In this document: piece by piece, positions 1 to 33,117 of the stretch | How positions within the stretch are numbered: position 1 is the stretch's first letter | Layout: each line of letters starts with the position of its first letter | Source of the DNA: a virus | Lineage: Duplodnaviria; Heunggongvirae; Uroviricota; Caudoviricetes | IMG/VR virus record: IMGVR_UViG_2545824709_000011 | Span: 1-33,117 of that record | Strand: one strand, 5' to 3' | Length of the DNA stretch: 33,117 nt | The notes under the pieces: model-generated | Database searches by the model: none | Told to the model about the DNA's origin: nothing | What the model saw: only the letters and a program-made list of their open reading frames with translations | Program-made: the position numbers and the translations under genes

Positions 1-1362
1 ATGTTTAAACCGGAACTCCTTTCCCCGGCGGGAACGCTGAAAAATATGCGTTACGCTTTCGCTTATGGCGCAGATGCTGTTTATGCGGGCCAGCCGCGTT
101 ATTCCCTGCGTGTGCGCAACAACGAATTCAACCACGAAAATCTTCAGCTCGGCATCAATGAAGCCCACGCGCTGGGGAAAAAGTTTTATGTCGTGGTCAA
201 CATTGCACCGCACAACGCCAAGCTGAAAACCTTTATCCGTGACCTGAAACCGGTGGTGGAAATGGGGCCGGATGCGCTGATTATGTCCGATCCAGGGCTG
301 ATTATGCTGGTGCGTGAGCACTTCCCTGAAATGCCGATCCACCTTTCGGTGCAGGCTAACGCCGTGAACTGGGCGACGGTGAAATTCTGGCAGCAAATGG
401 GCCTGACCCGCGTGATCCTCTCTCGCGAGCTGTCGCTGGAAGAGATTGAAGAGATCCGCAATCAGGTGCCGGATATGGAGATCGAGATCTTCGTTCACGG
501 CGCGCTGTGCATGGCCTACTCCGGTCGCTGCCTGCTCTCTGGCTATATCAACAAGCGCGACCCGAACCAGGGCACCTGCACCAACGCCTGCCGCTGGGAG
601 TACAACGTCCAGGAAGGGAAAGAAGATGATGTTGGCAACATCGTACACAAGTACGAGCCGATTCCGGTGCAAAATGTTGAGCCGACGCTGGGTATCGGCG
701 CACCAACCGACAAAGTGTTTATGATCGAAGAGGCCCAGCGTCCGGGCGAGTATATGACCGCGTTTGAAGATGAGCACGGCACTTACATCATGAACTCGAA
801 AGATCTGCGCGCCATCGCCCATGTAGAACGCCTGACCAAAATGGGCGTGCATTCGCTGAAAATCGAAGGTCGTACCAAATCTTTCTACTATTGTGCACGC
901 ACCGCACAGGTTTACCGCAAAGCTATCGATGACGCCGCTGCGGGAAAACCGTTCGATACCAGCCTGCTGGAAACTCTGGAAGGTCTGGCGCATCGTGGCT
1001 ATACCGAAGGTTTCCTGCGTCGTCATACTCACGACGATTATCAGAACTACGAATACGGTTATTCAGTTTCTGACCGCCAGCAGTTTGTTGGTGAGTTTAC
1101 CGGTGAGCGCAAGGGGGACCTCGCGGCGGTAACGGTGAAAAATAAATTCTCCGTTGGCGACAGCCTTGAGCTGATGACGCCGCAAGGCAACATTAATTTT
1201 ACCCTTGAGCACATGGAAAACGCCAAAGGCGAAGCTATGCCGATAGCACCAGGCGATGGTTATACTGTGTGGCTCCCGGTCCCGCAGGATCTTGAGCTCA
1301 ATTACGCGCTGCTGATGCGTAATTTCTCCGGGGAAACCACGCGTAATCCCCACGGTAAGTGA
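1..1362 (+). CDS. rlhA: Host U32-family peptidase-like protein YegQ/RlhA (23S rRNA 5-hydroxycytidine synthase)
   Basis: 453-aa ORF starting MFKPELLSPAGTLKNMRYAFAYGADAVYAGQPRYSLR, recognised from memory as E. coli YegQ (U32 family); flanks the prophage outside the att core. Confidence 0.85.
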   Translation: MFKPELLSPAGTLKNMRYAFAYGADAVYAGQPRYSLRVRNNEFNHENLQLGINEAHALGKKFYVVVNIAPHNAKLKTFIRDLKPVVEMGPDALIMSDPGLIMLVREHFPEMPIHLSVQANAVNWATVKFWQQMGLTRVILSRELSLEEIEEIRNQVPDMEIEIFVHGALCMAYSGRCLLSGYINKRDPNQGTCTNACRWEYNVQEGKEDDVGNIVHKYEPIPVQNVEPTLGIGAPTDKVFMIEEAQRPGEYMTAFEDEHGTYIMNSKDLRAIAHVERLTKMGVHSLKIEGRTKSFYYCARTAQVYRKAIDDAAAGKPFDTSLLETLEGLAHRGYTEGFLRRHTHDDYQNYEYGYSVSDRQQFVGEFTGERKGDLAAVTVKNKFSVGDSLELMTPQGNINFTLEHMENAKGEAMPIAPGDGYTVWLPVPQDLELNYALLMRNFSGETTRNPHGK

Positions 1363-1506
1363 TTAATTTCGATTATTTTTCCCGGATGGAAAATTCTTAG
1401 AAACCGATCACATACAGCTGCATTTATTAAGGTTATCATCCGTTTCGCTGAAAAACATAACCCATAAAATGCTAGCTGTACCAGGAACCACCTCCTTAGC
1501 CTGTGT

Positions 1507-1534
1507 AATCTCCCTTACACGGGCTTATTTTTTA
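1507..1534. repeat. attR core (ogr-proximal copy of the 28-bp att core repeat)
   Basis: Exact 28-bp match to 32615-32642; its reverse complement matches the P2 att core as I recall it (AAAAAATAAGCCCGTGTAAGGGAGATT). Confidence 0.85.
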
Positions 1535-1596
1535 CGTACAATAAATTGAAATAAAAGGATTTATTTCTGGTCACGTCCACACATTGACCACATCGA

Positions 1597-1631
1597 CAAA
1601 AAAGCCCCTCGACTGAGGGGCTTTCTGTTTG
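1597..1631 (-). terminator. Rho-independent terminator downstream of ogr (bidirectional hairpin)
   Basis: A-tract, stem AGCCCCTC / GAGGGGCT with loop GACT, then T-rich stretch; on the minus strand the hairpin is followed by TTTTTT, 4 bp after the ogr stop. Confidence 0.7.
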
Positions 1632-1634
1632 TAA

Positions 1635-1853
1635 TTACATCCACATAATTTGCTGCCCTGATGGCAACGGGTGCGGCCTTACGGCGTGGACTTCTCCCGG
1701 CTTCACGATGTATCGCTGTACCGACTCATAAGTGATGAACGTGGCGCTGCAATTCACGTTCTGGCACTGATGATAACGCTCTTTTGTCGTGTCAGTGATA
1801 TAGCGACTTGTACGCGCATGTGCGGCATGCTGGCATAAAGGACAATGAAACAT
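1635..1853 (-). CDS. ogr: Ogr, zinc-finger late-gene transcription activator
   Basis: 72-aa product MFHCPLCQHAAHARTSRYITDTTKERYHQCQNVNCSATF matches P2 Ogr; internal ATG at 1853 chosen over the 93-aa ORF-track start. Confidence 0.9.
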   Translation of the reverse strand: MFHCPLCQHAAHARTSRYITDTTKERYHQCQNVNCSATFITYESVQRYIVKPGEVHAVRPHPLPSGQQIMWM

Positions 1854-1934
1854 CGCGAGCACCTCTTCCGGTTTTGTTGATGGTGCCATTTTAGTTAATT
1901 TATCCTTACAAAACAAACAGATAAAACAAAAACA

Positions 1935-3098
1935 TCACTCATCATCTTCTGTTTCGTACTCCACATCAGAAAGCCTGACCTCAAGCTCTAAGGACGTCGT
2001 GAAGCCGCTATTATTCAGAAAATGTGTCACCTTAGTGATTGTCCAGTCCTGCTCGTCTATGACGCGCTTAAAGCCAGACACTTTGACCGGTGTTTCCGTG
2101 TAAATATCTGCCCGACCGGTAGCCAGGCTGATGGAGAACTCCGCAACGCCCCGTTGCAGTTTATCCCACTTCGCCTGAGCGGCGCGCATGGCCTGCGCTT
2201 TCGTGGCATATACCGTGGTCAGGGCAAAAACGTTGTCAGCCTCACCGGCCATGTATTCACCTTCACGCGCTTCCGGTACTTTAAGCGCTTTCTTCTGCCT
2301 GACCGGTTTCGCTTTCGGGTGCTCCAGTGCGCGCAGGTGTTTCTCTTTCTTTTTACGTTTCAGTTTTACCTTCTGCTTTTGAGGCTTCGGGTCTTTGGTG
2401 TGTAGCCATTTTGCCGTTACACCGGTGTAGGCTCCACGGTCAGCAATCGCAAAATGATGGCGGTCGCCGTCGCTGCGGGTTATGGTGACCTGCGGGATTT
2501 TTTTACCGCTGGCCGTCACTCCCTGCCCCGCTTTGAGAAACAACAGTTTTCCCATTTTTACCGACACCTCACCGCCGTTGCGTTCTGCAAGACGGGTCAG
2601 GAATTTCGCATCAGACTCCTGCGACTGGTCGATGTGCGGGATTTTAATTCCGGCCAGTGACGGCGCGACACTGGCTTCCAGCCTGTTACGGGAGGCTATC
2701 ACCTCAACAATCGCACCGAGCGTGGTGTCATGCCAGGAGCCTTCACGGCGGGAATTGAGCGTCCCGCGAAAATCTGCACTCCGGGCGCGGATGGTAACCA
2801 CATCCGGCGCGCCCCGGTGTTCAACCTCATCAACGGTAAATTTCCCTTTGCATACCAGGGCAAAACCTTTCCAGCCGATATACACCGTCAGGACAGCGCC
2901 ACGAACCGGCAGCCCGACCTGCCCGTCGGCATCGTTCAGTTCAATATCAAGCTGGTCAGCCTCAAAGCCCCGGTTATCCGTCAGGGTCATGCTCATCAGA
3001 CGGTCACTGATATTGCTGGTAATATCCCTGCTGTCGAGCATCAGCATGTAATCCGGCGTCAGCGTACTGCCTGCATCAAATGTCAGCGCATCCAGCAT
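1935..3098 (-). CDS. D: Tail protein D (late control gene D)
   Basis: 387-aa ORF; position after U and before ogr and the sequence match P2 gpD. Confidence 0.9.
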   Translation of the reverse strand: MLDALTFDAGSTLTPDYMLMLDSRDITSNISDRLMSMTLTDNRGFEADQLDIELNDADGQVGLPVRGAVLTVYIGWKGFALVCKGKFTVDEVEHRGAPDVVTIRARSADFRGTLNSRREGSWHDTTLGAIVEVIASRNRLEASVAPSLAGIKIPHIDQSQESDAKFLTRLAERNGGEVSVKMGKLLFLKAGQGVTASGKKIPQVTITRSDGDRHHFAIADRGAYTGVTAKWLHTKDPKPQKQKVKLKRKKKEKHLRALEHPKAKPVRQKKALKVPEAREGEYMAGEADNVFALTTVYATKAQAMRAAQAKWDKLQRGVAEFSISLATGRADIYTETPVKVSGFKRVIDEQDWTITKVTHFLNNSGFTTSLELEVRLSDVEYETEDDE

Positions 3099-3577
3099 TA
3101 TCCCGCCCCCGTCATACCCGTGAATTTAGTCGCCATACTGCCAGCCTTACCGATGAGCGATTCCGCCTGTTTACCGATATCGCCATAAAGCGCGGCCAGT
3201 GATTCATCAACGCGGGTGAGCGACAGCGTAAAATCAATTTTCCGGGGTGTGCCGTCTGCAAAGAAAATACTCCCTGTTTCACTCACCCTGCTGATGACAT
3301 ACATGCCGTAAATCATGCCGGTGCCATCCAGCAACGGCCACGCCCGGCCTTCCTCTGCCATCAGCCTGAGCGTGGTCATCGTCAGCTTGCCGCCGGTCAG
3401 TTCGGGATAAAGCACGCCGGCAAGCGTAATGTTTTCCTCACCCACACCGAGATACTGAAAGGCATCCCGTTTACCGATACGGGAATTTGACGGCCAGCGA
3501 TAATCTGATTCACGCTGCATGGTCTGGTGTGGCAACGTCTGGCGCATAAAAACAAACATACCTAACGCGAGCATCAT
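3098..3577 (-). CDS. U: Tail protein U
   Basis: 159-aa ORF; synteny T-U-D; start overlaps the D region as in P2. Confidence 0.85.
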   Translation of the reverse strand: MMLALGMFVFMRQTLPHQTMQRESDYRWPSNSRIGKRDAFQYLGVGEENITLAGVLYPELTGGKLTMTTLRLMAEEGRAWPLLDGTGMIYGMYVISRVSETGSIFFADGTPRKIDFTLSLTRVDESLAALYGDIGKQAESLIGKAGSMATKFTGMTGAG

Positions 3578-3591
3578 TTTTCGTCACCTCC

Positions 3592-6039
3592 TTAACCGTC
3601 ATGCATCATGCTGGCACGGGCGCGCGCACGTTTATCCCGCTCGTATTTTTCGAGCGCATCCTGTAACTGGCGGTCAAGCTGTGTCCCCGGCGCAGTACCG
3701 CCCGTCAGGTTGATGTGATATTCGTTTTTACTCTGGTCCACATAAGAGCGACCAGCCGGTGCCGTGACCGGCTGATAAGCCTGATAGCCTGCATAAGAGC
3801 TGGTCGCCGGAATATAACCACCGGTGCCATACGTGGCGGCATGAGTCCTTGCGGCGGTCTGGTCAAGTGTGTCTGACTCTTTGTTGATAACACCGAGTTT
3901 TTCCAGTACCCAGTCAATACCGCTGCGCAGTTTGTTGAACGCATTAAGCGGCAGCATCAGCGCGTCAGCCAGTGCCTGCCCGAACATAACGCCCGTGTCA
4001 CGGCAACGGTTCAGGGTGTCCTGTGTGGCTTTGACCGGGGCAATCAGGTTTTTAAACCACTGCCACGCGGCCTGTAACTTTTCGCCCAGCCAGTCAAACA
4101 CCGGCTTCAGTGGCGTGAACAGTTCTCCCACCGGCGCAAATGCCGCTTTCAGCCCTTCCACCACACCGCCAAAGAATGCGCTGACAGGCTCCCAGTATTT
4201 ACGGATAAGCAACGCCCCGGCGACAATTGCAGCCACCACGGCCACAACCGGCCAGCTAATCGCCCCGATGGCCGTCATAACAGCACTGCCAACCGTCGTG
4301 AAGATTGCCCCCATTGCGCCTGCTGCCGCGATAATGGCATTGATGCCGGTGATAACCGGCCAGGCTACAAGACCAATGGCACCGATGATGCCAATAAGCG
4401 CCAGCGCGCCACCGACAATGAGGCCGATGGTTGACGCCAGTGATTTGTTTTTCTGGATCCAGCCGTCGAGTTTTAACACATACTTTGTGGCCGTCTGCGT
4501 GAGCTTACGCAGTGTGCCTTCCTGCTGGTCAAACAGGTCAGTCCCCACCGCCTCATAAGCGGACTGAAACTCCTTAAAGTCACCACCGAGGTTATCCTGC
4601 ATGATTTTAACCAGCTCTTCCGTTTTACCGTCCGAGGCTTTCAGCGTGGCGGTCAGCTTATCCAGTTTTCCGCTTGCTGCCGCTGCCAGTAAAACGTTCG
4701 CTGATTTCAGGGCTTCCTCACCAAAAATGGTTTTAAGGTATTCCCCCTTCTGAGACGTTCCCAGCTTGTGTTTATCAAAGCTGACCTGAATCTCTTTCAG
4801 AATGGTGAACAACGGACGCATATTTCCCTTTTTGTCCGAGGTTTTAACGCCAAGCTCTTTGAGTGCATCCCATGCTTTTCCAGTCGGTGCCTGTAATCGG
4901 GTGACAACGGCGCTACTACCCGTACCAGCCATTGACCCCCTGATGTTATTGTCATGCAGCACACCTGTCATGGCCGCTGCCTGCTCAAGACTTACACCTG
5001 CCGTCCTCGCAACAGGCCCGAGGTAAGTCAGTGCATCACTGAGTCCCTGAAAATCAGCCGCCGACTTATTCATCGTTGCCGACAACACGTCGCCCACATG
5101 GCTGACATCATCATTTGACAGTTGAAAGGATGCCTTAGTCCCCAGCAACAGTTGAGCGTTTTCTTCCATCGACCGCTGATTCGCCAGTGCCATATTCAGC
5201 GTGACCGGCGTTGCCGCCTGAATAGCCGCAGCATCTCCACCCGCTTTCGCAATGATAATCTGCGCACCGGCTGCATCATCCGCCGAGGCGGCGGTGTTGT
5301 CGCCGAGCTGGCGCGCCTGTTTGCGTAATGCGGCCATTTCGGTGGAGTCTTTTGCCACTCCGAGCACAGCCTGTAATTCTGAGTTTTTCTGCGCAAACTC
5401 ATAACCGGGCATCAGCAGCTTAACTCCGGCCATCGTTCCCGCAGCAGCAATCCCCACACCGGCAGCGCCCACTGAGGCCATATTTCCTGCCAGTTCCTTT
5501 CCGGCCTGATAACGCTGTTTGACTGCGTTAAGTTTGGCCTGTTGCGCACTGACACGCGCCAGCGCGTCACGCTGACGGTTAAGTTGTGCGATGGTTTCAC
5601 TGATACGGTTTTTCAGTCCCTGCTCATCATGTGCAAGATTGCGGGTATTAATTCCCACAGCGGCCAGTTCCCGCTGCTGGCGTTTAACGGAATCCGTCAG
5701 GCGGTTATATTTCGCCTGTAAGTCCTCCGCCGCACGCTTTGCGGATTCCAGCACTTTCGCCTGAGCACGGGTCTGTCGTTCGGTGTTTTTAAACTGTGTG
5801 GCAAGGGCTTCGGCCTCCTGCCGTGCCTTTTCAAGTGCATGACCAGTTACGGCAAGCTGTGCGCTGGTCTTACGGAATCCCTCAATACGGGATACCTGAC
5901 CGTTCAGCTCGCGCAGTGATTTTTGTGTTTCCCGGATATCCCCCGACAGCGACTTGCTCGCTGTACGGATGGATTTAAACGGGCGGGATGCCTGGTCAAC
6001 AGCCCTGAGCAATACCTGTAATTTTACATTGTTACTCAT
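3592..6039 (-). CDS. T: Tail tape measure protein T
   Basis: 815-aa ORF with coiled-coil-rich N-terminal half and Gly/Ala-rich hydrophobic segments; follows E/E'. Confidence 0.9.
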   Translation of the reverse strand: MSNNVKLQVLLRAVDQASRPFKSIRTASKSLSGDIRETQKSLRELNGQVSRIEGFRKTSAQLAVTGHALEKARQEAEALATQFKNTERQTRAQAKVLESAKRAAEDLQAKYNRLTDSVKRQQRELAAVGINTRNLAHDEQGLKNRISETIAQLNRQRDALARVSAQQAKLNAVKQRYQAGKELAGNMASVGAAGVGIAAAGTMAGVKLLMPGYEFAQKNSELQAVLGVAKDSTEMAALRKQARQLGDNTAASADDAAGAQIIIAKAGGDAAAIQAATPVTLNMALANQRSMEENAQLLLGTKASFQLSNDDVSHVGDVLSATMNKSAADFQGLSDALTYLGPVARTAGVSLEQAAAMTGVLHDNNIRGSMAGTGSSAVVTRLQAPTGKAWDALKELGVKTSDKKGNMRPLFTILKEIQVSFDKHKLGTSQKGEYLKTIFGEEALKSANVLLAAAASGKLDKLTATLKASDGKTEELVKIMQDNLGGDFKEFQSAYEAVGTDLFDQQEGTLRKLTQTATKYVLKLDGWIQKNKSLASTIGLIVGGALALIGIIGAIGLVAWPVITGINAIIAAAGAMGAIFTTVGSAVMTAIGAISWPVVAVVAAIVAGALLIRKYWEPVSAFFGGVVEGLKAAFAPVGELFTPLKPVFDWLGEKLQAAWQWFKNLIAPVKATQDTLNRCRDTGVMFGQALADALMLPLNAFNKLRSGIDWVLEKLGVINKESDTLDQTAARTHAATYGTGGYIPATSSYAGYQAYQPVTAPAGRSYVDQSKNEYHINLTGGTAPGTQLDRQLQDALEKYERDKRARARASMMHDG

Positions 6040-6459
6040 TCGTGTTTCCGCTTCGCCGGAGCGCCTTTTCGCGCCATGTGATGAGTTCGGTCAGGCTCAT
6101 GGGATACAGTTCTGATGGCGGCCAGTGAAATATCACTGCCACATCCGCCATCAGGTCATCGACCGAGAGATTTTTCGGAAACGTTACTGCACCGAGTTCG
6201 GCGACAAAAAACCGACCACCTTACCGGCCAGTGCCACAAGGTCAGGCAGTTCCAGCGCGGCGACCTCCTGCTCGGTCAGCATCGGTGCCGTCATGCGCGG
6301 CAGCACTTTAATCAGTGCATCGACTTCGGAGTTTGCGACCGCAGCCAGACTGACACCGCGCAGCGTCCCGGCATTGGGTTTCATCAGCGTGACCTGTTCG
6401 ATAACCTGCTCACCACGCTTGACCGGATTGTCCAGGGTAATCACATTTTCTTTGTTCAT
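6032..6459 (-). CDS. E: Tail assembly chaperone E+E' (programmed -1 frameshift product, about 142 aa)
   Basis: E ORF (91 aa, 6184-6459) contains slippery heptamer T_TTT_TTG; following the -1 frame by hand reaches a TAA at 6032-6034, giving 85+57 = 142 codons. Confidence 0.75.
6184..6459 (-). CDS. E: Tail assembly chaperone E (zero-frame product, 91 aa)
   Basis: 91-aa ORF MNKENVITLDNPVKRGEQVIEQ ending KVVGFLSPNSVQ; sits between FII and T. Confidence 0.9.
   Translation of the reverse strand: MNKENVITLDNPVKRGEQVIEQVTLMKPNAGTLRGVSLAAVANSEVDALIKVLPRMTAPMLTEQEVAALELPDLVALAGKVVGFLSPNSVQ
6205..6211 (-). promoter_or_regulatory. Programmed -1 ribosomal frameshift slippery site (T TTT TTG) for E/E'
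   Basis: Minus-strand GGT TTT TTG at codons 83-85 of E; classic X_XXY_YYZ heptamer at the position expected for the tail chaperone frameshift. Confidence 0.75.
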
Positions 6460-6515
6460 GGTTTTCTCACTTCTGAATCGGGGTTAACCGGTCAGCCTGG
6501 CTGACCGGATGAAAA

Positions 6516-7034
6516 TCACAGGCCGATATTGCGGCGGTGTTGCTCCAGCCGGTCGACGCCATTCACCTTCTCAATCATGTTAATGGTGTCGATTTCGACC
6601 AGCTCCTTACCGTCCATCGTCAGCCGGAAATAGGTGCAGACCACGGAGATTTTCGACTCGGTGTCTTCTCCCTGTTTACCCTCGCCGGTGTCGATTTCTT
6701 TCTGACGGCCACGCATGACCACCTCGACGGCCACCGTTTCGCCGGTATCGTCGCGCTGGTAAGAGCCAGCAAAACGAATCGGTACGGCATCCACACCGGT
6801 TGCGGCGTAAAGCTCCCAGATAACCGAATCCGGGAAGCCCCCGAGCGACCACTCCATTGACAGCGCATCGTCATCAAGGCCGAGGTCTACCGGTGCGCTG
6901 CCGTTCATCCCCGCACCGCGATAGTTTTCGAGCTTACGGGTCAGTTTTGGCAGCGTGACGGACTTTGCAACGCCCTGATAGCTGTAGCCGTTCAGAAAGA
7001 CGTTCATTAACTTGAGTTTGCGCGGCATTGCCAT
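6516..7034 (-). CDS. FII: Tail tube protein FII
   Basis: 172-aa ORF; synteny FI-FII-E. Confidence 0.9.
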   Translation of the reverse strand: MAMPRKLKLMNVFLNGYSYQGVAKSVTLPKLTRKLENYRGAGMNGSAPVDLGLDDDALSMEWSLGGFPDSVIWELYAATGVDAVPIRFAGSYQRDDTGETVAVEVVMRGRQKEIDTGEGKQGEDTESKISVVCTYFRLTMDGKELVEIDTINMIEKVNGVDRLEQHRRNIGL

Positions 7035-7046
7035 CGGTCAGGCTCC

Positions 7047-8237
7047 TTAATTGCTGTTAACCGAGGTGACCAGATTTGCCAGATATTTATCGGTGATACG
7101 CTGGCGCAGGGTCAGGTTTTCGAGAGGAGGCACCGGGGTATAGTCGTAGTCGATATACAGTTTTCCGGCCTTGAGGGTTTCCGCATCGTTGGATTCTTCG
7201 CTGAACCAGCAGGTCGCATCCACGATATAGCCGTTTGTTTTCAGCTCACGGAATTTGGCATTGATGCCGTCAACGATGTCGCGAATCAGCGTTGCGGTGA
7301 TGGGCTTGTCCACCGCCCACATGTGCGCCTCAGCCATCGTGTCGGCCAGCACCTGCGCGGTGCGGGTGTAGTTTTCAAAGAGGAACAGCGGGTCATCAGA
7401 GCAGGTACGGTTACCCCAGAAGCGGAAACCGTCACGGCGAATCAGCGTTGTGACGCCTGACTCGTTAAGCAGGTCAGCATCGGTGCCGGACTCCTGCAAA
7501 TCCCAGAATACGGACGCGCTGATGCCGGTAACACCGTTCACCCCGACGTTGGACAGCGTTTTATGCCAGCCCTGCTCCTGGTCGATTTTAGCGCGCAGAC
7601 CCAGCGCACGGGCAGTGGCATACGCGGTGGCGGTAGTACTGGCGACCGTATCCCATGCGAGGAAATCCGGCCAGATGACCATCAGCTCACGCTGGCTGAA
7701 ATTCTGGCGGTAGGCTTTCACCTCGGAAATGGTTTTACAGCCCCATGCGCTGATATACCCGAAAGCGCGCAGCTTCTGACAGACTGATGCCAGTGCAACA
7801 GCCACTTCTTTGGTGTCCAGTCCCGGCACACCGAGAATACGCGGTTTAACGCCGGTTACCGACTCTGCCGCCAGCAGGGCTTTCAGTCCGGTGTACTGAC
7901 CATTTTCGTCGGTGGTGCCGATGATATTGGAAACGGTCTGCGCGAGTTTCGTTTCCTCGTCGTCGCCGGTGCCGTCTTCCACACGCACGACAACGGTGAC
8001 CGGTTTTGACTGGTCGGCGATGGCCTGCAACGATGCCGCCAGCGTGCCTTTTTTACCAGCCTTTGCAATTGCGCTCTGCACATTGGTAATCAGCACCGGT
8101 TTATTGAGGGGGAAGGTTTCCGCATCCGCATCGCTGGCCGTGCAGACCATGCCGACAATGGCAGTGGATACGGTGGAAATGACGCGTGTGCCGTCGTTAA
8201 TCTCCAGCACCTGCACGCCGTGATGATAGTCACTCAT
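7047..8237 (-). CDS. FI: Contractile tail sheath protein FI
   Basis: 396-aa ORF; first gene of the F operon. Confidence 0.9.
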   Translation of the reverse strand: MSDYHHGVQVLEINDGTRVISTVSTAIVGMVCTASDADAETFPLNKPVLITNVQSAIAKAGKKGTLAASLQAIADQSKPVTVVVRVEDGTGDDEETKLAQTVSNIIGTTDENGQYTGLKALLAAESVTGVKPRILGVPGLDTKEVAVALASVCQKLRAFGYISAWGCKTISEVKAYRQNFSQRELMVIWPDFLAWDTVASTTATAYATARALGLRAKIDQEQGWHKTLSNVGVNGVTGISASVFWDLQESGTDADLLNESGVTTLIRRDGFRFWGNRTCSDDPLFLFENYTRTAQVLADTMAEAHMWAVDKPITATLIRDIVDGINAKFRELKTNGYIVDATCWFSEESNDAETLKAGKLYIDYDYTPVPPLENLTLRQRITDKYLANLVTSVNSN

Positions 8238-8334
8238 CCGTTTAACTCCGTGGTTAATGGGTGAGTGGTATTTTCAGTTGTGCAGGGCATGAGATGCTAT
8301 TTGTCCTGGCTGGTCAGGGGATGAAACAACAGAT

Positions 8335-8369
8335 AAAAAAGGCGGGCAATCAGCCCGCCTGTATTTATT
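8335..8369 (-). terminator. Rho-independent terminator between tfa (G position) and FI
   Basis: AAAAAA, stem GGCGGGC with loop AATCA and GCCCGCC, then TGTATTTATT; on the minus strand the hairpin is followed by TTTTTT. Confidence 0.75.
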
Positions 8370-8567
8370 GCGGTATTTCCGACCATTCAGGATTTGCAGG
8401 ATCCACACGACCAGAAAGACAGCTACTGATTAATCAGGCCAATAAACACATGAACACTAAGCAATAGCCCGGCAGGTCTGAGGTACTGGCGCAATATAAT
8501 TTGTGGCTGGATTACCTGTACGCACCGGAGCGGTCCGATACTTCCGGTACGTCAGATATTGAATGGT

Positions 8568-8978
8568 CTACGCCTCCGGCAGTTCAGGCCAGATGACATC
8601 CGGTGCGGTGCTGGTATCTGTTGCCGTCACAGCGTCGATATAATCCAGCACAACGTTAAGTCGGGTAGTTTCTTCTTGCGTCAGTTTGCGCCCGGCCTGC
8701 AGCTTTAACTGAATCACGCTGATATTGGCCATTGCTGCGTCTATCAGCGACTGTTTTTTCTGTTCAGCGTCAGCTACCAGTTCATCATGAGAACGTTCCG
8801 GAGGGAGCGGCGCAGTAAATACCCCGTCTGAATACCCCCAGCCGATTCCGGGATGCTCACTGATATCAGAAATATCAATGAGCTGCTGATTATCCGGCAC
8901 TGTGAATTCAGCCTCGCCATCCCAGACAATGACATTCACAACCATCCCATTTTCAATAACTGCATATGACGCATTCAT
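8568..8978 (-). CDS. Tail fiber assembly protein (gene G position)
   Basis: ORF immediately downstream of H with the TAATG stop/start overlap; start at MNASYAVIENG preferred over the upstream in-H ATG at 9002; length and position fit a tail-fiber chaperone. Confidence 0.75.
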   Translation of the reverse strand: MNASYAVIENGMVVNVIVWDGEAEFTVPDNQQLIDISDISEHPGIGWGYSDGVFTAPLPPERSHDELVADAEQKKQSLIDAAMANISVIQLKLQAGRKLTQEETTRLNVVLDYIDAVTATDTSTAPDVIWPELPEA

Positions 8979-11011
8979 TATGCAAACTCCTCGATAATAC
9001 AAATCCCAGCGGCACCTTTCCCGCCTGTCATACTGGTTCCGCTATAACCGGCATCGTATGCACCACCTCCGCCTGAACCATATGCCTTACCGCTAACGCC
9101 ACCGCCAGCGCCTGCGCGTCCACCGCCACCCCAGTACGATGTTCCGCCTTCACCGCTGACGCTGATATTTCCGGACTGACCGTCGCCTCCATTTCCACCA
9201 GTGATGCGGATATCGCCAGTACTCGGCACACCTCCGTTACCGCCGTTTGTGTTTGTAATTCCCACTTTCCCGCCACCTGCGCCACCAGGAGCAATTAACG
9301 ATGCGAATACGCTATTCCCGCCACTGGTGCCGTTCGTCGCACTAACACCACCGGCCCCACCTGCGCCGATAGTGACTGGATAACTATTCTGTATCGGGGT
9401 CATTATTGAAATTATTGTTCCACCGGCCCCACCGCCAGCACCGAAAAACGTTTCATTATTGGATATAGCCTTGCAGCCGCCCCCTCCGCCACCGCCGCCC
9501 GTTATTGTGACCCTAATCCGTTTTGTTCCTGGCGTCGGGGTGTACGTACCTGATGACGTGAAAACCCGGGTATTCACCAAGCGTCCCACGTATCCACTTG
9601 CATCGCTCAAGCCAAGGTCAGCAGCAGTAGGTTTAATATGTGAACTGTAAATTACATATACAGTTCCATCTGTCAGGCCTGTTGGTTTATTCGCTGTATA
9701 AGTTGGTGATGTATGAATCGTTACGCTGGCGTTACTGGTATAATCCCACTGAATATTAACACCTGTGGCGTAATTACCTATTTCAACATAAACATCATAG
9801 GTATCACCGGATGTATTCACCCATGCAAAATTAGTAAATCCAACCGATGTCCGTCGCCATAACGCACCAGTAAGATCTTTTGGATTTCCATTTCCCGCAC
9901 GAAGAACAAGTTCAGATATACCAGCCTGCATAGGGGAGTTAACATTATATCCAGCACCACCAATCAGACTTATGTAAACCACGGAACTGGCCTGTGGCAT
10001 AGTTACAGTTGCCAGCCTGAACCATCCTGTACCACCACTAAAAGACATGGTTGTTGAATTTGTTGCTCCAATATTGCGCAGGAATAATCTTTTATCAGGA
10101 ATATCCGCGCCGTTCTGATCTTTCTGAAGACGTTTTTCAGCATTGTCATAGGCAGACTTCACCGCTTTCGGTGTTGCGGCCAGCGTTTCAGAAGTGCTAT
10201 TGGTGGCGCTGCTGAGCTGGACAAGGCCTTTTCGCGCTGTGGTCGCGTCCTGTGCGGTATATTTCCCGTTAGCAAGGTCATATGCTGTCTTAACCGCCTT
10301 TGGCGTTGCCGCAAGCGTTTCAGAATCGCTGTTGGTGGCGCTACTGAGCTGGACAAGACCTTTTCGCGCTGTGGTCGCGTCCTGTGCAGTATATTTCCCG
10401 TTAGCAAGGTCATACGCGACCTTTACCGCTTTCGGCGTTGCGGCCAGTGTTTCAGACGTGCTGTTGGTTGCGCTGCTTAACTGAGTAAAGCCTTTTGCGG
10501 TCAGTGATGCATCCGGGTGTCGTCGTGACTGTTCGTGTTCTGAGATTTTGTCATCCACATATTTACGGGTCGCCAGTACCACCGACGGGTCGATTTTCAG
10601 CGTGATGGCTTCGGTATTCGAGACAACTAGAATCATGCGGATAGTCTGGGTACGACCACTGCCTTCCTGCAACTGCGGTTTGTACGTTTCCGGGCAGTTC
10701 GCCACCGCAATGAGTACGCCTTCATCATCATAAAGCCCAATCTCACGGATCCAGAATCCTCCCTCGTTTTCAGGGATAATTTGCTCCGCAATAATCTGGC
10801 TCTGATTGTTAGGGTCAACACTCAGAAGATTCAGCGGTGCAATGCGTTTCTGGTTAATCAGTTTTGTCTGTGCCGGGTCTGGTGTCGGTAATACACCATT
10901 CGCATCACCAACGGCCATTTGCGTCAGATTCAGCTTACTGCCGAGCATCGTCGCGTTAGCCAGTCGTGCTGCGCCCTGATTAGTCAGAATGGCGTAGTAT
11001 TTCACTGTCAT
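8978..11011 (-). CDS. H: Tail fiber protein H
   Basis: 677-aa ORF; N-terminus MTVKYYAILTNQGAARLANA is the conserved P2-type H baseplate-attachment region; internal 44-aa tandem repeats; very glycine-rich C-terminal third. Confidence 0.9.
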   Translation of the reverse strand: MTVKYYAILTNQGAARLANATMLGSKLNLTQMAVGDANGVLPTPDPAQTKLINQKRIAPLNLLSVDPNNQSQIIAEQIIPENEGGFWIREIGLYDDEGVLIAVANCPETYKPQLQEGSGRTQTIRMILVVSNTEAITLKIDPSVVLATRKYVDDKISEHEQSRRHPDASLTAKGFTQLSSATNSTSETLAATPKAVKVAYDLANGKYTAQDATTARKGLVQLSSATNSDSETLAATPKAVKTAYDLANGKYTAQDATTARKGLVQLSSATNSTSETLAATPKAVKSAYDNAEKRLQKDQNGADIPDKRLFLRNIGATNSTTMSFSGGTGWFRLATVTMPQASSVVYISLIGGAGYNVNSPMQAGISELVLRAGNGNPKDLTGALWRRTSVGFTNFAWVNTSGDTYDVYVEIGNYATGVNIQWDYTSNASVTIHTSPTYTANKPTGLTDGTVYVIYSSHIKPTAADLGLSDASGYVGRLVNTRVFTSSGTYTPTPGTKRIRVTITGGGGGGGGCKAISNNETFFGAGGGAGGTIISIMTPIQNSYPVTIGAGGAGGVSATNGTSGGNSVFASLIAPGGAGGGKVGITNTNGGNGGVPSTGDIRITGGNGGDGQSGNISVSGEGGTSYWGGGGRAGAGGGVSGKAYGSGGGGAYDAGYSGTSMTGGKGAAGICIIEEFA
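10161..10500 (-). repeat. Tandem 132-bp coding repeats (about 2.6 copies) inside tail fiber gene H
   Basis: Near-identical units starting about 10161, 10293 and 10425, encoding repeated KGLVQLSSATNS.SETLAATPKAVK.AYDLANGKYTAQDATTAR. Confidence 0.85.
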
Positions 11012-11619
11012 GCGTTTACTCTCAGGTTATCAATTAAATGAATGACCGAGGCCGGGAAATAATCCCCTCCGACAATAATGGCCTCCGGGGTGTAGGGATA
11101 AACCGTCAGGGCGTCACCGTGATAGCATCCCGTTCCGGCAAAAATGTTGCCGGTTGTACTTAAACTGATAGCCAGTCCCGTCAGATGGCGGCTCGCCGGT
11201 TTTGCATCAGCAACGAGACGTTCCAGCTCCAGATACATTTCTTCGGTAATACCCTGCTCAAGCACGCCAACAACGATACGGAACGTCCCCGGCTCTTCGT
11301 TGAGCTGCCACCACTCCCTCACTTCAATCAGATAACCGAGCGGCTCCACAACACGCCGGATTGCGCCGACAGTACCCTTATGACAGTGGATGAAATAGGC
11401 ATCGCGGATAACGGCGCGTTTTGTCGCTTCCGGCCACTTTTCATCCCACCTGTCGACCGAAAAGGCCCACGCCAGCCACGGCAGCAGATTTGCCGGGCAG
11501 GTGTCCGGGTTCCACAGCTCACGAATACTGACCGGCGTTTTTTCAATTTCCGCACAGGCTTTCGCGGCAGCAATTTCAAGCGGTGATGAGCCGGTCGGCA
11601 GCAGTCGCGAATCACTCAT
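11008..11619 (-). CDS. I: Baseplate protein I
   Basis: 203-aa ORF between J and H; ATGA overlap with the H start. Confidence 0.85.
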   Translation of the reverse strand: MSDSRLLPTGSSPLEIAAAKACAEIEKTPVSIRELWNPDTCPANLLPWLAWAFSVDRWDEKWPEATKRAVIRDAYFIHCHKGTVGAIRRVVEPLGYLIEVREWWQLNEEPGTFRIVVGVLEQGITEEMYLELERLVADAKPASRHLTGLAISLSTTGNIFAGTGCYHGDALTVYPYTPEAIIVGGDYFPASVIHLIDNLRVNA

Positions 11620-12520
11620 CCGAGCCTCCGGTCACGACGCTGTATTCGGTACAGAAAGACGCCTGCGTATTGTTGAGCACGATGTCGGCCAGCGGTGCAG
11701 CCAGTTCGACACGCTGCACGCCTTCCACATGCAAAGCGGCATAAATGGCAGACAGACGGATGTCGCGCCCCAGCCGGTGCTGTGCCGTGATGTATGCTTC
11801 CAGTTTTTTCACGGCGGCCGCGCGGATGGGTTCACTTTCGGGACCAGGGTAAAGGTAAAGCGTGGCGTTTATCTGGTATTCAACAATGGCGGCAGACTGC
11901 ACGGTCACGCGGTCGGCCACCGGTCTGACGTCCTCGCCATTAAGGGCGTTACGCACCACCGCCAGCAGGTCTTCGGATGCGACACCGTTATTTTCACGTG
12001 ACAGCACAGAGATGGTGACGCAGGCCGGAGACGGACTGGTGACAGAGATATCCGCGACACGCCCGTCGGCACTGCGACCATGATACTGATAGGCACCCAC
12101 CGACCCGGCGACGCTTAAACCTTCAAACGCCTGCTGAATACGCAGACGATAATCGGTGTCAGACTCCATCACTGCCGGTGTCGGCGGGATGGTCGAATCA
12201 TCTGCCGGGGTGATAGTCAGACGCGTGGTGTTGTAATTGGCACCAATCACATCAAGGTCATTACCCGCGGCACAGGCCAGCATCACCGCCCGTGCGGCCT
12301 CATTCACACGCTGACGCCAGATAAGCTCACGATAAGCGTTTTCCTCCAGCAGTTTGACGAGAGGCTCGGATTCCAGCGTCAGGGTACGGGCGACCGCCTC
12401 CTGCTGGTCTTCCGGGTAAAGGGAAATCAGTGTCGCCTTGCGTTCGGCAAGAATGGTTTCAAAGTCCAGCTCCTCGACCACATCCGGTGCAGGTAGCTGG
12501 TTCAGGTCGATAATCGGCAT
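11612..12520 (-). CDS. J: Baseplate assembly protein J
   Basis: 302-aa ORF; synteny V-W-J-I. Confidence 0.9.
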   Translation of the reverse strand: MPIIDLNQLPAPDVVEELDFETILAERKATLISLYPEDQQEAVARTLTLESEPLVKLLEENAYRELIWRQRVNEAARAVMLACAAGNDLDVIGANYNTTRLTITPADDSTIPPTPAVMESDTDYRLRIQQAFEGLSVAGSVGAYQYHGRSADGRVADISVTSPSPACVTISVLSRENNGVASEDLLAVVRNALNGEDVRPVADRVTVQSAAIVEYQINATLYLYPGPESEPIRAAAVKKLEAYITAQHRLGRDIRLSAIYAALHVEGVQRVELAAPLADIVLNNTQASFCTEYSVVTGGSDE

Positions 12521-12524
12521 GGTT

Positions 12525-12872
12525 TCAACTCACAGGGATGGTTAACGAAAGTGGCTGGCCGGTGTCGTTGTGCTGGCCGGTTAACGTAACTGTCATTCGC
12601 CCGTCAAAACTGCGCTCAGTGGTGACGGATGACAGGGTGACGCGGGGTTCCCATTTCAGCACCGCCATGTAACAGGCGACCTTAATCTGCAACTCAAGCG
12701 CCGGGGTCTGCGGCTGGTCAATCATTGACGCCAGCACGGAGCCGTAATCACGACGCATCACCCGTGAGCCGACCGGTGTGCGCAGGATATCGCCGATACT
12801 CTGGCTGATATGCTCAAGGTCAGTGACAGTCAGGCCATCACTGCGATTCATTCCGAGATAACGCGCTGTCAT
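12525..12872 (-). CDS. W: Baseplate protein W (gp25-like)
   Basis: 115-aa ORF; synteny. Confidence 0.85.
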   Translation of the reverse strand: MTARYLGMNRSDGLTVTDLEHISQSIGDILRTPVGSRVMRRDYGSVLASMIDQPQTPALELQIKVACYMAVLKWEPRVTLSSVTTERSFDGRMTVTLTGQHNDTGQPLSLTIPVS

Positions 12873-13504
12873 AGAGGGCTCCCGGTTGTGCCGCCGCTGT
12901 CGCCGGGGTGTTTATGGGTATGCAGTACCTTACCGTTTGATGAGAGTTCACCGCCGGTGTGTTCAATGTTGCCGCGCATCGTCCCGCCCTTCTGCACTTC
13001 CAGCGTGCCGGTAATCAGCCTGTTGGTGCAGACCACCTCCGGTGTGTCCAGGGTGACGCGGGTTGATGCTTTCACCATGACCACCGGCACCGTGGCAGTA
13101 ACAGAATCAGAGGCCGTCACGCTGGCCGTTTTAATTCCGCTTACCGTAAGTGCACTGGTTTCGGGTTCATACTCAATCACCGCCCCGTCAGGGAAACGGA
13201 TATGCAGGGCATCCGCCGACGCAGACGGCGCGGGGTTATCGCCGGAATAAATCCCCGGCAGAACGAACGCCGTGTCGAGTTCACCGCCCACGGCCAGAAT
13301 CAGCACCTGTTCCCCCACGGAAGGTGCCCACCATGTGCGCGAACGCCCGGCGCGATGGGTCAGCCACTGAAGCCAGTCGGTGCACATGCCGCCGGTCTGC
13401 ACACGGCAGCGACCGGCGTTAAGGTCGGTTTCGACGACAATGCCGGTGCGTATCATGTTGCGCAGTGCGCGCGCGAGTTCCTGAATATTTGATAATGTGC
13501 TCAT
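12869..13504 (-). CDS. V: Baseplate spike/assembly protein V
   Basis: 211-aa product starting MSTLSNIQELARALRNMIRTG; ATG at 13504 chosen over the 234-aa ORF-track start. Confidence 0.85.
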   Translation of the reverse strand: MSTLSNIQELARALRNMIRTGIVVETDLNAGRCRVQTGGMCTDWLQWLTHRAGRSRTWWAPSVGEQVLILAVGGELDTAFVLPGIYSGDNPAPSASADALHIRFPDGAVIEYEPETSALTVSGIKTASVTASDSVTATVPVVMVKASTRVTLDTPEVVCTNRLITGTLEVQKGGTMRGNIEHTGGELSSNGKVLHTHKHPGDSGGTTGSPL

Positions 13505-13550
13505 ACGGCAATAATGAGAGATATATACTCGATAAACCATTACAACCCGT

Positions 13551-13568
13551 TGTATCATTTTTGGCACA
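13551..13568 (-). promoter_or_regulatory. Candidate Ogr-dependent late promoter element (TGT-N12-ACA) for the V operon
   Basis: Perfect dyad TGTATCATTTTTGGCACA 47-64 bp upstream of the V start; matches the P2/P4 late-promoter activator-site consensus as I recall it. Confidence 0.5.
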
Positions 13569-13587
13569 ATCAAGAAGGAACTGAAGT

Positions 13588-13788
13588 ATGGATAAATATC
13601 AAATCTGGGAAAATCAAAAAGACACCATCGTCCACCAAGAGTATTTAAAAATCTCCGACACCAATTTACTTGGACATATGCATATTGCCAATTATGAGGT
13701 GATTCAAAGTGAATTAAGCAAATTCAACTCTCCTAAAATTGTATTCCACTACTCACTTAATAGAAATGAATTAAAAAAGAGCACATAA
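13588..13788 (+). CDS. Hypothetical small protein (66 aa), AT-rich cargo between S and V
   Basis: ORF on the strand opposite to all flanking phage genes; GGAA-type ribosome-binding site about 8 nt upstream; codon usage visibly AT-rich. Confidence 0.45.
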   Translation: MDKYQIWENQKDTIVHQEYLKISDTNLLGHMHIANYEVIQSELSKFNSPKIVFHYSLNRNELKKST

Positions 13789-13949
13789 ATATATCAAGAC
13801 ATTTTCTCAACTATATCTCCTCAGCATTATCATTTAGAGATTCAACGCGAAATCTACATAAAATCAATGTATTAAATATTGATGATATTACCAATAAATC
13901 CAGAGAAATCATCAATGAAGAATTTTTAAAAAACCCAATCATAAAATTA

Positions 13950-14330
13950 ATGGAAGATTTAAGAAACATCCTAACCCATCAAAAAATGATCTCCCCATTA
14001 ATATCATCATTTATGCACCTCCAGAAAAAAATAAACATACACGGATTTGCATTTAAGATTGAAACCATACTGGAGAATGACCGGCTCTCTGGTAAATCAA
14101 AAGAATACCTGAAGTCAATAGAACAAAAAAATTTATTCATCTTGCCGATAATAGAGGAATACCAATACACAATTCTTAAATACCAGCACTGGCTTTTAGC
14201 TTGTATCCACAATGCTCATCAAAACACATATCCAGAATATTGGGAAGCAAGAAAAAACATAATGGACGTCTGGGGTGGAGATATCCAACTAATACCTGAA
14301 GAGAGTACCCTCACTTATTTGACCAGATAA
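13950..14330 (+). CDS. Hypothetical protein (126 aa), AT-rich cargo between S and V
   Basis: Second plus-strand ORF in the same AT-rich island, followed by a hairpin terminator; no recognisable motif; no obvious Shine-Dalgarno sequence. Confidence 0.45.
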   Translation: MEDLRNILTHQKMISPLISSFMHLQKKINIHGFAFKIETILENDRLSGKSKEYLKSIEQKNLFILPIIEEYQYTILKYQHWLLACIHNAHQNTYPEYWEARKNIMDVWGGDIQLIPEESTLTYLTR

Positions 14331-14363
14331 CAATCTAATTAGCTCATAAACATAAGACACCTT

Positions 14364-14395
14364 GGCCACGATATTTTATCGTGGCCTTATATGAT
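14364..14395 (+). terminator. Putative intrinsic terminator of the plus-strand cargo unit
   Basis: Stem GGCCACGAT(A) / (T)ATCGTGGCC with short loop, followed by TTATAT. Confidence 0.5.
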
Positions 14396-14543
14396 AAAGC
14401 GACTACCTTCGATGAGTCCTTATAACTCTCATCCACTGCACATTTTCAAGTTACAATTAAAGTTCATTTAGTTGAAATATAAAAAGGATGCCGCAAGAGG
14501 ATAATGGCGATATTTCATCAATAAGGCGCAAGAAATGGCACAA

Positions 14544-14996
14544 CTAACGGTCGAGGTGAGCCAGAATAATCTCTTCAATCATCTGCACATCCTCACCGGT
14601 AAAGCCGAGCAGAGGACGCGCCGGATAATCAATTTTCTTACCGTCTTTCCGGTTTTCTTCCGACAGACCGAACTGATGCACACTGGCGATTTTCGGCGAC
14701 TTCCCGCCGTAAAATTCCATTGATGCCTGCTCCGGGCTGGCGCGGATATGCAAAAAACGACTGGTAATAAGTTTCGCAAACATTTTTCGCTTAACACGGC
14801 CAGTCTTTTTTCTGGCGCTCTGCTGCTGGCGTGGCGCGTAGGGTGTGCCGTCCGGGGCTTTCTGAGCCATCACCCGACGCTGCTGACTCTGCCGCAGGCG
14901 TTTCGCCAGTTCGGCACTCAGTCGCCGACGCCCTGACGGTGACAGCGATTCAATCAGTCCGGTCAGCCGGTCTTCAAAACGCTTAAACTCATTCAT
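14544..14996 (-). CDS. S: Tail completion protein S
   Basis: 150-aa ORF MNEFKRFEDRLTGLIESLSPSGRRRL; synteny R-S. Confidence 0.9.
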   Translation of the reverse strand: MNEFKRFEDRLTGLIESLSPSGRRRLSAELAKRLRQSQQRRVMAQKAPDGTPYAPRQQQSARKKTGRVKRKMFAKLITSRFLHIRASPEQASMEFYGGKSPKIASVHQFGLSEENRKDGKKIDYPARPLLGFTGEDVQMIEEIILAHLDR

Positions 14997-15456
14997 CCCA
15001 CTTGCTCACCAGTTCGCCATTGATATAAAGCTCCATCGGGCGGGTGACCGGCTCCGGCGGCGGGGGTTCCGGGATATTCTTCACATGCAGCGCGCCGTCC
15101 ACCTCACTGACCAGCGTGCGCTCGGTCAGCATCAGGCTGATGCTGATATCAAAGCTGCTGTCATTGTTGATGTCTGCATAAAACGTGAAACCTTTTTTCT
15201 GGCCTTCGTCGGTGGTCATGATGTCGGGCTGATTTTCCCGCAGCCACGCCAGCACCGGCACGATGAGCAGGTCAAAATCACCGGTAAAGTCGGTCACAAT
15301 GACATTGAGCGTGTAACGCTTTTCGAATGACAGCGACGTCGCCAGTGTGGAGGCAATACTCCCGTTATCCACGAATATCCGCAGCATATCGGGGTTAGTT
15401 TTCAGCACCGTGACGGCATCAGTCAGCGCCCTGCGCAGGCTGTCGGGTTTGAGCAT
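14989..15456 (-). CDS. R: Tail completion protein R
   Basis: 155-aa ORF; synteny lysB/C-R-S. Confidence 0.9.
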   Translation of the reverse strand: MLKPDSLRRALTDAVTVLKTNPDMLRIFVDNGSIASTLATSLSFEKRYTLNVIVTDFTGDFDLLIVPVLAWLRENQPDIMTTDEGQKKGFTFYADINNDSSFDISISLMLTERTLVSEVDGALHVKNIPEPPPPEPVTRPMELYINGELVSKWDE

Positions 15457-15709
15457 CGTTTTCGTCCTGACAGTGTTTAATCATTTTTACCTGGCTGGCA
15501 CAGCGTGCCAGCGCGTTCTCAAGCAGCCGGATATCGGCACTTAAATCGCCGTTCTTCTGCGGGTCACTGCCCGGCATCGGGCAAAGACTCACTTTCGGGC
15601 AGGCGTTGTGGACAATCACTGGCGTCTGCGCAGGCCGGGCGCTGGTGCAACCGGCGCACAGCATCAGGCAGGTCAGCACCGTACCAGCGGCGAAAATCTT
15701 CGTTTTCAT
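15419..15709 (-). CDS. lysC: LysC, Rz1-like outer-membrane spanin lipoprotein, embedded out of frame in lysB
   Basis: Product MKTKIFAAGTVLTCLMLCAGCTS has a signal peptide and lipobox (LCAGC); internal ATG at 15709 chosen; overlaps lysB in a different frame. Confidence 0.65.
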   Translation of the reverse strand: MKTKIFAAGTVLTCLMLCAGCTSARPAQTPVIVHNACPKVSLCPMPGSDPQKNGDLSADIRLLENALARCASQVKMIKHCQDENDAQTRQPAQGAD

Positions 15710-15989
15710 TGAGTAACCTCGTGATGGTTTTCTCGCGCTGTGCTTCACGCTTCGCGGCGTTCTCCAGTTCCTGACGCAGTGCCACCTGCGCCAGCTCGTT
15801 TTTGTCTGCCCTGGTGATGGCAACATGAAGCTGATTTTTCAGCATGGTGATGGTCGTCTGCTGTTCACTGGCGACGTTATTCGCCCTGTCCAGCGAGGCG
15901 CGCAGGCTGGCATTTTTGTGTTTCACCAGAAACAGACCGGCCACCGCCAGCGATAACAACACGACCAGCACAATCATCAGCTTTGACAT
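15564..15989 (-). CDS. lysB: LysB, Rz-like inner-membrane spanin
   Basis: 141-aa ORF with N-terminal transmembrane segment (MSKLMIVLVVLLSLAVAGLFLV) then coiled-coil-like region; follows lysA. Confidence 0.85.
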   Translation of the reverse strand: MSKLMIVLVVLLSLAVAGLFLVKHKNASLRASLDRANNVASEQQTTITMLKNQLHVAITRADKNELAQVALRQELENAAKREAQREKTITRLLNENEDFRRWYGADLPDAVRRLHQRPACADASDCPQRLPESESLPDAGQ

Positions 15990-16402
15990 AGTTCCCGCCC
16001 CTCAAGACGCTGACGACAGGCTTTACGTATCAGCCGGAAAAACAGCGACGCCACAAGATAAATCAGCGCGGTAAAAATCCACCCGGCAGCGACCAGCGAG
16101 ATAAACGTCGCCACCATCACCACCAGAGCCGCCGCCCGTCTGCGCCACGGCACCGGCTGCAAAAACAGCGACGTGACAATCTTCACGGCCAGCGATTCCG
16201 GCGGCAGCTCCCGCCCGTAGCGTTCCAGCACATACTCCGTGGCATACACGCCGACACCACCGGCAACCACACAGATAACCGTCGCCAGAATCGCCCAGGT
16301 GGCGACAAAACTGACGGCCACGCTCTGCGGGTAAATCAGGGACAGTGCCAGCATCAGCGCCAGCGACACGTTCAGCATCAGTGAAAGGGATAATTTCTTC
16401 AT
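15977..16402 (-). CDS. lysA: LysA, membrane protein of the lysis cassette (antiholin-like)
   Basis: 141-aa multi-transmembrane ORF directly downstream of endolysin K. Confidence 0.8.
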   Translation of the reverse strand: MKKLSLSLMLNVSLALMLALSLIYPQSVAVSFVATWAILATVICVVAGGVGVYATEYVLERYGRELPPESLAVKIVTSLFLQPVPWRRRAAALVVMVATFISLVAAGWIFTALIYLVASLFFRLIRKACRQRLEGRELCQS

Positions 16403-16416
16403 GGTGTTTACTCCGT

Positions 16417-16914
16417 TTAAGCCGGTACGCCGCCGGCGGTACGCCAGACGGTGACCAGTTTTTCCAGTGAATGCTCACGCTGACCGTAACCGGCACCCGG
16501 CAGGGACGCCCAGATATTGCGACAGCGTGAAATGGCGCGCTCAATGCGTCCCGCCCGGATGTCATCCAGTGCACCGCGTTCGCGGATCAACTGAATGGCG
16601 AGCCTGTCCTGTGACAACGGACTGAAATCCGGCAGGGCAAGCTGTTTGCGGTAGTGCGGCCAGAACAGGTAAAGCTGCTGATAGCGACCGGAGGCCGTGG
16701 ATTTTTCACCGCGACGGTTAAACACCTTCGCCGGTCGGCCATGCGCGAACGGGTGGTCACTGTAGTCGGTGAAAATTTCCGGCTTTCCGTCCAGTCCGGT
16801 GACTATCACGTCATAGCCCCGGTTTTTCGTCAGCGGATGATTCGCCGTCCCTTCGGACACGGCCAGCATGTCGAGAAAGGCGGCGATATTCTGATGCGTG
16901 TTAATTACCGGCAT
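16417..16914 (-). CDS. K: Endolysin K
   Basis: 165-aa ORF; synteny Y-K-lysA. Confidence 0.9.
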   Translation of the reverse strand: MPVINTHQNIAAFLDMLAVSEGTANHPLTKNRGYDVIVTGLDGKPEIFTDYSDHPFAHGRPAKVFNRRGEKSTASGRYQQLYLFWPHYRKQLALPDFSPLSQDRLAIQLIRERGALDDIRAGRIERAISRCRNIWASLPGAGYGQREHSLEKLVTVWRTAGGVPA

Positions 16915-17195
16915 TACGGTTTCCCCCTGCCCTTAAAGCGGCGCTGAATGGCAATCTCAATCACCTGATAACCGGCGATACCCAGCATGGAGCCGATGCC
17001 GCACACCGCAGGCAGTGACAGGTCAGGAAACTGCACCAGAACAACACCGGCAACCATCGAGACAAAACCACCGAGCAACATGCGCCCGATAAACAGACGC
17101 GGGGTGATGGGTTCACCACCGGCAAGCACCTTGCCGACAACAATCAGCACCCCAATCATGAAAAGCGACAGGACGCTTTTTTCTTCTGCTGTCAT
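16914..17195 (-). CDS. Y: Holin Y
   Basis: 93-aa ORF with transmembrane segments and charged C-terminus; upstream of the endolysin. Confidence 0.9.
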   Translation of the reverse strand: MTAEEKSVLSLFMIGVLIVVGKVLAGGEPITPRLFIGRMLLGGFVSMVAGVVLVQFPDLSLPAVCGIGSMLGIAGYQVIEIAIQRRFKGRGKP

Positions 17196-17198
17196 GCG

Positions 17199-17402
17199 TT
17201 ACTCCCACAGATTGACAGTTTCAGCCACGGGCGCGGTCTGAACGTCGGGCAGTTCGACGGCGGTGCCGTGTGGCAGCACCGCGCCCAGTTCAGCCAGTCC
17301 CGGATTTGCGGCGAGCACGGTCTCGACCACGCCCTCAGTGCGCCCGTAATACCGGACACAAATGGCGTCGAGCGTGTCGCCCTGTAGCGCAAAGGTCTTC
17401 AT
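17199..17402 (-). CDS. X: Tail protein X
   Basis: 67-aa product MKTFALQGDTLDAICVRYYGRTEGVVETVLAANPGL; internal ATG at 17402 (overlapping the L stop) chosen over the 90-aa ORF-track start. Confidence 0.85.
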   Translation of the reverse strand: MKTFALQGDTLDAICVRYYGRTEGVVETVLAANPGLAELGAVLPHGTAVELPDVQTAPVAETVNLWE

Positions 17403-17911
17403 CAGATTTGACTCACGATGCAGCGCGGCTTGTCCTGGATACGCGCCACCGCCCAGCGCATATCCCGCCACAGTTCATCAATGGTGCTGTCAATGCTGTC
17501 GGCCTTCTTGTCGCCTTTCGCACTGGCATCCACGCCGCGATAACGCTCATAAAGCGACGCGGTCGCCATCGCACACACGGCGCGCTCGTAGTAAAAAACT
17601 TTGATGCTTTCACCGTCGATGTCGTCCGCCGGAACGTCCGCCAGACGCGTAAAACCGGCGGCAATTTTCTGTTCGCGGTACTCGTACAGCTCCGCATTCG
17701 TCTCCGCCATGCCTGACTTGATGGCCTCACGCAGACGGGCGGGGGCGACGGTCTGCTCAAGGCGCATACGTTCCCGGACGCGCTTCGGGTCGATATCGGG
17801 AAAAAAGAACGTGTTTTTAATCACCGGCTCGTCGCCTGCCGGTTGCGGGATGACCACCGTACCCTCACCGGACACGGGAGCCTCCTTTCGCGGAATAATC
17901 AGCGTCATCAT
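17402..17911 (-). CDS. L: Head completion/stabilisation protein L
   Basis: 169-aa product starting MMTLIIPRKEAPVSGEG; ATG at 17911 chosen over the 189-aa track start. Confidence 0.85.
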   Translation of the reverse strand: MMTLIIPRKEAPVSGEGTVVIPQPAGDEPVIKNTFFFPDIDPKRVRERMRLEQTVAPARLREAIKSGMAETNAELYEYREQKIAAGFTRLADVPADDIDGESIKVFYYERAVCAMATASLYERYRGVDASAKGDKKADSIDSTIDELWRDMRWAVARIQDKPRCIVSQI

Positions 17912-18010
17912 GACTACCTCTGAAAAGTCGGGCGGTGGACGCCGGTGCAGTGTCAGGTGATTCACCCTCACTGACCGGCGTGCCGCCCTGGCGCGGGGCG
18001 CATTCGGTTG

Positions 18011-18754
18011 TTAACTGGCTTTCTTTTTCGGGCGTCCACGTTTTGCCGGTGTCACGCTCCGGGTCTTACGCGGGGCGCGGGTGGCCGCTTTGGGCTGCGG
18101 CTCCGGCTTCGGTTTCAGCTCCCGCTCCAGTCGTTCAATCTCTTTTTTGACGCCTGCCTGACAGTCGAGCTGTGTCGCACGTTGCAGGTGAGCCAGCGCA
18201 CCGGCGGCATCACCAGCGTCACGCAGAAACAGACCGGTGATTTTGTGCAGCTTTGCGCGCACTTCATCAGGCATGTCTGCCGTGGCGGTCAGTGCAAGGG
18301 TCTCCGTCAGCAGGCGGGTATCCACAGACTCACCGGCAGCGTGGGCGCGCATGGCCGCGAGCGCCACCTCCTCGGTGAACATGTACGGCGGGGTGCGGCG
18401 GTGTTTACCCGGCATGGTCAGACCGTACTTCAGGGCATAACGGGCAATCTCCAGCGCACCGGCAATATCGCCGGTATCCAGACGCCACAGCATGACCGTC
18501 ATCAGAATGTCATCCTGTGCACCTTTGCCCTGCTCCAGCACGCCGTTCACCCACGGCAACCAGAACGGCAGCAGTTCGCGTTTTTTCGCGGCCTTCAGCT
18601 CTTTTGAATAAATCGCTTTCAGTGTGCGCTGGTCTGCGGCCAGCTTGACCAGCATCTGCTCATAGACAGTTGCATGTCGCAGCGGGGCGGCGTCCCGCTG
18701 CGCGGTCATCGCTGCCGAGACCCGCATCATGTGGCGCTGTGCGGGACTCGTCAT
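18011..18754 (-). CDS. M: Terminase small (endonuclease) subunit M
   Basis: 247-aa ORF with basic C-terminal tail; synteny N-M-L. Confidence 0.9.
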   Translation of the reverse strand: MTSPAQRHMMRVSAAMTAQRDAAPLRHATVYEQMLVKLAADQRTLKAIYSKELKAAKKRELLPFWLPWVNGVLEQGKGAQDDILMTVMLWRLDTGDIAGALEIARYALKYGLTMPGKHRRTPPYMFTEEVALAAMRAHAAGESVDTRLLTETLALTATADMPDEVRAKLHKITGLFLRDAGDAAGALAHLQRATQLDCQAGVKKEIERLERELKPKPEPQPKAATRAPRKTRSVTPAKRGRPKKKAS

Positions 18755-18757
18755 CGG

Positions 18758-19831
18758 TTACGCTCCCGGCTCTGCGGTCGCTTTAGCCAGTGTGGAGAAA
18801 TCACCGACCTTAATTTTTTCCACCAGACAACCGGCGGCGTAGTCTTCCACCACGTAATCAATGTTCATTGACTCGTAGTTCTCCACGCGGTCGAGTTTCG
18901 GGTTTTCCTCAATCACGCGGCGATGGCTGTCATCCATGTAGTAGATGGACAGGTTTTCCAGCTTTGTGATGAGCATCGCATCCGCCGGGAAGTACGGGAC
19001 GCGTACCGCCGGCAGGTTACCGATGCGTTTCTGGCTGATGATGACGTCAGCGGCCAGCATTTCGCTGTTGTCCTGCTCCTTGTTGACGATGGGAAAATAC
19101 TTGTCCGCCAGTAGCTGACGTCCCACAATCACCACAAGGTCAGGGTCTTCCTGATACCACGGCTCAATCAGGTTGTTGGTCGCATCCATCACCAGTGCGT
19201 CAAGGCTGGCATAATCACCGCCCTTACCCACGCGGATAACCTCAGAGGTGGTGTGCCCTTCCTCGTCAGTGACCTTGCTCATCACGCGCGCCGGGGCTTC
19301 ATTGCGGTATTTCTGCAGCCAGCCGACCGCCACATCCTGCAGCATCGGATTGCTGCTGCGGTCAGAGGTTTCGGCACGCCTCACGCCGTTAAAACCGGCC
19401 ATGATTAAATCAAGGGACTGGCGTTTGATAATGGCGTTACGGACACGGAGCTGGAAATCCTGATAACGCGCCCACAGGTCCAGCGTTTTGTAGCGGATAT
19501 AAAAATCGAAGTTAATCTGGTCGCATTCGTACTTGTTTGACGCCAGCTTCGAGAAGTCCTTCGGCTGACGCTCGGTGCCACCGGCGGTGTCTGTGGTGCT
19601 GGCGATGGAGCCGGTGACACCAATACCAATTTTTTCCCCTTTCATTTCGCTGACCGGCACAATGTTGATGCGGGTCAGAAAGTCAGAGGACTCCTGCATG
19701 GTGTTCATCAGGGTCTGGGTGACCGACGGTTCAACGGTGAATTTTTTCGACACATCACCGGCGTCGATGCCGTTCAGTTCGGCAACACGGGACAGGTAGG
19801 CATTAAATTTAAAGCGGGTTTCCTGGCGCAT
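18758..19831 (-). CDS. N: Major capsid protein N
   Basis: 357-aa ORF; synteny O-N-M. Confidence 0.9.
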   Translation of the reverse strand: MRQETRFKFNAYLSRVAELNGIDAGDVSKKFTVEPSVTQTLMNTMQESSDFLTRINIVPVSEMKGEKIGIGVTGSIASTTDTAGGTERQPKDFSKLASNKYECDQINFDFYIRYKTLDLWARYQDFQLRVRNAIIKRQSLDLIMAGFNGVRRAETSDRSSNPMLQDVAVGWLQKYRNEAPARVMSKVTDEEGHTTSEVIRVGKGGDYASLDALVMDATNNLIEPWYQEDPDLVVIVGRQLLADKYFPIVNKEQDNSEMLAADVIISQKRIGNLPAVRVPYFPADAMLITKLENLSIYYMDDSHRRVIEENPKLDRVENYESMNIDYVVEDYAAGCLVEKIKVGDFSTLAKATAEPGA

Positions 19832-19889
19832 AGTTTTTCCTGAAATTAAGGGTTAATCGTGAAGGTTTTCCCGGACTGGCTGACGCCGG

Positions 19890-20744
19890 TCAGCAGTTCG
19901 TCATCAGGGCGTCACCGCCACCACCGGTGGCCTTGCTGCGGCGCTGCTGGGTCAGACTTTCGGTGTGGTCGAGACTGTTTTTCAGGCGGGTGAATGCCTG
20001 GCTGGTTTCATCCGCCCTGTCAGTCACCTCCTGCTTAAGAGCGGAAAAGGCAGCTTCCATCTCAGCGAGGCGCTGCTCAGTGGCGCTCAGTTTTTCCTGC
20101 ACATGTTCAGCAACAGCGGTCACCGCTTCATGCATGTCATTCAGACGGGCGTCATCGCTGGCCTGTTTGCGGCCAAAAATGGATTTCACCTTTTCGGTCA
20201 GGGCGGTGAACACGGTTTCAGGCAGGTCTTCAAATTCCAGCTCAACGGGCGTTGCCACTGAAATCAGGTTTTCAGGGCTTAATTTGAAGCGGTTCAGAGG
20301 GTTGTGTTTTGCCGTGCGGCAGAATTCCAGGTATTCCGTGCCGAGGCTTGCCGGGTCATCGGTGACGGCCAGCCCCACCAGATAACATTTGCCGGTATTG
20401 GCAAAGTTCGGCTGAATTTCCATTGAGGTATAGACCTTCTGCGCGGCCTTGTTCATCGCGATAAGGTCATCGGTCGGGGTGATTTTCGCAAACAGCGCCC
20501 ATTTGCCTTTCAGCGCCGAATCATCGTCAATCTTTTCGGCCTTCAGTTCGGCCACATCGCCATAACGCTTAAAAATACCGTCAGGCAAGATGCCACGCAG
20601 ATGTTCCAGGTTAATGCGGCAACCATAGACTCGCGGGTCAAAGGTTTCGGCCATTTCCTGAATATCCTGCGCACTGATGACACGCCCGTCACAGGTGTCA
20701 CCCTCAACGCCGATACGAAAGAATTTTGAGACTTTTTTTGCCAT
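19890..20744 (-). CDS. O: Capsid scaffolding protein O
   Basis: 284-aa product starting MAKKVSKFFRIGVEGDTCDGRVISAQD; ATG at 20744 chosen over the 306-aa track start. Confidence 0.85.
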   Translation of the reverse strand: MAKKVSKFFRIGVEGDTCDGRVISAQDIQEMAETFDPRVYGCRINLEHLRGILPDGIFKRYGDVAELKAEKIDDDSALKGKWALFAKITPTDDLIAMNKAAQKVYTSMEIQPNFANTGKCYLVGLAVTDDPASLGTEYLEFCRTAKHNPLNRFKLSPENLISVATPVELEFEDLPETVFTALTEKVKSIFGRKQASDDARLNDMHEAVTAVAEHVQEKLSATEQRLAEMEAAFSALKQEVTDRADETSQAFTRLKNSLDHTESLTQQRRSKATGGGGDALMTNC

Positions 20745-20917
20745 TGTCAGGAGTCCTGAATAGTGATTAGAGGAGTCACATGTCGGCATCAGTTTCCCGA
20801 CGATGCGCATCCTCCGCCATCAGTCCCGGATGGCTTATCACTGACACAACAGCACCTTAGCGAATCGCAGGGCGCGACTCAGTAGCCTTGCCGTGTATTC
20901 ATCACGGCGAGGTATTC

Positions 20918-22690
20918 ATGACCATCACCACAGACACCACTCTTTTACACGATCCGCGTCGTCAGGCGGCGCTGCTGTACTGGCAGGGGTTTTCCGTGCC
21001 GCAGATTGCCGCCATGTTGCAGATGAAACGCCCGACGGTGCAGAGCTGGAAACAGCGCGACGGCTGGGACAGCGTTGCCCCCATCAGCCGTGTCGAAATG
21101 AGTCTGGAAGCGCGGCTGACCCAGCTCATCATCAAACCGCAGAAAACCGGCGGTGACTTCAAGGAAATTGACCTGCTCGGACGCCAGATTGAACGGCTGG
21201 CACGGGTCAACCGTTACAGCCAGACCGGCAACGAGGCAGACCTTAATCCGAACGTCGCTAACCGCAACAAAGGCGGGCGTCGCAAACCGAAAAAGAATTT
21301 TTTCAGTGACGAGGCCATCGAAAAGCTGGAGCAGATTTTCTTTGAGCAGTCTTTCGAATATCAGTTGCACTGGTATCGCGCCGGGCTTGAGCACCGCATC
21401 CGCGATATCCTGAAATCCCGCCAGATTGGCGCAACGTATTATTTTTCCCGCGAGGCGCTGCTGCGCGCCCTGAAAACCGGTCATAACCAGATTTTTCTGT
21501 CAGCCAGTAAAACGCAGGCGTATGTGTTCCGCGAATACATCATCGCCTTTGCCCGTCTGGTTGACGTTGACCTGACCGGTGACCCGATTGTCCTGGGCAA
21601 TAACGGCGCAAAACTGATTTTTCTCGGCACCAACTCCAACACCGCACAGAGCCATAACGGCGACCTGTACGTCGACGAGATTTTCTGGATCCCGAATTTT
21701 CAGGTACTGCGTAAGGTGGCATCAGGTATGGCCTCACAGAGTCACCTGCGCTCGACCTATTTCTCCACCCCGTCCACGCTGGCGCACGACGCCTACCCGT
21801 TCTGGTCGGGTGAACTGTTCAACCGGGGACGCGCCAGCGCCGCCGAACGTGTGGAAATCGACGTCAGTCATAACGCCCTTGCCGGTGGGCTTCTCTGTGC
21901 GGACGGCCAGTGGCGGCAGATTGTCACCATTGAGGACGCCCTGAAAGGTGGCTGCACGCTGTTCGACATTGAGCAGCTTAAACGCGAAAACAGCGCCGAC
22001 GATTTTAAAAACCTGTTCATGTGTGAATTTGTTGACGACAAGGCGTCGGTGTTCCCGTTCGAGGAGCTGCAACGCTGCATGGTCGACACGCTGGAAGAAT
22101 GGGAAGACTATGCGCCGTTTGCCGCGAATCCGTTCGGCTCCCGCCCGGTCTGGATTGGTTACGACCCGTCACACCGTGGCGACAGCGCCGGATGCGTGGT
22201 ACTGGCACCGCCGGTAGTGGCCGGAGGCAAATTCAGAATACTTGAGCGTCACCAGTGGAAAGGCATGGACTTTGCCACCCAGGCGGAATCCATCCGCAAA
22301 CTCACCGAAAAATATAACGTCGAATACATCGGTATTGATGCCACCGGCCTCGGTGTCGGCGTGTTCCAGCTCGTGCGCTCGTTCTATCCCGCCGCGCGCG
22401 ATATCCGCTACACACCGGAAATGAAAACCGCAATGGTGCTCAAGGCAAAAGACGTTATCCGTCGTGGCTGTCTGGAATATGACGTCAGCGCCACCGACAT
22501 CACCAGCTCGTTTATGGCTATCCGCAAGACCATGACCAGCAGCGGACGCAGCGCCACCTATGAGGCCAGCCGCAGCGAGGAAGCCAGCCACGCCGACCTC
22601 GCCTGGGCGACCATGCACGCCCTGTTAAATGAGCCACTCACCGCCGGTATCAGCACCCCGCTGACATCCACCATTCTGGAGTTTTACTGA
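20918..22690 (+). CDS. P: Terminase large (ATPase) subunit P
   Basis: 590-aa product starting MTITTDTTLLHDPRRQAALLYWQGF; divergent from O; ATG at 20918 chosen over the track start at 20888. Confidence 0.9.
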   Translation: MTITTDTTLLHDPRRQAALLYWQGFSVPQIAAMLQMKRPTVQSWKQRDGWDSVAPISRVEMSLEARLTQLIIKPQKTGGDFKEIDLLGRQIERLARVNRYSQTGNEADLNPNVANRNKGGRRKPKKNFFSDEAIEKLEQIFFEQSFEYQLHWYRAGLEHRIRDILKSRQIGATYYFSREALLRALKTGHNQIFLSASKTQAYVFREYIIAFARLVDVDLTGDPIVLGNNGAKLIFLGTNSNTAQSHNGDLYVDEIFWIPNFQVLRKVASGMASQSHLRSTYFSTPSTLAHDAYPFWSGELFNRGRASAAERVEIDVSHNALAGGLLCADGQWRQIVTIEDALKGGCTLFDIEQLKRENSADDFKNLFMCEFVDDKASVFPFEELQRCMVDTLEEWEDYAPFAANPFGSRPVWIGYDPSHRGDSAGCVVLAPPVVAGGKFRILERHQWKGMDFATQAESIRKLTEKYNVEYIGIDATGLGVGVFQLVRSFYPAARDIRYTPEMKTAMVLKAKDVIRRGCLEYDVSATDITSSFMAIRKTMTSSGRSATYEASRSEEASHADLAWATMHALLNEPLTAGISTPLTSTILEFY

Positions 22691-23709
22691 TGAGCAAGAA
22701 AAAAGGGAAAACACCGCAACCTGCGGCAAAAAAAATGACCGCCAGCGCCCCGAAAATGGAGGCATTCACCTTTGGTGAGCCGGTGCCGGTACTCGACCGC
22801 CGTGACATTCTGGATTACGTCGAGTGCATCAGTAACGGCAGATGGTATGAGCCACCGGTCAGCTTTACCGGTCTGGCAAAAAGCCTGCGTGCTGCCGTGC
22901 ATCACAGCTCACCGATTTACGTCAAACGTAATATTCTGGCTTCAACGTTTATCCCGCACCCGTGGCTTTCCCAGCAGGATTTCAGCCGCTTTGTGCTGGA
23001 TTTTCTGGTGTTCGGTAATGCGTTTCTGGAAAAGCGATACAGCACCACCGGTAAGGTCATCAGACTGGAAACCTCACCGGCAAAATTTACCCGCCGTGGT
23101 GTGGAAGAGGATGTTTACTGGTGGGTGCCGTCCTTCAACGAGCCGACACCTTTCACGCCCGGCTCCGTGTTTCACCTGCTGGAGCCGGATATTAATCAGG
23201 AGCTGTACGGCCTGCCGGAATATCTCAGCGCCCTTAACTCTGCCTGGCTGAATGAGTCGGCCACGCTGTTCCGCCGCAAGTATTACGAAAATGGCGCTCA
23301 TGCCGGATATATCATGTACGTCACCGATGCCGTGCAGGACCGCAACGATATCGAAATGCTTCGCGAAAACATGGTCAAGTCGAAAGGCCGCAACAACTTT
23401 AAAAATCTGTTTCTCTATGCCCCACAGGGAAAAGCCGACGGCATTAAAATTATCCCGCTCAGTGAAGTGGCGACGAAGGACGATTTTTTTAATATCAAAA
23501 AAGCCAGCGCGGAAGATCTAATGAGTGCCCATCGAGTCCCCCCGCAAATGATGGGGATGATGCCTAATAATGCGGGAGGATTTGGCGATGTAGTTAAAGC
23601 GGCTAAAGTTTTTGTCAGGAATGAGTTAGGGCATCTACAATCGCGAATGAAGGAATTGAACTCATGGATAGGTGAAACAGTTATAACATTTAACAATTAC
23701 TCGTTATAA
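22690..23709 (+). CDS. Q: Portal protein Q
   Basis: 339-aa ORF; start overlaps the P stop (TGATG); last gene before the cos region. Confidence 0.9.
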   Translation: MSKKKGKTPQPAAKKMTASAPKMEAFTFGEPVPVLDRRDILDYVECISNGRWYEPPVSFTGLAKSLRAAVHHSSPIYVKRNILASTFIPHPWLSQQDFSRFVLDFLVFGNAFLEKRYSTTGKVIRLETSPAKFTRRGVEEDVYWWVPSFNEPTPFTPGSVFHLLEPDINQELYGLPEYLSALNSAWLNESATLFRRKYYENGAHAGYIMYVTDAVQDRNDIEMLRENMVKSKGRNNFKNLFLYAPQGKADGIKIIPLSEVATKDDFFNIKKASAEDLMSAHRVPPQMMGMMPNNAGGFGDVVKAAKVFVRNELGHLQSRMKELNSWIGETVITFNNYSL

Positions 23710-23715
23710 ACCCTG

Positions 23716-23739
23716 CAGGCTTTGGCTCACCAAAGCCTG
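23716..23739. terminator. Perfect 10-bp stem-loop between convergent Q and cargo operon (possible bidirectional terminator)
   Basis: CAGGCTTTGG-CTCA-CCAAAGCCTG lies exactly between the two convergent stop codons; weak U-tract on both sides. Confidence 0.45.
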
Positions 23740-23744
23740 TAAGA

Positions 23745-24362
23745 TCAAGCAGATAGGCAAAACGTTTCTGTTTGCCCCAAGTGTTCAAACACAGTAATCG
23801 ATGTTACTTTTCCGGCACTTATTTTGTTAAGGAACTTCAATATTTGTTGAGGCTCCTCCATGACTGCTGTTTTCTTGATTATAAATCCCTCAAGATTTTT
23901 CAAGCTGTATCGCTGACTTGAGTTCTCAAGAGCAGCAATCATTGCCGAACTGCGCATATCTCTATGTCCACTAGCTCTACAAACGACAGCATAATTTAAA
24001 TTAAGCTCTACAAAATTTTGCCTTGTCAACTCTGGAAGGTGTTTACATACAAAATGAAATAAAGTCGTAACACCTTCATGTATTTTCAACCTTATATCAT
24101 CCTTTTGTGAACGTCCTTCTTTAAATTCAATGAAGTACAATTTATCTTCATATAAAAATAAAGCATCCGGTGATTTTTCTTTAAACTCACGCTTATAAAC
24201 AGGCGAGCAATTTAACACCGTATCATAGTTAAAGCCCTTCGAATCACAAATAATAAAATTCCGAGCCCCTGCATCATTGTAGCTTAATCCGGTTACATCA
24301 ACCATTGAATCAGGGTATACTTCACACAGTTTTCTAAAAACAAGTTCCTCATTAGAAATCAT
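23745..24362 (-). CDS. Hypothetical 205-aa partner protein of the ATPase (candidate defence effector)
   Basis: ORF overlaps the upstream ATPase gene by 11 nt; AGGAG ribosome-binding site 8 nt upstream; AT-rich; contains a D...E-x-K-like stretch (LFLYEDKLYFIEFKEG) but no motif I can assign with confidence. Confidence 0.6.
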   Translation of the reverse strand: MISNEELVFRKLCEVYPDSMVDVTGLSYNDAGARNFIICDSKGFNYDTVLNCSPVYKREFKEKSPDALFLYEDKLYFIEFKEGRSQKDDIRLKIHEGVTTLFHFVCKHLPELTRQNFVELNLNYAVVCRASGHRDMRSSAMIAALENSSQRYSLKNLEGFIIKKTAVMEEPQQILKFLNKISAGKVTSITVFEHLGQTETFCLSA

Positions 24363-25680
24363 CCAAATACTCCTGATTCAATTCTTTTAATGGTGATGCC
24401 AAAAGATTAATTGCATATGCAACATTATCAGTAATATCAACAAAAGATGTAAACTCTTCCCCAGGGAATCGCTCGCTTATATAGAACCGATTTTCAATCC
24501 CAATTTTATCGCTATAATGTTTAAGAGCATCAATAATATACGGGCTATGTGTTGTAATTATTATATCAACCCCCATAGACACTAACTCACAAATAATCTC
24601 AGCATAGAAAACCTGCCATTTTGGATGTAAGTTCACCTCTGGCTCATCAATAATCAGTAACGAGTTATCTACTGCTGCCCCGCACTTAACAAGCATATCA
24701 AGAATACCTAAAGACTTTATTCCTGACGCAATATTACCCGATGTGACTTTATAGCCTTGCTTCTCTAGAAAAAAATCATTCTTTTCAATATCATAAACCA
24801 CTTCACCACAGAAAGTAGCATTGATTTTGTTAGATATACGCAGTGACTCTTTTAAAAATGAGCCATCATCAAAAATATCCGAATGCACAAATAAATTATA
24901 AACTGAATCGCTTAATTTTATTGATAGATCTTTCACATGCAATGGAACAGTTAGACGTCCTGATTCACCATTACTATCAAATAAAGTTTTAGCAAAACGA
25001 ACCAAATTATGAAATTGCATAATACTTGGAGAGTCAACATAGGTTGCGTCGACATATCCTAAACCATCAGTATAATCAAATTGTGATATACCATCTTTAG
25101 TCCATTTAATATCAATTAACTGACTAACACCATCAACAACTTCCAGAGATGCTTTAACTGGATTTTGATTACCCTTCTGAATAATTTCGCCTCTAAATTC
25201 AGAGTAAAAGGCCTTACGCAGAGCACGGTTGATAGCAGATAGCTCATCATCTGGCTCAAGCATTATATCTCTGATTTTTCTTATATCAGAGAGTACAGAA
25301 TCAGCCATCAATTCTGGAAGAAGCCCTTCCTCAATCAAATTATATAGATAACTCTCTCTCTCAGCCAAAGTTTTAGAGATATCTATTTTTAGAGAGGCAT
25401 AAAACTTTCTTGGATTGAATAACTCTCTAATTTCCGGCGTAGCAGCAATATTAATCCTCCTACGCAGATTAAAATATATTTTCTCTACGATAGATGTAAT
25501 TCTATCCTCTTTGTCTTCTTCTAAATCCTCTTGATAACGAGATATCGCCTTTACCATTGAAAACAATATTTTCCCTACGGTACTCTTCCCCGTATCATTT
25601 TCACCAGTTATGACAGTTAAACCACCAACTGAAACATCAGCTTCTGCAATAGTTCCAAAATTATTAATTTTTATACGCAT
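24352..25680 (-). CDS. ABC/OLD-family (AAA_15/AAA_21-like) ATPase, 442 aa (candidate defence ATPase)
   Basis: Walker A GENDTGKST near the N-terminus; long helical insert; C-terminal Walker B/D-loop LLIIDEPEVNLHP and H-loop IIITTHSP; AT-rich cargo between Q and cos. Confidence 0.7.
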   Translation of the reverse strand: MRIKINNFGTIAEADVSVGGLTVITGENDTGKSTVGKILFSMVKAISRYQEDLEEDKEDRITSIVEKIYFNLRRRINIAATPEIRELFNPRKFYASLKIDISKTLAERESYLYNLIEEGLLPELMADSVLSDIRKIRDIMLEPDDELSAINRALRKAFYSEFRGEIIQKGNQNPVKASLEVVDGVSQLIDIKWTKDGISQFDYTDGLGYVDATYVDSPSIMQFHNLVRFAKTLFDSNGESGRLTVPLHVKDLSIKLSDSVYNLFVHSDIFDDGSFLKESLRISNKINATFCGEVVYDIEKNDFFLEKQGYKVTSGNIASGIKSLGILDMLVKCGAAVDNSLLIIDEPEVNLHPKWQVFYAEIICELVSMGVDIIITTHSPYIIDALKHYSDKIGIENRFYISERFPGEEFTSFVDITDNVAYAINLLASPLKELNQEYLDDF

Positions 25681-25773
25681 AAACTATCTCACTGTACGCC
25701 AGATATCCAACCTTATGAATACTTTAGCATATTTCCAAAAAGATGACACTGGTGGTTGCAGGCCTCGCGCGCA

Positions 25774-25792
25774 GTGCTTTCCCCGCCTCGCC
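25774..25792. other. cos site (19-nt cohesive end sequence, reverse complement of GGCGAGGCGGGGAAAGCAC)
   Basis: Plus strand reads GTGCTTTCCCCGCCTCGCC, preceded by GCGCGCA; matches the P2 left cohesive end as I recall it. Confidence 0.8.
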
Positions 25793-26077
25793 CGCCCGCT
25801 TCACGGGGCGGTTTTAATGCAGTTGCATAGATACTATGGATCCGCACCAGTCCTGACCGCACGCAGCCTGAACGGACATCCCCAGCGCATGCAAAAACAT
25901 TCACTTGTTGCATGCATAGCTTTTTAAGTACGCCATACCGCAACTGTACATTTTTAAGCAATTGGCAACTTTAAAAAATTTACATTGCTTTCAAGACCTT
26001 ATCATCCGTAGTCTCTGTTTTTTACTTTGAGCTACATCAATAAAATCTCAAACATGTTTAATGCAAAGCCCTTGTTA

Positions 26078-26130
26078 CACAACATAGAATGTATGTCTAG
26101 AAACAACGACATACTATATGTTGTGTTTTT
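26078..26130 (+). terminator. Imperfect long hairpin followed by TTTTT (terminator-like or regulatory RNA structure)
   Basis: CACAACATA-GAATGTATGTC ... GACATAC-TATATGTTGTG then TTTTT. Confidence 0.4.
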
Positions 26131-26270
26131 CCGGCTCTCTGTTCGGTGATATGCCAAATCACTTTGCGTTTAAACAGAGCATTATTTCAGGGCAAGACTT
26201 CGCTCAAAAGTCATTCCACCTAAGAAGCGCATATACCGGTGGAAGTTGCCCTCTACTTACAGGAGGCAAT

Positions 26271-26384
26271 ATGAAGAAATGCTATTACTGCATTCTCGTT
26301 CTGGCCCTCTTTGGCTATCCAAACGGTAGTCCGAGTGGTTTGTCAGTAAACGTCAGTAATATCAATGTCAGCATTATGCTTTAA
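26271..26384 (+). CDS. Small hydrophobic peptide (37 aa), hypothetical
   Basis: ATG preceded by consensus AGGAGG with 4-nt spacer; product MKKCYYCILVLALFGYPNGSPSGLSVNVSNINVSIML; strong terminator directly downstream; internal start preferred over the 88-aa track ORF. Confidence 0.45.
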   Translation: MKKCYYCILVLALFGYPNGSPSGLSVNVSNINVSIML

Positions 26385-26395
26385 TATGCTTCAAA

Positions 26396-26427
26396 CAAAA
26401 AAACCACCTGCCAGGGTGGTTTTTTTG
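26396..26427. terminator. Bidirectional rho-independent terminator (A-tract, hairpin, T-tract)
   Basis: AAAAAAACCACC-TGCCAG-GGTGGTTTTTTT; serves the small plus-strand ORF and, on the minus strand, lies about 260 bp past the gene A stop. Confidence 0.75.
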
Positions 26428-26686
26428 CGCCCATCATCAATACGATGAAAGACTGACAAGACTTCGCTCAAGACGAATTATGCGTCGACATAAGGTTACC
26501 CGCAATGATTTTATTAGACTAAATGGATGGCCTTTTATGACCCGGATCAAACGGCTGTCCTTACCGACATGCTAGTCACTCAATAGCATTTAGCCTTCTA
26601 ATTCAGCATGCTATTGACCTTCTGCTGCCCCATAACTGCTCCGCATAAGCCATTCAATGCCATATCAAATCACGTTGTGTTTTTAC

Positions 26687-28963
26687 TCAAATGGGTAACG
26701 AGAACCCCGGCCACTCATCAGCAACCGGATACGTGAATTTTTTCCCGTCATAATTTACGGTCGCGCCACGCGCCAGCGCCTCAAGCTCCCATCGTTGCGG
26801 CCTGATACCGTTCTGAGCGAGGTCAACGCGGATACGGGTAATTTGCAATCGTTCAGACCTGGTCAGTCTGGCAGATGGTGCAATTTCATGCGGTTTTAAC
26901 GGGATTCCGTTTCTTTGCTGACGATTTGGTGTTCTCAGTCCGTGTTTTAATGCGCCCCTGAGCACCATCACTACCTCCGGGTCACTCCATTCGATAACAC
27001 CGTCATCTACCAGATTAAGCACTGCTGCGGCGTGCTCAGAAGGTGTGGGAGCCGGTAACGAAGTATCACCACCGGTGAGCTTTCCACAGTTATTGACAGG
27101 ACTCCGAGGCGCGGCGATGCCGCTTTTTAAAGTTAAAGGCTCCACGACCGGAACTTTCGGAACAATGCGCCAGTCCGTCGTTCTGGTGATATGAATATGA
27201 CGCGCGCCGAGATGCGGCGCGTAAATGCCGACCACTCTCTCGACTTCTTCCTCGTACTCGTTAACTTCATCCGACGGGCTACGGGCGACTCTGACAGTCT
27301 GGCAATCGCGCGGAACATTTGCCCCACCCTGCGCACTGATATACAACGCAAAATCGCCACTGTCTGCGGCAGCGCGTGCAGCCTCGACGCGTTCGTCAAA
27401 CTCATCAGCAATGCTGACGCCGCGAGGCAATTTGCGTAGTTCACGGTAAGCCCCCATTGTCGGCAGACCAACCGTTTTAAATTGCGGGATGCGCCACGTT
27501 GACGCCCATGCAGTAACAGCCGCGGCAGTATCTTTCAGAGGTCTGCCGGTATCGTTATCGAGCTGACCATCCAGTGCATAGCCGTCGATATTTTTTGAAA
27601 TGTATTTCGCGATATACCCCGCAGCACCGCCCCGGTTAAGGTGTTTCGCCTGAAAACGGTTTCGCTCGGCTCCTCTTTCGTCGCCATCCTCTTTGAGCGC
27701 GTAGCGACGCATGGTTTCGATAATCTGGTTACGCTGACGTGGATTACAAAAAAGCATCATATGCCAGTGCGGCGTTCCGTCGTGGTGTGGCTCGACGACA
27801 CGCAAACCGTAGACCTGTAAATCATTATCCTTGAATGCCGTGCGCATCAGGCTCCAGATGCGGCAGAGATAACGCTGCGCATCCTTTGGATTAAATGCCT
27901 CATCGTTCCAGCCGTGATTTAGCTGGACGGTTTTACTTTCACCTTTTCCGACCTGACGTGTCGGGTGATACTTTGACGGCGCGGTCAGCGTGATAAACAT
28001 CCCCACATCACCCTCTGCGGCGGCGTAACGCTCAATACCGGCAATGGTGTTCATCAGCTCCATCCGGCGAATTTCAGGATTAGAAATACTTCCCATCACC
28101 TTACTGATAAGGTCGATGCGCTCGCCGGTTTCCCTGTTTTCAAGGTCACACGATTTAAGAAATTCCAGATTTGCCTGGCGGCGCGCACGCACATCACGAA
28201 TGGCATGTTTACTGGCATAAGGAGAACGGTCTTTATTCACCTCCCCGACAGCAATCAGTAACGCCTCATGCCAGCGCATACGCTGACCTTTAAGCTGATG
28301 AGTCCACCACTCATCGTTAAACAGACGGGCAATGGCAGAATATGCCTGCCTCGTGGTCATCTGTCCTTTACGGTATTTTTTCCAGTAGAGAGGGGAAATA
28401 TTGAAAGCTCGTGCAGCGCCAGCAACATGACCATACAGATGCGCCTGAGCCTCATCCGTAAACAGCGATTCTTTCTCGCCATGTGCATCAACCCATGCAT
28501 CGCAGAGTTCCTCATACATCATGAAAAGCTGCGATGAGATACGGGCGGCAAACTTTTTCAGTTCCTTGTCATTCATCCCCGGCAGACGCGCATAATGGTC
28601 ACGCTCTGCCAGAAACAGCAACGACGCGTCGGTGTTCATTTCATGGCGCTGATTCACGCGCTCAATGCGCGGCCATAAACGACGCTGAAAAGTGGATGTG
28701 AGGAAATAAAACCCGTGCACCGGGCTTTTATTGCGCCGGATGTAGTCATAGCGTGAAGTAAACAGCGAGCGCAAAAAGTAAGGCAGGCGGTTAATCGTGG
28801 ATAAAACACCTTGCACCTGACGCATCTCGTCACGTGTAAGGGGTCTTTCGCGCCCGACAGCCTCGCGTGGCGCGTTCCATGCATAAGCACCGGTAAACGC
28901 CTTACCGGTGCCTGCGGCAAATGCTGATGGAGGGACAAAACGCCCGGAGGCTTTAACGGCCAT
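26687..28963 (-). CDS. A: Replication initiation protein A (rolling-circle endonuclease)
   Basis: About 758-aa product starting MAVKASGRFVPPSAFAAGTGK; the ORF-track start 14 codons upstream is a TTG, so ATG at 28963 is preferred. Confidence 0.85.
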   Translation of the reverse strand: MAVKASGRFVPPSAFAAGTGKAFTGAYAWNAPREAVGRERPLTRDEMRQVQGVLSTINRLPYFLRSLFTSRYDYIRRNKSPVHGFYFLTSTFQRRLWPRIERVNQRHEMNTDASLLFLAERDHYARLPGMNDKELKKFAARISSQLFMMYEELCDAWVDAHGEKESLFTDEAQAHLYGHVAGAARAFNISPLYWKKYRKGQMTTRQAYSAIARLFNDEWWTHQLKGQRMRWHEALLIAVGEVNKDRSPYASKHAIRDVRARRQANLEFLKSCDLENRETGERIDLISKVMGSISNPEIRRMELMNTIAGIERYAAAEGDVGMFITLTAPSKYHPTRQVGKGESKTVQLNHGWNDEAFNPKDAQRYLCRIWSLMRTAFKDNDLQVYGLRVVEPHHDGTPHWHMMLFCNPRQRNQIIETMRRYALKEDGDERGAERNRFQAKHLNRGGAAGYIAKYISKNIDGYALDGQLDNDTGRPLKDTAAAVTAWASTWRIPQFKTVGLPTMGAYRELRKLPRGVSIADEFDERVEAARAAADSGDFALYISAQGGANVPRDCQTVRVARSPSDEVNEYEEEVERVVGIYAPHLGARHIHITRTTDWRIVPKVPVVEPLTLKSGIAAPRSPVNNCGKLTGGDTSLPAPTPSEHAAAVLNLVDDGVIEWSDPEVVMVLRGALKHGLRTPNRQQRNGIPLKPHEIAPSARLTRSERLQITRIRVDLAQNGIRPQRWELEALARGATVNYDGKKFTYPVADEWPGFSLPI

Positions 28964-29228
28964 ATGAGCCAAAAGCCTCTGAACAACGCTTGCTGAGTTG
29001 CTCAACCTGCGCGTTTAAATCAGCAAAAGACTTTGCGCTTCCGGTCAGAATATCGTGATGCATCATGCCGGAAACGAGCTGGCTTAATTTCGGGTAATAA
29101 CCAACCACCGACAGCCATTCCTGACCGGCGTTTTTACCGCTTTCCGCTCTCTTTTTCTCGTGGAGAATAAACTGAAAGCTGTCACTGGTAACGACATAAC
29201 GTTCGCCAATTTCAATACGAATACTCAT
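28953..29228 (-). CDS. Early-operon small protein (P2 orf83 position)
   Basis: 91-aa ORF between orf82-like and A; synteny only. Confidence 0.6.
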   Translation of the reverse strand: MSIRIEIGERYVVTSDSFQFILHEKKRAESGKNAGQEWLSVVGYYPKLSQLVSGMMHHDILTGSAKSFADLNAQVEQLSKRCSEAFGSYGR

Positions 29229-29449
29229 GCCGTTCTCCGGTAATGTTTGTTTTTTGCTTCAAAGACTGACTGACAGGAAACACAACGCGTGGCTGACGGA
29301 TAAGCCGCACGACGGGCAGCAGGTATTGGCACGTCACACTCTTCGCAAACCAGCGCAGAAACACCGCAATGTTTTACCCTTGCCGCGTTAATCTGGCGCT
29401 CCAGTAATTCAGCCTGTTGTTCCTGAATGAAATCTACGTTGTCCGGCAT
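29225..29449 (-). CDS. DksA/TraR-family C4 zinc-finger protein (P2 orf82 position)
   Basis: 74-aa ORF with C..C...C..C (HCGVSALVCEECDVPIPAARRAAYPSATRCVSC) typical of the TraR/DksA family. Confidence 0.7.
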   Translation of the reverse strand: MPDNVDFIQEQQAELLERQINAARVKHCGVSALVCEECDVPIPAARRAAYPSATRCVSCQSVFEAKNKHYRRTA

Positions 29450-29751
29450 TACCAGTTCCTTTTGTCGTTCAGTTTCTTAAATTCATCAGCGCAATAGCTG
29501 ACGATTTCTGTCGTTAATTTTGTCAGTTCATCCACGGAGGAAATTTGCTTGTGGAATACAGCGCGTTTAACAAGTAAATTGACCACATCAGACAGGAGGT
29601 TTAATTCATTCTGATAAATCGCGATAACAGATTCAGTTATGTCGCGTTTTTCTTTATCAAGACAAAGTTGAATAAGAGATAAATCACCATTTTCCATAAC
29701 GGCGATTTTTAAGGCGTTATTCAGTAATACAACTGAATGAGAACAGGACAT
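29449..29751 (-). CDS. Early-operon small protein (P2 orf81 position)
   Basis: About 100-aa ORF; ATG at 29751 preferred over the TTG codon one position upstream. Confidence 0.55.
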   Translation of the reverse strand: MSCSHSVVLLNNALKIAVMENGDLSLIQLCLDKEKRDITESVIAIYQNELNLLSDVVNLLVKRAVFHKQISSVDELTKLTTEIVSYCADEFKKLNDKRNW

Positions 29752-29975
29752 CAAAGCACCTCCCCGCGAGACAATCCGATATTGTGAAATTTTTCCGACT
29801 CCTGACTGAGCAGCTCGACTATCTCCACGCGGGATAACTCCGCCTTTGTGATATGGCGAATCATGGCGTCAAGATGAGAAGAAAAGCGCGTCGCAGCGTC
29901 GGCCTGTGCTTCGGTTCTGGCCTGTTGCAGCAGTAATGCGTATTTACCGCACTGATTTTCAGAAACTGTATGCAT
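29751..29975 (-). CDS. Early-operon small protein (P2 orf80 position)
   Basis: 74-aa ORF; synteny only. Confidence 0.55.
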
Positions 29976-30038
29976 GACTTTCTCCAGGCAAAAAGAAGCC
30001 CCGCACGATTAAGTGCGTTAAAAACTCTGGTTAATTAT

Positions 30039-30545
30039 TTAATGCAGATATTGCTCTGGTTTTACCGACGTCAGAATTGTCGGTGCATACTCAAACAGAC
30101 TGAATAATTCACGTAATGCACGGAATAAAGCATCACGCCAGTAACATGATTCTTCATTAATTCGCCAGTACGGCTGGTTGAATTCTTTTTCTGTCAGTCG
30201 TGCGTGCATAAATAAAGTACGTCGCTGGCTGACTGTTAAAAAACTAATATATGCATACTCACTTGCACCGACCTGACGGCGTTTTGAGAATGCCCCACGC
30301 AATTCATCAATTGCACAAACCAGCCGTTCACGTTCGACGTCGTTCATTTCTTCAAAACGCATCGTTGCGTGACGCTGTTTTAACTGTGCATGAAAGCAAA
30401 CCGTTAGCCGTTCGCGCTCCATCATCTGATTATAATAATCACATGTATCCTGCCAGCGAGGGACGGCAAGATGCTTGCCAATTATCCGGCGCATAGCTGC
30501 TGGCTGTTTTTCAACGAGATTGAGCGTCATCACTGTCATTTCCAT
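30039..30545 (-). CDS. B: Replication protein B
   Basis: 168-aa ORF downstream of cox/orf78; synteny with the P2 early operon. Confidence 0.8.
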   Translation of the reverse strand: MEMTVMTLNLVEKQPAAMRRIIGKHLAVPRWQDTCDYYNQMMERERLTVCFHAQLKQRHATMRFEEMNDVERERLVCAIDELRGAFSKRRQVGASEYAYISFLTVSQRRTLFMHARLTEKEFNQPYWRINEESCYWRDALFRALRELFSLFEYAPTILTSVKPEQYLH

Positions 30546-30706
30546 ACCCTCCGGCTTTTCAGAAAGGTCAGAGCCTTTTTTAACGGACTCTGTTTTTTGG
30601 TGCGGATAATGATTCCCTTACGCCCCTTACCGTGGGTGATGGTGAAGTCAATCGCCCTGGGGCTTTCGTTACGCAGTAACTGAGCAATACAACGAGGCTC
30701 ATTCAT
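30536..30706 (-). CDS. Early-operon small protein (P2 orf78 position)
   Basis: 56-aa product from the second ATG, which has an AAGGAG ribosome-binding site 6 nt upstream (MNEPRCIAQLL...). Confidence 0.6.
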   Translation of the reverse strand: MNEPRCIAQLLRNESPRAIDFTITHGKGRKGIIIRTKKQSPLKKALTFLKSRRVWK

Positions 30707-30716
30707 ACGGTTCTCC

Positions 30717-30992
30717 TTAACGTGGTTCACCGAGACCTAACCACATCAACCAGCCGTCACGAATCTCTTTAGGGCGGCTTTCATAAGCCAGTTTTAGTCC
30801 GTTATTCCATGCCGGAAGGTATACCCAATATTCACCTGCACGACCTGAAGCTGATTGTGGATCGGTCATATCAATTACAGGCAGCTTTCCTTTATCGATC
30901 ATCCGACGAACCGCTCCTGTCGATTTTCCTATTAGTTTTGCGAACTCCTGATAAGGAATCGCATCAGTCATGAGTGTTACTTGCTTGCTCAT
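30717..30992 (-). CDS. cox: Cox, excisionase and transcriptional regulator of the immunity switch
   Basis: 91-aa ORF MSKQVTLMTDAIPYQEFAKLIGKSTGAVRRMIDKGKLPV; first gene of the early operon, divergent from C. Confidence 0.9.
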   Translation of the reverse strand: MSKQVTLMTDAIPYQEFAKLIGKSTGAVRRMIDKGKLPVIDMTDPQSASGRAGEYWVYLPAWNNGLKLAYESRPKEIRDGWLMWLGLGEPR

Positions 30993-31106
30993 GTCGTCCT
31001 CTAGCCCTCATGAATTGCGTTTAATGTCTTATAATGCCTTTTAGTGCCCACATCCAAGCACTAAACAATCTACATCTAAACTAAATACTATTGAGATCTA
31101 AACATC
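30993..31106. promoter_or_regulatory. Immunity switch region between cox and C (early and repressor promoters plus operator repeats)
   Basis: 114-bp divergent intergenic region; plus-strand TATAAT at 31030-31035; direct repeats ATCTAAAC at 31074-31081 and 31096-31103 plus CTAAA(C/T) copies at 31061 and 31081. Confidence 0.6.
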
Positions 31107-31406
31107 ATGTCAAACACGATAAGCGAGAAGATAGTCTTAATGCGAAAATCAGAGTATTTGAGCAGACAACAACTTGCTGATTTAACAGGGGTTCCGTATG
31201 GCACGCTGAGTTACTATGAAAGTGGTCGTTCAACACCTCCAACAGATGTCATGATGAACATCCTGCAGACCCCACAATTCACCAAATACACTTTATGGTT
31301 CATGACCAATCAGATCGCTCCTGAGTCCGGGCAAATTGCGCCCGCTCTCGCACACTTTGGGCAAAACGAAACAACGTCGCCCCACTCCGGTCAAAAGACT
31401 GGTTAA
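31107..31406 (+). CDS. C: Immunity repressor C
   Basis: 99-aa ORF MSNTISEKIVLMRKSEYLSRQQLADLTGVPYGTLSYYESG with helix-turn-helix; upstream of int. Confidence 0.9.
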   Translation: MSNTISEKIVLMRKSEYLSRQQLADLTGVPYGTLSYYESGRSTPPTDVMMNILQTPQFTKYTLWFMTNQIAPESGQIAPALAHFGQNETTSPHSGQKTG

Positions 31407-31521
31407 CAATTCATCGTGAATATATTCATCACAAGTGCCTACTATTGGTGGCTAAATTTCAGCCACCACGAAAAAAGCGATTAGTAGTCGCAAAAAAACA
31501 CACCACTCGGAGGGTTTTCTG

Positions 31522-32535
31522 ATGGCAATCAAAAAACTCGATGATGGTCGATATGAAGTGGACATCCGCCCTACTGGACGTAATGGAAAACGCATCCGTA
31601 GGAAGTTTGATAAGAAAAGCGAAGCTGTCGCTTTCGAGAAATACACGTTGTACAACCACCACAATAAAGAATGGCTATCAAAACCAACAGACAAGCGACG
31701 TCTGTCGGAGCTGACACAGATCTGGTGGGATTTAAAGGGTAAACACGAAGAGCATGGGAAATCTAATCTTGGGAAAATTGAAATCTTCACAAAAATAACG
31801 AATGACCCATGCGCATTTCAAATTACGAAATCGCTTATCAGCCAGTACTGCGCCACCCGAAGAAGTCAGGGTATTAAACCTTCGAGTATCAATCGTGATT
31901 TAACATGTATTAGCGGCATGTTTACAGCCCTGATTGAAGCGGAGTTATTCTTTGGTGAGCACCCTATCAGAGGGACAAAAAGGCTTAAGGAGGAAAAACC
32001 AGACACAGGCTATCTCACGCAGGAAGAAATTGCCTTACTGCTTGCTGCTCTTGACGGCGACAACAAAAAGATTGCGATTCTTTGCCTGAGTACTGGAGCA
32101 CGTTGGGGAGAAGCAGCTCGTTTGAAAGCAGAAAATATCATCCATAACCGCGTCACGTTTGTTAAAACGAAAACAAACAAACCACGCACCGTCCCGATCT
32201 CAGAGGCTGTTGCCAAAATGATCGCGGATAACAAACGAGGTTTTTTATTCCCTGATGCTGATTACCCTCGCTTCAGACGAACAATGAAAGCAATAAAACC
32301 GGATTTGCCAATGGGGCAAGCTACACATGCACTAAGGCACAGCTTTGCCACTCATTTCATGATTAATGGAGGAAGTATTATCACGCTACAACGGATACTA
32401 GGTCACACGCGGATTGAGCAAACTATGGTTTACGCTCATTTTGCGCCAGAGTACCTTCAGGACGCCATTTCTCTTAATCCGCTAAGAGGTGGTACTGAGG
32501 TCGAGAGTGTCCACACAGTGTCCACAGTAGAGTAA
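31522..32535 (+). CDS. int: Tyrosine integrase
   Basis: 337-aa ORF with C-terminal catalytic residues (HALRHSFAT ... LGH ... Y); GGAGGG ribosome-binding site; adjacent to the att core. Confidence 0.9.
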   Translation: MAIKKLDDGRYEVDIRPTGRNGKRIRRKFDKKSEAVAFEKYTLYNHHNKEWLSKPTDKRRLSELTQIWWDLKGKHEEHGKSNLGKIEIFTKITNDPCAFQITKSLISQYCATRRSQGIKPSSINRDLTCISGMFTALIEAELFFGEHPIRGTKRLKEEKPDTGYLTQEEIALLLAALDGDNKKIAILCLSTGARWGEAARLKAENIIHNRVTFVKTKTNKPRTVPISEAVAKMIADNKRGFLFPDADYPRFRRTMKAIKPDLPMGQATHALRHSFATHFMINGGSIITLQRILGHTRIEQTMVYAHFAPEYLQDAISLNPLRGGTEVESVHTVSTVE

Positions 32536-32614
32536 CGTTTAAGGGCTTTCAGTGGTAATTTATGCCGCTCAAACCCGCATTGTACCGTTGAAAGCCCCTA
32601 CTGGTGACACCCTA

Positions 32615-32642
32615 AATCTCCCTTACACGGGCTTATTTTTTA
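32615..32642. repeat. attL core (integrase-proximal copy of the 28-bp att core repeat)
   Basis: Exact 28-bp match to 1507-1534. Confidence 0.85.
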
Positions 32643-32799
32643 TGCATAAGCCCTATCCCTGGTCACCGTCTTCCATTGACCACATCGATAGAATCTCCCT
32701 TCATAGCACGATGCCTTTCACGTAACGGCATCGTGCTCGCACAGGTTCCGGCTAAGCACAACCAGAACGCGCATGTTTGACGCTTACCAAAAAATATTC

Positions 32800-33117
32800 T
32801 CACTCTCCACATTTGAATGTCAGACGAGCGACGCCATGTAATCCTGCACCTTCTGTCTTCAGGTCAACTATCTGCATTTTTTTGCCCTGAGTAACACAGA
32901 AATGGGCTGCATCATTTTTTACTATATTTTCTGCACCAGATATTCTGCCCCTGGCTAAAGAAGCTTCGGCTTCGGTGTAGTATTGGTTATCGAGTTTACG
33001 CTGAATATTACTTTTATATGCAAGACCAAATTTACCGATACTTGTCTCATCATTATGCACAGCACAACCAGACACAATAAAAATACTAATTAATGATATA
33101 GCAGCTATCTTTTTCAT
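32800..33117 (-). CDS. yegR: Host small lipoprotein (105 aa), possibly YegR
   Basis: Signal peptide with lipobox (FIVSGC); outside the prophage; symbol assigned only from recalled synteny with yegQ and the 105-aa length, not from sequence recognition. Confidence 0.45.
   Translation of the reverse strand: MKKIAAISLISIFIVSGCAVHNDETSIGKFGLAYKSNIQRKLDNQYYTEAEASLARGRISGAENIVKNDAAHFCVTQGKKMQIVDLKTEGAGLHGVARLTFKCGE

Follow-up and report, generated by a model that had tools for sequence, protein, structure and literature searches.

A putative solo HEPN-like abortive-infection gene, interrupted by a one-nucleotide deletion, in the S-V cargo slot of a P2-like prophage

In a P2-like prophage, a single 247-codon gene separates the tail genes V and S. 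Within the window (the whole 33,117-nt stretch of DNA that was analysed), this gene is split by a one-nucleotide deletion into open reading frames (ORFs) of 66 and 126 amino acids. Sequence comparison, a structural model and analogy with known systems lead us to favor, with moderate confidence, the reading that this is a solo HEPN-like abortive-infection (Abi) gene in a P2 cargo slot, and that the window carries a form of it that is inactive or, at best, leaky. The uncharacterised family to which its product belongs bears a HEPN RNase signature, so this strain probably carries an anti-phage gene in a switched-off state. By analogy, RNase activity and a role in defence are the most likely properties of the intact protein.

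Two adjacent ORFs are the halves of one frameshifted gene

The original prediction described an AT-rich cargo unit with two small plus-strand ORFs, and mentioned in passing that these might be one gene split by a frameshift. The ORF list of the window does contain both, at 13588-13788 (66 aa) and 13950-14330 (126 aa). However, the notion of a unit of two small genes did not survive alignment with relatives, while the alternative of a split gene did. The features concerned are:

13588..14330, plus strand: cargo gene, a 247-codon CDS that reads as two ORFs in the window (744 nt in intact alleles, 743 nt here)
13773..13779, plus strand: frameshift site from the alignment, A6 then G in place of A7 plus G (the A6 run is 13773-13778)
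13928..13933, plus strand: second A6 run, where another E. coli assembly has an independent +1 A insertion

In the 11 close E. coli relatives (95-99.7% identity), this position reads TTAAAAAAAG (A7) and the gene is a single 744-nt CDS, and 6 further relatives, at approximately 82% identity, also have one intact CDS. The region is covered in all 17 complete-genome relatives; three of their RefSeq annotations were inspected, and each contains one 247-aa CDS. In the alignment, the window has A6 where the intact relatives have A7, a 1-nt deletion, and it is this replacement that shifts its reading frame: ORF2, in frame 0, is shifted by -1 from ORF1, which is in frame 1. The relatives, which have A7 or T plus A6 at the same site, read through it in one frame. 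The ATG of ORF2 corresponds to the internal residue M122 of the 247-aa protein. The 66-aa and 126-aa ORFs are two halves of one 247-codon gene.

The cargo gene has a full-length match to phrog_12680 (2e-157), and the two fragments fall into PHROG families of their own, phrog_26242 and phrog_23007. These two families, and the paired "hypothetical proteins" in many assemblies, represent fragments of one frameshifted gene. In the E. coli assembly with the +1 A insertion at the second A6 run, the gene yields a truncated product of 156 aa.

The A6 allele circulates, and intact alleles are under purifying selection

The exact 66-aa product was found on 13 contigs and the exact 126-aa product on 7. 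Seven loci were retrieved, from independent samples of NCBI, Logan and ENA, and every one carried the A6 allele with zero mismatches to the window; A6 is therefore a mutation in circulation, not an artefact of the reads. Compared to the closest intact allele, the window has no synonymous and two non-synonymous changes, A15V and T196I, the former at a position where close relatives do not vary. The closest complete genome is 99.7% identical and has A7.

A lack of coding conservation among related prophages had been named beforehand as an outcome that would speak against the predicted coding unit. We found instead that dN/dS between intact alleles was 0.16-0.19 overall, with values of 0.16, 0.20 and 0.15 for codons 1-66, 67-121 and 122-247, respectively. 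The intact alleles are under purifying selection, and this holds for the segment between the two ORFs as well. Amino acid identity is 77% for the cargo and 99% for its flanks, which makes the cargo the faster to diverge. Examples of the intact protein are WP_210180329.1, of E. coli DETEC-E601, and WP_001471813.1; a literature search for the RefSeq accessions found no paper.

The gene occupies the variable S-V (orf30) slot of P2-like prophages

The flanking genes and the right edge of the insert were located as follows:

12869..13504, minus strand: gpV baseplate spike gene (Pfam Phage_base_V, 1.3e-20, and Phage_spike, 5.3e-28)
14484..14543, no strand: diverged copy of the approximately 66-bp V-S spacer of cargo-free P2-like phages, from alignment with the empty site of phage L-413C
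14544..14996, minus strand: gpS tail-completion gene (Pfam Phage_tail_S, 4.5e-44)

The left neighbor was assigned as gpV because of its Phage_base_V and Phage_spike matches, and the right neighbor as gpS because of its Phage_tail_S match. The gpV gene, with approximately 97.5% nucleotide identity to P2-like phages, is the first gene of the late V operon and forms the left boundary of the slot; the gpS gene, the last of the late O operon, forms the right boundary. The inserted module has its right edge at the spacer copy, in which the GC hairpin is degraded. Measured in 300-nt intervals, GC content was 0.27-0.37 across 13450-14500 and 0.55-0.64 (approximately 58%) on both sides; the cargo itself has 32% GC, compared to 54-60% in the flanks. 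These values agree with the AT-rich block of approximately 1 kb noticed originally between V and S, and the cargo does lie on the strand opposite to both genes (plus versus minus). All ORFs of the phage structural genes in the window are intact and of the expected sizes. A repeat search of the region found no flanking direct or inverted repeats of the kind that would indicate transposon or att-type insertion, and Rfam matched no RNA family there.

P2-like V and S genes were present in 1572 of 5426 complete E. coli genomes (approximately 29%). In approximately 1017 of these 1572 genomes V and S are joined in one place, and all 39 of 39 sampled rows of this type had a span of 866 bp, which corresponds to an empty site. 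The cargo gene described here was found in 17 E. coli genomes. Phage L-413C has an empty V-S junction of 66 bp, and P2 and P2_AC1 carry different cargo in the slot. Comparison of the S-V interval across P2-like prophages, as suggested in the prediction, thus revealed a variable slot that is empty, holds other cargo or holds this gene. That P2 has orf30 at this position is confirmed by its RefSeq annotation, in which orf30 is non-essential and on the opposite strand, and orf30 has been described as one of three P2 loci of horizontal transfer (PMC3091744). The slot, the AT-richness, the orientation and the variable presence all uphold the reading of the region as a moron (cargo) locus.

The P2 orf30 locus shares with the present one its position between the end of the O operon (S) and the PV activator site with the leaderless V start. 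In both, the cargo is AT-rich and opposite to the late genes, and its start codon lies at an identical offset of 84 nt from V. In contrast, P2 orf30, with 786 nt, shows no sequence relationship to the cargo gene, and the orf30 product of P2 and P2_AC1 is a 261-aa protein with hydrophobic, membrane-like segments, unlike the cargo protein. A tblastn search with the cargo protein against 50,697 phage records, P2 included, gave no match at E<=1. Similarly, megablast of the insert against the phage collection gave no match, and the gene is in no deposited phage. A 741-bp ORF has been reported at the S-V slot of phage R18C (PMC6823313). Cargo homologues with 57% and 34% identity occupy the S-V slot of P2-like phages of other hosts, including Cronobacter-like bacteria and Brenneria. 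In the E. coli, Cronobacter-like, Brenneria and Logan P2-like loci, the cargo is the only gene between V and S.

Candidate control elements around the cargo gene

Four candidate control elements surround the gene:

13529..13558, plus strand: weak sigma-70-like promoter candidate, TCGATA-18-TATCAT (consensus scan, 9/12 matches)
13551..13568, no strand: TGT-N12-ACA dyad, 47-64 nt upstream of the V start codon and inside the left end of the cargo block
13575..13579, plus strand: Shine-Dalgarno sequence AAGGA, 8 nt before the cargo ATG, read from the sequence
14364..14386, no strand: perfect 10-bp hairpin, GGCCACGATA-TTT-TATCGTGGCC, with a 3-nt loop, 34 nt past the cargo stop codon

The ribosome-binding site predicted for the 66-aa ORF is present as AAGGA, and a AGAAGGAAC element is also found upstream of the 57%-identical homologue. 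The ATG of the second ORF has no ribosome-binding site. The dyad, one of only six exact TGT-N12-ACA sites in the whole window, is 20 nt from the cargo start codon. In the RefSeq record of P2, the PV activator site spans 42-69 nt upstream of V, whose transcription begins at the A of its ATG; by its position, the dyad is likely to be the Ogr/activator binding site of the late promoter PV. The promoter candidate is divergent from PV and overlaps it. We treat it as a candidate only, because the number of sigma-70-like sites in the region was not above the shuffle expectation.

In the hairpin with which the unit was said to end, the stem is strong, with a predicted energy of -16.8 kcal/mol (z = -4.1 versus shuffles) and, in the 82%-identical allele, one compensatory change from A-U to G-C. 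The stem is followed by TTATAT (UUAUAU), with no canonical T-tract, and the terminator scan did not call the hairpin because its T-tract is poor. It is a probable terminator between the convergent transcripts of the cargo and the late O operon.

The protein family carries an invariant R-N-x3-H motif

A word-indexed protein search found only three clusters, and it was an exhaustive HMMER search of 1.84 billion representatives that revealed the family, with 121 relatives at E<1e-3. The motif of interest is encoded at:

13962..13979, plus strand: codons for R126-N127-I-L-T-H131, an R-N-x3-H motif that is conserved across the family and is a candidate HEPN catalytic motif

This is the RNILTH (R-x4-H) that had been noticed as a weak hint of a HEPN protein, and it proved stronger than that: R126 and H131 are invariant and N127 is conserved in 72 of 79 relatives. 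N75 is also invariant in the family alignment, and N35, R71, R88, N127, Y192 and W202 are more than 90% conserved. The invariant R, N and H residues are kept across relatives at approximately 20% identity. HEPN proteins have an R-x4-6-H motif in which R is directly followed by a polar residue (N, D or H); the motif sits where core helix 3 gives way to the loop that leads to helix 4, and inserts occur between helices 2 and 3 (PMC3710099). R126-N127-x3-H131, with a polar N after R and a spacing of 4, fits this definition.

With an alignment of only 2 sequences, AlphaFold gave a useless model (pLDDT 45), whereas an alignment of 79 sequences led to a confident AlphaFold2 model (pLDDT 95.7, pTM 0.91). 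In this model, H131 is the last residue of helix 117-131, after which come a loop and a beta-hairpin, and helix 99-113 is located between the long helices 59-90 and 117-131. As judged from the secondary structure of the model, the predicted motif placement matches that of HEPN proteins in both the helix end and the insert between helices 2 and 3. At the acidic position of helix 2, the superfamily has E-x3-[KR], whereas the family consensus is E68-x2-R71 (E in 55/79 and R in 72/79), with a spacing of x2 and not x3, and the E. coli protein has N68. The family would fit a HEPN-type metal-independent RNase because of the invariant R-N-x3-H, its position at a helix end and the overall topology, as read from the alignment and the model.

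None of the 79 family members matched Pfam HEPN families, even at E<=5. No PADLOC model matched the cargo protein or the family, PDB sequences gave no match at E<=10 except spurious short-chain reductases, and Foldseek of the model against PDB and BFVD gave nothing significant. Pfam and PADLOC found no match for the separate 66-aa and 126-aa products. For the fused protein, Pfam, PADLOC and NCBIfam gave no credible match; an NCBIfam hit to prephenate dehydrogenase was noise (16 bits versus a cutoff of 293). Longer family members (300-712 aa) had no Pfam domains in their extra regions, and fusions gave no clue.

Neighborhoods of distant homologues, and known HEPN systems

More distant homologues adjoin a type I restriction-modification (R-M) system, an ApeA HEPN protein, and CBASS plus Bil, and others adjoin integrases or recombinases; defence neighborhoods make up only 3 of the 6 sampled non-phage contexts. 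The ApeA protein was considered as a seed for a HEPN profile and dropped, since its own HEPN match was weak and PADLOC found nothing. A 246-aa gene next to another homologue is unrelated (hhalign probability 1.3%).

HepS of the Salmonella prophage Gifsy-1 is a solo HEPN abortive-infection anticodon nuclease that alone is a complete Abi system (PMC13043305). Like such proteins, the cargo gene is a single prophage-borne gene without a partner or antitoxin. Also among the closest known systems are HepT and the HEPN toxins of HEPN-MNT modules (PDB 7ae2, 8xdj, 5yep) and HEPN proteins of the HI0074 and YutE type.

Proposed role and alternative explanations

In the explanation that we favor, 13505-14483 would be an AT-rich cargo module that an otherwise intact P2-like prophage acquired horizontally in its S-V slot. 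The one gene of the module would have its own ribosome-binding site, a hairpin downstream, and a promoter region that overlaps the control region of the late promoter PV. Its product would be a 247-aa, mostly helical, HEPN-type metal-independent RNase of an uncharacterised family. By analogy with HepS, the intact protein would most likely be inactive in the lysogen, and infection by a competing phage would then lead to cleavage of RNA (tRNA, rRNA or mRNA) and an aborted infection. In the window allele, translation is predicted to end after codon 66 as a result of the deletion in the A7 run. The downstream 126-aa ORF lacks, besides a ribosome-binding site, helices 1-2 and the conserved residues N35, R71, N75 and R88. 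Full-length protein could be made from this allele in at most a small amount, through -1 slippage at A_AAA_AAG. The locus in the window thus appears to be a recent pseudogene, since translation ends at codon 66 and ORF2 has neither a ribosome-binding site nor the conserved residues.

Other explanations concern either the frameshift or the function of the protein. That the ORFs are two independent small genes, for example a toxin-antitoxin pair, might be suggested by their separate calling in several assemblies and their separate PHROG families. Yet the complete-genome relatives span the region, with one CDS in each of those inspected; the gap between the ORFs is itself coding (dN/dS 0.20); ORF2 begins at an internal methionine with no ribosome-binding site; the conserved R71, N75 and R88 lie in the part that neither ORF translates; and the split is confined to one clonal allele. 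The two-gene reading is effectively refuted, and we give it hardly any credence. Equally implausible is a homopolymer error of sequencing or assembly in a gene that is really intact. Artefacts of A-run length are common, and the closest complete genome has A7, but the identical A6 allele, with its two linked substitutions, recurs in seven loci from separate projects and platforms, the 66-aa product occurs on 24 contigs in a wider count, and the phage structural genes of the window are all intact. An unlikely though less remote explanation is that the A6 allele is attenuated, not dead, with a -1 ribosomal slip (or transcriptional slippage on the A run) restoring the wild-type protein, so that the deletion would act as a low-expression "savior indel" of a potentially toxic gene. 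The window does have the A_AAA_AAG heptamer in the ORF1 frame at 13773-13779, phased as TTA AAA AAG, with ORF2 in the -1 frame, and the predicted junction across the site is ...NELKK-EHINIS... (junction peptide NELKKEHINISR). In E. coli, no -1 heptamer is more prone to shifting than A_AAA_AAG, since its two codons share a single tRNA-Lys (PMC5009743), and single-nucleotide deletions were rescued by 25-60% at C_AAA_AAA in an expression vector (PMC1851650). Moreover, the A6 allele persists unchanged in many samples, and the second, independent homopolymer frameshift hints at selection against full expression. The heptamer, its phase and the downstream -1 frame are those of a dnaX-type programmed site. 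In contrast to such a site, the heptamer here is not conserved and arose from a recent deletion in one allele; no upstream SD-like element is visible, and no downstream stimulatory stem-loop was found (MFE -3.6 kcal/mol, z = +0.6). Frameshifting is not a designed feature of the gene, because all other alleles are in one frame, and A15V and T196I, both non-synonymous and the former at an invariant residue, look like decay.

A more serious competitor, which we nonetheless consider rather doubtful, is that the family is neither an RNase nor a defence factor. Its members would then be helical proteins of another kind, such as a regulator or an anti-defence, lysogenic-conversion or superinfection-exclusion factor, in which R-N-x3-H has a structural or ligand-binding role. 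Consistent with this, no profile or significant fold match links the family to characterised HEPN families, HEPN-like domains that are fused to nucleotidyltransferases serve in binding and not in catalysis (PMC3710099), and P2 cargo slots also hold non-defence genes (PMC9122126). However, polar R, N and H residues that are invariant across such distant relatives are what an active site typically shows, the form of the motif is specific to HEPN proteins, distant members lie in R-M, CBASS and ApeA neighborhoods, and the protein evolves fast relative to its flanks.

The old/tin and Z/fun hotspots of P2-like prophages have already been the source of several new defence systems. The S-V slot, orf30, is the third classical P2 cargo slot, and the hotspot literature that was examined does not treat it as a place for defence genes. 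It now has a concrete candidate, a 247-aa family with an invariant R-N-x3-H, a confident model, occupancy of the slot in multiple genera and defence-island neighbors outside phages. If the intact allele restricts phages, it would represent a new solo-HEPN Abi family and would flag the slot for systematic mining. More speculatively, and with low probability, the S-V slot might be the home of an unrecognised family of solo HEPN-type Abi nucleases across Enterobacterales, with the poly-A tracts as breakable switches and the A6 allele as a low-dose form kept by -1 slippage. On that reading, the family is one that Pfam, PADLOC and PDB searches miss and that is kept in the S-V slot across E. coli, Cronobacter-like bacteria, Brenneria and other hosts at 34-57% identity.

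One frameshifted gene lies between S and V

The window holds a complete P2-like prophage, in which gene order and ORF sizes correspond to D, U, T, E, FII, FI, G, H, I, J, W, V, S, R, the lysis genes, L-Q, A and int. The AT-rich block that the original prediction had placed between tail genes S and V was evident from a drop in GC content to 0.27-0.37 across 13450-14500, as compared to about 0.58-0.64 around it, and from the Pfam assignments of both neighbors. The two predicted plus-strand ORFs were also present, the first with a ribosome-binding site:

12869-13504, minus strand: gpV (Pfam Phage_base_V and Phage_spike), flanking the AT-rich block
13551-13568: exact TGT-N12-ACA dyad, 20 nt from the cargo start codon
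13588-13788, plus strand: ORF1, 66 aa, with an AAGGA ribosome-binding site 8 nt upstream
13950-14330, plus strand: ORF2, 126 aa, without a ribosome-binding site
14364-14386: hairpin with a perfect 10-bp stem (-16.8 kcal/mol; z = -4.1 vs shuffles)
14544-14996, minus strand: gpS (Pfam Phage_tail_S), flanking the AT-rich block

Of the terminator proposed for this unit, the hairpin itself stood, but it lacks a proper T-tract and was not called by a terminator scan.

The frame of ORF2 is -1 relative to that of ORF1 and is open from ~13773, overlapping the end of ORF1. By megablast against 5,426 complete E. coli genomes, the 1-kb block was recovered from 17, with an identity of 99.7% in one, 95-97% in ten and about 82% in six. 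RefSeq annotates a single 744-nt hypothetical CDS at the exact position of the cargo in all three E. coli relatives inspected. In the alignment, the relatives read AATTAAAAAAAGAG (A7) and the 82% allele reads ATTTAAAAAAGA, while the window reads AATTAAAAAAGAG (A6, 13773-13778). Restoring one A to the window allele yields a 247-aa protein that is collinear with the relatives. Purifying selection, on which the original prediction had made the coding status of the ORFs depend, was apparent between the intact alleles (dN/dS = 0.16-0.19). The ratio was 0.16 in codons 1-66, 0.20 in the inter-ORF stretch (codons 67-121) and 0.15 in codons 122-247, indicating that the entire length of the gene is coding sequence under such selection. 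Thus, the orf30 slot almost certainly contains one frameshifted gene. The view of two separate small ORFs gives way to the alternative offered with it, in which they are halves of one 247-codon gene.

The A6 allele is clonal and in circulation

The exact 66-aa and 126-aa products of the window were found on 13 and 7 contigs, respectively, across several NCBI accessions; the 66-aa product is carried on 24 contigs. In 7/7 fetched loci (NCBI assemblies, Logan SRA assemblies and an ENA metagenome), A6 was present with zero mismatches to the window allele, which is one clonal, circulating allele. A read error as the source of A6 was thereby ruled out. The window allele differs from the nearest intact allele by two non-synonymous substitutions (A15V and T196I) and by none that is synonymous, and A15 is invariant in the nine closest family members. 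Such a pattern resembles gene decay at an early stage. A further frameshift of independent origin, a +1 A insertion at the run equivalent to window 13928-13933 (A6), was found on a different allele background in E. coli GCA_030004935.1 (L025, 901-1650), where the product is 156 aa. That a gene this small has been hit in two separate homopolymers could be due to fragility of its poly-A tracts or to selection against an intact product. In PHROGs, the intact 247-aa protein is phrog_12680, while the 66-aa and 126-aa fragments form phrog_26242 and phrog_23007, both labelled 'unknown function'; the latter two are annotation artefacts of the frameshifted pseudogene allele.

Full-length protein might be made from the A6 allele by leaky -1 slippage. 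The deletion yields TTA AAA AAG in the ORF1 frame, and hence an A_AAA_AAG heptamer in the correct phase with the remainder of the gene in the -1 frame; a slip there would regenerate the exact wild-type ...NELKK-EHINIS.... No -1 site in E. coli is more prone to shifting than this heptamer (PMC5009743), and at C_AAA_AAA the rescue of single-base deletions has been observed in an expression vector (PMC1851650). However, a designed frameshift signal is disfavored, as no structure is predicted downstream of the heptamer (MFE -3.6 kcal/mol, z = +0.6) and every other allele is in a single frame. We therefore consider leaky expression to be a minor possibility and not a programmed feature of the frameshifted gene.

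The S-V slot is a site of variable cargo

The P2 RefSeq record bears out a non-essential orf30 at this position, with an Orf30 of 786 nt between S and V on the strand opposite to the late genes. It also shows the O-operon terminator after S, a PV activator-binding site 42-69 nt upstream of V, and V transcription starting at the A of the V ATG. Exact TGT-N12-ACA sites number only six in 33 kb of the window, and because one of them lies 47-64 nt upstream of the V ATG, the PV control site is, by position, probably at the left end of the cargo block. This dyad and the 5' region of the cargo gene fall within the same 83 bp, suggesting that transcription of the cargo and late activation might impede each other. 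With the start site of P2 RefSeq, the V operon transcript would be leaderless. No Shine-Dalgarno sequence precedes V in the window (13504-13568).

In phage L-413C the slot is empty, consisting of a 66-bp spacer with a GC hairpin. A diverged copy of this spacer is kept in the window at 14484-14543, which delimits the inserted module to about 13505-14483; no flanking repeats and no Rfam match were found for it. P2_AC1 has an Orf30-type gene at the same 84-nt offset, but its 261-aa product, with hydrophobic segments, is unrelated to the window cargo protein. A V+S junction query detected P2-like V/S in 1572/5426 E. coli genomes. The two halves were joined in one place in 1017 of these, and every sampled row of this type spans 866 bp, the empty site. 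The slot is thus occupied in roughly one third of sites, with this gene in 17 genomes, in agreement with the predicted moron locus.

P2 has three loci at which genes have been acquired horizontally, the orf30, TO (old/tin) and Z regions (PMC3091744). Defence-hotspot studies have focused on old/tin and Z/fun (PMC9122126; 10.1101/2024.10.15.618418), and a 2026 survey reported defence systems 'within the tail genes' (PMC13586616). Both the slot and the phenomenon (a prophage moron; a frameshifted accessory gene) are already known; a modestly new aspect is the fidelity of the cargo family to one slot across genera.

The cargo protein belongs to an uncharacterised, HEPN-like family

The fused cargo protein had no Pfam, PADLOC or credible NCBIfam match, and a word-indexed protein search returned only three clusters. 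When 1.84 billion representatives were searched exhaustively with HMMER, 121 relatives were recovered at E<1e-3, mostly of 230-250 aa and matching over near full length. Even with hits allowed up to E<=5, none of 79 family members matched a Pfam or PADLOC family, and the family profile matched no PDB sequence; the family is uncharacterised and unrecognised by current resources. The weak HEPN-like hint of the original prediction, R-x4-H (RNILTH), gained weight from the 79-sequence alignment, in which N75, R126 and H131 are invariant and N35, R71, R88, N127, Y192 and W202 are >90% conserved. The core motif is [FL]-[VI]-x-D-L-R-N-[YF]-x-x-H.

HEPN domains are defined as four-helix up-down bundles, with frequent inserts between helices 2 and 3, and with R-x4-6-H running from the end of helix 3 into the next loop and a polar residue after the R (PMC3710099). 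An AlphaFold2 model from the same alignment (pLDDT 95.7, pTM 0.91) predicts long helices at 14-44, 59-90, 117-131 and 185-214, a short helix at 99-113, a beta-hairpin at 138-157 and a C-terminal helix. In the model, helix 117-131 terminates in R126-N127-x3-H131, with a loop after it, and helix 99-113 would be the insert; at the level of secondary structure, the model fits the published definition. Foldseek against PDB and BFVD gave nothing significant, and unrelated and designed bundles scored equally. The cargo protein appears HEPN-like by motif and modelled topology and is a putative member of the HEPN superfamily; we see an even chance that the family comprises HEPN-type RNases with a role in defence.

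We propose that the intact gene is expressed in the lysogen and encodes an abortive-infection nuclease of HEPN-like type that acts solo. Among characterised systems, the nearest in kind is HepS of Gifsy-1, a lone HEPN protein that cleaves the anticodon loops of tRNAs once a phage structural protein has triggered it and is inactive before then (PMC13043305). In the window allele, translation would end after codon 66, and the 126-aa ORF, besides having no ribosome-binding site, lacks helices 1-2 and their conserved N35, R71, N75 and R88. The window locus would therefore be non-functional or, at best, weakly expressed via slippage. We infer the function of the family, and the window copy is broken.

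Relatives occupy the same slot or lie near defence genes

A 57%-identical homologue occupies the S-V slot of a divergent P2-like phage in the same orientation, a 34%-identical one that of a Cronobacter-like contig, and a further one that of a Brenneria goodwinii P2-like prophage. All are AT-rich (28-35% GC vs 54-63% in the flanks), and in each case W, V, S and R are better conserved than the cargo. In E. coli strain 504838, for instance, the cargo is 77% identical, vs 99% for the flanks. Beside this intact allele (NZ_CP025856.1; L003, 865-1500), RefSeq gives V as a pseudogene with an internal stop, so this prophage is probably defective with its cargo gene still intact. For phage R18C, a hypothetical ORF of 741 bp (ORF16) has been reported between V and S, which gave only seven hits to E. 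coli prophages (PMC6823313). Compared by length only, it equals the gene of the 246-aa, 57%-identical homologue (L010/L011); tblastn of the cargo protein against the phage collection matched no record.

We also looked up the neighbors of six more distant members outside phages. Known defence genes were found in 3/6 (a type I R-M operon, an ApeA-type HEPN protein, and CBASS plus Bil genes, one case each) and integrases or recombinases in 2/6; 1/6 was uninformative. No conserved partner gene was found in the contexts surveyed. In two metagenomic contigs (L007, 1948-2688; L008, 1336-2076), a 246-aa gene lies between the distant family member and the type I R-M operon; it has no Pfam match, and hhalign showed no relation to the family (probability 1.3%).

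Other cargo loci and the host flank

The old/tin (TO) hotspot of the window prophage (23745-25680, minus strand), between portal gene Q and replication gene A, holds a cassette of two genes. One codes for an AAA_15/AAA_21 ATPase of 442 aa, with HEC-02A (1.8e-33) and PD-T4-4_A (1.7e-30) as best PADLOC matches; its 205-aa partner, whose gene overlaps it, had no Pfam or PADLOC match. This cassette likely provides the prophage with a second defence system. Between FI and G, the Z/fun slot (8238-8567) appears empty, since its about 330 bp contain no ORF >68 aa. The host flank (1-1530) carries two features:

1-1362: U32-family peptidase gene (Pfam Peptidase_U32, 5e-89)
1445-1530: CyaR sRNA (Rfam, 100.7 bits), after the peptidase gene

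We take this to be the locus that holds the cryptic P2 remnant (ogrK) in E. coli K-12, which would place the prophage at a classical P2 attachment region.

Follow-up and report, generated by a model that had tools for sequence, protein, structure and literature searches.

The two-gene operon between the portal gene Q and cos of a P2-like prophage is probably a defence cassette against phages (or mobile elements) that was acquired horizontally and sits as a moron in the cos-proximal hotspot. This reading draws jointly on the hotspot site, the accessory status of the operon, the domains of its two proteins, their mobile and conserved pairing, the selection on both genes, homology to validated systems and experimental precedents. 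Very probably the pair represents a candidate variant within an anti-phage defence class that is already known, and not a new kind.

Location and boundaries of the module

The host element is a P2-like prophage of E. coli. In the window (the whole stretch of DNA that was analysed, 33,117 nt) the operon and its surroundings comprise the following features.

23520..23709, plus strand: divergent, AT-richer last ~190 bp (~63 codons) of Q (megablast, alignments, distribution)
23716..23739, no strand assigned: perfect 10-bp stem-loop, CAGGCTTTGG-CTCA-CCAAAGCCTG (sequence, RNA fold)
23745..24362, minus strand: predicted PD-(D/E)xK (restriction-endonuclease-fold) protein, WP_000624949, 205 aa, presumed effector
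24352..24362, minus strand: 11-nt overlap of the ATPase stop and the partner start, GATGATTTCTAA (sequence)
24352..25680, minus strand: ABC ATPase of the OLD/PtuA-like group, WP_001220547, 442 aa (ORF, Pfam, PADLOC, AF2, Foldseek)
25721..25749, minus strand: putative sigma-70 operon promoter (inferred from sequence and conserved upstream blocks)
25774..25792, minus strand: P2 cos 19-nt cohesive-end sequence (exact match; 0.01 expected by chance)

The original prediction described a coupled minus-strand operon with an 11-nt overlap, set in about 2 kb of AT-rich DNA between Q and cos. Both open reading frames (24352-25680, 442 aa; 23745-24362, 205 aa) were found exactly where it placed them, and the measured distance from Q to cos is 2064 bp, versus 167 bp in P2 (cosL at 1-19, Q stop at 187). 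The GC content of the operon (0.34-0.35 across 24001-25500) likewise bears the description out, compared with 0.51-0.58 in the flanking P and Q genes (21001-23500).

The cos-proximal region between gpQ and gpA is an established defence hotspot, where defence systems have been demonstrated by experiment (Rousset 2022, PMC9122126; Vassallo 2022, PMC9519451). The P2 hotspot also carries cargo other than defence genes, including partition systems (~25%) and a cytolethal distending toxin (~2%). As had been proposed, our operon has the placement and the behavior of such hotspot cargo: it lies between Q (stop codon at 23709) and A (26687-29005), directly beside cos, and is variable among related prophages. 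The exact pair WP_001220547 and WP_000624949 has already been catalogued in Table S5A of Rousset et al. 2022 (PMC9122126). A text search for both accessions found no paper, the pair was absent from the DefensePredictor supplements, and none of the libraries searched listed it under a defence name.

The limits of the imported module can be approximated from both sides. In an alignment with the left end of P2, similarity on the Q side ends ~10 nt beyond cos, which sets the predicted right boundary at ~25764. On the left, megablast matches to other P2-like phages end at ~23519, and protein and DNA alignments of Q with its P2 counterpart confine the divergence to the tail of the gene. The 8 E. coli genomes with this divergent tail are precisely those that carry the operon; the tail travels with the operon and marks the left recombination boundary of the module. 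The case thereby documents module exchange in P2-like phages, in which a cassette and a divergent portal 3' end move together. Since the cassette is bounded by the 3' end of Q and by a point ~10 bp from cos, cargo is accepted on the Q side of cos as well as on the tin/old side.

The ATPase

The translation of the larger gene contains a Walker A motif, GENDTGKST (K32), the stretch LLIIDEPEVNLHP, which joins Walker B (D345/E346) to an OLD-type D-loop, and the H-loop motif ITTHSP (H378). Further motifs are the signature N316-x-A-S-G-x-K322, the D-loop PEVNLHP and a candidate Q-loop residue, Q222. Among 46 homologues K32, N316/A318/G320, D345-E346-P347-E348, L351-H352-P353 and H378 are invariant. 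The ABC core is interrupted by a helical insert (~47-162) and a beta insert (~177-215), and is followed by a C-terminal extension (~397-439). Two Pfam families pass their cutoffs, AAA_15 (69.1 bits, cutoff 32.1) and AAA_21 (68.2 bits, cutoff 27), and the two highest-ranking PADLOC models are HEC-02A (1.8e-33) and PD-T4-4_A (1.7e-30), both as partial matches. In Foldseek searches with the AF2 model (pLDDT 86.5) the best hits were PtuA, Rad50/SMC heads and OLD (probability 1.0, E ~5e-9, TM ~0.4). The motif set together with the ABC head fold places the protein in the OLD/PtuA-like group of ABC ATPases. In PHROGs it belongs to phrog_14430, annotated as function unknown.

Pfam revealed no nuclease domain fused to the ATPase, whether TOPRIM, HNH or of another kind, and in the AF2 model the protein ends (residue 442) directly after a short beta-hairpin-plus-helix extension. 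The earlier description of an ABC/OLD-type ATPase lacking a fused nuclease is thus upheld. Neither a coiled-coil/zinc-hook nor an Mre11-type partner was found by Pfam or in the AF2 model.

The partner protein

No motif had originally been assigned to the 205-aa partner. Its family nevertheless carries an invariant PD-x12-ExK signature (D66, E79, K81), and K93/H95/E96 are conserved on the helix that follows this predicted active site. PD-(D/E)xK nucleases are defined by an alpha-beta-beta-beta-alpha-beta core carrying an acidic residue and a (D/E)xK motif; in the partner an acidic residue starts core strand 2 and (D/E)xK lies in strand 3. Structure prediction, which had been suggested as a check for a TOPRIM or nuclease fold, returned a fold of the restriction-endonuclease-like nuclease type, PD-(D/E)xK and not TOPRIM. 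We therefore describe the partner as a predicted minimal PD-(D/E)xK nuclease.

The partner family is recognised by no model in Pfam, NCBIfam or PADLOC; among the PADLOC B-component models, PDC-M29B alone matched the partner at E <= 0.1 (0.031), and when PDB sequences were searched with the profile of the partner, chance matches alone were returned. Distant relatives do match models of HEC-02B, NERD, Cas4 and PDC-M29B, with HEC-02B as the commonest weak match (14 of 110 members for the most-matched of several HEC-02B models, best E 1.5e-5 over all of these). At E <= 1e-3 the superfamily is made up of 618 cluster representatives (clusters at 50% identity), and both distant members whose loci were examined are encoded directly after an ABC ATPase of ~445 aa. 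As a separate observation, weak sequence and fold echoes of the partner were seen in the cap-snatching endonucleases of arenaviruses and bunyaviruses.

Coupling and expression signals

An AGGAG Shine-Dalgarno sequence lies 7 nt upstream of the partner ATG and, taken together with the 11-nt overlap, suggests that ATPase and partner are translationally coupled. The overlap itself, ATGAyTTCTAA, is kept in the Leclercia, Pectobacterium, Yersinia, Pseudomonas, Vibrio and Cronobacter loci.

The putative promoter consists of a -35 element GTGTCA (25749-25744), a 17-nt spacer and an extended -10 element TGcTAAAGT (25729-25721), and is located ~40 nt upstream of the ATPase ATG, 25 nt inside cos. In the E. 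coli, Leclercia, Pectobacterium and Yersinia loci the sole conserved stretches upstream of the ATPase start are TGCTAAAGT and GTGTCA. The assignment should be read with some caution, as a consensus promoter scan found the sequence no richer than shuffled sequence and did not pick up the conserved upstream block. At the other end of the operon, Q and the partner gene converge, and the stem-loop separates their stop codons. It has an RNA folding energy of -21.4 kcal/mol (z = -2.5), is followed by UUUAUAA on the minus strand and looks like an operon terminator that replaces tQ, the terminator annotated at the equivalent place in P2. An Rfam scan of 23600-26800 returned nothing real.

Distribution and selection

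The operon was found in 8 of 5426 E. coli genomes, compared with 1658 that contain the conserved part of Q, and at 8 of 1920 P2-like portal loci, so that more than 99% of these loci are without it. In all 8 copies both open reading frames are intact (96.7-100% identity). The operon is thus rare accessory cargo, and the comparison across related prophages agrees with the variability that had been anticipated for the locus.

Outside E. coli, P2-like prophages of Leclercia, Pectobacterium and Yersinia contain the same overlapping pair at their Q-cos junction, while in Klebsiella the pair is found in the same hotspot in the opposite orientation. Elsewhere the pair adjoins integrases (Vibrio, Cronobacter and an uncultured gammaproteobacterium represented by a MAG) or a Tn5-type transposase (Pseudomonas), and in a distant relative it adjoins AbiH. 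The GC content of the pair is 0.34, whereas that of its hosts varies widely. Searches of 50,697 phage records with the operon and the partner (megablast, tblastn) gave no match; PHROGs contains both families. Values of dN were 0.12-0.5 with saturated dS, and although a dN/dS ratio cannot be given for most pairs because of this saturation, dN lies far below dS. Both genes are under strong purifying selection.

Proposed function and alternative explanations

How such a cassette would act can be outlined from WonAB, HEC-02, PD-T4-4 and PARIS. The ATPase would dimerize head-to-head around ATP and would bind the nuclease, probably through the C-terminal extension. An infection cue may be sensed by the variable inserts of the ATPase (helical 47-162, beta 177-215), ATP binding or hydrolysis may license or release the nuclease, and the nuclease would then cut nucleic acid and abort the infection. 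Of the closest relatives that have been studied, WonAB blocks translation while DNA stays intact, and PD-T4-4 did not cleave DNA in vitro; RNA (tRNA or rRNA) would therefore be at least as likely a target as DNA. Both complex formation and substrate are, for the present pair, drawn purely from analogy.

We consider it unlikely that the pair is a distinct defence system, with its own trigger and an RNA-directed PD-(D/E)xK effector, and not a divergent HEC-02 or WonAB. The repeated cos-portal placement in four genera and a promoter 25 nt from the cohesive end would then reflect a functional link to the cos-portal junction, for example the sensing of foreign terminase or packaging activity, or the policing of P4-like satellites that reuse cos. 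It is quite unlikely that the operon is instead a toxin-antitoxin or addiction module, stabilizing the prophage or island through a nuclease toxin that is checked by the ATPase with no dedicated phage sensing. A small nuclease tightly coupled to a larger partner on several kinds of mobile element would suit such a module, the Pfam label of AAA_21 reads "putative AbiEii toxin, Type IV TA", and overproduced WonB is toxic. However, the toxicity of WonAB requires the ATPase and is not neutralised by it, which argues against simple toxin-antitoxin logic, and the ATPase of our pair is encoded first, is the larger protein and is sensor-like with its variable inserts. Insofar as many toxin-antitoxin-like modules are defence systems, this explanation overlaps with a defence function.

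The recurrence of the operon at one and the same portal-cos junction in P2-like prophages of four genera, and an ATPase fold like that of Rad50/SMC heads, could also be explained by a module for the phage's own cycle, Rad50/SbcC-like and engaged with DNA ends, recombination or packaging near cos, or by a weapon against P4-like satellites or the host. We find this very unlikely, as the great majority of E. coli P2-like portal loci do without the operon, which makes it dispensable for the phage cycle, so that a core phage function was rejected; moreover, the same pair is found outside P2-like phages beside unrelated integrases or transposases, and the hook and the Mre11-type partner are missing. 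AT-rich DNA in E. coli tends to be silenced by H-NS. The composition of the operon, and the failure of the scan to find a strong consensus promoter, would accordingly fit decaying or silent cargo with no current function, but this is highly improbable given that every E. coli copy is intact, that the genera have all the catalytic residues in common and dN lies far below dS, and that the start/stop overlap and the Shine-Dalgarno sequence are conserved. An anti-phage defence function remains our preferred reading. If true, it would provide a functional label for a partner superfamily that lacks a Pfam, NCBIfam or PADLOC model, while current thinking on how such systems work would stay unchanged.

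Comparison with known systems

The closest characterised analogues of the pair are HEC-02, WonAB and PD-T4-4. The systems originally put forward for comparison (AbiL/RloB, PARIS AriB and Septu PtuB) are set apart by the effector, since the partner is predicted to be of the PD-(D/E)xK type and not TOPRIM/DUF4435 or HNH, and the profile searches for RloB/DUF4276, DUF4435 and HNH that had been recommended gave no match to the partner. PARIS, Septu, P2 Old and Gabija GajA employ, for sensing or as a scaffold, an ABC ATPase of the OLD/PtuA-like group, to which the ATPase of our pair also belongs. Among solved folds, that of PtuA comes closest to the window ATPase, the AriA, PtuA and Old models match its C-terminal motifs, and P2 Old and tin occupy the same P2 hotspot. 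In contrast, the effector is a TOPRIM domain in AriB (DUF4435), Old and GajA and an HNH nuclease in PtuB, as opposed to a separate, predicted PD-(D/E)xK protein here. PARIS was rejected since the partner has no DUF4435 or TOPRIM match in Pfam or PADLOC, and Septu since the predicted fold of the partner is PD-(D/E)xK and not HNH. AbiL (AbiLi/AbiLii)/RloB was rejected on the lack of an RloB/DUF4276 or AbiLii match at E <= 0.1 in Pfam, NCBIfam and PADLOC. A Class 1/2 OLD nuclease such as P2 Old was rejected because no C-terminal TOPRIM is fused to the ATPase; the PADLOC Old and ATPase-Toprim matches are limited to the Walker B/H-loop region.

HEC-02 (Hma-embedded candidate 02) combines an ABC ATPase, HEC-02A, with a NERD-like PD-(D/E)xK nuclease, HEC-02B, and needs both genes for defence, as reported in the preprint by Payne et al. 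2024 (10.1101/2024.01.29.577857). The shared arrangement is an ABC ATPase gene followed by a small (D/E/Q)xK nuclease gene. The match to HEC-02A extends only over the C-terminal half of the window ATPase (residues 273-396; profile positions 172-295 out of 338). This ATPase is ~100 aa longer with other inserts, and the pair resides in a prophage hotspot whereas HEC-02 is embedded in an Hma system. The window partner had no match to the HEC-02B models at E <= 0.1; only its distant relatives match them, weakly, at 1e-5 to 1e-3.

PD-T4-4 (Vassallo et al. 2022, PMC9519451) pairs an ATPase with a PD-(D/E)xK nuclease and was found on an ICE-like element. It assembles into higher-order complexes and did not cleave DNA in vitro, a behavior compatible with a licensed nuclease or a non-DNA target. 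It shares the architecture class and provides the second-best PADLOC match of the window ATPase, but that match is partial (residues 274-384), the mobile-element context differs and the PD-T4-4_B model did not match the partner, so that membership was rejected.

WonAB is encoded by the WASA-1 prophage of Vibrio cholerae. Adams et al. demonstrated that residues of both its ATPase and its nuclease are essential and that the system works by abortive infection, arresting translation but leaving DNA intact. Like our pair it is a two-gene prophage operon, with an OLD-type ABC ATPase followed by a small PD-(D/E)xK nuclease, and the D...ExK-G motifs of the partner and WonB can be aligned. Yet WonB homologues are ~140-155 aa (V. 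cholerae WonB 16.1 kDa; sizes from Supplementary Table 4 of the WonAB paper) versus 205 aa for the partner, and WonA has R182 where the window ATPase family has the candidate Q222. Membership in WonAB was rejected: an hhalign comparison of the partner family with 8 WonB homologues did not reach significance (probability 2.3%, E 0.02), the WonAB hit table of the authors has no entry with the family motif YFIEFKEG, and BLAST of the ATPase against a WonA homologue aligned only ~100 + 38 residues at the motifs, confined to the Walker A and signature-to-H-loop regions. By analogy, WonAB would still be the best mechanistic model for the pair.

Taken together, HEC-02, WonAB and PD-T4-4 already define a class in which an ABC ATPase is paired with a separate restriction-endonuclease-fold nuclease. 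The architecture of the pairing is thus already known, contrary to the earlier suggestion of a possible new pairing; what is new here is the partner family.

Location and boundaries of the operon

The window is a P2-like prophage of E. coli. Its queried region is 100% identical to strain 600468 (NZ_CP025849), in which the integration site of the prophage adjoins yegR. Both ORFs of the operon were found exactly as originally predicted, with 11 nt in common, and the Walker A, Walker B and H-loop strings quoted for the ATPase are all present in its translation.

Features around the operon
20888-22690, + strand: terminase gene P
22690-23709, + strand: portal gene Q, followed by two minus-strand ORFs
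23745-24362, - strand: partner ORF, 205 aa
24352-25680, - strand: ATPase ORF, 442 aa
25774-25792: exact match to the cohesive-end (cos) 19-mer of P2
26687-29005: replication gene A

The operon therefore lies between Q and cos, an interval of 2064 bp in the window versus 167 bp in P2, and its GC content is 0.34-0.35, against 0.51-0.58 over the neighbouring P and Q. The 3'-terminal ~190 bp of the portal gene (23520-23709, +; ~63 codons) are divergent and AT-richer, and this tail occurs in precisely the eight E. coli genomes that carry the operon. The portal protein is a mosaic, with 91% overall identity to P2 gpQ and the differences clustered in the C-terminal ~63 codons, which places a recombination breakpoint inside an essential structural gene. 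At the other boundary, similarity to P2 stops ~10 nt past the cos 19-mer. These two boundaries delimit the imported module to ~23520-25764, and recombination inside the 3' end of Q on one side and directly beside cos on the other accounts for its exchange.

Plausible expression signals accompany the operon: a putative promoter between cos and the ATPase start (conserved -35 GTGTCA and extended -10 TGcTAAAGT, 25749-25721), an AGGAG Shine-Dalgarno sequence upstream of the partner ATG, within the overlap, and a hairpin (-21.4 kcal/mol) separating the stop codons of the convergent Q and partner genes.

The ATPase and its partner

The ATPase scored above the Pfam gathering thresholds for AAA_15 and AAA_21. 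Across 46 homologues (36-80% identity), the Walker A lysine K32, the signature-region residues N316/A318/G320, D345-E346-P347-E348, L351-H352-P353 and H378-S379-P380 are invariant. In its AlphaFold model (pLDDT 86.5) the ABC head carries two inserts, one long and helical (~47-162) and one beta (~177-215), and ends in a short C-terminal extension (397-439); the model contains no additional nuclease domain. The closest solved folds are PtuA (Septu, retron I-A), Rad50/SMC heads and OLD, with a TM score of only ~0.4, and sequence matches to OLD, AriA and PtuA chains are restricted to the motif regions. The top PADLOC matches, HEC-02A (1.8e-33) and PD-T4-4_A (1.7e-30), are both confined to the C-terminal half.

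Pfam, NCBIfam and PADLOC models gave nothing above noise for the partner, and the original prediction had seen no assignable motif in it. The alignment of its close family (64 clusters among 5.8 billion, ~200 aa throughout, no named members, gammaproteobacterial in every case with a source organism given) reveals what had been overlooked: invariant P65-D66, 12 residues, E79-F80-K81-x-G83 and then R91-x-K93-I-H-E, which is a textbook PD-(D/E)xK signature. In the AlphaFold model (pLDDT 83.9) D66 starts strand 67-71, and strand 74-81, which holds the ExK, leads into a long helix.

A profile of this family returned 618 matches at E <= 1e-3 among 1.84 billion representative proteins, 26 of them close relatives and the remainder a long tail of 175-200-aa proteins. 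D66, E79 and K93 are invariant in 110 members of this superfamily, and conservation reaches at least 90% at S27, D47, F80 and K81; no Pfam family covering its members was found. Both distant members inspected lie downstream of a ~445-aa AAA_15/AAA_21 ATPase with overlapping stop and start; an AbiH gene adjoins one of these loci, and the one ATPase compared is 33% identical to that of the window over its full length. Weak PADLOC matches in the superfamily are most often to HEC-02B, several models of which hit its members (14, 12 and 6 of them; best 1.5e-5), followed by Cas4, PDC-M29B and NERD, which suggests that the partner is a remote relative of the HEC-02 NERD-like nuclease, out of reach of current models.

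Conservation of the pair

The pairing is kept far outside E. coli. A ~430-443-aa ATPase directly 5' of the partner, sharing the window's stop/start overlap ATGAyTTCTAA, recurs next to a Tn5-type transposase in Pseudomonas and next to integrases in a Cronobacter prophage, in Vibrio vulnificus and in an uncultured gammaproteobacterium. P2-like prophages of Leclercia, Pectobacterium and Yersinia (partner identity 83%, 61% and 59%, respectively) carry the pair at the window's site and orientation, convergent with Q, and have a cos-like sequence upstream of the ATPase; in a Klebsiella P2-like prophage, the gpQ-gpA hotspot houses an inverted pair of 51%/42% identity. The GC content of both genes is ~0.32-0.44 regardless of host, and dN of 0.12-0.5 with saturated dS implies strong purifying selection on both. 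Among 5426 complete E. coli genomes, 8 contain the operon and 1658 the conserved part of Q (1920 places).

Other features of the window

A CyaR/RyeE sRNA gene near the left end (1445-1530, +; Rfam RF00112, 100.7 bits, E 3e-19) makes it probable that this end is chromosomal DNA flanking the prophage. In E. coli K-12, cyaR presumably adjoins a P2-type remnant. Downstream of the tail fibre gene, at ~8486-8918, the RefSeq annotation of the identical prophage (L001 4787-5219) has two oppositely oriented partial pseudogenes for tail-fibre assembly, which may be what is left of a tail-fibre segment that could invert or was shuffled. A second AT-rich island (13500-14500, GC 0.30-0.36), between baseplate gene V and a virion morphogenesis gene, may be a further moron or cargo site; its two ORFs, also hypothetical in RefSeq, have no PADLOC match:

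13588-13788, + strand: hypothetical ORF, 66 aa
13950-14330, + strand: hypothetical ORF, 126 aa

On the A side of cos, a strong AGGAGG ribosome-binding site precedes a 37-aa hydrophobic ORF (MKKCYYCILVLALFGYPNGS..., 26271-26384, +), and a GC-rich hairpin with a T-run lies 3' of the ORF (26395-26420). Other P2-like phages share the surrounding ~740 bp at 86-88% identity but have no annotated gene there. The ORF gave no PADLOC or Rfam match; a small membrane peptide or toxin is one possible product.

Discussion

We consider it likely that the operon is an anti-phage defence system. This part of the original prediction is probably right. The gpQ-gpA region beside cos is the classic P2 defence hotspot (Rousset 2022, PMC9122126; Vassallo 2022, PMC9519451). 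The families named for comparison were wrong: PARIS, Septu and AbiL, as well as OLD proper, are ruled out by effector type. Mechanistically, the ATPase is likely to dimerise as an ATP sandwich and, in that form, to bind the nuclease. The inserts of the ATPase would detect some cue of infection, and the nuclease, licensed or released according to the ATPase's nucleotide state, would then cut nucleic acid and thereby abort infection.

The suggestion of a possibly new pairing was overstated insofar that an ABC ATPase with a separate PD-(D/E)xK nuclease is an architecture already established by HEC-02, PD-T4-4 and WonAB. Both genes are needed in HEC-02 (10.1101/2024.01.29.577857); PD-T4-4 forms complexes, and in vitro DNA cleavage was not seen (PMC9519451); in WonAB, ATPase and nuclease residues are both essential, WonB toxicity requires active WonA, and infection is aborted through an arrest of translation that leaves the DNA intact. 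Because WonAB and PD-T4-4 behave in this way, RNA would by analogy be at least as likely a target as DNA. The nuclease component fails the direct test of membership in all three systems. In PADLOC the window partner lacks any HEC-02B match and any PD-T4-4_B match; its family aligns with WonB homologues at an hhalign probability of 2.3%, over the D and ExK motifs, the window ATPase resembles WonA in motif regions only, and the family was not found in the WonAB hit list.

The exact pair is catalogued in Table S5A of Rousset 2022 as 'AAA_15/AAA_15/AAA_21 + hypothetical', and since the AAA_15/AAA_21 entries in the HHpred table of that study are the two PARIS systems only, it apparently falls outside the tested set (PMC9122126). 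The pair is a candidate, sequence-divergent variant of an established class; its hotspot is known, and a supplementary table already records it. It merits cloning, though it would hardly surprise a specialist.

Follow-up and report, generated by a model that had tools for sequence, protein, structure and literature searches.

A conserved small hydrophobic protein gene in a probable type I toxin-antitoxin-like cassette with an nrdDG-like promoter

Comparison across relatives identifies a real, conserved and unannotated gene for a small hydrophobic protein, under purifying selection, in the interval between cos and gene A of a P2-like prophage. The gene is probably the protein component of a compact, horizontally mobile cassette of type I toxin-antitoxin-like organization, and the cassette is best read as a new type I-like family with putative gating by FNR and NrdR. 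Its parts are a promoter, a leader, the small ORF, a bidirectional terminator and a convergent sRNA gene with its own promoter. Their coordinates (Table 1) refer to the window, which is the whole 33,117-nt stretch of viral DNA that was analyzed.

Table 1. Coordinates of the cassette and of its observed and predicted features in the window
Feature	Position	Strand	Description
Whole cassette, about 0.6 kb	25971-26560	both	homology block across elements; flanks differ
nrdDG-like promoter region	25971-26130	+	80% identity over 102 nt to the E. coli treC-nrdD intergenic region
FNR-2-like box	26027-26040	+	TTGAGCTACATCAA; 9/10 versus TTGAT-N4-ATCAA
FNR-1-like box	26058-26071	+	TTAATGCAAAGCCC; degenerate in the window lineage, TTGATGCAAATCAC in most others (alignments)
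NrdR box 1	26077-26092	+	ACACAACATAGAATGT; overlaps the -10; 13/16 versus NrdR consensus
-10 hexamer	26085-26090	+	TAGAAT; position of the nrdDG TAAAAT; TA[AG]AAT (TAAAAT/TAGAAT) invariant in all lineages
NrdR box 2	26111-26126	+	ATACTATATGTTGTGT; 14/16 versus NrdR consensus
Leader helix P1	26137-26143 / 26173-26179	+	double changes in 5/7 pairs
Leader helix P2	26146-26150 / 26158-26162	+	double changes in 2/5 pairs
Long-range pairing P4	26163-26169 with 26227-26233	+	pseudoknot: strand 3' of P2 with P3 loop
Helix P5	26190-26195 with 26246-26251	+	GGGCAA with UUGCCC; 3' strand just 5' of the Shine-Dalgarno sequence
Predicted sRNA target in leader	26191-26206	+	within direct-repeat copy 1, core CAAGACTTCGCTCAA 26193-26207
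Leader hairpin P3	26214-26220 / 26238-26244	+	compensatory CCACC/GGTGG, CCGCC/GGCGG, CCTTC/GAAGG
Shine-Dalgarno sequence	26261-26266	+	AGGAGG; 4-nt spacer to ATG
Small protein gene	26271-26384	+	37 aa, MKKCYYCILVLALFGYPNGSPSGLSVNVSNINVSIML; ATG at 26271, TAA end at 26384
Bidirectional intrinsic terminator	26396-26427	both	common to mRNA (+) and sRNA (-); perfect 13-bp inverted repeat, A7/T7 flanks
Predicted antisense sRNA, about 75 nt	26397-26470	-	5' seed, middle hairpin 26429-26453, terminator
Predicted sRNA promoter	26477-26505	-	-35 TTGCGG 26505-26500, 17-nt spacer, -10 CATAAT 26482-26477

The first-pass annotation had described a 37-aa ORF with AGGAGG 4 nt upstream in a cos-to-gene A interval of about 0.9 kb. 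The ORF and its ribosome-binding site are read directly from the sequence, and the interval extends from a P2-type cos (GTGCTTTCCCCGCCTCGCC, 25774-25792) to the gene A stop at 26687. The argument built on a strong Shine-Dalgarno sequence before a short ORF did not survive comparison with shuffled sequence. AGGAGG followed by a start codon 3-9 nt on occurs 5 times in the window, counting both strands, against 4.95 ± 2.0 in shuffles, and there are 59 ORFs of at least 20 aa in the 4 kb around the site. The ORF and its Shine-Dalgarno sequence alone are not beyond chance, and the comparison with relatives carries the case.

Of 46 unique cassettes, 45 have the small ORF intact, with 37-39 codons. 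These come from P2-like prophages, where conservation had been suggested as a check, and from very different mobile elements. The dN/dS values are 0.1-0.35 with synonymous sites near saturation between subfamilies, and the minimum substitutions by codon position (54/28/73) show a third-position excess, the pattern of purifying selection. Frame and length are kept in all 18 protein variants, and one serine codon has switched from AGC to TCT. The Shine-Dalgarno sequence varies among relatives (GGAGG, GGTGG or GGAGA) with some form of it present in every lineage. Other frames at the locus were rejected: a stop closes the extension of an 88-aa in-frame longer ORF in relatives, and ORFs at 26480-26575 (+) and 26437-26550 (-) are closed or unconserved there.

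The cassette occurs in P2-like prophages, an N15-like phage, an inovirus, F-type plasmids or ICEs and Klebsiella plasmids. A genome scan with an ORF-internal pattern gave no matches; the terminator core was then used as genome bait, which also drew about 30 unrelated ColE1-type plasmid contigs. The cassette was counted in 151 of 5426 complete E. coli genomes (about 3%) and in 376 PLSDB plasmids; Klebsiella accounts for 359 of these plasmids, and 317 were assigned to the conjugative type. E. coli W, KO11 and LY180 are among the lysogens with the cassette. It adjoins gene A in the P2-like prophages, a protelomerase and CI repressor in another element, Zot and secretin in another, and traI, a DsbA-like gene and an integrase elsewhere; it is also found in IncF plasmids of Salmonella and Klebsiella, and one contig carries two copies. 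Neither current annotation nor the searched Pfam, NCBIfam, PHROGs and Rfam libraries contain the cassette. Among the inspected records the small ORF was called in one only, as a hypothetical protein, and a protein database search with a padded peptide query returned three clusters only, which indicates that gene callers rarely call it. A search of the literature outside subscription journals found no prior account of the peptide, seed or terminator sequences, and no account of an NrdR-linked or Klebsiella-plasmid type I system that matches the cassette.

The hydrophobic N-terminal segment claimed by the first-pass annotation is present at residues 4-17 of the window peptide, but at about 13-14 residues it does not reach the length seen in classical type I toxins. 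The check for a transmembrane helix turned out otherwise than had been supposed. The Kyte-Doolittle 19-residue maximum is 1.1, which is below the usual transmembrane threshold, and the hydrophobic stretch looks more like the core of a signal peptide than like a canonical transmembrane helix; other lineages have a longer core with maxima of 1.6-1.9. The family layout is a basic N-terminus, a hydrophobic core of 13-16 residues and a Ser/Asn/Gln-rich tail with alternating hydrophobics. The tail is polar and conserved and follows the motif G-x-Q/S-S-G-W/L-S-V-x-V-S-x-I-x-V-S-I. Pfam, NCBIfam and PHROGs scans with five family members matched no known toxin family, with a sole PHROG match at E 0.34, and the AlphaFold2 single-sequence model (pLDDT 60, low confidence) is uninformative beyond an N-terminal helix. 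We infer by analogy that the peptide is toxic and located in the membrane.

Possible, if somewhat doubtful, is that the gene instead encodes a small membrane or exported protein that is not toxic and serves a physiological or accessory function, fine-tuned by the sRNA without any toxin-antitoxin pair. Such a protein might modulate a membrane protein in anaerobic growth or nucleotide limitation, or act as a superinfection-exclusion peptide. No candidate partner gene accompanies the cassette, and both its presence on unrelated plasmids, phages and ICEs and its combination of an operator, a structured leader and a strong-promoter antisense sRNA are the typical signature of an addiction or toxin module. 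The short, signal-peptide-like hydrophobic core fits a non-toxic protein nevertheless, and the specific motif in the polar tail suggests a specific partner over generic membrane damage. Co-regulation with the nrdDG regulon, as read from the promoter homology, and the position of the cassette beside the P2 defence hotspot also favor a non-toxic role, and TimP at its native level is not growth-inhibitory (PMC7667032).

The promoter upstream of the small ORF matches that of nrdDG in 18 of 18 cassette lineages (E 1e-12 to 6e-30), with 67-80% identity over 117-176 nt to the E. coli and Salmonella sequences. The likeness takes in a TAAAAT-type -10, two FNR boxes 31 bp apart from centre to centre and a candidate NrdR box pair. 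Unlike the nrdDG promoter, the cassette promoter would drive a 37-aa ORF behind an unrelated leader rather than nrdD. The FNR-2-like box exactly matches the sequence upstream of E. coli nrdD and is conserved in all lineages. The NrdR box pair scores 27 in the window versus 17.0 ± 1.3 in shuffles (0/300), and box 1 scores within the range (11-14) of E. coli NrdR boxes that have been used in experiments. The probe sequence and the 15-bp box spacing are those of a published NrdR study (PMC12176259), and nrdDG itself depends on FNR and has an NrdR box 1 that overlaps an FNR site (PMC2892513). NrdR box 1 of the cassette abuts FNR-1 in most lineages and is shifted onto the -10 in the window lineage. 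The linker between the NrdR boxes is 18 bp in the window versus the canonical 15-16 bp; it is 16 bp in sister phage lineages and 15 bp in the L051 type. NrdR/FNR control may differ between lineages because of this 18-bp linker, the degenerate FNR-1 of the window lineage and the non-significant NrdR box scores in the Klebsiella plasmid subgroup. Transcription of the mRNA is predicted to start near 26097 and would yield an RNA of about 330 nt.

This promoter assignment replaces a hairpin-plus-T5 terminator that the first-pass annotation had placed at 26078-26130. The segment 26077-26126 does fold (-20.1 kcal/mol, z -4.1), and the arms of the hairpin are the two NrdR boxes. The terminator was rejected: the stem is AT-rich, the T5 is TTGTT in relatives and the inner stem is unconserved, the segment aligns with the nrdDG NrdR boxes and -10, and no plus-strand gene lies upstream. 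The tight terminator bracketing of the ORF therefore stands on its downstream side, and on its upstream side there is a promoter and operator region homologous to that of host nrdDG. An Ogr-type late promoter (TGT-N12-ACA, 26094-26111) was also considered and dropped, as it is present in the window and missing in relatives.

The leader extends about 174 nt from the predicted start to the ATG and is predicted to fold into a conserved structure that includes a pseudoknot. Helices P1 and P2 are paired in 92-100% of alignment cells, and RNAalifold recovered both independently; the P2 loop, AUGCCAA, has UGCCA in common with the terminator loop. The long-range pairing P4 shows double changes in 4 of 7 pairs (TGCG/CGCA to TCATCAC/GTGATGA) with 92.9% of cells paired. 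P5 forms in 18 of 18 lineages at -10.6 to -13.4 kcal/mol, covaries between lineage groups and is seen also in the minimum-energy fold of the whole mRNA. Its 5' strand overlaps the predicted sRNA target. Over the leader as a whole, 89.9% of cells are paired versus 35-50% in slid controls, with 14 double-change pairs versus 1-7, and U-G pairs assign the structure to the plus strand. A simple switch in which the sRNA would release the Shine-Dalgarno sequence from an anti-Shine-Dalgarno sequence (UUGCCCUCU versus AGGAGGCAA) is plausible in the window and was rejected as unconserved in other lineages.

A minus-strand promoter, a covarying hairpin and the common terminator define a predicted sRNA gene that is convergent with the small ORF. 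The opposite-strand promoter, one of the checks put forward in the first-pass annotation, was found as a conserved TTGnnn-17/18-CATAAT. The CATAAT and the -35 TTG are invariant in 18 lineages (46/46 unique cassettes), with a spacer of 17-18 nt whose sequence is unconserved. A possible plus-strand promoter (CTGACA-17-AATTAT, 26453-26481) lies across the sRNA promoter and was counted against the best reading. The same three-part fold of seed, hairpin and terminator is predicted for the sRNA in all lineages. RNAalifold on a MAFFT alignment of the sRNAs returned the terminator only, because the middle hairpin is too divergent for sequence alignment; that hairpin was judged by single-sequence folds and strand comparison, which found it kept in 14 of 15 distinct sequences and more stable on the minus strand in 13 of 15. 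The strong bidirectional terminator reported earlier is confirmed, with a fold of about -19 kcal/mol on either strand; a terminator scan had left it unlisted because A/T pairs extend the stem. It is identical in cassettes found by BLAST or tblastn without terminator bait, and most of the distant cassettes were recovered with the terminator sequence as bait, so its apparent invariance is biased.

The sRNA 5' seed is the reverse complement of direct-repeat copy 2 (26457-26471), and copies 1 and 2 are exact over 15 nt. The predicted target in copy 1 lies at -65 to -80 from the ATG in the window and at -62 to -80 over the lineages, and the predicted duplex between sRNA and leader has 16 bp at -29.1 kcal/mol (z -5.4). 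A duplex of 14-18 bp between the sRNA 5' end and the leader is predicted in 18 of 18 lineages with compensatory changes. Across 11 lineage combinations the pairing is 95% complete, and compensatory changes are seen at 4 positions. G-U intermediates are present and A-C intermediates are absent, which fits pairing of the plus-strand RNA of copy 1 with the minus-strand RNA of copy 2. In one lineage (L049) an insertion parts the mRNA and sRNA genes, and the terminator is duplicated, one per unit.

Frame and length have been retained in 45 of the 46 unique cassettes although synonymous divergence is near saturation. This retention, together with the dN/dS values, the excess of third-position changes and the Shine-Dalgarno sequence kept in all lineages, makes it very improbable that the cassette consists of RNAs only, as a regulatory RNA pair or cis-regulatory element with an incidental ORF, even though nucleotide conservation among close relatives is more evident in the leader and sRNA than in the ORF and gene callers almost never call the latter. 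It is most unlikely that the P2-like region is a functionless 3' UTR and terminator of the gene A early operon plus captured host nrdD promoter remnants. The promoter is clearly host-derived and the terminator, 260 nt downstream of the gene A stop on the same strand, would end the A transcript, but the distribution of the cassette already contradicts this reading: the copies in plasmids, in an inovirus and in an N15-like phage lack gene A and show every element conserved and covarying.

The protein gene of a mobile, type I-like cassette remains the preferred reading. The protein, 37-39 aa with a hydrophobic core, is under the class size of about 60 aa, and an adjacent predicted sRNA gene has pairing potential to the mRNA. 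The type I-like architecture proposed in the first-pass annotation is upheld by the conserved ORF, the convergent sRNA and the co-evolving leader complementarity, and loses the upstream bracketing and the Shine-Dalgarno argument. Judged by analogy, the layout of the cassette resembles par/Fst, and its regulatory logic resembles timPR and tisB/istR.

The cassette is like timP/timR in its protein (about 38-41 aa with a signal-peptide-like hydrophobic N-terminal half and CxC-I near the start), in an mRNA of about 300 nt whose leader is long and structured, and in an sRNA whose 5' end pairs with the 5' UTR far upstream of the ribosome-binding site (PMC7667032, PMC11228461). A leader pseudoknot is central to timP control (PMC7667032, PMC11228461). 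In K-12 timR is divergent, upstream on the opposite strand, whereas the cassette sRNA is convergent and downstream; timPR is chromosomal, whereas the cassette is on mobile elements and has an nrdDG-type promoter. The common M-K-x-x-C-x-C-I start raised the possibility of homology to TimP, which was rejected for want of profile support. The NCBIfam TimP model NF040796 scored TimP at 86.8 bits and did not match the cassette peptides, hhalign of the peptide family against TimP gave a probability of 6.4% over 10 aligned columns, and the cassette mRNA had no match to RyfA (RF00126) at E <= 1.

The par locus (Fst/RNA II) of Enterococcus pAD1 likewise has convergent promoters with one bidirectional intrinsic terminator for both transcripts, complementarity that arises from DNA direct repeats transcribed in opposite directions, and a peptide of about 33-37 aa on a mobile element (PMC7472228). 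The cassette has one repeat pair, in contrast to DRa and DRb of par, and its repeat lies 62-80 nt ahead of the start codon, outside the initiation region that the par repeats cover. The Fst/Ldr peptides have PXXXG and a charged C-terminal tail (PMC7472228), whereas the cassette tail is uncharged and Ser/Asn-rich; the cassette peptides had no match in Pfam or NCBIfam at E <= 10. The host range of the cassette is Gram-negative, unlike that of Fst/par.

In tisB/istR-1 the sRNA also acts far upstream of the ribosome-binding site on a structured leader, with a standby site or pseudoknot, and toxin transcription is coupled to a stress regulon, through LexA for tisB and dinQ (PMC11228461). The regulon of the cassette would be FNR/NrdR instead of SOS. 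The zorO/orzO, dinQ/agrB and shoB/ohsC pairs of E. coli are grouped with tisB/istR-1. The sRNAs of this group are encoded divergently and upstream, and the toxins have longer transmembrane helices, unlike in the cassette. The cassette and hok/sok both combine a small hydrophobic peptide with an antisense RNA on conjugative plasmids and prophages, without sequence similarity, and post-segregational killing is an obvious candidate role for the cassette. Hok, about 50 aa long, depends for its translation on the coupled leader ORF mok, and the overlapping Sok RNA acts at the 5' end.

An Rfam scan of 25600-26800 at E <= 1 gave sub-threshold terminator look-alikes only (RNAI, Phe leader and P9). Identity with ColE1 RNAI was rejected, as the RF00106 match covers the terminator hairpin only, at 24-25 bits against a gathering score of 47. 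The same 27 nt form the RNAI terminator in some small plasmids, and those score 80-97 bits over the full length.

On the preferred reading the mRNA would be made mainly without oxygen, through FNR, and upon release of the dATP-loaded NrdR repressor. The sRNA, probably constitutive, would bind the leader and block translation; it might refold P5 and the pseudoknot, take up a ribosome standby site or invite RNase III cleavage. The peptide would insert into, or be exported to, the inner membrane and would be growth-inhibitory on escape from repression. The cassette could thereby serve maintenance of the mobile element, or a growth arrest triggered by stress or phage.

A more specific proposal is tentative and, taken whole, unlikely: that this is an undescribed type I toxin-antitoxin family whose toxin promoter was captured from the host anaerobic ribonucleotide reductase operon, and whose membrane-active peptide is released in anoxia together with a collapse of the dATP signal read by NrdR. 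If it is true, anoxia with dATP collapse would arise in replication stress and possibly in infection by nucleotide-consuming lytic phages, and mobile elements would use the cell's own dNTP sensor to trigger growth arrest, abortive infection or post-segregational killing. To our knowledge, control of a toxin gene by an nrdDG-derived promoter that has FNR and NrdR sites would be new. The leader would be a second natural case, beside timP, of a pseudoknotted leader targeted by an sRNA 5' end. The cassette as a whole would be a regulatory module assembled from a host promoter, a ColE1-type terminator and a duplicated seed sequence, and it offers the testable hypothesis that mobile elements couple a membrane peptide to the oxygen and dNTP status of the cell.

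The 37-codon hydrophobic ORF, its AGGAGG with a spacer of 4 nt and, further downstream, the inverted repeat with A7/T7 flanks are all present exactly as the first-pass annotation had them. AGGAGG and ORF taken alone are weak evidence, because AGGAGG followed by a start codon was observed 5 times against 4.95 ± 2.0 expected in shuffled sequence. Comparison across relatives indicates that the small ORF is a gene. It is intact in 45 of the 46 unique cassettes, the exception being the second terminator copy in locus L049, and encodes 18 protein variants of 37–39 residues that divide into a GYP type (for example, MNRVCLCILVLTLFGYPVGSQSGWSIYVSHINVNISL) and an ISQL type (for example, MNRRDCVCLFVLALISQLVVGQGSWMIYIHQISLSIQVH). 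The dN/dS is 0.1–0.35 where synonymous sites are unsaturated, the minimum number of substitutions is 54/28/73 at the first, second and third codon positions, and one serine codon has changed from AGC to TCT. Relatives have a stop that closes the 88-aa in-frame extension seen in the window. Rare damaged alleles are known from the matching protein-database clusters P0002 and P0003: in one genome loss of the stop codon gives a 68-aa read-through into the terminator, and in another unrelated sequence replaces the ORF past residue 16. The family has a basic N terminus, an invariant Cys7, a hydrophobic core of only 13–16 residues and a polar tail with alternating hydrophobic residues. The window variant falls short of the hydropathy level usual for a transmembrane helix. 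It better resembles an uncleaved signal-anchor, a form reported for TimP.

Positions of the cassette features and neighbouring features in the window
Feature	Position	Strand	Remark
AAA_15/AAA_21 ATPase (442 aa) and 205-aa partner	23745-25680	minus	Defence cargo, cos to portal gene
P2 cohesive-end sequence (cos)	25774-25792		
FNR-type boxes, 31 bp apart	26027-26040 and 26058-26071		Common to cassettes and nrdDG
-10 TA[AG]AAT	26085-26090		Common to cassettes and nrdDG
Predicted NrdR box pair			Common to cassettes and nrdDG
Predicted antisense sRNA, ~75 nt	26470 to about 26397	minus	
Gene A (replication endonuclease)	26687-29005	minus	

The element upstream of the ORF, previously taken for a hairpin and T5 terminator, is instead a promoter: it is homologous to that of nrdDG, the arms of the hairpin are the two predicted NrdR boxes, and the T5 is unconserved. 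Positions 25971-26130 match the E. coli chromosomal nrdDG promoter at 80% over 102 nt, and 18/18 cassette lineages have a match to this promoter (E 1e-12 to 6e-30). The window boxes score 13/16 and 14/16, and the pair scores 27 versus 17.0 ± 1.3 in shuffles; their spacing is 18 bp in the window and 16 bp in sister phage lineages, with 15–16 canonical. PMC12176259 prints the sequence of an E. coli nrdDG fragment bound by NrdR with a Kd of about 150 nM in ATP plus dATP, and Leclercia-type cassettes align to it without gaps at 42–43 of 57 positions. The predicted transcription start lies near 26097, which would make the leader about 174 nt long. Across its upstream half (25971-26075), the window promoter barely differs from the E. 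coli treC-nrdD intergenic region (L006 2960-3110), sharing stretches such as TTGAGCTACATCAA, and plasmid cassettes of other genera diverge in this half. This difference may point to the nrdD promoter of the local host having been captured repeatedly or having undergone gene conversion with the cassettes.

Leader structure was evaluated by drawing helices P1, P2 and P3 and the long-range, pseudoknot-forming pairing P4 by hand on an alignment of 16 leaders. As drawn, 89.9% of cells are paired, 14 pairs have changed on both sides and the covariation score is 0.38, compared with 35–50%, 1–7 and at most 0.11 in slid controls. The U-G pairs place the structure on the plus strand, and independent prediction by RNAalifold gave P1 and P2 in addition to part of P3. 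A further helix, P5, joins the sequence flanking the sRNA target on its 5′ side to the segment just upstream of the Shine-Dalgarno sequence; this helix is present throughout the lineages and shows covariation (GGGCAA/UUGCCC, GGUGGY/RCCRCC and GGUGAC/GUCACC). The loop of helix P2 keeps UGCCA, which is also the sequence of the terminator loop. It is thus complementary to CUGGCA in the corresponding loop of the sRNA, and the two loops might form a kissing contact. A 30-nt imperfect direct repeat (73% identity) has one copy over helix P2 (26142-26171) and the other just before the gene A stop (26653-26682).

A predicted sRNA promoter, made up of CATAAT (26482-26477) and a TTG-type -35, lies on the minus strand downstream of the terminator. 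Both elements, 17–18 bp apart, occur in 46/46 unique cassettes with a freely varying spacer sequence. In all lineages the fold of the predicted sRNA consists of an open 5′ segment followed by a hairpin and the terminator. Lineages share almost none of the hairpin sequence, yet 14 of the 15 distinct sequences form the hairpin, and the minus-strand version is the more stable in 13 of the 15. The first 14–18 nt of the sRNA match, in reverse complement, a direct repeat that has its other copy in the leader; the window's repeat is 15 nt long (CAAGACTTCGCTCAA, at 26193 and 26457). The copies co-vary between lineages (CAAGACTTCGCTC versus TAAGGCTTTGCTC), and pairing intermediates include G-U and lack A-C, the asymmetry expected if plus-strand RNA from the leader copy pairs with minus-strand RNA from the sRNA copy. 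An insertion in L049 parts the small ORF from the sRNA gene, and each keeps its own terminator copy; in this region of an Enterobacter MAG (L049 4500-6060, reverse strand) the inserted material includes a hydrophobic-rich ORF of about 100 aa and the second terminator copy. A plus-strand site, CTGACA-17-AATTAT (26453-26481), overlaps the second repeat copy and the sRNA -10 and is partly conserved because it has bases in common with them; it is a promoter-like candidate for rightward transcription antisense to the gene A end.

The window represents a P2-like prophage. Other phages of this type keep about 770 bp of the stretch from cos to gene A at 86–88% identity, with cargo that is quite unlike the window's (retron Ec48, or ImmA/IrrE and partners). 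The cos–portal gap is the variable defence-cargo position of these phages, and in relatives it is filled by retron Ec48 or by an ImmA/IrrE peptidase and two genes of unknown function in place of the ATPase, whose best PADLOC matches are HEC-02A, PD-T4-4_A and AriA-like; its partner had no family match. With conserved stretches as bait, the ~0.6-kb cassette core was also located in an N15-like phage beside protelomerase and CI repressor genes (L036), a Kluyvera inovirus beside Zot and secretin (L050), F-type plasmids or ICEs beside traI, a DsbA-like gene and an integrase (L049, L051, L076), a Salmonella IncF plasmid (L074), many Klebsiella plasmids (L075) and 36 metagenome contigs. One metagenome contig, L099, has two copies ~2.9 kb apart (3368-3434 and 6290-6354) encoding different peptide variants. 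Cassettes occur in 151/5426 complete E. coli genomes and 376/72,556 PLSDB plasmids. No annotation lay under the RefSeq and PLSDB matches inspected, and the ORF is called in just one GenBank phage record, as a hypothetical protein. Many "complete" E. coli chromosome records open with the start codon of P2 gene A (e.g., L003, NZ_CP168035.1, NZ_CM130001.1 and NZ_CP029180.1, with the cassette at about 2274-3174), a pattern suggesting that assembly-rotation software took this phage replication gene to be the start gene of the chromosome.

The cassette resembles par/Fst of pAD1 in its convergent units, shared bidirectional terminator and complementarity made by direct repeats, but its peptide lacks Fst/Ldr features. 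Like timPR and tisB/istR-1, it has a predicted sRNA whose 5′ end would pair far upstream in a pseudoknotted leader and a signal-like peptide of about 38 aa. Membership in the TimP family is not borne out: model NF040796 detects E. coli TimP and does not match the cassette peptides, hhalign against TimP gives 6.4% probability, and RyfA is unmatched. Some ColE1-type plasmids have an RNAI terminator with the very sequence of the cassette's terminator hairpin, and nothing else of RNAI is in the cassette. The exact 27-nt terminator is also found in small contigs (L038-L048, L053, L055, L057, L059, L062, L064, L067, L071 and L072) from Streptomyces, Micromonospora, Chloroflexota, Clostridium and other assemblies. 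Full ColE1-type RNAI (80–97 bits) was detected in L039, the one member of this set tested, and in three enterobacterial small-plasmid contigs; the contigs in non-enterobacterial assemblies are probably plasmid contamination.

The original observation was real, though under-described, and its reading as a type I toxin-antitoxin-like small peptide was right in kind and wrong on the upstream element. Comparison among lineages shows the gene, leader structure, sRNA gene, co-evolving complementarity and promoter homology. In the proposed mechanism, mRNA transcription would be FNR-dependent and NrdR-repressible and the sRNA would be made constitutively. Its binding at -62 to -80 would prevent translation by opening P5 and disturbing the pseudoknotted leader, by blocking a standby site or by recruiting RNase III; the peptide, once made, would act at the inner membrane. 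The locus is very probably a regulated small-protein gene with a cognate antisense sRNA, and the full toxin-antitoxin reading is favored with less assurance. No prior description was found in the openly searchable literature. The cassettes fit best as a new family, or new variant, in the type I toxin-antitoxin-like class, with expression, toxicity and biological role all predicted; what sets them apart is that their promoter was captured from nrdDG.

Follow-up and report, generated by a model that had tools for sequence, protein, structure and literature searches.

How does the recognition sequence of a phage integrase come to lie in bacterial DNA, on the far side of the junction at which the phage ends? 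The question is raised by a P2-like prophage in a stretch of 33,117 nt (IMG/VR record IMGVR_UViG_2545824709_000011, positions 1–33,117; hereafter the window), in which the DNA just outside attL is a decayed copy of the phage's own Int-binding arm. The window opens with yegQ (positions 1–1362) and the sRNA gene cyaR (RyeE; 1445–1530, plus strand; Rfam RF00112, 100.7 bits, E 3e-19). The att core at the cyaR/ogr junction, attR (1507–1534), recurs as the same 28 nt at the int/host junction, attL (32615–32642; seen in the sequence and in a repeat search). The two copies are identical to each other and to the attP core of phage P2 (AF063097; 27-nt identity), and the P2 att core (27/28 nt) makes up the 3′ half of the cyaR terminator.

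The ogr-side arm of the prophage is 100% identical to that of P2, and the annotation of AF063097 can be mapped onto it: an IHF binding site (1532–1565; protein_bind), the Int arm-type site or “P arm” (GGTCACGTCCACACATTGACCACATCGA; 1569–1596; protein_bind “Int, P arm”) with its direct repeats GTCCACA and GACCACA, the rho-independent terminator of ogr and the F operon (1601–1624, minus strand; fold of −19.8 kcal/mol, then a U-tract), and ogr itself (1635–1853, minus strand). At the opposite end of the prophage lie int (31522–32535, plus strand; 337 aa, from the ORF list and the P2 annotation), the Int arm-type site of the int-side arm (32501–32527; GTGTCCACA twice; protein_bind “Int, P′ arm”), and the Cox binding region (32525–32598). 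Past the attL core, 157 nt of flank lead to yegR (32800–33117, minus strand), which encodes a 105-aa lipoprotein (PF27694) and at whose start codon the window stops.

Both 28-nt att cores are followed by CTGGTCAC, a spacer of 7 nt, and CATTGACCACATCGA, an ungapped block with 24 of 30 positions matching. The longer element sits at 32674–32688 and 1582–1596, the sole matches in the window at up to two mismatches (0.10 expected), and CTGGTCAC precedes it in both copies (32659–32666 and 1567–1574). A repeat search of the window recovers this similarity as a direct repeat of 49 nt (1562–1610 versus 32654–32702; ungapped, 71% identity) alongside the core repeat (1507–1541 versus 32615–32649; 91% identity). 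The arm repeat is offset from the core repeat by 16 nt: core and block are separated by 16 nt on the host side and by 32 nt on the phage side. Flank and arm, when aligned locally, score 38, as compared with 14.0 ± 2.3 (maximum 31) for 5000 dinucleotide shuffles, none of which reaches 38. An earlier interpretation of this DNA from its letters alone (the sequence-only reading) had pointed to the longer motif, to a similar stretch ahead of it, and to homology between flank and phage arm beyond the 28-bp core; all three are borne out, the flank being a degenerate, collinear copy of the ogr-side P2 arm.

In AF063097, the stretch that corresponds to the shared block is annotated as the Int “P arm” binding site. 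P2-type integrases recognize the arm consensus tgTGGaCa, repeated in direct orientation to either side of the core (Nilsson et al. 2011, PMC3448106). Whereas the phage arm has two such half-sites, GTCCACA and GACCACA, the host flank carries on the same strand a degenerate GTCTTCC (4/7) and an intact GACCACA. This fossil Int arm-type site extends over 32659–32688 and consists of CTGGTCAC, the degenerate half-site, and, inside the 15-mer, the intact half-site TGACCACA. In MAFFT alignments, the core-proximal part of the fossil arm (32643–32658) substitutes for the 32-nt IHF segment but is shorter by 16 nt; in terms of the full 34-nt IHF segment, the common host allele is without 16 nt. A longer allele, GTGCATAAACCATAGAGACGGATTGATCCCAGGTGACCGTCTTCCATTGACCACATCGA (strains 405 and 2022N21-074), is diverged, retains GGATTgAT, and is collinear with the whole P arm save for a single 4-nt gap.

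The relic is like the ogr-side arm of P2 attP in its collinearity, which holds from the core through the Int site, in sharing the 8-mer and the 15-mer exactly, and in having one intact half-site. Unlike that arm, it reads GTCTTCC for GTCCACA, is short of IHF sequence by 16 nt (4 nt in the long allele), and stops before the ogr terminator and ogr. Outside the 15-mer, it is only ~60–65% identical to P2 arms. A functional P2-type Int site has two direct repeats ~11 bp apart and an IHF site between core and arm repeats at attP spacing; in the host flank, the first repeat is broken and no IHF site stands at that spacing. The fossil is presumably now functionally inert.

Between the relic and yegR, the flank contains a hairpin with an 11-bp stem (32705–32737; arms 32705–32715 and 32727–32737), 62 nt downstream of the yegR stop on the minus strand. 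It folds at −20.6 kcal/mol on the plus strand and −24.6 kcal/mol on the minus strand (z ~ −5), so that the hairpin of the sequence-only reading is real, although its arms lie 2 nt to the right of the 32703–32735 given there. The same reading had likened it to the ogr terminator. We rejected this homology, as the two have no sequence similarity and the flank hairpin has no U-tract; the likeness is one of position. A terminator scan found no T-run after the hairpin on either strand and called no terminator-like site. Substitutions in the stem of S88 and strain 8600 are uncompensated and therefore give no evidence of selection on the structure. A promoter scan found no sigma-70-like promoter overlapping the relic. 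The decamer AATCTCCCTT (32692–32701; AATCCTCCTT in K-12-type alleles), which lies between relic and hairpin and is an exact copy of the left end of the core, is possibly due to chance or a trace of nested integration. The junction of core and flank is straddled by an 8-bp inverted repeat, GGGCTTAT...ATAAGCCC (32630–32654), which attP does not have and whose folding is weak (z −1.6).

The flank (32643–32830) is found in 5417 of 5426 complete E. coli genomes. The reconstructed unoccupied junction, cyaR–core–flank, is contiguous in ~4218 of these genomes and interrupted in ~1200, and in E24377A, which has an unoccupied site, the core directly adjoins an identical flank. Since nearly all genomes possess the flank, those with unoccupied sites included, it is the native B′ arm of attB locI and no strain-specific scar. 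The 30-mer of the relic is identical in 2687 genomes, differs by one mismatch in 2359, and by at least two in 368, a polymorphism of about the same level as that of the surrounding flank. The flankless elppa10 was considered as an ancestral state and rejected, as it carries a prophage with a distal deletion. In B2-type strains such as S88 (L095, ~540–710), an AT-rich insertion of ~170 bp is present in the yegR 3′ flank, between CCAAAAAAT and ATTCTCACTCTCC.

E. coli K-12 holds a cryptic P2 remnant (attR-ogrK-D′/yegZ) at locI. The order in K-12 is core, P2 arm, ogrK, D′ fragment, a partial second core (TACACGGGCTTATTTTTTT), and then the flank at 94.7% identity; the ogrK-D′ remnant is a younger layer on top of the fossil flank. 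The two leftovers are alike in their location at the cyaR 3′ end, in orientation, and in being a P2-type right end beside an intact core. In contrast to the relic, the K-12 remnant is recent, nearly identical to P2, strain-specific, retains ogr and part of D, and ends in a second core copy, whereas the relic, situated distal to it, is fixed across E. coli, far more decayed, and devoid of phage genes.

The host context of the flank was examined in 80 species loci fetched via YegQ, 77 of which have the cyaR core; the non-coli Escherichia among them amount to only two species, which limits the dating of the insertion described below. In 46 of the 77 enterobacterial loci, including those of Klebsiella, Kosakonia, Enterobacter, Citrobacter, and Escherichia sp. 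E1V33, yegS starts 74–144 nt after the core. Neither yegR nor the E. coli-type flank is present in any of the 80 species loci, and the B′ flank is restricted to E. coli. The motif TTGACCACATCGA, searched in the 160 nt next to the core with a tolerance of 3 mismatches, is missing from all 46 loci in which yegS directly follows the core and occurs in 8 of the 31 loci with insertions or prophages. In clear prophages it stands 49–50 nt from the core, behind a conserved TGAAATAAAAGGATTTATTT segment; P2-like prophages of Citrobacter, Scandinavium, and unclassified Enterobacteriaceae share a conserved arm site, of which those of Trabulsiella have a slightly diverged form.

Comparison of E. coli with E1V33 reveals that the flank is the start of a 794-bp insertion (L002, 2500–3293), which begins exactly at the 3′ edge of the core and beyond which homology to E1V33 resumes at ...CTTTTTATCCTCCGACTTTCATCCTGTTCTGA. 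Its composition is atypical, with a GC content of 30–43% versus 50–55% in yegQ and yegS. From left to right it is composed of the decayed ogr-side arm, the hairpin, yegR, an AT-rich spacer, and a decayed int-side arm and core. This last element was recognized in the final 58 nt (CCATTGCAAGCTCCTGGTGGTAACCACTGAATCCTCCATACTTGAACTGACTTTTTA), which match the P2 int-side arm plus core (window 32585–32642) at 39 of 58 positions in an alignment that ends exactly where homology to the yegS upstream region of E1V33 restarts. Its score of 20 exceeds those of 10000 shuffles (7.4 ± 1.3, maximum 18), and among 13782 natural tiles scores of at least 17 occur only in true core copies. The anatomy of the insertion matches that of an integrated element, namely core, ogr-side arm, contents, int-side arm, and core, with the arms and the distal core decayed. 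As in a prophage remnant, the insertion lies at a known att site between duplicated cores (left intact, right decayed) and is missing from the same site in related taxa (46 of 77 loci, E1V33 included).

We read the insertion as a species-wide “ghost” of an element once integrated by a P2-type integrase. The attL flank would then be the ordinary right flank (B′) of E. coli locI and itself an old, decayed ogr-side arm of a P2-type attP, which we regard as the probable explanation. In the history that we propose, a P2-type-integrase element would have entered the cyaR terminator in an E. coli ancestor and duplicated the core, presumably in a single ancient event. Nearly all DNA between the arms would subsequently have been lost or replaced, leaving ~0.8 kb with core, ogr-side arm, hairpin, yegR, AT-rich spacer, int-side arm, second core, and the yegS promoter. 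The left core would have been kept intact because it forms the 3′ half of the cyaR terminator, and it would for that reason still serve as attB. The present prophage would then have recombined with this left core, bringing its own int-side arm beside the fossil arm.

Several observations count against reading the insertion as such a ghost. The perfect 15-mer is better kept than uniform decay predicts, and the IHF-proximal part of the left relic is by itself only marginally significant (p ~0.04). The int-side relic shows no significant similarity past its 58 nt (p = 0.4 for the next 85 nt). The extra core-like decamer at 32692–32701 belongs here as well, as does the gene content: the sole gene of the insertion is yegR, and no phage or mobility gene is recognizable in it. 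A Pfam scan returned only DUF333 and IF5A-like_N, both far below curated cut-offs, and gave no link to phages.

In terms of phage counterparts, a BLAST search of the flank against 50,697 phage records hit only two, both of which contain host flank; the P2 arms in the phage records are missed because they are too short and too diverged. Likewise, YegR matched the phage collection (tblastn) only in records containing host flank, and the yegR upstream region and the right-end relic (BLAST) found nothing in phages beyond the host-flank record ON470606. Two “phage” records, ON470606.1 and AY639599.1, run past attL into the E. coli yegR region, so that their prophage boundaries are overrun. For yegR itself, no phage ancestry is apparent. 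The YegR family PF27694 is nearly confined to E. coli and Shigella. In other enterics, homologs with 47–83% identity are situated at unrelated chromosomal loci or within an island rich in IS elements, and the DNA similarity of distant homologs is limited to the ORF; on these grounds, a phage cargo module was rejected as the common context of the distant homologs. A YegR of 87% identity in P0018 occupies the same locus, where yegQ and yegS are fragmented, and is hence uninformative on outgroups. Because phage homologs are absent and the 47–83% homologs lie in unrelated chromosomal loci, the yegR cargo could have arrived apart from the ancient element.

Four other explanations of the flank were weighed against descent from an ancient integration. 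Chance similarity, or convergence on a common DNA motif, gains something from an unrelated segment of the window (6692–6728, plus strand; GATTTCTTTCTGACGGCCACGCATGACCACCTCGAC) that scores 40 against the P arm with lenient gap costs, aligning about as well as the flank does (33 of 40 identities with the ogr-side arm at 1558–1597, two gaps). Since an unrelated tile can reach 40, the argument for homology is carried by the exact 15-mer and 8-mer and by their collinear position beside the core. These features, in the same orientation in both copies and adjoining the shared core, together with the 0.10 15-mer matches expected, the failure of all 5000 shuffles to reach the score, and the independent att-like relic at the other end of the insertion, make chance a very improbable cause. 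The segment itself lies in a 172-aa tail gene (6516–7034, minus strand) and is either a chance match or an internal Int-like site. An equally slight probability attaches to the idea, close to that of the sequence-only reading, that this strain or its recent lineage already held an older P2-like right end of the K-12 ogrK type, or tandem prophages that decayed. The relic does follow the core directly in attR-arm orientation, and recent remnants are known at the site in K-12, E. albertii, and Enterobacter sp. UNJFSC 003. The idea is refuted by the identical flank at unoccupied sites and in genomes of all kinds; moreover, the K-12 remnant arm is nearly identical to P2, which the relic outside its 15-mer is far from being. 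Of the earlier proposal, descent from a previous P2-type integration stands as the best reading, whereas a K-12-like remnant peculiar to this strain is unsupported, as 5417 of 5426 genomes have the flank. Nor do E24377A and other unoccupied sites support tandem prophages that decayed in this lineage, and the ogrK remnant is no equivalent, as K-12 carries it upstream of, and besides, the same flank. The sequence-only reading had held that its case would fail if the flank occurred at unoccupied sites and lacked extended homology to the P2 right end; the flank does occur there, but its homology reaches the end of the Int site.

The opposite direction of transfer deserves mention, as a phage that uses an RNA gene for its integration has in its own DNA a copy of that gene's 3′ end. 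A P2 ancestor might have captured the cyaR 3′ end together with E. coli flank, in which the arm site then evolved, and the collinearity of attP and attB over the core plus the arm patch would follow. We consider this quite unlikely. The flank is an insertion peculiar to E. coli, which neither Escherichia sp. E1V33 nor the other genera possess, whereas P2-like prophages of several genera share a conserved arm site, and the Int consensus recurs on the other phage arm. It is the E. coli copy that is defective: one of its half-sites is broken and its IHF segment is shortened, as a decaying copy would be expected to show. For these reasons, transfer from phage to host is the direction that we infer. 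Finally, the patch may have been kept because it is functional, the half-site TGACCACA, ~35–45 bp from the core, binding the N-terminal domain of P2 Int. Such a patch, which would be compatible with a fossil origin, would add to the strong preference for locI or change attL architecture or excision. The 15-mer is perfect between phage and host in surroundings of ~60% identity, CCGTCTTCCATTGACCACATCGATAGAAT is invariant in seven E. coli sequences (six loci plus the window; five distinct alleles), and the half-site fits the published consensus at 7 of 8 positions (PMC3448106). Nevertheless, a retained function is unlikely: in the published description, attB consists of nothing but the core and only attP has arm sites (PMC3448106), the arm sites of P2 work as direct-repeat pairs, of which one member is destroyed here next to a truncated IHF segment, and about half of the E. 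coli genomes have at least one mismatch in the 30-mer, like the surrounding flank. It is a doubtful proposition that locI is not a simple attB and would have inherited a working Int half-site and part of an IHF segment from the ghost prophage. If it were true, the vestige would steer P2 Int to locI rather than to secondary sites, or it would influence excision and the architecture of attL.

The relation of this locus to known systems can be summarized as follows. That cyaR is a P2-type insertion site, with the K-12 “ogr-D′” residing there, is already known (PMC3032704). In the literature searched, outside of which the older P2 literature lies, we found no description of a species-wide fossil arm or of yegR in an att-bracketed ghost. 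As in the simple attB of lambda-type heterobivalent tyrosine integrases, the functional part of locI is a core (27 nt) shared with attP; unlike such an attB, locI has a vestigial arm-type site alongside, which may or may not be inert. The insertion resembles degraded att-flanked islands at tRNA and sRNA genes in having one intact and one decayed core, low GC content, a lineage-specific distribution, and a position at the 3′ end of an sRNA gene, and it differs from the usual ones in having a single small non-phage gene, yegR, and no integrase. Comparable small islands with a second att core copy, of ~1.9 kb between cyaR and yegS, are present in Enterobacter pasteurii (L072, 4006–5940) and E. 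nematophilus (L061); the former encodes proteins of 329 and 201 aa, the shorter of which looks hydrophobic by eye.

The fossil arm reveals no new mechanism and is ordinary prophage-remnant biology. On our reading, however, sites scored as unoccupied (“-” for strain Crooks in PMC3032704) would already contain the fixed fossil that an earlier P2-type integration left behind, with yegR, an orphan lipoprotein gene, inside the fossil insertion. The finding bears on prophage-boundary calling, as two phage records run over into the flank, on the design of attB substrates for P2 recombination experiments, as E. coli flanks carry a vestigial Int site, and on how the cyaR locus evolved as a hot spot of repeated integration. 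Independent relics of P2-type arms are visible in the MAG OH_SBB_50 (L060, 4036–4240), where a decayed arm has TTCAGGCCACCTGTACGCACTGACCATCTCGATTGAAAGC plus GTCCAGTCCAC near the yegS side, and in E. albertii (L006, 4034–4080), where the arm is truncated within the first half-site. With relics or islands in L060, L075, L072, and L061, the cyaR 3′ end is evidently a recurrent graveyard of P2-type integrations.

The core itself varies among species. E. coli has ACACGGG, as does the P2 attP core, and Escherichia sp. E1V33, E. albertii, and most Citrobacter have ACGCAGG. The E. coli sequence is consistent with a phage-supplied 3′ half of the cyaR terminator; contrary to this notion, some Kluyvera loci in which cyaR and yegS are directly adjacent also carry the P2-type core.

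Two further features of the prophage were observed. At the position of the P2 old/tin hot spot (23745–25680, minus strand), two overlapping cargo ORFs encode a 442-aa ABC-type ATPase (Pfam AAA_15/AAA_21; best PADLOC matches HEC-02A at 1.8e-33 and PD-T4-4_A at 1.7e-30) and a 205-aa partner with no match; the pair is a candidate two-gene anti-phage system. A 677-aa ORF (8978–11011), presumably the tail-fibre gene in view of the tail-fibre assembly gene immediately downstream of it (8568–9002; Caudo_TAP match), contains three tandem units of 132 nt at 10139–10534 (100%, 87%, and 66% identity).
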